Below, piece after piece: positions 1 to 38,400 of a DNA stretch of 38,400 nucleotides. Each line of letters opens with the position of its first letter. Position 1 is the stretch's first letter. The DNA lies in the NCBI GenBank assembly GCA_031409375.1, contig JANNXD010000062.1, positions 1-38,400 of the forward strand, given 5' to 3'. The stretch comes from Gammaproteobacteria bacterium (GTDB lineage Bacteria > Pseudomonadota > Gammaproteobacteria > Pseudomonadales > JANQJO01). Below the pieces are notes generated by a model. The model was given only the letters and a program-made list of their open reading frames with translations, had not been told where the DNA came from and ran no database searches. A program made the position numbers and the translations under genes.

Positions 1-94
1 TGCACTTAACAGTATCGGTTCTATTACCTCAAATTGCTCTCGGCTTATATCGCTTGGGTAGCGCTTTTTCATCTCAATCTCCTTTTGAAATGTT

Positions 95-730
95 ATGCGC
101 TCATTCTACAAATTTTTAAAAACTTTGAACAGGTTCTTAGAACTGCACCAGCGCGCGCCGTTTGATTTGCTGGTCAGTCAGTTTCATCAGCACTCGGCAT
201 TAAATTTTCACTCCATTGACTGGCATCTTTTACATCAAGTGCCGGTGACTACCTTGCTAGTACATCAAGCCCAATCCTTAACCAAAATGCAGGTGTTAAT
301 TGCACTGGACACCTATGACGCACAGCATCAAGCGCGCAATCTCGCAATCATGGCGCAAGCGAAAATGCTGCAAGACTTGTATCAAGCACAACTGACCTTG
401 TGTCACGCGTATCCATCTTTGGCCGGCTATACCGGCCTCGGCATTGAACCTGACCCCCTGCTAACGCAAGCTGCACAAAACGCCATTGCCGATGCACATA
501 AAGAAAGTTGTTTGGCATTTGCTGGCGCTCATGGCATCAATAAAGAATCCGTTGTTATCCGCGAAGGTAATGCCTACCAAGTGGTATCCGAACTTTTGGC
601 AAACAACGATTTTGATTTATTGATGGTCGGCGGCCAAAATGGCAAAGGTTTACCCGGCGAGCTGTTTTACCATTCGTTTGAAGCACTCAATGACAAACGT
701 CCGGTGAACTTGTGGGTGGAGAAGCTGTAG
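95..730 (+). CDS. Universal stress protein family protein (UspE-like C-terminal Usp domain)
   Basis: The C-terminal ~70 aa fit the Usp fold pattern, e.g. VIREGNA..VVSELLANNDFDLLMVGG..G..GELFYHS..EALND.RPVNLWV, resembling the Usp ATP-binding G-x2-G-x9-G(S/T) region. An in-frame stop sits at 86-88 just upstream, so the ORF is complete at 211 aa. Confidence 0.45.
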   Translation: MRSFYKFLKTLNRFLELHQRAPFDLLVSQFHQHSALNFHSIDWHLLHQVPVTTLLVHQAQSLTKMQVLIALDTYDAQHQARNLAIMAQAKMLQDLYQAQLTLCHAYPSLAGYTGLGIEPDPLLTQAAQNAIADAHKESCLAFAGAHGINKESVVIREGNAYQVVSELLANNDFDLLMVGGQNGKGLPGELFYHSFEALNDKRPVNLWVEKL

Positions 731-1736
731 CTGTGAGTGCGTTTTTAGATGATCAGAACTTCCCGAACTTCTATACTAAAGTGGACCCCGAAGTCCAGAC
801 AAAAATCAAATAATTTAAGATAGAGCCTCACCGACTAGGCAGCTAAACGACGCTGCCTCGTTAGTTCCAGGTTTTTAGTGTTTTAAAAGCCTGAAAATCT
901 TGCCTGTTGTGCTGTGCAACCCTGTGGGCAATACCCGAAGGGTTTGTCCACAAGTGCATAGCGGTTTTACGATGGCAACAGTAACTCGCTCGGCTGATCA
1001 TTGCTGCTTTTACGTCTTGCATATTTATCCAAGATCATCGCACCGCCGCCTGTTGCTGTGTGATACACCAGGATTGGTGTCTGATCACCGATGTCGGTCT
1101 TGCAGAGTTGCTGCTTGAACCTTTCTCTTAACATCGTCGCGACAGGTTCCCGCAGTTCAACATAAGAGCCTGGAATAAGATCACGCCACCTCTATGCCGG
1201 ACGCCGACTAGCCAGTAAACAGGTATCCGCTAGACTTATCCTGCAGCTACATCAACTCCGCAGTTTTGACGCCATCTAAGCATTTCGACACTTGAACGGT
1301 GATTCACTTGTGTTCATCTTCTTATTCCATACCTGATACATTCACTGCACCTTTTCCGTAACGCTCACAACAAAAGCTCTTAACTGATACCGCTTACGGT
1401 GGTTTGTAATCAACCCCTGTAGGTCGATTACGGGAGACCTACTCCCATCTCTTATGCCGCTTGCTGCGGCACACTGATACCGGTGCTCCATACTTGATTG
1501 GGGCCGGTGATCGGCAGCCCTCGCAGTAGGTACGGATAGATGTTGTGCTCAGGGTGACCTTTGCTGGTATTGGGGCCGGGCGCCATGCTTACCAATTCCA
1601 ATTATTTGCGTGGGTTGTTGTGTTGATCTACGCTCCATCAACTATGCCAATAGATTGATCGTATAAGCAGTGCGTTAGAAGATTACAACAGGCTTAATTC
1701 AAAACACCAATATTTACTGCCGTTAGAGAAAGCGAT

Positions 1737-3176
1737 ATGGACGAACAGACTACATCTACAATAATCATCAGCGCGATAGGAGCAAGTTTTACACTGATAG
1801 TTTTTTGTGTAATGGCCCTACTACGCAGAGTCGTTCACACTAACGAAGTACATGTTGTGAGATCCAAACGCAAGACGGTTTCATATGGTACAGGGCAAAC
1901 TAATAATAAAGATGCCGAAGGTTCCATCATCGTTGATCCAGGCACGGTTTACTATGCATGGCCAAGTTGGATTCCTGTTTTGGGTGTAGACGCAAGAACC
2001 TTTCCGAAATCAATCTTTGATGTCAGCCTAGAAGGATATGAAGCATACGATAAAGGGCGATTACCTTTCGAAGTTAATGTTCAGGCATTTTTTCGAATCG
2101 ATGACTTTGATCGAGCAGCAGCACGCATAGAGTCAGCCGACGAGCTTAGAAATCAATTAAGCGGCGTCCTTCAAGGCGTTGTTCGAAGAATATTAGCCAC
2201 TAACGAACTTGAAAGTATCATGCAGGATCGCTCTTCCCTTGGTGAACAGTTCACGAAGGAAATCGATTCACAGCTTGCCCAGTGGGGCGTTAAAACATCG
2301 AAAACCATTGAGTTCATGGATATTCGTGATACCCAAGCTTCTGAGGTTATTGCGAACATCATGGCAAAAGAGAAATCACGCATAGAAATGGAATCTCGCA
2401 CCAAAGTTGCTGAAAACAGTCGAGCAGCGTTGACCGCTGAAATTGAAGCGCAGCAACAAGTTGATCTGCGCAAACAAGAGGCAGAGCAATTGGTGGGGGA
2501 AAGAACTGCATCTACCAAACGCGCTGTTGGTATTGCAGATGAACGAGCACAACAAGAGATTCAAGTTGAAGCCAAAACTACAGCAGAGCGAACTAAAGCT
2601 GTTCAGCAAATGAATGATGTCCGTGCCGCAGAAATCAAAAAAGACGTAGCCGTTGTTGATGCTGAAGGACAAAAACAGGTCGCTGTTGTGAAGGCAACCG
2701 CTGACAAGGCGGTTGCAGTTACCAAAGCTCAAGCTGACAAAGAGGTTGCCGTCACGAATGCCAATGCGGACAAAGACTCAACCATTCTCATTGCAGAAGG
2801 AAATTTGATCTCTCAGAAGAATCACGCCGAAGGCATTCAAGCTGTCGGTATTGCCCAAGGTATCGCCGATAAAGCTAAATTGATGGCCCCAGTCGATGCC
2901 CAAATAACACTTGCAGATAAAATCGGTGGCGATGACAAATATCAGGCTTATCTTGTTAGTGTTCGGAATCTTGAAGCCATCGAAAAAATTGGCATTGCAA
3001 ATGCCCAAGCCCTGGAAAACGCAGAGATAAAAGTGATTGCCAATGGAGGAACTGTCACAGAGGGCATTGGCTCTATCGGAGAAATATTTTCCGCTAAAGG
3101 CGGTACAAAGCTTGGAGCCATGATCTCAGCGCTAAAAAACAATCCCGACATTGCCTCGATGGCCGAGAAGATTTAG
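1737..3176 (+). CDS. Flotillin-family SPFH/band-7 membrane protein (YqiK/FloT-like)
   Basis: It has an N-terminal TM helix (IIISAIGASFTLIVFCVMALL). An SPFH-like core follows, then a long Ala/Glu/Lys/Gln-rich coiled-coil with repeated 'KAVAVTKAQADKEVAVTNANADKD' units typical of the flotillin domain. The size is 479 aa. Confidence 0.8.
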   Translation: MDEQTTSTIIISAIGASFTLIVFCVMALLRRVVHTNEVHVVRSKRKTVSYGTGQTNNKDAEGSIIVDPGTVYYAWPSWIPVLGVDARTFPKSIFDVSLEGYEAYDKGRLPFEVNVQAFFRIDDFDRAAARIESADELRNQLSGVLQGVVRRILATNELESIMQDRSSLGEQFTKEIDSQLAQWGVKTSKTIEFMDIRDTQASEVIANIMAKEKSRIEMESRTKVAENSRAALTAEIEAQQQVDLRKQEAEQLVGERTASTKRAVGIADERAQQEIQVEAKTTAERTKAVQQMNDVRAAEIKKDVAVVDAEGQKQVAVVKATADKAVAVTKAQADKEVAVTNANADKDSTILIAEGNLISQKNHAEGIQAVGIAQGIADKAKLMAPVDAQITLADKIGGDDKYQAYLVSVRNLEAIEKIGIANAQALENAEIKVIANGGTVTEGIGSIGEIFSAKGGTKLGAMISALKNNPDIASMAEKI

Positions 3177-3282
3177 GAGGCATTAGAAATGCTGTGTAAA
3201 TCCACTAACACCAGGGGATCAAGTTTAATGCTTAACGCTGGGTTTGATTGAATCACCCAATGAAGACACAAACAAATAACAA

Positions 3283-5199
3283 CTAAATTCTCCTGTCGGA
3301 TAAAAACTGTTTCATCCGTCCATATGACGCCTGGAGAACAGGCTGTAACTGCTGATACTGCTGCATAAGATCGCCGCGCAGTATCTGTAATTGTGCGATA
3401 CCCGCACGTAATTCGGCCTGCAACTGGGTACGCTTGAATGCAAAACGTTGCTTTAATACCAAAATATCTTGGGGATCCACGCCCTGCTTTGGATCAAATA
3501 CAAACCAAGCCTGCAAACGCTGACGCCAATCGAGTAACTCATAACTAACTTTAGTACTAAAGCTCGGAATGTATCGCACACGTTCCAATTCCACATCGGC
3601 AGCCGTTTCAACGCCAAAGGACAATAGCATCGCGCGACGCGTGACACCAATTGCCGGAATGGTGGTATCGCTCACCAAAAATCTATCCAAAAATTTTTGC
3701 AATTGACGCTGACGAAGCTGATCTTTTAATGCTTGCTGCGCACGCAAAAACTGCTCAGCTAATGATTCATACTCAGCGCGAGCCTGACGTAAGCGTTGCC
3801 GCAACATAAAAAACGCGTGCTGTTGCGACAAACCCTGCAACTTATCTTGCCACTGCTGATACTCGCGCTGCGCATGTTGCGCCATTTTTTGGCGCCGCTG
3901 CTGTTCAGCCGACAAATCTACGTTCGGCAAAAAAAGGGCGCTGACAAAAAAAATCAGTAATTCAATTTGCCATGGCCAGAGATAAAATCCGTCCCAAACC
4001 ATCACGCAGATGCTGAGCTTGCTTAAGCGATAAATCCATTGTGATTGACGCATTCTCGGGGGTATCGCTAAGGGTTGCACTTTGATTTCAGTCACAATAG
4101 GCAGCGGCGGATCGGTGACCGCCATAATCTGCGACCACACAGCGGCCAAATCAAAATCTCCCTCCACTGATTCATTCAGTAGGGATAAAAAGAAATACAC
4201 GCCTGCACGATCCTGATGTTCACACCAAGGACACAGCGATAAACCACGCCAATACGTATGCAGGCTGGCTTGAGAACACCGCTGCAAGTCTGACTGACAC
4301 AAACTTAAAGCTTCCATCCACTGCCGTGGCAAAGGGCGAACCATTTGATCTGGGCTCTCAGTGACCACAAACGCCTGCGAAAATAATTGACGCAAAATCG
4401 GGGGCAAAATCGCAGGCGAAATACTGTTCGGTGGCGGATGCAAGCCACGCCGTGCTGCGTCATCGGCAAAAGCATAGGCGTTTTCAGCAATCGATTGTTC
4501 TAAGCTGCGATCACTATGATCGGCACGTACACCAGCGTAAGGGTGCCGCCCCATCAACAGCAAATGAAAAATCAACATCGCCAAACCAAAGCAATCTTGA
4601 TTAATGTCACGAATTAATCCACGAAACGATGCCTCATGCTGTAATTCTGGTGGCATAAAATGCGGCACCCCAACGTCACAGCCAAAAACCTGTTGATCGT
4701 GACTAATCTGAAAAGAATCACAATCAATCAATCGGATCAGCCCCTTGCCATCCACATAAACCAGATTGGGATTCACATCGCCAATGACATGATGATGTGC
4801 ATGAATGACGTCAAACACGCTCGCGATATTACGCGCCACATGCAGCAAAAAAGCCCAACTTTTATCCGGAAATTTTTGTTTGCGCTGAGCAGGACTATAG
4901 AGATGATGTAGCGGCTCATATGCACTGAGTTTGGGCATGATCAAGCCACATACGTCATCGCTGCCCCGAAATACCAAGGCAACCGGCCAAGCCGCCACTT
5001 TTAATAAGGCGGGTGTGGAGACTCCGACAAGTGCTTTGAGTTTTTGTTGTTTAGCAATGGGCAAGGGCTCATGATAAATTTTCACTGCCGCATTTAAACT
5101 CGGCAATTCATAGACGGCGCCTTCTCCGCCACTGCCCAATTTTTTACCCAGCGTCAGCGTCTGTCCAGAAGCGTCCGTGAATTCCGACAGGGTGCTCAT
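3283..5199 (-). CDS. Atypical eukaryotic-like Ser/Thr protein kinase with C-terminal tandem helix-hairpin-helix (YegI-like, TerY-P triad kinase)
   Basis: Gly loop LGSGGEGAVY; beta3 Lys in AVKIY; divergent catalytic loop HHHVIGDVNPNLV; Mg-binding DCDS in place of DFG; PPE in place of APE; DCFGLAMLIFHLLLMGRHPY (subdomain IX). The mid region has C-x6-C...CPWC, then a ~28-aa hydrophobic segment, then a Gln/Arg-rich coiled coil. C-terminal IPAIGVTRRAMLLSFGVETAADV plus a second HhH-like repeat. At 638 aa it is close to E. coli YegI (~648 aa). Confidence 0.75.
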   Translation of the reverse strand: MSTLSEFTDASGQTLTLGKKLGSGGEGAVYELPSLNAAVKIYHEPLPIAKQQKLKALVGVSTPALLKVAAWPVALVFRGSDDVCGLIMPKLSAYEPLHHLYSPAQRKQKFPDKSWAFLLHVARNIASVFDVIHAHHHVIGDVNPNLVYVDGKGLIRLIDCDSFQISHDQQVFGCDVGVPHFMPPELQHEASFRGLIRDINQDCFGLAMLIFHLLLMGRHPYAGVRADHSDRSLEQSIAENAYAFADDAARRGLHPPPNSISPAILPPILRQLFSQAFVVTESPDQMVRPLPRQWMEALSLCQSDLQRCSQASLHTYWRGLSLCPWCEHQDRAGVYFFLSLLNESVEGDFDLAAVWSQIMAVTDPPLPIVTEIKVQPLAIPPRMRQSQWIYRLSKLSICVMVWDGFYLWPWQIELLIFFVSALFLPNVDLSAEQQRRQKMAQHAQREYQQWQDKLQGLSQQHAFFMLRQRLRQARAEYESLAEQFLRAQQALKDQLRQRQLQKFLDRFLVSDTTIPAIGVTRRAMLLSFGVETAADVELERVRYIPSFSTKVSYELLDWRQRLQAWFVFDPKQGVDPQDILVLKQRFAFKRTQLQAELRAGIAQLQILRGDLMQQYQQLQPVLQASYGRMKQFLSDRRI

Positions 5200-5217
5200 G
5201 GGATTGCCCGCATGATC

Positions 5218-5979
5218 TTATTCAACACCAACCGATTCAATATCCACCGATAAGCGAGTCGCCAGCACCAGGGTTTTATCATCATCGGTGCGGTCATTCA
5301 CACTGGCACTGTGCAAAAAACTTTCGAGCTGTTGATGCAGCAAGGGCAAGTGCTGCCGACGCCGTAATTGCTGCCACATGGGCGCAAAAAATTCATGATG
5401 CGGGGTTTTCTGCGAATAATTTAATGCTAAACGCTGCAAGCCATCACTGAGCATGGCGATTTCCGTGATACTGACCGTCACCTTACATAACTGTAGATTC
5501 GCGAGCGCTGTATCATCGGTGAGGAAATGCGTCATATTGGCATAAGTCCCTTGCTCTGGCCAAAATACCACACCTTGGGTAGATCCATTACTCACCACCA
5601 TGGCACCATCACCAATCTGGGCAAACCAAGCTTGGTTTTGGCTGATGACAGCGAGCAATAGGGTACAAGCATAATCACGCGGACTCAAACCCTTTTGCTC
5701 AGCAAAGCAACATAAAGCTTGCCTTAACTGCTCAACACAATGAGACAACTGCTCCAGCGTCATATCACCCTGTGCAATCGAGTGGATATAGGTTGGTAAA
5801 TGCTCAATCACATAATTTGCACCTTCACCGCCATGAGTGGCGCTACCCGCCCCATCACTGACAATACCAATCCAATAATGCTGATCGGCTTGCACATGAC
5901 ACGCGTCTTGACATGATTGCTGATTGTCAGCGTGCGAGCTCCCTACCACCGAAGCGAACAAACTTCTCCACTTGAGCAT
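5218..5979 (-). CDS. PP2C-family Ser/Thr protein phosphatase (YegK/PphC-like, TerY-P triad phosphatase)
   Basis: Metal-binding motifs IGIVSDGAGSATHGGEGAN and FAQIGDGAMVV are characteristic of bacterial PP2C_2. It is 253 aa, the same size as E. coli PphC. The stop lies 18 nt before the kinase start, indicating an operon. Confidence 0.75.
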   Translation of the reverse strand: MLKWRSLFASVVGSSHADNQQSCQDACHVQADQHYWIGIVSDGAGSATHGGEGANYVIEHLPTYIHSIAQGDMTLEQLSHCVEQLRQALCCFAEQKGLSPRDYACTLLLAVISQNQAWFAQIGDGAMVVSNGSTQGVVFWPEQGTYANMTHFLTDDTALANLQLCKVTVSITEIAMLSDGLQRLALNYSQKTPHHEFFAPMWQQLRRRQHLPLLHQQLESFLHSASVNDRTDDDKTLVLATRLSVDIESVGVE

Positions 5980-5982
5980 CAG

Positions 5983-6675
5983 TTATAACTCAGCCCAACC
6001 CTGCGGGGCATCCAGCGGCACCGCCGTACCTGGAACCGAGCGCGACACGGATTTCATCGAGTTCGACAACCACTGAAATAACTCACGAAATTTTAGGCCA
6101 TCCAACTTCAGTGGTTCACGTACGGCTAACTGTTTTAGAATCGTCATATTTGCGTTAGCGACACCAACAGCAAAGAAAGCAAAGGCTTTACTGGTTTCGC
6201 CTTCGCGAATTGCATTCGCGGCGGACTGCCACTCATCCGTTGGTGCACCATCGGTAATTAAAAAAATCCAGGGCCGATAAAAGGCAATGCCATTGCTACG
6301 ATACATTTCTTTGCGCAACCGCACTTTATCTAGGGCATCTAAAATGGCCGCGCCCATAGGGGTATCGCCTTGCGCGGCTAACGATGGCGGCTGAAAATTT
6401 GGTGCAGTATGGAAATCATTCACCATGGTCACCGGGCCAAAACTGATCAGCGCAACTTCTATGCGCTTCATCGCCAAAGAATCGGTCAACAGCTCTTCTT
6501 TAAAAGCCTGTAATCCTGCATTCAAGGCGGCAATCGGCGCCCCTTGCATGGATGCCGACGTGTCCAGCAATAAGATGCACGGGCAACGAGGTTCAGGGTT
6601 ATCTGCAAAGCTATCCGTACCAAAAAAACTATCCGTACCGAATGGGGTTTGTTCATCAAAGGTCATATCCACCAT
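5983..6675 (-). CDS. von Willebrand factor A domain protein (TerY/YegL-like)
   Basis: MIDAS motif D-x-S-x-S (LLLDTSASM); downstream conserved Thr in GDTPMG and Asp in ITDGAPTD. Size is 230 aa. It sits 3 nt upstream of the PP2C gene. An N-terminal [12 protein letters not shown] mini-duplication is present. Confidence 0.8.
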
Positions 6676-6782
6676 CGCGTGCGGCCTCCACAGAGCAATT
6701 CTGTACGAGCATACGGAAATATTGTGTGAAGTTAAAGTGTAAATGCGTTAGCGACTTACAATCCAACCTGCTAGCCAACCTT

Positions 6783-7652
6783 TTACAAAAAAGCTGCTAT
6801 CAACTCATCCACACAATCCACACGCTCTGCAGCACTTAATGCCAAAGCATGCGACAGCGCTCGCCACTCACGACGGTTTAACATCATCAACTTACTCGCA
6901 GGCAAGTCACGTTTTTGTGCTTGCTGAGCGTTGAAGCTTTTCCATGGTCTATTACCAGCAATTAACTCATAAATAACACAAGCAAAAGCAAAAACATCAT
7001 CTTGCCTTGTTAATGGATTACCATTTAATCGCTCAGGACTGACATAAGCAGGCGTAATACCGGCGCGAAAATCGATACGGTTTTTTTTCGTCGATGTTGA
7101 TAATTCACCATAGACACCATCGAGCAAGCAAGCCAAACCAAAATCGATCAACTTGAGCTGACAATCACCATGGATCAGCAGATTACTGGGTTTTAAATCG
7201 CCATGAACTATTTGCTGACGATGTAAATATTGTAACGCTCCACCTAACTGACGAATAAAAACCCGAACCAAATCTAATGGAAAACCGACAGAGTGATGCT
7301 GTTTTAATAGGTCATCCATGCCTTTACCTGGCACGTATTCGAGCACGATATAAGCGATGTCTTCATAGGATGGTAAATGTGAAACATGAAAACCGTAACT
7401 ACGAACAATATTCGGATGTCGCAAGGTCTGTAACAATTCATTTTCCCAAATAAAAGCCGAAAACAGCGCAGGACTACTAAGAAACTTAGGTTTTAAACAC
7501 TTTAATGCCACCCGAACATTCGGCTTAATTAGAAACATAGCATCTGCTGATATTGTTTTGGCCAAATAAACCTCACAAATACCGCCACGACCCAACTTAG
7601 CTTGAATTTGAAAGCATTGATCAATGCAGGTACCTTGGGTTAAAAACGGCAT
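6783..7652 (-). CDS. Hanks-type Ser/Thr protein kinase, kinase domain only
   Basis: All canonical motifs are present: LGRGGICEVY (Gly loop), VALKCL (VAIK), E in ENELLQTL, HGDLKPSNLL (non-RD catalytic loop), DFGLA, SPE (APE), DVFAFACVIYEL. It is 289 aa with no sensor or TM domains. Confidence 0.85.
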   Translation of the reverse strand: MPFLTQGTCIDQCFQIQAKLGRGGICEVYLAKTISADAMFLIKPNVRVALKCLKPKFLSSPALFSAFIWENELLQTLRHPNIVRSYGFHVSHLPSYEDIAYIVLEYVPGKGMDDLLKQHHSVGFPLDLVRVFIRQLGGALQYLHRQQIVHGDLKPSNLLIHGDCQLKLIDFGLACLLDGVYGELSTSTKKNRIDFRAGITPAYVSPERLNGNPLTRQDDVFAFACVIYELIAGNRPWKSFNAQQAQKRDLPASKLMMLNRREWRALSHALALSAAERVDCVDELIAAFL

Positions 7653-7741
7653 AGTACAACAATAACATCCTAATCAAAGCCTGCTTGACGCTTATCACCT
7701 ATCGCTGCATCACAACCATGACTATGCGTAAAAATTCTGAA

Positions 7742-8335
7742 TTAAGCGAGAGCATTCTGTGCAAATGCTTTTTTATCTGGCGGCAACAAGCTACGCGTTA
7801 AACTCCAGTGCAAATCGCCTACATTATAGTGTTCGCTTTTACGAAAGCGCAGTAATGGCAATTGGATACTCATAAAAACACTGTCGATTAATGCTGCATT
7901 AGGATCAGGCTTAATCGGATCAAGTAAAGTAATCACCGCTAAAATACGCGAGGTTCGTCGATCACATAAGATAAAATCGACTTGTTGTCCGGCAATTTGC
8001 TGAAAAGCCGACATTTTGGTTTTTAATGACAATCCTTTGCTAATCTGCACAATATTAGCAATGCTCACTTTCCCTAGAATCAAATACTCATTGCCGACAG
8101 CACGCATCAATGCCGCCAAAAACTTACGTTCTTCATTGGAATAAAAGTGTGACTTTGGCGCATAAGGTAAATCAGAGCGCATGCGCTGACGTGGGTCAAT
8201 GCGTAATATCAACAAGGTTCCAGCCAAGAGCACAAACACAATAATTCCCCAGATGGGTAATGGCATTATCGACAACAACATACAACACCTCACTTTACAG
8301 CCCAATTTAAACCTTGCAACAGAATGCTGACTCAA
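7742..8335 (-). CDS. DUF2726 domain protein (restriction-endonuclease-like fold) with N-terminal TM helix
   Basis: TM helix LPIWGIIVFVLLAGTLLIL. The region EERKFLAALMRAVGNEYLILGKVSIANIV...QQVDFILCDRRTSRILAVITLLD matches the conserved DUF2726 core (ERxF..L...y.h..kV.l.dv...VDFvLcD....vlavIElD). It is the first gene of the minus-strand operon, 89 nt upstream of the Hanks kinase. Confidence 0.65.
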   Translation of the reverse strand: MSQHSVARFKLGCKVRCCMLLSIMPLPIWGIIVFVLLAGTLLILRIDPRQRMRSDLPYAPKSHFYSNEERKFLAALMRAVGNEYLILGKVSIANIVQISKGLSLKTKMSAFQQIAGQQVDFILCDRRTSRILAVITLLDPIKPDPNAALIDSVFMSIQLPLLRFRKSEHYNVGDLHWSLTRSLLPPDKKAFAQNALA

Positions 8336-8561
8336 TAACCAGACAGAAAGCCGTCTTAATTAATGGCGCGAGCTTAGCTCAGCAAGTGTTGTACCAGTAT
8401 TAGCTTTCATCGTTTTTTACGGGATGCTCGCTTTTTTCTAAATTTTGCCAACTGCATCTTCAATAATTAAAAATTATCGTGTAACCGATTGGCGAGATAT
8501 AACATCCTAATCTAGCCTTCTTTCGGTTTGTCAGAACCAACCTACCAAGGATGAGCTTAAC

Positions 8562-10652
8562 GTGCTTAAGGAAGACCAACTGTATCATCGATTACTGGCT
8601 ACCACGGGATACTTAAAACACGGGGCATGGGTTGTTTTTTTGATCAGTGGCACACTCTTACTTGATCTTTACCGATGGCATGCATTCACCTCTCTACTGA
8701 TAACGATTTTGCAATGCCTATTATTTGGCTTGCTCGGCATCGCGCTAATTCAACAGAAACGTCATTTTATGGCAATTCGTATCTGGCAAAACCTCGAACC
8801 ACTTCGTCAAGAAAAAATACAAGCGCAAATTCAAGAAACGGTTTCATCTCGCATTAACGAACTCAAAAAAATGACGCACGCCGCCTTAAAGTCAGCAGCA
8901 ACCTCCAATCAAAACTTTCAAGCAGCTCAGCGTGCCACGCGCCATAAAAGTGAATTTCTGGCAACCATGAGCCATGAAATACGTACACCGATGAATGGCG
9001 TTTTGGGGATGACTGAGTTATTACGCGACACCGAGCTTACGCCGCAACAACAACACTATTTGGATACCATCTGTACTTCTGGTATGACACTACTGACCAT
9101 TATTGATGATCTACTGGACTACTCAAAACTCGAAGCAGGTAAACTGTCGATTGAAAATATTGCCTTTAATTTGCATCGATTAATTGATCAATGTGGTGAT
9201 ATGTTCGCCTTAAACTCCGCTAAAAAACAGCTCCCTTTATTAATTTTTGCACCCACCAATATTCCAGAAACCTTGTATGGCGACCCCACTCGAATTCGTC
9301 AAATTCTTGTCAACCTATTAGGCAATGCTTTTAAGTTCACTGAGAAAGGGGCCATTCATCTCTATGTGACAATCGAACCCTCTGTGTCTGATCCAGCTGA
9401 CGATCAAGCTGACCACCTATCCGATATTCAAACAGGTTATCCGTCAAACAACCATATAGAACAGCAATTTTTCAACATCACCTTTAGCATTCGCGATACG
9501 GGCATCGGAATGACGGCACAGCAAATTGAGCAGCTTTTTCAAGCATTCCAACAAGCAGATCATCATATTAGCCGACAATATGGTGGCACCGGTTTGGGTT
9601 TAGCCATTTGCAAACGTCTAGTCAACTTGATGCGTGGAGAGATTGGCGTACGTAGCCATGCCAGTTATAACAGTGAATTTTGGTTTCGCTTACCGCTTTG
9701 CGTAAAGGGGCTGATCCAGTATCGTTTCGACCCGCAGCGATTACACAATCAAAGCTGCTGCATTGTGAGTGATGATCCTTATCTCATTGCGCAACTTCAA
9801 CAATTACTGAATAGTTGGGGCGGCCATAGTCAAGTCTACTCTCTGAAGAGCGCCATGAAAAAAACGCCCCAGTTAGAATCACTGGCGTTAATCGACTGCC
9901 CACCCACTCAAGGGAATGAGGTGTTAGCGTGGATTACGCCAGCATCCCATCATAAAATTGTGCTGTTGGGCTATGCAGGGACCCTACCGTCCACTCAAAA
10001 CATTACAGAGTCTGGAATTACCGCTGCAATAGAAAAACCCATTTCACCTCTAGCCTTATATCAATGCCTAGAGCAAATGCTGCACAACGCTGAGCTACTT
10101 GAACCAGCGCCAACATCCTTGACTAAATTTCCTATCCAATTTACTCAGCTCGAAATATTGGTGGCGGAAGACAATCTCGTTAATCAGACCGTCGTACGCG
10201 GTATGCTCGGCAAGCTCGGCATTAAGCCCGTCTTCGCCAACAATGGGCAAGAGGCGATCAGACTATTTGCACAAGCCAATCCATGTTTTGATTTAATTTT
10301 CATGGACTGCGAAATGCCAGAACTAGATGGTTTTGGCGCCACAGAGCAGATTCGCCAATATGAGCAACAACATCAGTTAAAAAAAACACCGATCATTGCT
10401 TTAAGCGCACACGCCATGAATGAGCATATCCAACATTGCTTGACCTCCGGCATGGATAAACATATTGCCAAACCAATGAACTTAGATGTATTGAAACAGT
10501 GTTTGATAAATTATTTTCCTACCCATGCTAGATCGACGCCCGCCCCATTCGAGAACGACATGCCAACGAACAACACTGACGACATCAGTCCAGCATCAAT
10601 GCCTGAATTCGATCCACAGGCAAATCTGCGATCTTCAGATTTAAAAAATTAA
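8562..10652 (+). CDS. Hybrid sensor histidine kinase/response regulator
   Basis: N-terminal TM helices; HisKA H-box [18 protein letters not shown]; HATPase_c G-boxes ([21 protein letters not shown]); C-terminal REC domain ([26 protein letters not shown] in IALSAHA). The start is a GTG/alternative start as called by the ORF track. Confidence 0.85.
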
Positions 10653-11421
10653 AATGTTCATGATCCATTAGATGACTTTGTTTAACGTTACCCAAAGCGT
10701 TAAAAATGGTTTCTACTCGACCAGGATGGGTTTTATCCCAATTTTTTAACATTTCTTTAATGACCTGGCGCTGCATATTGTCTTGTGAGCCACATAAATT
10801 GCAGGGAATAATGGGAAATTGCATATATTGGGCAAAATCACTAATGTCACTTTCTTTACAATAAGCCAGTGGACGTATCAAAATGTTTTTTTGATCATCA
10901 CTGAGTAGCTTTGCGGGCATGGCTTTTAAACTACCAGCGTAAAACAAATTCAGAAAAAAGGTTTCAATAATATCTTCCCGATGATGCCCCAACGCTACTT
11001 TAGTGGCGCCCAATTCGTTAGCAACGCGATACAAAATACCGCGACGCAAACGCGAACACAGGGAGCACATGGTTTTACCTGGCTCAATTTTATCCATCAC
11101 CACACTGTAGGTATCCTCTTCAATAATATGAAATGGCACACCTTGCTTGGTGAGATACTCAGGTAAAATATGTTGCGGAAAATCTGGCTGCTTTTGATCT
11201 AAATTAACCGCAATTAATTCAAAATGAATGGGCGCACTCTGCTGCAAACTACGCAACATCTCTAACAAAGTATAAGAATCCTTACCACCCGATAAACAGA
11301 CCATGACCTTGTCATTCGGCTCAATCATGCCGTAATCGACAATCGCCTGACCTGTTAATCGACGCAGTCGTTTTTGTAATTTATTAAATTCTGTTTTTTG
11401 TTTTTTTGCGTGCATATTCAC
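10585..11421 (-). CDS. ttcA: tRNA 2-thiocytidine(32) synthetase TtcA
   Basis: PP-loop SGGKDS; conserved Cys motifs CSLC and CNLCGSQ; 278 aa; typical TtcA N-terminus ([16 protein letters not shown]). Confidence 0.85.
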
Positions 11422-11477
11422 TTTCCTTGAACTTAAAAAAACTCATCTTTACTTCAACTTCACCCTTCGATACCCAT

Positions 11478-12959
11478 TTAGCGTACAAATAACGGGGTTA
11501 TCAGCACCGTCAAAGGTGTACGGATCGATTGAATATAACTGGGTATATCGTAATCAGGTTTAGACGTATCGACATAAAGGTCAAACACCATGGTATAAAT
11601 TTTATCAAGCGGGATATTCGACACTTCAAAACCAATATTGGGCCACTGACCCACGAAGCGCTCTGGATCTACCTTTAAACGCGCATCATCTTGATAAATT
11701 AAATGTACAGGCGTTTGTGAATTGCCTGGAATGGTCAGTGTAGCCAGCGCTTGAAAATTTTCAGGGCTCTTTAACATCCACCAACATTGTTCTGGCTTTA
11801 ACGCTTGCTGTTGTAGTGCATTTTCTGACAAGGATAAACGACCATCAACAATACCTAAAGGTTGATCACCATGCATACCATACACCTGGCTTCCCAATAA
11901 CTGATTCGCATCAACCGAAATCGATACCGAGGTATTCTCAACAAACATCGGCATCCAAGCTGGTGTTTTTGCACGGGTAATCGCTCGCATATTGGCAGCA
12001 GAAAATTGGTACATTACCCATAAATTCATAATGGGCACTTTAGCTAAAATAATAGTCGCCTTCATCTGTACGCTAGCGCGGATTGGACCTTGAAGTACAC
12101 CCTGAACACTGGCATGGAAATTACGATTGGTAATGGTTAAGCCATTACTCGCACCCACCCAATGACCTTGAATCCGCATTTTTAACGTATCTAACAGGCT
12201 CGATTTTTTTTTATCCTCAAAAGCAAAAAACTGCATATCCGTCAATTCGAGTGGATTTTTTAAACTCGAAGCCAACGAATAGTACTGCGTATCTGCAAAA
12301 TAAGTCTCCACATCATAACGCACATAATCATGAGTCGAACGACGAGCGTCTTGCCATAATAAATACACAAAGCGCGGGCCTGACAAAGTGGTGACTTGCA
12401 ATTCTAATAAGGGATTGATCGGTGAAACACCCAAGTGCCAGCGCTCACTACTAGCATCTTGCAACATAAACAACAACTCATCACGTCCATCCCACCTTGC
12501 GGGCACACCAGAATTTGCTATCGCCATTTGTGACAGAAAGGGAAAACCTTCTCGATTCATCTCATCAATTTGAAATGGAATCGGTTCCAACTCGCCATCA
12601 ATCATTGTCGCTAATGATAAATCTGCAATCTGCCATACACGAGCTTTGAGAGGTGATGGCAACTGCGCAGCCGTGAAAGTGATCATTCGCAACTGCTCTG
12701 CTTTTGATAATGGCTGTGTTTTAAATAACGAAAATGAAGATGCCTGAACAGGTAATGCGTACAAAAACAATAAAACGATTAAAACTCCCGTTAAATCAAA
12801 CTGAAATACACAATTTCTAGATAGCTTGTCTAGACTAATTTCACTCAATAAAGTTTTTCTAATGTGTTGCAACATGATGATCATAAATAGCCATGACTGA
12901 ATTTGACCCGCTGAAAACCGATACCTATGCTCGGCATTTGGCAGCGGTGAATGAAACAC
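11478..12959 (-). CDS. Hypothetical exported/membrane-anchored protein (start uncertain)
   Basis: 493-aa ORF with no motif I recognise. The hydrophobic segment LTGVLIVLLFLYALPVQA-SS looks like a signal peptide or anchor. The annotated 5' end overlaps the divergent HD-GYP start, so the true start is probably downstream. Confidence 0.45.
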   Translation of the reverse strand: MFHSPLPNAEHRYRFSAGQIQSWLFMIIMLQHIRKTLLSEISLDKLSRNCVFQFDLTGVLIVLLFLYALPVQASSFSLFKTQPLSKAEQLRMITFTAAQLPSPLKARVWQIADLSLATMIDGELEPIPFQIDEMNREGFPFLSQMAIANSGVPARWDGRDELLFMLQDASSERWHLGVSPINPLLELQVTTLSGPRFVYLLWQDARRSTHDYVRYDVETYFADTQYYSLASSLKNPLELTDMQFFAFEDKKKSSLLDTLKMRIQGHWVGASNGLTITNRNFHASVQGVLQGPIRASVQMKATIILAKVPIMNLWVMYQFSAANMRAITRAKTPAWMPMFVENTSVSISVDANQLLGSQVYGMHGDQPLGIVDGRLSLSENALQQQALKPEQCWWMLKSPENFQALATLTIPGNSQTPVHLIYQDDARLKVDPERFVGQWPNIGFEVSNIPLDKIYTMVFDLYVDTSKPDYDIPSYIQSIRTPLTVLITPLFVR

Positions 12960-14278
12960 ATACCGTGATTGTCACGGAAGACATCCGCAATACATCCGGT
13001 GTATTGGTGGCTAAAAAGGGCATTAAGCTCGAAAAAAATGTTACGGATAAAATATTGCAACATCGATTATTAAAACCTTTGCAAGACTGCGTCAAAATTG
13101 ACCAAGCTATGGATGGTGAACGCCTCTATGCCTATATGCTAGATTGGTTAAGACCGCATCACGATCTGACGACCATCCATCAACAACTGAATATGGATCG
13201 TGCTTTAAAAGCATTGTGTAACCATTATCAAAAATTTACCACCCTTCACCAACTCATCACAGTTTTGCTGACGCAACTCCCTGAAGTATTTAATCGCAGT
13301 TGTTTCGCAGCTTGGCTCGCGACCGCCATTGCGCAACACCGCAAGCTCAGAGTTGATGACACAATCACTGCATTTATCGGCGGACTTTGTCATGATATTG
13401 GTTTACTGCATCTACCTGAAGAGATAATCGTAGGGGAAGCGCAACAAAAACCCAAAGAGTCTCGAACTTTTCAAGCCCATCCGATCATCGGGCAAAAAAT
13501 TATACAAGCCATCTCGGGGTTACCGTCGGCGCTGGCACAGGTTATTTTTGAGCATCATGAAAGTTGTGATGGCACGGGTTATCCCACCAGCAAATTTGGG
13601 GAGCACCTGCATCCCATTGGCCAGATCGTCGCCCTTTGCGACTGCTTATACCCTTTACGTTTTAACCCCAATTCCAACAATCAACGTACTTTGAAAGACT
13701 TACAACCTTACCTGAACCTCAATCAAGAAATACACCTCTATGCTAACTATCAAGCGCTGACACAGCTCCTTCAACAGACCAATTTAAACATTCAACGCAA
13801 TGTTGCCGATGCAGACATGCAGTCTCATTGTGCAAAACTGTTGGAAAATTATCAGTTACTAACTATATGGGGACGCGTCATTTGTGACGTTATGGGTTAT
13901 CTGCCGAAAAACAGTGCCGCTAAAGCCATCAATATCGCGCTTAACATGTTACAAAGTATCAAGAAAATTATTCGTCACTCAGGCCTATTTAATGAAGGCA
14001 TACGACGTTGGATTCAACACGTCAAAGATAATAACAGCAGTGATTCGTTTTCTGAAATGGAAGAAATTGGCTTGATGTATGACGAACTTTTAGCCCATAT
14101 GCGTAAGTTCTATCGGCAAACGGTTTTAATCACTGAGCAAGACTTTTTCAAGGACAATAACTTCGCACATCAAGAAGACATTCTGATTTGTACAGGCTTG
14201 ATGCAACAACTCAATATCAACCAAATACCTGACGTCTTACGAGATGCTAGTTTTAACATCGAAAGCTTTATGGTTTAA
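12893..14278 (+). CDS. HD-GYP domain c-di-GMP phosphodiesterase-family protein
   Basis: HD motif in GGLCHDIGLLHLPEE; HHESCDGTGYP (HD-GYP signature); N-terminal ~150 aa uncharacterised. Confidence 0.8.
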   Translation: MTEFDPLKTDTYARHLAAVNETHTVIVTEDIRNTSGVLVAKKGIKLEKNVTDKILQHRLLKPLQDCVKIDQAMDGERLYAYMLDWLRPHHDLTTIHQQLNMDRALKALCNHYQKFTTLHQLITVLLTQLPEVFNRSCFAAWLATAIAQHRKLRVDDTITAFIGGLCHDIGLLHLPEEIIVGEAQQKPKESRTFQAHPIIGQKIIQAISGLPSALAQVIFEHHESCDGTGYPTSKFGEHLHPIGQIVALCDCLYPLRFNPNSNNQRTLKDLQPYLNLNQEIHLYANYQALTQLLQQTNLNIQRNVADADMQSHCAKLLENYQLLTIWGRVICDVMGYLPKNSAAKAINIALNMLQSIKKIIRHSGLFNEGIRRWIQHVKDNNSSDSFSEMEEIGLMYDELLAHMRKFYRQTVLITEQDFFKDNNFAHQEDILICTGLMQQLNINQIPDVLRDASFNIESFMV

Positions 14279-14327
14279 AAAAACGAAAGCTTTATGGTTT
14301 GAAAATCAAAAGCTTTATGATTTAAAC

Positions 14328-14355
14328 AGTAAGGGCTGTCAATTGACTGCCCTTA
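14328..14355. terminator. Bidirectional intrinsic terminator hairpin between convergent genes
   Basis: 8-bp perfect stem GTAAGGGC / GCCCTTAC with a 12-nt palindromic loop TGTCAATTGACT. It lies between the HD-GYP stop (14278) and the OmpA-like stop (14377), with A/T-rich flanks. Coordinates are +/-1. Confidence 0.5.
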
Positions 14356-14376
14356 CGCTCAAAATACGATACCGCT

Positions 14377-15030
14377 TTACTGCTGCTGTTCATCCGAAAT
14401 AATTTGTACTTCGACTCGGCGATTTTGTTCACGACCCTGCGGGGTATCATTACTCGCGATCGGTTGTGTTTCTCCCATACCCGAAACATAAAAACGCTGT
14501 GGAGCAATCGACTGCGCAATTAAGTAATTCGCCACACTGTGCGCGCGGCGCTCAGATAATGACTGATTAGATTCAGATGAACCCACCGAGTCAGTATGTC
14601 CGGTGACCTGAACTTGTGATTTTTTAAATTCCTTTAATACACTAGCAACGGAATTTAAAACATCATAAAAACTCGACTGAATATCTGCACTATTGGTATT
14701 AAAGGTTAGATTACCGGGCATATTCAAATAAATTGATTTACCTTCACGCGTCACGCTCACGCCAGTATTAGCTAACTTTTGACGCAGCTTTTTTTCCTGA
14801 TTATCAAAATACAAACCCGTACCACCACCCACGGCAGCACCAATTAACGCCCCTTTACCACGATCATGCTTACTGGAAACCGCTGCGCCCATAACCGCTC
14901 CAGCGATAGAACCAATAGCGGCTTTACTGGGTTTGCGCTGCCCCGTGTAGGGATCCGTTGTACAAGCTGATATCAATAATGCTGATGCAACTAAAACCAC
15001 AATTTTTTTCGCAACCATTTCATTTTTCAT
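14377..15030 (-). CDS. OmpA-family lipoprotein with glycine-zipper (YiaD-like)
   Basis: Signal peptide plus lipobox (LLISAC). Glycine-zipper GSIAGAVMGAAV...GALIGAAVGGGTG. C-terminal OmpA_C motif GHTDSVGSSESNQSLSERRAHSVANYL. Confidence 0.8.
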   Translation of the reverse strand: MKNEMVAKKIVVLVASALLISACTTDPYTGQRKPSKAAIGSIAGAVMGAAVSSKHDRGKGALIGAAVGGGTGLYFDNQEKKLRQKLANTGVSVTREGKSIYLNMPGNLTFNTNSADIQSSFYDVLNSVASVLKEFKKSQVQVTGHTDSVGSSESNQSLSERRAHSVANYLIAQSIAPQRFYVSGMGETQPIASNDTPQGREQNRRVEVQIISDEQQQ

Positions 15031-15143
15031 AACTGATCTCCAATTTAAGATTCAAGCTTGAGTGGATTTTTAAAAAGATTATCCAGTGTTTACATATTAA
15101 AGGCGTGTGATTCTAACTGGAAATATGGCATCCTCCTACGGCT

Positions 15144-15653
15144 ATGACAGTTAATTCAACAGATTTTATTGAACTTAAGACCCATTCTCCCTGCTTAGGG
15201 ATTTGTTCGACCACTTATGGCGATCAAGTCTGTCGCGGTTGCAAACGTTACTGCCATGAGATTGCTGATTGGCTGCGCTACAAACCCACGCAGAAACACC
15301 GAGTATGGCAACGCCTTGAAAGCACCTCTGAACAAATAATTAGCAACTTTCTGCTCATTACACACCCAGAAAAACTGCAAAGTTGCTTACACCTGATATC
15401 ACATCGACACACGCCCCCGCAATCAAATCATTACCGCCTACTACTGTTGTTACATCACTTAGCTAACCGCGCCAGCCCGAATGAAAAAAAACAAGCTTTT
15501 AATGTCACTGACTATGGCCTGCAATGGCAAATCGGCATGCCGAGTATGAGCTTTATTGAATTGTGGCAGCGCATTGATCAACAATTATTGGCCCTTACGA
15601 TTGCGCTTTATGATCGACAAATTCAGCGCCCCATGCAAGTTACCAATATATAA
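15144..15653 (+). CDS. DUF1289 domain protein (Cys-rich, putative Fe-S/oxidoreductase-like)
   Basis: N-terminal SPCLGICSTTYGDQVCRGCKRY matches the DUF1289 C-x-G-x-C...C-x-G-C core. At 169 aa it is longer than typical family members, so the C-terminal part is of unknown function. Confidence 0.5.
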   Translation: MTVNSTDFIELKTHSPCLGICSTTYGDQVCRGCKRYCHEIADWLRYKPTQKHRVWQRLESTSEQIISNFLLITHPEKLQSCLHLISHRHTPPQSNHYRLLLLLHHLANRASPNEKKQAFNVTDYGLQWQIGMPSMSFIELWQRIDQQLLALTIALYDRQIQRPMQVTNI

Positions 15654-15715
15654 AATTCAGCTAGACTCAGAGCTAATGTTGTCAACAATCATGGCGATTT
15701 CTGCAAGGACACAGC

Positions 15716-16636
15716 ATGACAAGTTCGAATGCTCAGCCCGACTCTACCAATGAATCTAACGATATAAACAAATCAAGTTCAAGCGAATCAAGTTCAAGCG
15801 AATCGAGCAATCCGCTACTACTGCAATTGCGTAAAGACATTGCGTCCAAAAACTATACCTTGCCACCCCTGCCAGAAAATGCGCATCGTATTCGCCGTTT
15901 AATTAACGATCCCCAATCTAGCTTACAAAAAATCAGCAAGCTGATTAGCTCAGATCCTGTTTTAACGGGTCGATTAATACAGGCCGCCAATAGCCCATTA
16001 TTTCGTGGGCTGACCAAAATCCAAGATATTCAAAGTGCTGTCAATCGATTGGGCATGACCTGTATTCAAAACATGGTAATCAGTTTAAGTGTTGCCGGAT
16101 TATTTGGTGGCAGTACAGACTGGATTCGCACACGGATGCGTGAGATCTGGAACATCAGTATTAAAGTTGCCGCAGTGAGTGAAGTTTTATCAAGACGTTA
16201 CCAACATCTTGAAGGTTCAGAGGCATTATTAGCGGGACTGCTGCATGATATTGGCAGCGTACCACTGCTACAAATGTGCGCCAAACGTTTTGGCAAACCA
16301 GAAAATCCTGAAATGCTCGATCAAGCCATTCGTACCCTCAGTCCACAACTCAGTGAATGGATTTTAAAGAATTGGCATCTAGCTGATATGATCAACACGG
16401 TACCGATGGCTACAGTGAATATTGATCAAACCCGCACTGGCGAAGTGGATTACAGCGATTTAGTGCTCGTCGCTAAGCTGCATGCCGTACGAGGCAGCAC
16501 GCACCCACTGGCCAACATTAAATGGGGTAACATTCCCGTGTTCGCCAAACTTGGTTTAACGCCGGAAGAAAGCGTTAATGTCATTCGTGACGCTCGGCAG
16601 GAAATCCAAGAAGTCATGAGTGTGCTACAAGGTTAA
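15716..16636 (+). CDS. HDOD domain signalling protein
   Basis: HDOD signature around LLAGLLHDIGSVPLL and the overall ~280-aa HDOD layout. The N-terminus carries a Ser/Glu-rich low-complexity stretch encoded by a 15-nt tandem duplication. Confidence 0.75.
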   Translation: MTSSNAQPDSTNESNDINKSSSSESSSSESSNPLLLQLRKDIASKNYTLPPLPENAHRIRRLINDPQSSLQKISKLISSDPVLTGRLIQAANSPLFRGLTKIQDIQSAVNRLGMTCIQNMVISLSVAGLFGGSTDWIRTRMREIWNISIKVAAVSEVLSRRYQHLEGSEALLAGLLHDIGSVPLLQMCAKRFGKPENPEMLDQAIRTLSPQLSEWILKNWHLADMINTVPMATVNIDQTRTGEVDYSDLVLVAKLHAVRGSTHPLANIKWGNIPVFAKLGLTPEESVNVIRDARQEIQEVMSVLQG

Positions 16637-16880
16637 CCAGATCACCTGTGAATATTTTTAAAGCGTCATCACCCATAATCTCATGACCCTTTCATTTAAA
16701 AAAACAACTCGAATTGACGCTCAGGGTATATAACGTTACAAACTTTCATCGTATTGATGCGTTTTTTTCGATTGCGCAGTTGAATCGGCAGCTTGCTGCT
16801 GAGTTTGATGAGCCCATCTTTAAATGCTGTACACTGGCATTCCTTCTACAAAGATTAAAACATCTAAAGGACGCGCCACT

Positions 16881-17468
16881 ATGCCATCCAATGCGTTCAA
16901 TCGCGATTTTCCAATTGTTTGCGTTGGTGGTTCTGCAGGTGGGCTTGATGCTTATATTCGCCTATTGCAAAATTTGCCCACTGATATGGGCGTGGCCATT
17001 GTGATCGTCAATCACATAAGAACCGTTGCCACGCGACTGCATGAAATTCTGCCACATCACACTCAAATGCCCGTTGAGCTCATTACCGAAAAGCTCGACA
17101 TTGAACCGAATCACGTTTTTATTATTCCGTCAAACCGTGACTTGCATATACAAGATCATGAGTTTCGCTTAAAACCTATTTCTAAACCTCGAGGTTGGCC
17201 TGATGTGATTACTGTTTTTTTACGCTCGCTGACGCAAAACTGGGACGGCAAACTGATCGCGGTGATTGTTTCGGGTTTTGATGGCGATGGCGCCGCAGCA
17301 TTAGCCGGTATCAAAGCGGTCGGAGGCATTACCATTGCGCAAAAGCTCGATACTGCCAAACAGCCCGACATGCCTGAAAGTGCAATTGCCACCGGCTACA
17401 TTGATTTTATTCTAGCGCCTGAAGATATCGCTAAAGCAATCGTGCGCATTGCAAACGACAATCGATAA
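16881..17468 (+). CDS. CheB-type chemotaxis methylesterase domain protein (no receiver domain)
   Basis: CheB_methylest motifs: IVCVGGSAGGLDA (nucleophile Ser), VIVNHI, and GFDGDGAAAL with catalytic Asp. The ORF track begins at 16824; the ATG at 16881 (MPSNAF...) has a better Shine-Dalgarno sequence. No REC domain is present. Confidence 0.7.
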   Translation: MPSNAFNRDFPIVCVGGSAGGLDAYIRLLQNLPTDMGVAIVIVNHIRTVATRLHEILPHHTQMPVELITEKLDIEPNHVFIIPSNRDLHIQDHEFRLKPISKPRGWPDVITVFLRSLTQNWDGKLIAVIVSGFDGDGAAALAGIKAVGGITIAQKLDTAKQPDMPESAIATGYIDFILAPEDIAKAIVRIANDNR

Positions 17469-17545
17469 TTGACGAAGCCCATATTTTAATCCGCCAAATT
17501 GAATGAATCGCTAATTGACTTAACAACAACCACGCTTCGACTGGC

Positions 17546-18400
17546 TCAGCCACCGAAGTGGTCAAAGCCTTGCAAAGCCAAACCCAATAAAAATCCATGC
17601 ACCGCAGGCCAATAGGCAGGAAAGCTATCCAAATTGTTATGATTCGCATCTGGTATCACTATCAATTTTATTTCAGCATTAACACCACTTAAGACTTTAC
17701 TATGATTAATCGGAATCACTTCATCTTTACTGCCATGAATAATGAGCACTGGCATACTATGAATAGCAGACAACGCTTTTTCATTATCCAAATCAATGCG
17801 CGAAAAAACTTCTGGCAAAAAAGGGTAAATCTCTTTTCCTAATTTAGCGATGCTGCGATAAGGTGCTTCCAATATCAATCCACTCGGATGATGTTCAGCT
17901 GCAAGCGCTGTGGCAATACCCGAACCGATACTGCGGCCAAACAACACCACGGGTGAATGCGGCTTTTCTTGCGACAGTTTGCTACGAAGTGCTCGACCCA
18001 TTTCAAGCAATATTTTTTCAGTTTTTGGCAAACGGCCCCCGCTTTTGCCATAACCTGGAAAATCCATGATCCATACCGCCCAGCCGGTATGCTTCACCAA
18101 ATCACTGGCAACAAAACCCCACTCTTTTAAGCTACCTGCATTACCATGAAAATAAAGAATAGTGCCTTGATTACTTTCAGAGTTAAAAACCAGATAGTTA
18201 ATTTTTTGGCCGGATTTAAGCTGTATGTTCGCTTCACGAAATGGAATTGGAAAATGAAAACTAAAATCTTCCGCTAATTTTTCAGGAAAAAAGATCAATC
18301 GCTCTTGATTAAAATAAAACACCGCAATAGCAAGCATCATCAATAACGCTATGCTGAACAAGGGCACCAGTAACCAGCTAAGCATCCTACTCACGCACAA
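17546..18400 (-). CDS. Alpha/beta-hydrolase fold protein (membrane-anchored)
   Basis: N-terminal TM helix; nucleophile elbow GRSIGSG; HGN oxyanion-hole motif in YFHGNAGS; C-terminal His in DANHNN. Confidence 0.8.
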   Translation of the reverse strand: MCVSRMLSWLLVPLFSIALLMMLAIAVFYFNQERLIFFPEKLAEDFSFHFPIPFREANIQLKSGQKINYLVFNSESNQGTILYFHGNAGSLKEWGFVASDLVKHTGWAVWIMDFPGYGKSGGRLPKTEKILLEMGRALRSKLSQEKPHSPVVLFGRSIGSGIATALAAEHHPSGLILEAPYRSIAKLGKEIYPFLPEVFSRIDLDNEKALSAIHSMPVLIIHGSKDEVIPINHSKVLSGVNAEIKLIVIPDANHNNLDSFPAYWPAVHGFLLGLALQGFDHFGG

Positions 18401-18611
18401 TCCTATTCACAATTTTTCTAACCACAGGTGCCACCACGCTCACTGTTGGAAACGCCACCACAAAAGCAAAACTCCACGCCTTAAGCCAAATGGCAATAAT
18501 ATTGACAACAAAACCAACATTAAATAACGTAATCACCAACGACATGATGCAGGACATCAATAACGACATAAAAAACGCAAAAACTATGTGCTGATATTTT
18601 TTATCAATCAT
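18387..18611 (-). CDS. Small membrane protein, DUF2798-like
   Basis: 74 aa with two predicted TM helices. It overlaps the hydrolase start by 14 nt on the same strand, suggesting an operon. Family assignment is from memory of the MSLLMSxxMS..FNxG pattern. Confidence 0.45.
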   Translation of the reverse strand: MIDKKYQHIVFAFFMSLLMSCIMSLVITLFNVGFVVNIIAIWLKAWSFAFVVAFPTVSVVAPVVRKIVNRIVRE

Positions 18612-18731
18612 ATTGTGAATTCCTTAAACTCAACAGTTCTGACAGTTTTAGGTTGAAGAAATAGAGACCATGAGCGTAACCTGAGCAAACAACGGTTACA
18701 ACGCCAACAGGAAATTTTAGTTGTGTAGAAT

Positions 18732-29009: not shown

Positions 29010-31616
29010 TTAAAGTACTCGCTGCTTAACCCAGTTGGTTACGGATGCCAATGCAGCAACCAGGCTTTCGATGTTTTGCTCCTGCCCCAGCTGACCACCA
29101 CCCATGGCCATTTGTGCTTTGCCACCACCTTTGCCACCCAGCTGCTGCGCAACATAACTAACCAGCTCGCCGGCATGATACTGAGGAATTAACGCATCAG
29201 CCACTGCCGCCACCAGATTAATTTTGCCTTCCTGCTCACTAGCAAGTAGCACAATCGCCAAACCTAACTTTTGCACTGACTGATCAAGCAAGATACGCAA
29301 TTGCTTAATATCAACAGCACCTGGCACCAAAACGGCCAATAACTTTATACCATTGATCTCGATTGTTTGCTCCAGCCATTGATCACGCTGCTGGCTCAAC
29401 GCCAACTGCTGCGCCGAAGCCAATTGCTTTTCTAGGTTTTTAATCTGCAGCAACAACTGTTGGCTTTTATCCAGCAGCTGCTCAGGCTTAACCTTTAATT
29501 GCTGCACCAATTGATTCAGTAATTGCGTTTGTTGCTGAGTAACATCAATAGCATCCTGTCCTGTTGCCGCTTCAATACGACGCACACCCGACGCAATACC
29601 AGTTTCCTGCAAAATTTTAAAGTACCCAATGTCGCCAGTGTGACTGACATGCGTACCGCCACAAAGCTCAACGGAAAAAGCGTTACTACCCATGGTCAGT
29701 ACCCGCACCTGCTCATGATATTTTTCCCCAAACAACGCCATCGCACCGGCTGCTTTTGCTTGCTCTATGTTCATTTGCTCAGTAGCAACATGCGTATTGT
29801 GACGAATCTGCTGATTAACCAAACTTTCAATCGCAGTCAACTGCTCAAGAGCAATCGGTGCGTCGTGAGAAAAATCAAACCGCAAACGATCTGCCGTCAC
29901 CAGCGAACCTTTTTGCTGCACATGTAGCCCAAGTAAACCACGTAATGCCGCATGCAATAAATGGGTTGCCGAGTGATTGGCTTGAATACGCGTACGATTG
30001 CTCACATCAATCATCGCTTGTACAGGATCATTGACCGCCAACGGACCAATCAACTTACCTTGATGAATCACTACATCACCATTTTTGATGGTGTCTTCAA
30101 CCACAAACACCGACTCACCTTGCGCGTTACACAATTGCCCACGATCACCAATTTGACCACCCGATTCGGCATAAAAAGGTGTTTGATTCAGTACAACCTG
30201 AGTGTCGGTCAACAACAAGACTTGCGCAGAAACTTCACTGCGGTCATAACCCAAAAACTCAGTCGCTTGGTTGATATCCAGCCGCACATAATCCTCGCTG
30301 GAAAACTGACCTTGCTCTTTGGAACGTAAACGTTGCGCGGCCATGGCGTGATCAAAACCCGCCTGATCCAATGGGATATTTTTTTCACGCAGCAAATCCA
30401 GCGTTAAATCCAGCGGAAAACCATAAGTATCATAAAGCGTGAAAGCCAGTTGACCTGACAAAGCCTCACTGGGCTTTAAATTCTGCACCGTTTTTTCTAA
30501 CAGTTTTAAACCTTGATCTAACGTTTCTAAAAACCGCAGCTCTTCGCGCAACAATGCCGCCTGCACTTGCTCGGCACGCGCTCGCAACTCAGGATATGCC
30601 TCACCCATTTGTTCAACCAATGCCGGCACACACAAATAAAAAAATGGCTCAGTTGCACCAAGCTTTCGCCCATGACGCACGGCACGACGAATGATACGGC
30701 GCAACACATATCCACGACCTTCATTCGACGGCATCACCCCATCCACAAGTAAAAAACTACAAGAACGAATATGGTCGGCGATAACTCTTAAAGACTGTTG
30801 CTGTAAATTCGAAATATTCAAAATTTGTGCAATCGCGCCAATTAATGCTTTAAACAAATCAATATCGTAGTTGTTATGGACACCTTGCATCACCGCCGCG
30901 ATACGTTCCAAGCCCATGCCGGTATCCACAGAAGGTTTTGGCAAATCAACCAATCGACCATTGGCAAACCGCTCATATTGCATAAAAACGATATTCCAAA
31001 CTTCAATAAAACGATCGCCATCAGCATCAACACTACCGGGTGGACCACCAGCGACCCCTTGGCCATGATCATAAAAAATTTCGGTACAAGGTCCACAGGG
31101 GCCGGTATCACCCATCGCCCAAAAATTATCCTTCTCATCTAACTTATAAATACGATCTGCAGGTACGCCGATCTGTTGTTGCCAGATGTCATAAGCCTGC
31201 TGATCCGTCCGAAATACCGTAACTGATAATTTGTCTTGGGGAATGGCTAAGACTTCGGTCAAAAATCGCCACGCAAATCGGATAGCGTCTTCTTTAAAGT
31301 AAGCTCCAAAGCTAAAATTACCCAGCATTTCAAAAAAGGTATGATGACGTGCGGTGTAACCAACATTATCCAGATCATTATGCTTACCACCCGCTCGCAC
31401 CACCCGCTGTGATGACACTGCACGCTGATAACTGCGACTACTTTTACCTAGAAACACATCCTTAAATTGCACCATTCCAGCATTGGTGAACAACAAAGTG
31501 GGATCATCCCCAGGCACTAGAGAGCTGCTAGACACCACTTGATGGCCTTGATCAGCAAAAAATTTTAAAAAAGCGGCACGAATTTCAGCAATGGTTTTAG
31601 CGGTTTTATGGGTCAT
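29010..31616 (-). CDS. alaS: Alanine--tRNA ligase
   Basis: AlaS N-terminus TIAEIRAAFLKFFADQGHQVVSSSSLVP; class II synthetase motifs; editing-domain HxxxH motifs (HSATHLLH); C-terminal DHHA1/GGKGGG. Start placed at the ATG aligning with MSKSTAEIR of E. coli AlaS; the ORF track extends 21 codons upstream to a non-ATG start. Confidence 0.9.
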   Translation of the reverse strand: MTHKTAKTIAEIRAAFLKFFADQGHQVVSSSSLVPGDDPTLLFTNAGMVQFKDVFLGKSSRSYQRAVSSQRVVRAGGKHNDLDNVGYTARHHTFFEMLGNFSFGAYFKEDAIRFAWRFLTEVLAIPQDKLSVTVFRTDQQAYDIWQQQIGVPADRIYKLDEKDNFWAMGDTGPCGPCTEIFYDHGQGVAGGPPGSVDADGDRFIEVWNIVFMQYERFANGRLVDLPKPSVDTGMGLERIAAVMQGVHNNYDIDLFKALIGAIAQILNISNLQQQSLRVIADHIRSCSFLLVDGVMPSNEGRGYVLRRIIRRAVRHGRKLGATEPFFYLCVPALVEQMGEAYPELRARAEQVQAALLREELRFLETLDQGLKLLEKTVQNLKPSEALSGQLAFTLYDTYGFPLDLTLDLLREKNIPLDQAGFDHAMAAQRLRSKEQGQFSSEDYVRLDINQATEFLGYDRSEVSAQVLLLTDTQVVLNQTPFYAESGGQIGDRGQLCNAQGESVFVVEDTIKNGDVVIHQGKLIGPLAVNDPVQAMIDVSNRTRIQANHSATHLLHAALRGLLGLHVQQKGSLVTADRLRFDFSHDAPIALEQLTAIESLVNQQIRHNTHVATEQMNIEQAKAAGAMALFGEKYHEQVRVLTMGSNAFSVELCGGTHVSHTGDIGYFKILQETGIASGVRRIEAATGQDAIDVTQQQTQLLNQLVQQLKVKPEQLLDKSQQLLLQIKNLEKQLASAQQLALSQQRDQWLEQTIEINGIKLLAVLVPGAVDIKQLRILLDQSVQKLGLAIVLLASEQEGKINLVAAVADALIPQYHAGELVSYVAQQLGGKGGGKAQMAMGGGQLGQEQNIESLVAALASVTNWVKQRVL

Positions 31617-31930
31617 AACAATCTCATGGGTCATAAAAATTTTATCGGGCAAGGCGACGACATCCGCCGAAAAAGCCAACTCAAACAGCAGGCGTAAAAA
31701 GTCTGTATTCTAAAGGAGTGTTTTTTTTTAAACAAATATCATTGATTGCTCATTTAAACCCATCACTTGCACATCATCACTTGCACATCAACCATGAAAA
31801 ACAGGCTACTTAAATAAATACCACAAGTCGTTACCAAGCTTTACAGAACCGAAGCGTACTTTTCGTTAGCCTAGCAACATCAGTTTTAAAACCATACTTT
31901 GGTCGCATAGCCGCATATTAAGGACGAGCA

Positions 31931-32491
31931 ATGAGCGTAGGCAGCATCAGCCAATTTTCAAATTCTTCACCGCTTCTTTTTAACGCTCAAAATATGCAGA
32001 GCTTAGCCGCCAATAGCGCACCGGCTATATCAACAAGAATCAAAGAACTGAACGACAATAAAATGATTAATAGGGCCGCCCTGAATAATGTGGGAAGTTC
32101 AGCCAAGGGTACTACCGAAACCAATTCTCAAAGAAAGACGCTGCAAGCGTACGCCTCACCCAGCCGCACAGGGCGCTCACGCATTAATCCGTATGACGAC
32201 ACACCCACCATTGAACCCGATTTACCTCACTCACCAGAGAACGACGACAGACCACGCAACCCTTATAACCCCAATCCTTTTTATGCTGCCTCTGAAAAAA
32301 ACAAACAGCTGAGCGCCGGACCTGCACGTCTCAACCTGCATCAGTTAAAAAAAACCCGTCAATTGACTCAATCTGATGGTCAAAAAAAACCGTTGATTTT
32401 TGGGACCCATTTTTCGCCCGGGCAACATGTTCGTGAAATGTTGCGCTGCTTAGCATTGATGGTCGAACCGATTAGAGCACCAAGCTATTAA
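31931..32491 (+). CDS. Hypothetical low-complexity (Pro/Asn/Ser-rich) protein
   Basis: 186-aa ORF, predicted disordered, with no recognisable domain. It contains two A8 runs in frame. It occupies the alaS-hda intergenic position of the otherwise conserved backbone. Confidence 0.4.
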   Translation: MSVGSISQFSNSSPLLFNAQNMQSLAANSAPAISTRIKELNDNKMINRAALNNVGSSAKGTTETNSQRKTLQAYASPSRTGRSRINPYDDTPTIEPDLPHSPENDDRPRNPYNPNPFYAASEKNKQLSAGPARLNLHQLKKTRQLTQSDGQKKPLIFGTHFSPGQHVREMLRCLALMVEPIRAPSY

Positions 32492-32519
32492 CATCCCGGC
32501 TACCAAAACGAAGAAAAGC

Positions 32520-33239
32520 TTACCAGCCAAATAAATTTTTAATAAAAGGCAGAGTAGGCCTACGTTTAGCGGCTAACGAAGCTTGATCAATTTTATCCAG
32601 TAGTAACATGATCTCTGCAAAACTACGCTGACCATGATTTAAAATATAAAGACAAACTTCGTCAGACAATAGCAAACCACGCAACTCTGCTCGATGCTGC
32701 AAAGCATATTGCTTCTCTACATCATCCAAAGACTGTAAACGATAAGCTTCAGCGGCACGTAAACGCGACAATAAATCGGCCAAACTGATATGAACAGCAT
32801 GGGGTGAAGCCTGTGCGGCAAATATTAGCTTAATCTTACGTTGTTGGCAGTGGTTATAAAGCTGGCAATGATTATAAAAATGAAACAGCCGCTCTTCAGC
32901 AAGGGCATTACCGTTCAAGCCATCCAAATCATCAATCATGATCAAATCAAACACTCTTGAATCAAACAATAGGGACGCTTCTGACAACCCAAGTGCCGCT
33001 GTGTAATGCGTAGCCATCCCTTGTTGCCGAGCAACCTGCGTAAATGCAGACAACAAATGCGTTTTACCACTAGCGGAAGGCCCCCAGATATATAGGAAAT
33101 CCGGTGAATCTTGTAACAAAAACTGCTGCAATCGTGTCAATAGCTGTTGATTTCGACCCACATAAAAATGTGATAAAGCGTGTTCAACACCAAAAGAAAA
33201 GGCAACCGGCACTTGGCATAACTCAGTCACTCTCATCAC
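32520..33239 (-). CDS. hda: DnaA regulatory inactivator Hda
   Basis: DnaA-like AAA+ core with Walker A GPSASGKTHLL and box VII-like region; 239 aa; conserved hda-permease-purMN neighbourhood. Confidence 0.8.
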   Translation of the reverse strand: MMRVTELCQVPVAFSFGVEHALSHFYVGRNQQLLTRLQQFLLQDSPDFLYIWGPSASGKTHLLSAFTQVARQQGMATHYTAALGLSEASLLFDSRVFDLIMIDDLDGLNGNALAEERLFHFYNHCQLYNHCQQRKIKLIFAAQASPHAVHISLADLLSRLRAAEAYRLQSLDDVEKQYALQHRAELRGLLLSDEVCLYILNHGQRSFAEIMLLLDKIDQASLAAKRRPTLPFIKNLFGW

Positions 33240-34360
33240 TCAATTGAATCACGATGACTAGTCGTCTCTGTCATACCGCCTTCATACATTTCGCTATGTA
33301 AATACCAGCGATAAGCTTGACGCAAAATCACCAAGATCACAGCAGCAACTGGCAGGGCCAATAACATACCAACAAAACCAAATAACTGCGCACCAGCGAG
33401 TACCGCAAAAATAACCGCGACTGGATGCAGGCCAATACGATCTCCCACCAACATAGGCGTAAACAAACTACCCTCTAACATCTGACCCACCACAAAAACC
33501 AACACCACTAATCCTGGATGCAGCCAATCTTTAAACTCAACGGCAGCTGTGATGAGCGCAGCGATAATACCGAGAATAAATCCCAGATAAGGCACGATAC
33601 TCGCGAGGCCAGCCAGTATACCGATCAAAAAAGCAAACGGAATACCAATTAACCACAAACCAAGGCTATACACCAAACCCAAAGCACACATCACCAATAA
33701 TTGCCCACGTAAAAATGCCGCGAGAACTTCATTACAGTCATGTGCCAATTGCATAATGGTGGGCTCGATAGCGCGTGGTATGAGTTTATGCAAACTGGCC
33801 AACATCACATGCCAATCTTTTAACAGGTAAAAAGTAACGACCGGGATCAATGCCAGATTTCCGAGCACACCCAACACCTTCAAACTTGAATTCGTAACCT
33901 GCAAAAACACTTGTCCAGCAACATTACCAATGCTGCCCCAGCTACCGGTTGTCGTTGTCGCCATTTTCAACGATTTAAGATCAATACGGCTCAAGTTAAT
34001 ACCAGTGCGTTTCTGTATAAATGGCAACGCCACCTGCTGTACCCACTCAATCATATCGGGGACCTTGCTAATCATCATTTCAATCTGCTGTACCAGCAAA
34101 GGTAATGTGATGATCAACGTCATCACGGCTAAGGCTGACAACAAACAAAACACCACCGCCACTGCCCAAGTGCGATAAACACCATGCCGCTGTAAACGCA
34201 TTACCAAAGGATTACCTAAATACGCAAAAACAGCCCCGACTAAAAAGGGCGGCAACATAGGCTTGAGTAAATAGATTAAACCAACCAACAAGGCCAAAAG
34301 CACCAACCATTTGACCGAATTAGAGTGTTGCCAGGTTGGCTGCGACAAAGAATTATTCAT
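33236..34360 (-). CDS. AI-2E family transporter (PerM-like permease)
   Basis: About 8 predicted TM helices and typical AI-2E layout. Start moved to the ATG at 34360, since the upstream track start overlaps the preceding gene by ~200 nt. That ATG overlaps the upstream gene's TAA as TAATG, indicating translational coupling. The stop overlaps the hda start by 4 nt. Confidence 0.8.
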   Translation of the reverse strand: MNNSLSQPTWQHSNSVKWLVLLALLVGLIYLLKPMLPPFLVGAVFAYLGNPLVMRLQRHGVYRTWAVAVVFCLLSALAVMTLIITLPLLVQQIEMMISKVPDMIEWVQQVALPFIQKRTGINLSRIDLKSLKMATTTTGSWGSIGNVAGQVFLQVTNSSLKVLGVLGNLALIPVVTFYLLKDWHVMLASLHKLIPRAIEPTIMQLAHDCNEVLAAFLRGQLLVMCALGLVYSLGLWLIGIPFAFLIGILAGLASIVPYLGFILGIIAALITAAVEFKDWLHPGLVVLVFVVGQMLEGSLFTPMLVGDRIGLHPVAVIFAVLAGAQLFGFVGMLLALPVAAVILVILRQAYRWYLHSEMYEGGMTETTSHRDSIE

Positions 34361-35535
34361 TAATTCGTCCACCGATAAGATAAACCGCTGGCCTGCGTTG
34401 ACACTGCAGACGAAGCAGCCGATAACGAAGCGTCGAGCAGTTGTAATCGACCATCCTCCGCAAAACGCTGCGACAGATTCGTAGCCGGTACCGCTGTGCG
34501 CAACCGATAAGTCGCCTGCTGAGTGGTGATTTTTTGCAATTGCGCATCTTCTATCCAAGATAAGCTGCTTAAATACGTTTCTAACGCCTGCTGTGCACTA
34601 AAGCTTGTCAATTGCGTCACGCTGATCGCTAACCATTGCGACTGACCCTGTGGTTGACCAATGGGCGTGTCGACTTGTTTCATCGTTAGTAATTGCTGAT
34701 CGATAACTGTCATCGCTTGTTCCAATAATTTTTCTAGACTGGGTTTTTTGCCTTCGAACCAATAAGAGCGACCACTTATCACCAACATCCAATGCCCTTC
34801 CCATTGCACATCAACGGTTGGTTTCACCGAACCAATTACCAAACCATCATGGGGATAGCGCTGCGACGCTTTTTGGATGGGCTCCAATAAAAAACCAAAA
34901 ACATCTCGTGGCTGAACTAAACGTTCGTCACGAGGATCCATTAATGGCAAAAACATGGATAACGAATGCGCTGTCGATGCTGCTGCAAGCGCTTCGGCAA
35001 AAGGTTTGGTGGTTGCAGTACTCCATACGGCTTTCGGATCGCCAATCAGCTGTCGATGAGCGCCACTTTCCAGCGCCCACCAATGTAACAACTTGATACC
35101 CTGGGCTTCTACCACAAGCGCTTGAGTTTGCTGCAAACGCAGCATGATGGCATCACCTTCGTAATGCAGCACCAATAGCGCGGCCCCTAAAGCTGGATCC
35201 ACCGGTGACTCATAACGATAATCACGCAAAGAATCCATAGGCTGCTTCAACAAAGCACGTTCACCCTGCTCATTAAATGATTGACCACTGCTGCGAAAAC
35301 GGGCTATCACTTGTTTTAAGCCTTCTAATACCAAGGCAGGATCCACTTCTGCAGTACGTGCTGCCACTGGCAGACGTGCCGTAAAAGCATCTTCAGAATT
35401 AATAGCTTCAGCACCGATAGACTCGGCACACACTTCAGCATGGACAAAAACCACCAAGCATAAGCACGTCATTAGCACCAAAGTGCAGAAGCGCTCTCCA
35501 ATTTGCGCCACATTTAATCTTAATACCCGCAACAT
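34360..35535 (-). CDS. DUF2066-like periplasmic protein (conserved hypothetical upstream of AI-2E permease/hda)
   Basis: N-terminal signal/TM segment; 391 aa; conserved position in Pseudomonas-like gene order. Family name recalled from synteny, not from a motif. Confidence 0.5.
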   Translation of the reverse strand: MLRVLRLNVAQIGERFCTLVLMTCLCLVVFVHAEVCAESIGAEAINSEDAFTARLPVAARTAEVDPALVLEGLKQVIARFRSSGQSFNEQGERALLKQPMDSLRDYRYESPVDPALGAALLVLHYEGDAIMLRLQQTQALVVEAQGIKLLHWWALESGAHRQLIGDPKAVWSTATTKPFAEALAAASTAHSLSMFLPLMDPRDERLVQPRDVFGFLLEPIQKASQRYPHDGLVIGSVKPTVDVQWEGHWMLVISGRSYWFEGKKPSLEKLLEQAMTVIDQQLLTMKQVDTPIGQPQGQSQWLAISVTQLTSFSAQQALETYLSSLSWIEDAQLQKITTQQATYRLRTAVPATNLSQRFAEDGRLQLLDASLSAASSAVSTQASGLSYRWTN

Positions 35536-35656
35536 TTTTACCTGCTCCTAAGCTCAGCTGACTAAATTCTCACAACGCATCACCCACACGGCCTACCGTT
35601 ATTGACTGCTTGCCAGTATAATCAAGAACCCTTATGGATCAACTTGATAATCCAAC

Positions 35657-36715
35657 ATGACGCATTCAAATTCTTTAACTTACGCACAAAGCGGTGTCAA
35701 TATTGACGCTGGTAACGCCCTAACACAACGCATTAAACGCATCGCCAAACGCTGCACGCGCCCTGAGGTACTCAGTGATATCGGCGGCTTCGGGGCTTTA
35801 TGTGGCCTACCCCAAAAGTATCGCGAACCTATCTTGGTCTCGGGAACCGACGGCGTTGGCACCAAGCTGAAGCTGGCGATAGATCTGCAGAATTTTAATA
35901 CTATCGGTATTGATCTGGTTGCCATGTGTGTTAATGACATCATTGTTGTCGGTGCTGAACCATTATTTTTTCTCGATTATTTTGCCACCGGCAAACTCGA
36001 TGTTGATCAAGCAGAATGCATCATCAGCGGTATTGCCGATGGTTGCGCACAAGCGAACTGTGCATTGATTGGTGGTGAAACGGCAGAAATGCCCGGCTTA
36101 TATCAAGCGGACGATTTTGATTTGGCAGGCTTTTGCGTCGGCGTCGTCGAAAAATCACACATCATTCGCGCCGATGCCGTGCAAATTGGCGATCAACTGA
36201 TTGCACTGGCCTCCAGCGGTGTGCATTCTAATGGCTATTCATTGGTGCGTAAAATTTTAACTGATCGCAACATTGACCTGCACAGCCACCCGCTACATGC
36301 TGAACAAACCATCGGTCAACAACTGCTCACGCCGACACGCATTTATGTCAACAGCATTCAAAAGCTAATTCAGCATCTGCATCAACTAGGCAGCAACGTC
36401 CATGGTATCAGCCATATCACCGGCGGTGGTATTTTAGAAAATCTACCGCGCTGCTTGCCTGACTCCGCGTGCGCCGAGGTCAATCTTAACAGCTGGCAAC
36501 AACCGGATTTATTTAACTGGCTGCAAGGTCTTGGCCCCATTGATCACAATGAGATGTTACGCACCTTTAATTGTGGCGTAGGCATGGTGATCTGCGTCAG
36601 TGCCAAAGACACCGAAACCGCATTAGAAAATTTACGCGCCAGTGGCGAAACGGCATGGCACCTCGGCCAAGTTAGCGCACGTCAAGACGAAACCATTCGT
36701 TTTGTTCGCAGTTAA
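35657..36715 (+). CDS. purM: Phosphoribosylformylglycinamidine cyclo-ligase (AIR synthetase)
   Basis: Canonical PurM motifs: [44 protein letters not shown]; 352 aa. Confidence 0.9.
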
Positions 36716-36740
36716 CCGATCCCAGATGAACAATAACTGA

Positions 36741-37439
36741 ATGGCACACGCACGCAAAGCTCGACTGGCGGTATTAATTTCGGGTCACGGTTCTAATCTG
36801 CAAGCTTTAAGTGATCATATCCAAGCGTGTCGCCTACCCGCCGAGATAACCTTGGTGATCAGCAATCGCGCCGACGCGCATGGCTTGCAACGAGCAGCAG
36901 ACGCCAACCTTACGCATCTGTTCTTGCCGTCGCAAGGCATATCCCGCGAAGCTTACGATCAAATACTAATGAACACCCTGAGTTATTATCAACCAGACTG
37001 GATCATTCTTGCTGGATTTATGCGGATCCTAACGGCTGAATTTATCCGTGCATTTGCGGGGCGAATTATTAATATTCACCCCTCCCTACTACCGGCTTAT
37101 AAAGGGTTACACACACATCAACGCGTACTCACAGACCAACAAATCGAGCATGGGTGCAGTGTGCATATCGTCACTGCCGAGCTTGACAATGGCCCATTGC
37201 TGGCACAAGCGAAACTCGACATCACTTATCCCATTACTGAAAGCACATTGGCAGCTCAGGTTCATGATTTAGAGCATCAGCTCTACCCACTGACCTTGTT
37301 TGGGTTATGCTCCAAGCAGTGCTATGATTCTCAAAGCCAAAGTTGGCGGCCTGCAGACAATTACCAACAGGCAATTTTTGCGCAACCACTCACCGCCCTT
37401 CAACTGAAGCAAGTATTTCAAACATGGGTAAATTGCTAA
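36741..37439 (+). CDS. purN: Phosphoribosylglycinamide formyltransferase
   Basis: LAVLISGHGSNLQAL; catalytic region IINIHPSLLPAYKGLHTHQRVL with the N...H...D triad context; lies directly after purM. Confidence 0.85.
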   Translation: MAHARKARLAVLISGHGSNLQALSDHIQACRLPAEITLVISNRADAHGLQRAADANLTHLFLPSQGISREAYDQILMNTLSYYQPDWIILAGFMRILTAEFIRAFAGRIINIHPSLLPAYKGLHTHQRVLTDQQIEHGCSVHIVTAELDNGPLLAQAKLDITYPITESTLAAQVHDLEHQLYPLTLFGLCSKQCYDSQSQSWRPADNYQQAIFAQPLTALQLKQVFQTWVNC

Positions 37440-38212
37440 CGGCATTATTGCTTGGCCTGAGCTTCAGCTCTCTGCAATTCAATTCCGTGCAGTTCAATAC
37501 CCTACAGGCAGCAGATGATGTTGCAGTGAACGCAATCATAAAAAAAAAGAGCACGACTTCCTCACCCAACGCCCAACAACATGCACAGATGCAACCTTAT
37601 CGTGCCCAATACAACTTACGCTCCAGTAAAATGCCACTGACCGCGAACGCCATCCACACCTTAAAAAGGTTGCCCGATGGCAAGGCCCAGCTCAACACAC
37701 AAGCACGTGCGTTATTTAGCGAACTCACTGAAACGGCTATTATTAAATGGCAAAACTGCGATAGCCAATCCATCACTTATGATTATGCTCGCCAAGTTTT
37801 CAATAAAATCATCAACTACCAACAAGTCTTCGACTTACATCAAGCGCGTTATCTGCGAGACGGTAAAGCGATCACGATTCCACTGCAAACAGCACCACCA
37901 ATAGATGACAAACTGCTATCTCAACTCAAATTACGCTGCCACGTCAAAGCGGGTGAAAAAAAATTCAGCCTTTTAATGCTGGATAAAGATCAAATCAAAA
38001 CCCAGAACTTTCAAGTTATTGGCCGCGAAAACCTACGCCCACCGATTGGCGATGTGCAAACCATTAAAGTGGAGCGCTTACGAGAACCTGCCAGTAAACG
38101 TACCACCACCATCTGGTTAGCACCACAGTGGGATTATGTCGTGGTCAAAGCTATTCAAGAAGTTGACCATGAAGTAGTGACTTTAGAGTTAACCGCCTTG
38201 GAATTTTTATAA
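37424..38212 (+). CDS. DUF3108 domain exported protein
   Basis: Signal peptide MGKLLTALLLGLSFSSLQ. It occupies the conserved position after purN, as in Pseudomonas. Start set at the signal-peptide Met rather than the track's upstream start, which lies inside purN. Confidence 0.55.
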   Translation: MGKLLTALLLGLSFSSLQFNSVQFNTLQAADDVAVNAIIKKKSTTSSPNAQQHAQMQPYRAQYNLRSSKMPLTANAIHTLKRLPDGKAQLNTQARALFSELTETAIIKWQNCDSQSITYDYARQVFNKIINYQQVFDLHQARYLRDGKAITIPLQTAPPIDDKLLSQLKLRCHVKAGEKKFSLLMLDKDQIKTQNFQVIGRENLRPPIGDVQTIKVERLREPASKRTTTIWLAPQWDYVVVKAIQEVDHEVVTLELTALEFL

Positions 38213-38400
38213 TCATTCAGGACGCAAAACAAAATAGTACTCACAACCAACTAAACAGTCAGGGCTCCCTAGCACTTTTTAACCAAATAGCGCCTTTTCA
38301 CGAAAAGAGTCCTCAATAGAACAAGCCATCCTTCTACTTTTAAGGGATTTAAGCCGTTTTTCAGGAACTGGCAACTGCTTAAGCAAATTCATACAGAAGC

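Follow-up and report, generated by a model that had tools for sequence, protein, structure and literature searches.

TerY-P systems combine a von Willebrand factor A (vWA) protein of the TerY type with a PP2C phosphatase and a Ser/Thr kinase (Anantharaman 2012; Gao et al. 2020; Costa et al. for a P. aeruginosa variant), and this triad can function as a module on its own (PMC11090510, PMC7699616, 10.1101/2022.08.12.503731). The corresponding E. coli proteins YegL, PphC (YegK) and YegI have been characterized biochemically, with YegI undergoing autophosphorylation and PphC-dependent dephosphorylation (10.1101/819920, PMC13232886). Functional weight has been assigned to the D-S/C-D-S residues of YegI, including an essential Ser after the second Asp (10.1101/819920).

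The locus described here lies in a 38,400-nucleotide stretch of a gammaproteobacterial contig (JANNXD010000062.1), from now on referred to as the window. A first-pass annotation had interpreted five of its genes as one expanded, phosphorylation-gated effector system built around a TerY-P triad. Our analysis does not support this: the five genes very likely represent two independent transcription units that are neighbors only in this lineage and do not form one system. We base this reading on the fact that their linkage is not seen elsewhere, that the units are unlinked in relatives and that each has its own conserved upstream DNA. The layout itself was described accurately, with five co-directional minus-strand open reading frames whose spacers, re-measured from the sequence, are 89, 107, 3 and 18 nt in the order of transcription (18, 3, 107 and 89 nt in ascending coordinate order). 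The domain assignments (DUF2726, Pkinase, vWA, PP2C_2 and atypical kinase) were likewise borne out by profile search and homology.

Features of the locus, listed by ascending window coordinate
Feature	Position	Strand	Evidence
YegI-type atypical Ser/Thr kinase, 638 aa	3283..5199	minus	BLASTP to E. coli YegI
PphC-type PP2C Ser/Thr phosphatase, 253 aa	5218..5979	minus	PP2C_2 E 3e-50
YegL/TerY-type vWA protein, 230 aa	5983..6675	minus	VWA E 8e-7; MIDAS intact
Conserved non-coding block 5' of vWA gene	6706..6757	minus	alignment to stand-alone triads
Minimal soluble Hanks-type Ser/Thr kinase, 289 aa, second pair gene	6783..7652	minus	Pkinase E 2e-42
DUF2726 single-pass membrane protein, first pair gene	7742..8281	minus	DUF2726 E 2e-19, TM helix, fold
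Candidate sigma-54-type -24/-12 element TGGTAC-N5-TTGCT	8381..8396	minus	conservation in relatives
Conserved inverted repeat GGCTAGAT..ATCTnGCC	8491..8517	minus	conserved block in relatives' alignment
Hybrid histidine kinase HisKA-HATPase_c-REC, divergent	8562..10652	plus	Pfam

Genomic neighborhoods of the pair and the triad

Recurrence of DUF2726 and Ser/Thr kinase genes upstream of YegLKI-like triads had been named as a check, and no case was found in a neighborhood survey of more than 170 related loci. The small kinase has five close homologues (64-74% identity), each of them encoded right after a DUF2726 gene of 177-179 aa and directly 3' of it. The same hybrid histidine kinase and PP-loop genes adjoin all five of these pairs, and none is followed by a vWA, PP2C or YegI gene. 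At greater evolutionary distance, two DUF2726 homologues (52% and 38% identity) also have a small kinase gene next to them on the 3' side (41% and 36% identity), with no triad beside either, and no pair adjoins a triad in any of the seven other pair lineages.

Surveying from the side of the triad gave a matching picture. The three closest YegI homologues (64-73% identity) are part of stand-alone vWA-PP2C-YegI operons located amid housekeeping genes. Triads were found in at least 592 genome stretches. They occur in proteobacteria, Chlorobi, cyanobacteria and Chloroflexi, and even in Methanoregula archaea, and no partner gene is constant among them. The triad was complete and in the same order in 75 of 80 loci from species-level genomes. 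Not one of these 80 loci contains a DUF2726 gene within 10 kb, even at E<=1 with a 150-sequence HMM, or a small kinase adjacent to the triad, and neighbor clustering of the surveyed loci revealed no recurrent fourth or fifth triad gene. The linkage of pair and triad is absent from E. coli K-12 as well. At 80 generic DUF2726 loci, no triad parts were detected and a kinase-like open reading frame, large and unrelated, was found near DUF2726 only once.

For three related lineages, pair and triad could be located on different contigs of one sample, namely 3300032268 (L003 with GC 0.468 and L016 with GC 0.472, pair and triad, respectively), 3300037310 (L009, 0.458; L018, 0.459) and SRR21713532 (L004, 0.484; L020, 0.480). 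These contigs, which are not closed genomes, were assigned to the same organism by sample, GC content and identity levels; AlaRS and LysC encoded on L018 are 83% and 95% identical to those of the window. Relatives with the pair all seem to carry a triad elsewhere. The five-gene arrangement itself is stable in the population, with identical contigs present in two further samples.

The proposal of a single integrated conflict system made up of all five genes, an expanded TerY-P with the additional kinase and the DUF2726 membrane protein serving as sensor and effector, draws on their co-directional and tight packing with no terminator predicted between the units, on the stability of the arrangement in three samples of this strain, and on TerY-P triads elsewhere being attached to nuclease or restriction modules (PMC11090510, PMC4978471). 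It is contradicted by the absence of the linkage outside this strain, by unlinked pairs and triads in relatives, by separate conserved upstream DNA for pair and triad and by a putative DUF2726 effector that lacks the conserved catalytic residues of its family. We consider it highly improbable and already largely refuted by the neighborhood survey, which points to chance adjacency of pair and triad, the alternative that the first-pass annotation had itself named. A false lead is thereby removed: the seemingly tidy five-gene defense cassette appears to consist of two unrelated operons adjacent in one strain only, and adjacency in a single genome should therefore not be taken as a system. Pair and triad may still be functionally linked in trans, for example through the PP2C phosphatase resetting the small kinase.

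The YegL-PphC-YegI-type triad

The last three genes of the locus had been assigned to the TerY-P type and likened to E. coli yegL-pphC-yegI in order and size (230/253/638 aa here and 219/253/648 aa in E. coli), and direct BLASTP against K-12 confirms the E. coli equivalence. They exhibit the TerY-P architecture, with a MIDAS-containing vWA protein, an adjacent PP2C phosphatase and an adjacent Ser/Thr kinase in the same operon. The vWA protein is 63% identical to YegL and retains an intact DxSxS MIDAS motif (LLLDTSASM, read from the sequence). Its gene carries an in-frame 18-nt tandem duplication (6607-6642) specific to this strain. The PP2C gene starts 3 nt past the vWA gene and its product shares 41% identity with PphC over 249 aa.

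Over 622 aa, the large kinase and E. coli YegI share 38% identity (E 1e-138), and at least 906 homologues were identified. The protein consists of an N-terminal kinase domain, a putative central hydrophobic hairpin (around residues 390-430), a coiled coil and, at the C-terminus, an (HhH)2 module. The Pfam Pkinase match is weak and sub-threshold (24 bits with a cutoff of 31.7), and the catalytic loop is of the YegI type (VIGDVNxN) with D-x-D-S at the DFG position: VIGDVNPN and LIDCDSFQ align with VVGDVNQN and LIDSDSFQ of E. coli YegI, and D159, D161 and S162 are invariant across 18 aligned sequences. The hydrophobic stretch aligns with the transmembrane region of E. coli YegI, with one segment only passing a Kyte-Doolittle threshold of 1.6. 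A Pfam search returned no match for the C-terminal (HhH)2, whose assignment is nonetheless supported by sub-threshold profile matches (REV1 HhH, E 0.04; UvrC HhH, E 0.3) and by a confident AF2 model (pLDDT 90). The best PDB matches of this model are all (HhH)2 modules: RNAP alpha-CTD, the Rad51/RadA N-domain, the Y-family polymerase thumb and Hjm.

A block of about 50 nt (CGCTAACGC..CTTTAACTTCAC..ATATTTcCGTAtGCTCG) upstream of the vWA gene is shared only with the DNA preceding the stand-alone triads in L016, L018 and L020, while the flanks do not align. Judged by this conservation, the block probably serves the triad as a promoter or operator of its own, and TTTAAC-N17-TAtGCT within it can possibly be read as a promoter. 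Since no intrinsic terminator is predicted in the 107-nt gap between the small kinase and vWA genes, read-through co-expressing all five genes in this strain is possible.

We propose that the triad (6675 to 3283) is an independent unit with this upstream block and that, by homology to the E. coli proteins studied in vitro, the presumably membrane-anchored kinase would autophosphorylate on serines near the D-x-D-S loop and be reset by the PP2C phosphatase. The vWA/MIDAS protein may act as a ligand- or phospho-acceptor-binding partner and the (HhH)2 module may couple the phospho-switch to DNA. The cellular role of the triad would be that of a stress or anti-phage switch of the TerY-P kind, where we put an anti-phage role for the YegI-type subfamily at somewhat below even chances.

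In a related proposal, the triad would be a TerY-P system dedicated to phage defense that arrived by recent horizontal transfer and landed downstream of the pair. TerY-P triads confer protection from T7-like phages and Autographiviridae (PMC7699616, which cites Gao 2020; 10.1101/2022.08.12.503731), and the 'undescribed' label of the first-pass annotation does not fit this part of the locus because such triads already have a name and experimental validation as phage defenses (Gao et al. 2020; Costa et al.). Further, GC content and GC3 of the triad (0.487 and 0.48-0.50) differ from those of the pair (0.41 and 0.34-0.41), its genomic position is different in every relative and family members are found on 56 plasmids, 23 of them conjugative. 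However, identities of the triad proteins to those of relatives (vWA 85-89%, PP2C 64-69%, YegI 64-73%) track those of vertical neighbor genes (histidine kinase 68%, small kinase 70-74%), which fits vertical descent with rearrangement. The flanks of the triad contain no repeats, integrase or tRNA, and the neighbors are housekeeping genes rather than a defense island, both here and at 80 other loci. Generic kinase and PP2C models did match in PADLOC, but no system-specific TerY-P model in PADLOC-DB v2 did: the PP2C protein matched PDC-M21C only, the kinase only the generic PD-T4-6 and mad6 models, and the vWA protein nothing even at E<=10. Validated TerY-P kinases end in a C-terminal OB fold and not in HhH motifs (PMC11090510), and E. 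coli yegI and pphC have no known inducing condition or phenotype (PMC13232886). We consider recent horizontal acquisition of a dedicated defense system less likely than not. Taken as a very widespread and self-contained three-gene module, YegL-PphC-YegI offers a narrower range of places in which to seek its function.

The DUF2726-kinase pair and its upstream region

The mechanically called open reading frame of the DUF2726 gene spans 7742-8335 (197 aa from TTG). Translation most likely starts at the ATG at 8281, preceded by GAGGTG, which yields 179 aa, the length called on identical Logan contigs. The transmembrane helix noted in the first-pass annotation was recovered by a Kyte-Doolittle scan and as an N-terminal helix (residues 8-27) in the AF2 model. 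The suggested PD-(D/E)xK-like fold is also apparent, with an alpha-beta-beta-beta-alpha-beta core, although its top Foldseek matches are weak (BstEII, TnsA, FAN1 VRR-NUC and BsaWI; E 0.013-0.4). The proposed nuclease effector function is a different matter. In an alignment of 150 family members, E51, K71, D102 and D121 are retained, while R73S, D76N, H100Q, E118T, D120L, H124K, R128N and D129A are replaced. Motif III on beta-3 reads T-L-L where the family has E-L-D, with position 118 being A or S in orthologues, and the six further replaced positions are 73-94% conserved across the family. From the full PD-(D/E)xK acidic set (D on beta-2 and E-x-D/K on beta-3) only D102 is present. Because most of the conserved active-site residues are absent, the protein makes a poor candidate nuclease effector; it keeps the nuclease fold and has presumably lost catalysis.

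Its partner is a non-RD (HGD) Hanks-type kinase in which DFG, the VALK lysine and SPE can be read from the sequence. There is no phosphatase gene belonging to the small kinase itself. In PADLOC, it matches the PD-T4-6 and mad6 kinase-domain HMMs at E 1e-55 to 1e-45, matches that cover the generic Hanks domain only and extend to 36 families as well as to PknB in NCBIfam.

These PADLOC scores, together with the restriction-endonuclease fold of the DUF2726 family and its fusions to Abi-type domains (PMC3710099), could suggest a small defense or toxin module in which an active membrane nuclease is controlled by the kinase. Such a module is very unlikely given that the subfamily throughout has other residues in place of the E-x-D motif and at six further conserved polar positions and that the PADLOC matches are generic. 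Among relatives, the DUF2726 protein shows 75-91% identity, which is higher conservation than that of the kinase, and its gene keeps a fixed syntenic position beside a histidine kinase. This is core-gene behavior, unlike that of a fast-evolving defense gene.

The -24/-12 element, about 100 nt 5' of the DUF2726 start codon, is kept in register in all five close relatives while the rest of the intergenic region has diverged, and similar elements precede the deeper pairs in L182 and L184. In the window by itself, the motif occurs twice with 0.94 occurrences expected, which is not significant, and no sigma-54 activator gene was found in it. Motif and conservation make this a candidate sigma-54-type promoter of the pair. 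The inverted repeat, about 110 nt further 5', could serve a sigma-54 activator as an enhancer (UAS). The hybrid histidine kinase adjoins the pair in L003, L005, L009, L012 and L184 and is a neighbor of the pair, not of the triad.

We propose that the pair (8281 to 6783) forms a two-gene operon behind a sigma-54-type promoter and a putative enhancer, in which a gene for a transmembrane protein whose DUF2726 domain is catalytically degenerate precedes that for the minimal soluble Hanks kinase. A sigma-54 activator would turn on the pair, possibly downstream of the adjoining hybrid histidine kinase, and the DUF2726 protein would most likely serve the small kinase as an anchor, regulator or substrate, in a non-catalytic role. 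A more elaborate version, in which the pair is an undescribed sigma-54-controlled membrane signaling module with the nuclease fold as non-catalytic kinase partner, and juxtaposition with the triad in this strain allows read-through and cross-talk, for example with the triad PP2C as the small kinase's missing phosphatase, is a long shot. The DUF2726 protein is kept at 38% to 91% identity across pair loci, regularly next to a hybrid histidine kinase. With TerY-P trios already validated as anti-phage (Gao 2020), this conserved sigma-54-associated degenerate DUF2726-kinase pair is the only, and modestly, new item, providing a testable candidate for Ser/Thr signaling in gammaproteobacteria.

Comparison with known systems

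The triad resembles E. coli YegL-PphC-YegI in its three proteins, their order and sizes, their identity over the full length and the MIDAS motif. Its kinase shares with E. coli YegI the non-canonical catalytic loop, D-x-D-S at the DFG position and the HhH-containing C-terminal tail, and has a putative hydrophobic hairpin in the corresponding central region (10.1101/819920). In contrast to the E. coli yeg locus, a yegD-type Hsp70 and the yegJ insertion are missing, the vWA N-terminus contains a duplicated FGTDSF and the genomic position is variable in the window's clade.

TerY-P defense systems (Anantharaman 2012; Gao et al. 2020; Costa et al.) share the vWA(TerY)-PP2C-Ser/Thr kinase architecture. 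Validated systems have an OB fold at the C-terminus of the kinase (PMC11090510) and CoCoNuT-linked ones a zinc ribbon, whereas the kinase described here has a putative transmembrane hairpin, a coiled coil and (HhH)2. Unlike validated systems, the triad is found in a housekeeping context instead of a defense island and belongs to the YegI subfamily, which has no known phage phenotype.

The membrane protein of the pair is similar to DUF2726 (PF10881) and Vsr-DUF559-like PD-(D/E)xK nucleases in its Pfam match, core fold and the four retained residues. It differs in its N-terminal membrane anchor and in the replacement of motif III (E118-x-D120), R73, D76, H100, H124, R128 and D129. Its subfamily is always paired with a small Hanks kinase, whereas the 80 generic DUF2726 loci have none. 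The strong kinase-domain HMM matches of the 289-aa protein recall PD-T4-6 and Stk2-type single-gene kinase defenses and the MADS kinase mad6; unlike these, it is a syntenic, vertically inherited partner of DUF2726 and not a mobile single-gene system.

Five minus-strand ORFs and their predicted proteins

Five minus-strand ORFs with spacers of 18, 3, 107 and 89 nt were identified, coinciding exactly with those of the first-pass annotation, and its domain calls PP2C_2, VWA, Pkinase and DUF2726 were borne out by Pfam. For the 638-aa protein, Pfam gave a weak Pkinase match under the curated cutoff. An NCBIfam search yielded no equivalog at its cutoff. For the DUF2726 gene the likeliest start codon is ATG 8281, just after a GAGGTG, resulting in a protein of 179 aa, the same as called on identical metagenomic contigs. 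Judged from its sequence, the small kinase looks active because the VALK lysine, HGD, DFG and SPE are all present. The MIDAS motif DxSxS, as read from sequence, is intact in the vWA protein, and its N-terminal tail carries an in-frame 18-nt tandem duplication that E. coli YegL does not have. An enterobacterial window could be ruled out, with no megablast match of the region in all complete E. coli genomes.

Features of the five-gene region and of the remaining window
Feature	Position	Strand	Evidence or remark
YegI-type kinase ORF, 638 aa	3283-5199	-	ORF scan and Pfam
PP2C_2 phosphatase ORF	5218-5979	-	Pfam E 3e-50
VWA protein ORF	5983-6675	-	Pfam E 8e-7
18-nt tandem duplication in vWA gene	6607-6642	-	
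~50-nt block upstream of vWA gene	6706-6757		common to stand-alone triads of L016, L018 and L020
Small kinase ORF, 289 aa	6783-7652	-	Pkinase, Pfam E 2e-42
14-mer GATTAGGATGTTAT	7662-7675 and 8499-8512	-	exact copies
DUF2726 ORF	7742-8335	-	Pfam E 2e-19
Sigma-54-type -24/-12 element, TGGTAC-N5-TTGCT	8381-8396	-	conserved in five relatives
Inverted repeat, GGCTAGAT..ATCTnGCC	8491-8517	-	conserved; ~110 nt further upstream of the -24/-12 element
Short palindrome downstream of the sigma-54-type promoter			third conserved island, five relatives
493-aa ORF	11478-12959	-	no Pfam match
HD-GYP-type (HD_5) gene	12893-14278	+	
1472-aa SNF2 protein	20042-24460	-	
alaS-lysC	27743-31679		

Elsewhere in the window, the SNF2 helicase domain of the 1472-aa protein is confined to the last ~450 residues; nothing in Pfam matched the ~1000 N-terminal ones. 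The 493-aa ORF is called as 468 aa on the Logan contig. It and the HD-GYP-type gene are arranged head to head, with the mechanically called ORFs overlapping at their starts.

Separate occurrence of pair and triad

The region is made up of two independent units, a DUF2726-small kinase pair and a vWA-PP2C-YegI triad, juxtaposed in this lineage only. The initial reading of all five genes as one expanded TerY-P cassette is not supported: pair and triad recur separately, each with conserved upstream DNA, and a neighborhood survey, as the first-pass annotation had proposed, showed that the DUF2726 and kinase genes never adjoin the triad in the surveyed relatives. The three closest YegI homologues (64-73% identity) are encoded in vWA-PP2C-YegI operons standing alone amid housekeeping genes (dnaX-ybaB-recR, acpP-fabF and alaS-lysC), and their retrieved flanks contain neither a DUF2726 gene nor the small kinase. 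Among 80 loci sampled from species-level genomes, 75 contain the full triad in the same order, with contig ends cutting two of the other five. An HMM from 150 family members (E<=1) detected no DUF2726 gene up to 10 kb away from any of the 80 loci, and no small kinase gene adjoins any of them; kinase matches were limited to multidomain proteins longer than 890 aa and kilobases distant. Clustering of the ORFs flanking these 80 loci revealed lineage-specific synteny only (TetR, ABC-F, PAS histidine kinase, RNase II, DnaJ with the Hsp70-like YegD, and chagasin), and no universal extra gene or defence-island signature was found among them. In 16 loci (L041, L043, L044, L047, L049, L051, L053, L054, L063, L066, L073, L075 and four more), including Competibacteraceae and Contendobacter MAGs, a co-directional TetR-family regulator gene follows yegI after ~22 nt and may represent a fourth operon member specific to the lineage.

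Close homologues of the small kinase are found in five lineages only (64-74% identity), all directly downstream of a 177-179-aa DUF2726 gene. These five pairs have the same neighbours, a divergently transcribed gene for a hybrid histidine kinase and a PP-loop gene, and the small kinase is followed on its 3' side by carbonic anhydrase and ABC transporter genes or by a ComEA-like gene; no vWA, PP2C or YegI gene follows it in any of the five. Directly downstream of two distant DUF2726 homologues (52% and 38% identity) there is likewise a small kinase gene, encoding 265 or 292 aa with 41% and 36% identity to the kinase of the window. One of these pairs has the PP-loop gene on its upstream side and ABC2 and QueF on its downstream side; the second has a gene for a divergent hybrid histidine kinase upstream. 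Neither of the two adjoins a triad. The pair is a real module whose conservation reaches beyond the close relatives. As a negative control only, 80 generic DUF2726 loci from a metagenomic contig scan with the DUF2726 alignment, all of them distant family members (<=36% identity), showed no triad component and a single kinase-like ORF, large and unrelated.

Related organisms most likely carry both pair and triad, unlinked, because triad and pair contigs share samples with matching GC (0.468/0.472, 0.458/0.459 and 0.484/0.480) and the triad contig of one relative, L018, encodes AlaRS and LysC with 83% and 95% identity to those of the window. On that contig, the stand-alone triad lies ~5 kb from alaS-lysC (17590-21534), compared with ~24 kb and a different relative orientation in the window; the triad has shifted position repeatedly within the clade. 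The block upstream of the vWA gene, common to the stand-alone triads, indicates that triad and control region moved as one. Between kinase and vWA gene (107-nt gap), prediction gave no intrinsic terminator, so read-through may occur in this strain. Nothing convincing in the way of mobile-element signatures (direct or inverted repeats, tRNA genes, terminators) turned up near the triad, and GC difference was rejected as a weak sign of horizontal transfer, other genes of the window having values in the same range.

The DUF2726-kinase pair and its upstream region

The intergenic region upstream of the DUF2726 gene is diverged except for three islands kept in all five relatives: a sigma-54-type promoter element, an inverted repeat and a palindrome. 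The inverted repeat occupies a typical enhancer position. The -24/-12 motif alone is not significant in the window, and it is its positional conservation that constitutes the evidence. Further, sigma-54-like elements are found upstream of both distant pairs. Promoter and inverted repeat occupy the same positions in L003, L004, L005, L009 and L012 (close relatives) as well as L182 and L184 (deeper lineages). In the window itself no gene for a sigma-54 activator was found. The 14-mer GATTAGGATGTTAT occurs twice (0 expected by chance), once within the inverted repeat and once just upstream of the kinase start; it was discarded as evidence, being exact in this strain only, with relatives keeping only GGATGTTA-like cores.

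The DUF2726 protein does appear to be a membrane protein with a PD-(D/E)xK-like fold, as initially proposed: its N-terminal TM helix is strong and the AF2 model (pLDDT 75) contains the alpha-beta-beta-beta-alpha-beta core of these enzymes, with BstEII, TnsA, FAN1 VRR-NUC and BsaWI as best PDB matches at weak E-values. Active-site mapping relies on family conservation and AF2 topology, because a profile of 71 DUF2726 proteins found no match among PDB sequences. The family-conserved polar residues are mostly replaced in the subfamily of the pair (R73S, D76N, H100Q, E118T (A or S in orthologues), D120L, H124K, R128N and D129A), and residues 118-120 are located on beta-3, the motif III site of PD-(D/E)xK enzymes. 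With most of these residues replaced, the protein does not look like the nuclease effector first suggested. It is 75-91% identical among close relatives, more conserved than the kinase, and we hypothesize that it is a non-catalytic, strongly constrained kinase partner acting as anchor, regulator or substrate. The sigma-54-associated pair of TM-DUF2726 protein and kinase is conserved yet uncharacterised. The small kinase scores strongly in PADLOC against mad6 and PD-T4-6, but these matches span the generic Hanks domain only, and 36 families are matched.

The YegL-PphC-YegI triad and known TerY-P systems

Direct comparison with E. coli K-12 confirmed the last three genes as a yegL-pphC-yegI triad, with 63% (YegL), 41% (PphC) and 38% (YegI, over 622 residues) identity. 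The large kinase keeps the unusual YegI catalytic loop, with D-x-D-S where DFG would be expected, the biochemistry of which has been described (10.1101/819920). No Pfam HhH model matched its C-terminus and structure prediction was therefore used: the AF2 model (pLDDT 90) has exclusively (HhH)2 modules as top structural neighbours and, along with profile matches below threshold to HhH regions in REV1 and UvrC, supports the C-terminal (HhH)2 originally called.

More than 906 proteins match the YegI family at E<=1e-10, with at least 592 confirmed stretches in species-representative genomes of gamma- and betaproteobacteria, Chlorobi, cyanobacteria, Chloroflexi and many Methanoregula archaea. Some copies are carried by megaplasmids (56 plasmid records), and none was found in the phage records searched. 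Methanoregula and other Methanomicrobiales commonly have the complete triad (among L021-L100, e.g. L039, L042, L050, L059 and L077), with kinases 34-38% identical to that of the window, which implies transfer of the module between domains.

According to three sources (PMC11090510, PMC7699616, 10.1101/2022.08.12.503731), Anantharaman et al. (2012) defined the triad, Gao et al. (2020) showed that it can act alone against phages, and anti-phage activity was found once more in P. aeruginosa, against Autographiviridae. On these accounts the triad part is not an undescribed system, because TerY-P has already been shown to be anti-phage. PADLOC, run on the region at default settings and at E<=10, returned generic kinase and PP2C matches only and no system-specific model. 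E. coli YegI and PphC show kinase and phosphatase activity in vitro and are without known inducing condition or phenotype (10.1101/819920; PMC13232886). Validated TerY-P kinases have a C-terminal OB fold and CoCoNuT-linked ones a zinc ribbon; unlike the validated TerY-P kinases, the window kinase, in the manner of YegI, combines a putative membrane hairpin with a coiled coil and an (HhH)2 module.

What the first reader, a model, noticed from the sequence alone, without database searches (positions are those of the whole stretch)
3283..5199. YegI-like kinase carries a C-terminal tandem helix-hairpin-helix, a Cys cluster and a long hydrophobic segment
The N-terminal ~260 aa are a divergent but complete protein-kinase fold (Gly loop, beta3 Lys, D..N catalytic loop, DCDS metal site). 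The catalytic-loop and metal-site features are encoded at ~4420-5150. The remaining ~380 aa contain C-x6-C...C-P-W-C and a ~28-aa Trp-rich hydrophobic stretch (ICVMVWDGFYLWPWQIELLIFFVSALFL). A Gln/Arg-rich coiled coil follows. At the C-terminus, IPAIGVTRRAMLLSFGVETAADV is followed by a second HhH-like repeat (nt ~3560-3700). A kinase tethered to a non-specific DNA-binding (HhH)2 module is unusual. It suggests signalling at the nucleoid or sensing of foreign DNA.
Basis: partly seen in the sequence, partly recalled or inferred. Interest (0 to 1): 0.55.

Follow-up and report, generated by a model that had tools for sequence, protein, structure and literature searches.

The report
YegI-family membrane kinase with HhH tail

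Summary
The ORF (3283-5199, minus strand, 638 aa) and every listed feature are real. It is a full-length homologue of E. coli YegI (38% identity over 622 aa). It is preceded, as in E. coli, by PphC-like PP2C (41%) and YegL-like vWA (63%) genes. This order holds in 71 of 74 fetched loci across bacteria and Methanoregula archaea, with no fourth conserved gene.

AlphaFold2 (pLDDT 92) gives this domain order:
- atypical kinase
- two-armed hydrophobic hairpin
- coiled coil
- a 62-residue terminal helix

The fusion is not unusual. [quoted passage not shown] E. coli YegI's hydrophobic segment is a proven two-pass membrane hairpin.

DNA binding has never been tested. Here the second hairpin has lost both glycines (GFG to SFS) and the domain has no net charge.

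Verdict: a new member of a known, functionally unsolved family. Interest is low to moderate.

The parts
3283..5199 (-). YegI-family Ser/Thr kinase gene, 638 aa, third gene of the triad
   Evidence: ORF. 38% identity over 622 aa to E. coli YegI, E=1e-138. 909 homologues.
4330..5199 (-). Atypical Hanks-type kinase domain (aa 1-290): G-loop aa 22-27 (nt 5119-5136), K40 (nt 5080-5082), catalytic loop IGDVNPNL aa 139-146 (nt 4762-4785), D-C-D-S in place of DFG aa 159-162 (nt 4714-4725)
   Evidence: Motif positions. G24/G25/E26/G27, K40, D141, N143, D159, D161 and S162 are invariant. Pfam Pkinase scores only 24.3 bits, below the 31.7 cut-off, but the fold matches solved kinases. In E. coli the D-S-D motif and Ser-162 autophosphorylation are essential.
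4222..4278 (-). Predicted zinc knuckle, C308-x5-H314-x8-C323-P-W-C326 (CHCC)
   Evidence: All four residues are invariant in 64 sequences, while C301 is variable. The AF2 model has a beta-hairpin at 305-317 and a helix starting at 324. Kinases of TerY-P triads are described as carrying a C-terminal zinc ribbon (eLife PMC11090510).
3928..4026 (-). Hydrophobic helical hairpin (about aa 392-424; arms LSICVMVWDGFYLW and WQIELLIFFVSALFL around a W-P-W turn); inferred membrane anchor
   Evidence: Aligns with the two transmembrane segments of E. coli YegI, shown there to be a two-pass hairpin with both termini cytosolic. AF2 helices at 381-407 and 409-422. It is less hydrophobic than in most relatives (best 15-residue Kyte-Doolittle mean 1.99 against 2.5-3.2) and is absent in 8 of 64 members.
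3685..3912 (-). Gln/Arg-rich helical (coiled-coil-like) region, aa 430-505
   Evidence: AF2 helices 430-460, 462-478, 480-493 and 495-505 at pLDDT 94-98. Its length varies widely in long family variants.
3484..3678 (-). (HhH)2 / SAM-like five-helix domain, aa 508-572; hairpin 1 is P-A-I-G-V (515-519), hairpin 2 is P-S-F-S-T (545-549)
3289..3474 (-). Single long C-terminal helix, aa 576-637
   Evidence: AF2 helix 576-637 at pLDDT 93-97. Conserved in the family.
5218..5979 (-). PP2C phosphatase gene (PphC/YegK homologue), 253 aa
   Evidence: Pfam PP2C_2 at 3e-50. 41% identity to E. coli PphC. Immediately upstream of the kinase in 72 of 74 loci.
5983..6675 (-). vWA protein gene (YegL homologue), 230 aa, with a complete MIDAS (D-T-S-A-S, G-D-T, T-D-G)
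   Evidence: Pfam VWA at 8e-7. 63% identity to E. coli YegL. MIDAS residues read from the translation. vWA-PP2C-kinase order in 71 of 74 loci.

Best explanation
The gene encodes a YegI-family (COG4248) Ser/Thr kinase. It is the last gene of a self-contained vWA (YegL-like), PP2C (PphC-like), kinase module, which is a TerY-P-type phosphorylation switch.

Proposed working:
1. A short helical hairpin (about aa 392-424) holds the protein at the inner membrane, with both ends in the cytoplasm.
2. The N-terminal atypical kinase, with D-C-D-S instead of DFG and stiffened by a CHCC zinc knuckle on its C-lobe, is switched on by trans-autophosphorylation when two molecules come together.
3. The cytoplasmic coiled coil, (HhH)2 domain and terminal helix form the juxtamembrane unit that controls that pairing.
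4. The PP2C resets the kinase.
5. The highly conserved vWA protein is the MIDAS-dependent partner or substrate.

Shown in E. coli only: kinase activity, essential Ser-162 autophosphorylation, second-order kinetics, dephosphorylation by PphC, and two-pass topology.

Shown here: orthology, domain anatomy, invariance of the CHCC set, the HhH fold, and triad conservation.

Inferred: the role of the C-terminal unit in pairing, the role of the vWA protein, and the ligand of the HhH domain. I put non-specific duplex-DNA binding at about 40% for canonical G-F-G members. It is less likely for this S-F-S, net-neutral copy.
For: - Full-length homology of all three proteins to YegI, PphC and YegL.
- Triad order conserved in 71 of 74 loci from many phyla and archaea, with no fourth conserved gene.
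- Confident AF2 model, pLDDT 92.1 and pTM 0.79, with the stated domain order.
- Kinase fold confirmed.
- Invariant K40, D141, N143, D159, D161, S162 and C308/H314/C323/C326.
- E. coli biochemistry and topology (bioRxiv 10.1101/819920 and 10.1101/303594).
- Family variants add a third TM segment plus TonB_C, SH3, PG_binding_1 or TPR domains after the terminal helix. This places the coiled-coil-HhH unit just under the membrane.
Against: - No experiment exists on this protein.
- Its hairpin is less hydrophobic than in most relatives and carries D403 and E412, so membrane insertion rests on homology.
- 8 of 64 relatives lack the hairpin altogether, so membrane anchoring is not essential to the family's function.
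- No substrate, stimulus or phenotype is known even in E. coli, where the operon is barely expressed.
- The model of the HhH domain leans on the family alignment, so it cannot show that the degenerate hairpins of this copy still work.
- Pairing through the C-terminal unit was not modelled, because no multimer prediction was available.
Confidence: 0.75

Rival explanations
1. The (HhH)2 domain is a real non-specific DNA-binding module. The triad would then be a TerY-P-like defence or DNA-surveillance system. DNA appearing at the inner face of the membrane, such as injected phage or conjugative DNA, clusters the kinase and switches it on.
For: - G-Phi-G hairpins and near-invariant R521/K522 in the family.
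- The best fold matches are DNA-binding HhH modules.
- The COG name says the same.
- Related TerY-P modules with an OB-fold on the kinase act as stand-alone antiphage systems, and others accompany Type IV restriction systems (eLife PMC11090510).
- Overproduced YegI and YegL raise DNA damage in E. coli (bioRxiv 10.1101/354589).
- Some loci lie beside toxin-antitoxin, helicase or R-M genes.
Against: - No PADLOC defence model named for TerY-P matched any of the three proteins. The kinase hit only generic kinase models, and the vWA hit nothing.
- No conserved effector or nuclease gene lies beside the triad.
- Many loci, including this window, are in housekeeping surroundings.
- The HhH domain is only weakly basic (median +2) and neutral here, and hairpin 2 is S-F-S.
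- DNA binding has never been tested.
Confidence: 0.2
2. The HhH-like domain works as a SAM-like protein-protein or oligomerisation module, as in NusA AR domains, the RAD51C N-terminal domain or ERCC1-XPF. It has nothing to do with DNA. It docks the vWA or PP2C partner, or pairs two kinase molecules.
For: - Net charge is near zero, and E531, D535, E563 and D569 are conserved acidic residues.
- The window's clade tolerates loss of the hairpin glycines.
- E. coli YegI autophosphorylation is second-order.
Against: - The sequence signature in most members is the classic HhH G-Phi-G, with hits to HHH_5 and the Y-family thumb rather than to SAM models.
- No interaction data exist.
Confidence: 0.35
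3. The module is an envelope-stress signalling device. The membrane hairpin, not the HhH domain, is the sensing element, and the kinase reports membrane or cell-wall perturbation.
For: - Family variants append an extra TM segment and periplasmic-type TonB_C, PG_binding_1, SH3_3 or TPR domains.
- Two-pass membrane topology in E. coli.
- SPFH/NfeD genes lie nearby in this window and in L005.
Against: - 8 of 64 members have no hydrophobic hairpin.
- The periplasmic loop is only a few residues long.
- The SPFH neighbour is not conserved.
- The extended variants are a minority.
Confidence: 0.2

Closest known systems
E. coli YegI (b2070), with PphC/YegK and YegL; COG4248 with COG4245
   Same: - Collinear over the full length, at 38% identity.
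- Same atypical kinase motifs (G-D-V-N catalytic loop, D-x-D-S instead of DFG, Ser-162).
- Same CHCC motif, hydrophobic hairpin, coiled coil, HhH pair and terminal helix.
- Same vWA-PP2C-kinase gene order.
   Different: - D-C-D-S here (the family norm) against D-S-D-S in E. coli.
- Catalytic loop is N-P-N here against N-Q-N-S in E. coli.
- The hairpin arms are shorter, less hydrophobic, and carry a clade-specific W-P-W-Q-x-E turn.
- HhH hairpin 2 is S-F-S instead of G-F-G.
- There is no yegJ insertion.
- The chromosomal neighbours differ.
TerY-P triad (TerY-like vWA + PP2C + Ser/Thr kinase; Anantharaman et al. 2012, as summarised in eLife PMC11090510)
   Same: The same three components in one operon, with the kinase followed by a zinc-binding knuckle.
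   Different: - The described TerY-P kinases end in a zinc ribbon (CoCoNuT-associated) or an OB-fold (the Gao 2020 antiphage version).
- This family continues into a membrane hairpin, coiled coil, (HhH)2 domain and long helix.
- There is no linkage to ter genes, McrBC/CoCoNuT or any other conserved partner.
- No TerY-P-named PADLOC model matched.
(HhH)2 domains of Y-family polymerase thumbs, RNAP alpha-CTD, RAD51/RadA N-terminal domain, UvrC, Hef/XPF
   Different: - Embedded between a coiled coil and a long helix, just under the membrane.
- Weakly basic to neutral.
- Hairpin glycines are lost in this copy.
- No nucleic-acid enzyme is attached.
Membrane-anchored Hanks kinases such as PknB/PrkC
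   Same: Bilobal kinase fold, activation-segment autophosphorylation, and a cognate PP2C in the same operon.
   Different: - No extracellular PASTA-type sensor.
- A two-pass hairpin with both ends cytoplasmic.
- Lacks the HRD, DFG and other conserved residues.
- Scores below Pfam's Pkinase threshold.

Membership tests
YegI family (COG4248) | Full-length collinear homology to E. coli YegI | tested here: met
   BLASTP gives 38% identity over 622 aa, E=1e-138, covering kinase, Zn motif, hairpin, coiled coil and HhH.
YegI family (COG4248) | Atypical kinase motifs: G-D-x-N catalytic loop, D-[SC]-D-S in place of DFG, with Ser-162 | tested here: met
   D141, N143, D159, D161 and S162 are invariant in the alignment and present here. 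Their importance in E. coli is described.
YegI family (COG4248) | Two-pass membrane hairpin with both termini cytosolic | tested here: inconclusive
   A homologous two-armed hydrophobic element is present and predicted as a helical hairpin. It is less hydrophobic than usual and contains D403 and E412. Topology itself cannot be tested with these tools.
YegI family (COG4248) | C-terminal helix-hairpin-helix region | tested here: met
YegI family (COG4248) | Operon with a PphC-like PP2C and a YegL-like vWA protein | tested here: met
   PP2C at 41% and vWA at 63% identity to the E. coli proteins, directly upstream on the same strand. The same holds in 71 of 74 loci.
YegI family (COG4248) | Mn2+/Mg2+-dependent Ser/Thr autophosphorylation, reversed by the PP2C | not testable with these tools
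   Known only for the E. coli proteins.
TerY-P triad | vWA + PP2C + Ser/Thr kinase encoded together | tested here: met
TerY-P triad | Kinase followed by a zinc-ribbon-type metal site | tested here: met
   Invariant C308/H314/C323/C326, on a predicted beta-hairpin plus the start of a helix. Metal binding itself was not tested.
TerY-P triad | Association with ter genes or with DNA-restriction or DNA-processing systems | tested here: not met
   No gene other than the three is shared across lineages in 80 loci. The window's neighbours are housekeeping or signalling genes.
TerY-P antiphage system (Gao 2020 type) | Match to defence-system models; kinase with a C-terminal OB-fold; phage protection | tested here: not met
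   PADLOC gave only generic kinase (PD-T4-6, mad6) and PDC-M21C hits, and none for the vWA. The C-terminus is HhH, not an OB-fold. Phage protection is not testable here.
(HhH)2 DNA-binding domain | Two HhH motifs with G-Phi-G hairpins | tested here: not met
   The family consensus meets it (G-F-G in 52 of 64; G518 in 92%). This protein has A-I-G and S-F-S, and its fragment matches no Pfam HhH model.
(HhH)2 DNA-binding domain | Five-helix pseudo-two-fold fold | tested here: met
(HhH)2 DNA-binding domain | Sequence-independent binding of the duplex-DNA backbone | not testable with these tools
   As a crude proxy, the domain's net charge is 0 here and the family median is +2.
Hanks-type protein kinases (Pfam PF00069) | Score above Pfam's gathering threshold | tested here: not met
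   24.3 bits against a cut-off of 31.7.
Hanks-type protein kinases (Pfam PF00069) | Bilobal kinase fold with a beta3 Lys and a catalytic Asp | tested here: met
   Foldseek TM 0.6-0.72 on the target against CaMKII, FGFR2, Aurora and others. K40 and D141 are invariant.

The most novel reading that the evidence does not exclude
The YegI-type triad is a widespread stand-alone immune or DNA-surveillance sensor found in bacteria and methanogenic archaea. The juxtamembrane (HhH)2 domain would detect DNA arriving at the inner face of the membrane, cluster the kinase and trigger a vWA-dependent response. The window's clade, with S-F-S in place of G-F-G, would be a natural variant in which that DNA contact has been altered or lost.
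Probability: 0.15. Interest if true: 0.7.

Novelty: new member of a known kind. Interest (0 to 1): 0.25.

Why it matters
Taken by itself, this locus adds one more divergent member to a catalogued family, so its importance is limited.

The family is still worth attention, for these reasons:
- It is one of the most widespread Ser/Thr kinase modules in prokaryotes. It occurs in at least 582 species-representative genomes, including archaea, and its C-terminal module has about 1,000 cluster representatives.
- It has a biochemically characterised E. coli member.
- It still has no known stimulus, substrate or phenotype.
- In the papers I could read, nobody has tested the zinc site or the HhH domain.

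The anatomy worked out here gives concrete handles for experiments:
- the invariant CHCC site
- the juxtamembrane coiled-coil-(HhH)2-helix unit
- natural variants that lack the hairpin
- natural variants that carry envelope-binding extensions
- natural variants that have lost the HhH glycines

Tried and rejected
1. **A conserved fourth partner.** I clustered the flank ORFs of 80 loci. Only the three triad genes recur across lineages. The next cluster (16 loci) is Competibacteraceae-specific synteny.
2. **SPFH/Band-7 as a partner.** The 471-aa neighbour in the closest relative's locus is unrelated to it, and no SPFH match turned up in the 80 loci.
3. **The adjacent canonical kinase and DUF2726 as part of the module.** They are absent from all 80 loci.
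4. **The C-terminal module on non-kinase proteins.** The profile search returned only truncated fragments of the same family. In the exhaustive search, a few proteins appear to lack the kinase but carry envelope domains. I could not check whether they are split genes, because look-ups are restricted to other protein sets.
5. **Sequence-profile search of PDB with the C-terminal alignment.** It gave only weak REV1 and Pol IV thumb hits, plus coiled-coil noise.
6. **Reading Anantharaman et al. 2012 (PMC4104200) and the FEBS Letters YegI paper (PMC7658054).** Neither is held. I used the bioRxiv versions and the eLife summary instead.
7. **Identifying the source genome.** The exact protein is not on record in the contig index, and the best species-representative match is only 43% identical.
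8. **First structure job.** I re-ran it without that row.
Full report
The minus-strand ORF 3283..5199 encodes 638 aa.
- GSGGEG at aa 22-27
- K40 in AVK
- the GDVNPN catalytic loop at aa 140-145
- DCDS at aa 159-162
- CQSDLQRC at aa 301-308
- CPWC at aa 323-326
- the Trp-rich hydrophobic stretch at aa 397-424
- IPAIGVTRRAMLLSFGVETAADV at aa 514-536
- a second hairpin-like element around PSFS at aa 545-548

These features are not chance. The protein has 909 homologues in the first search, mostly about 640 aa and full-length. The kinase motifs are invariant in a 63-64 sequence alignment.

**What the gene is.**
Two genes lie directly upstream on the same strand: a PP2C_2 phosphatase (5218..5979) and a vWA protein (5983..6675). 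I fetched the E. coli K-12 yegI region and compared the three proteins directly:

| Window protein | E. coli protein | Identity |
|---|---|---|
| kinase | YegI | 38% over 622 aa, E=1e-138 |
| PP2C | PphC/YegK | 41% |
| vWA | YegL | 63% |

This is a collinear family member in the family's normal operon.

JGI names the family [quoted passage not shown], and NCBI names it "helix-hairpin-helix domain-containing protein". [quoted passage not shown] Its partner COG4245 is the TerY-type vWA protein. The fusion called "unusual" is therefore the catalogued signature of the family.

**Anatomy.**
AlphaFold2 on a 63-sequence alignment gave a confident model, with mean pLDDT 92.1 and pTM 0.79.
- *Kinase.* Residues 1 to about 290 match solved protein kinases (Foldseek TM 0.6-0.72 on the target). 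Pfam Pkinase stays below threshold at 24.3 bits against 31.7.
- *Zinc site.* The alignment corrects the "Cys cluster". C301 is variable. C308, H314, C323 and C326 are invariant in all 64 sequences, giving C-x5-H-x8-C-P-W-C. In the model they sit on a beta-hairpin (aa 305-317) and at the start of a helix (aa 324), which is the geometry of a zinc knuckle. This fits the description of TerY-P kinases as carrying a C-terminal zinc ribbon (eLife PMC11090510).
- *Hydrophobic segment.* It is a hairpin of two arms around a W-P-W turn, with helices at aa 381-407 and 409-422.
- *Coiled coil.* Helices span aa 430-505.
- *HhH region.* Three short helices span aa 519-564.
- *Terminal helix.* A single 62-residue helix spans aa 576-637. 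The HhH pair is therefore not at the extreme C-terminus.

**The HhH claim.**
The family consensus reads IPGIGPxRKATLASFGIETAADI ... IxGFGxxLTxELVxWR, which is two classic G-Phi-G hairpins.
- Of 26 C-terminal fragments, 16 match Pfam HHH_5 (best E=7e-5) and 12 match the Y-family polymerase thumb model IMS_HHH_1. The window's own fragment matches nothing.
- A profile of the region weakly hits the REV1 and Pol IV thumbs in PDB.
- Foldseek puts the same classes first, but no match reaches E<=0.001 for so small a domain.

The fold is (HhH)2/SAM-like.

Two caveats apply to this copy:
- Hairpin 2 is S-F-S where 52 of 64 relatives have G-F-G, a state shared only with P0003. Hairpin 1 keeps only the near-invariant G518.
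- The net charge of the domain is 0 here, and the family median is +2.

The model also inherits the fold from the family alignment, so it cannot show that this degenerate copy still functions.

**The hydrophobic segment.**
In E. coli YegI the homologous region was mapped with PhoA-LacZ-alpha fusions. Fusions at 414 and 432 behaved as periplasmic or transmembrane. Fusions at 340, 390, 439 and 646 behaved as cytoplasmic. YegI is therefore a two-pass inner-membrane protein with both ends in the cytosol (bioRxiv 10.1101/819920). The second refutation test, "a buried core helix", is also not met.

Here the arms are short and less hydrophobic: the best 15-residue Kyte-Doolittle mean is 1.99 against 2.5-3.2 in most relatives. 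They carry D403 and E412 within a clade-specific W-P-W-Q-x-E turn. Membrane insertion of this copy therefore rests on homology.

Eight of 64 relatives (607-624 aa) lack the hairpin entirely yet keep the triad, as in P0088/L005.

**Context and distribution.**
- A scan of species-representative genomes found at least 582 genomes with a relative. They include Gamma-, Beta- and Alphaproteobacteria, Chlorobi, Paenibacillus, cyanobacteria, Chloroflexi, Planctomycetes, Acidobacteria, Bacteroidota and many Methanoregula archaea.
- In 74 fetched loci with enough upstream DNA, 72 have the PP2C immediately upstream and 71 have vWA-PP2C-kinase in order.
- Clustering all flank ORFs showed no fourth gene shared across lineages. 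The module is self-contained and has no adjacent conserved effector.
- The C-terminal 208 aa alone recover 1,005 cluster representatives at E<=1e-10, nearly all with the match at about aa 440-640 of a protein of about 640 aa.
- Longer variants keep the two ends and expand the middle. Others add a third hydrophobic segment, a Pro/Ser/Thr-rich linker and a TonB_C, SH3_3, PG_binding_1 or TPR domain after the terminal helix. That places the coiled-coil-(HhH)2-helix unit directly under the membrane and links part of the family to the cell envelope.

**What is known functionally.**
- E. coli YegI is an active, Mn2+-preferring Ser/Thr kinase. Its D-S-D motif cannot be changed to DFG. Ser-162 is essential, and autophosphorylation is second-order.
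- PphC dephosphorylates YegI.
- Expression is barely detectable, and no stimulus, substrate or phenotype is known.
- Overproduced YegI and YegL are both among the proteins reported to raise endogenous DNA damage in E. coli (bioRxiv 10.1101/354589).
- None of the papers I could read discusses the zinc site or tests the HhH domain. A search for papers combining helix-hairpin-helix, PP2C, vWA and kinase found none.
- Related TerY-P modules accompany CoCoNuT Type IV restriction systems. With an OB-fold on the kinase, they act as antiphage systems.
- Against PADLOC, the kinase here matched only generic kinase models, the PP2C matched a candidate model (PDC-M21C) and the vWA matched nothing.

**Most likely mechanism.**
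I read this as a membrane-tethered phosphorylation switch:
1. The hairpin anchors the protein.
2. The coiled coil, (HhH)2 domain and terminal helix govern pairing of two molecules, and so trans-autophosphorylation on Ser-162.
3. The PP2C resets the kinase.
4. The strongly conserved MIDAS-bearing vWA protein is the partner or substrate.

The identity and anatomy are shown here. The enzymology and topology are shown only in E. coli. The role of the C-terminal unit and of the vWA protein is inference.

Whether the HhH domain binds DNA, acts as a SAM-like protein-interaction module, or both, remains open. For this copy the degenerate hairpins and neutral charge lean against strong DNA binding.

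**Verdict.**
The claim of unusualness is wrong, and the DNA-sensing idea is untested. This is a new, somewhat degenerate member of a known family whose function is unsolved. Interest is low to moderate.

Noticed in passing
window 6783-7652 (-) and 7742-8335 (-): Directly upstream of the triad, on the same strand, lie a stand-alone canonical Hanks kinase and a DUF2726 protein with an N-terminal hydrophobic segment. The kinase is 289 aa, with Pfam Pkinase at 2e-42 and strong PADLOC matches to mad6 (1e-55) and PD-T4-6 (2e-45). The locus therefore has two kinases in a row, but the pair is absent from all 80 related loci.
   Followed up: partly
window 1331-1446 (-): A strong Rfam match to group II intron domains D1-D4 (RF01999, 102.6 bits) lies in the roughly 1-kb ORF-poor gap between the Usp and SPFH genes. 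There is no D5/D6 match and no intron-encoded protein ORF, so it looks like an intron remnant about 2 kb from the kinase gene.
   Followed up: partly
window 3000-7000 compared with 7000-15000: G+C is 0.465-0.489 across the triad and 0.41-0.42 in the following 8 kb. This is compatible with horizontal acquisition of the triad.
   Followed up: no
P0058, P0065, P0072, P0076, P0088, P0092, P0097, P0100 (e.g. L005:8001-9833): About one in eight family members (607-624 aa) lack the hydrophobic hairpin entirely. At least P0088 still sits in a vWA-PP2C-kinase triad. These look like natural soluble variants.
   Followed up: partly
P0360, P0113, P0280, P0262, P0326, P0347, P0371, P0356: Variants add a further hydrophobic segment after the terminal helix, then a Pro/Ser/Thr-rich linker, then a TonB_C, TPR, SH3_3 or PG_binding_1 domain. 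P0347, P0371 and P0356 appear to have no kinase domain at all. They may be split genes or truncated ORF calls, or genuine kinase-less forms.
   Followed up: partly
P0004 (717 aa, 66% identical to the window protein): The hydrophobic hairpin is tandemly duplicated...LWYWPWQIELLVLCAQVLFLP... and ...YCYWPWRIELLVLWMRCLFLP.... This suggests recent internal duplication of the membrane element in the window's own clade.
   Followed up: no
L017-L064 (many loci): A large share of the best genome hits are Methanoregula and other Methanomicrobiales archaea, and they carry the same vWA-PP2C-kinase order. That is a striking cross-domain distribution for a 'eukaryotic-like' kinase module.
   Followed up: partly
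L001:4675-6027 (E. coli yegD) and L006:10842-12236: An Hsp70-family gene (yegD) lies next to yegI in E. coli, and a DnaJ-domain gene lies next to the Ralstonia homologue. This chaperone link is anecdotal and did not show up as a conserved neighbour in the 80-locus clustering.
   Followed up: partly
window 5983-6675 (-): The vWA protein is much better conserved between this organism and E. coli (63%) than the kinase (38%) or the phosphatase (41%). This suggests it is the most constrained component of the module.
   Followed up: no
window 26766-26839 (-) and 26924-27010 (-); 20042-24460 (-): There are two tRNA genes, plus a 1,472-aa SNF2-family helicase with about 1,000 N-terminal residues that match no Pfam model.
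   Followed up: no
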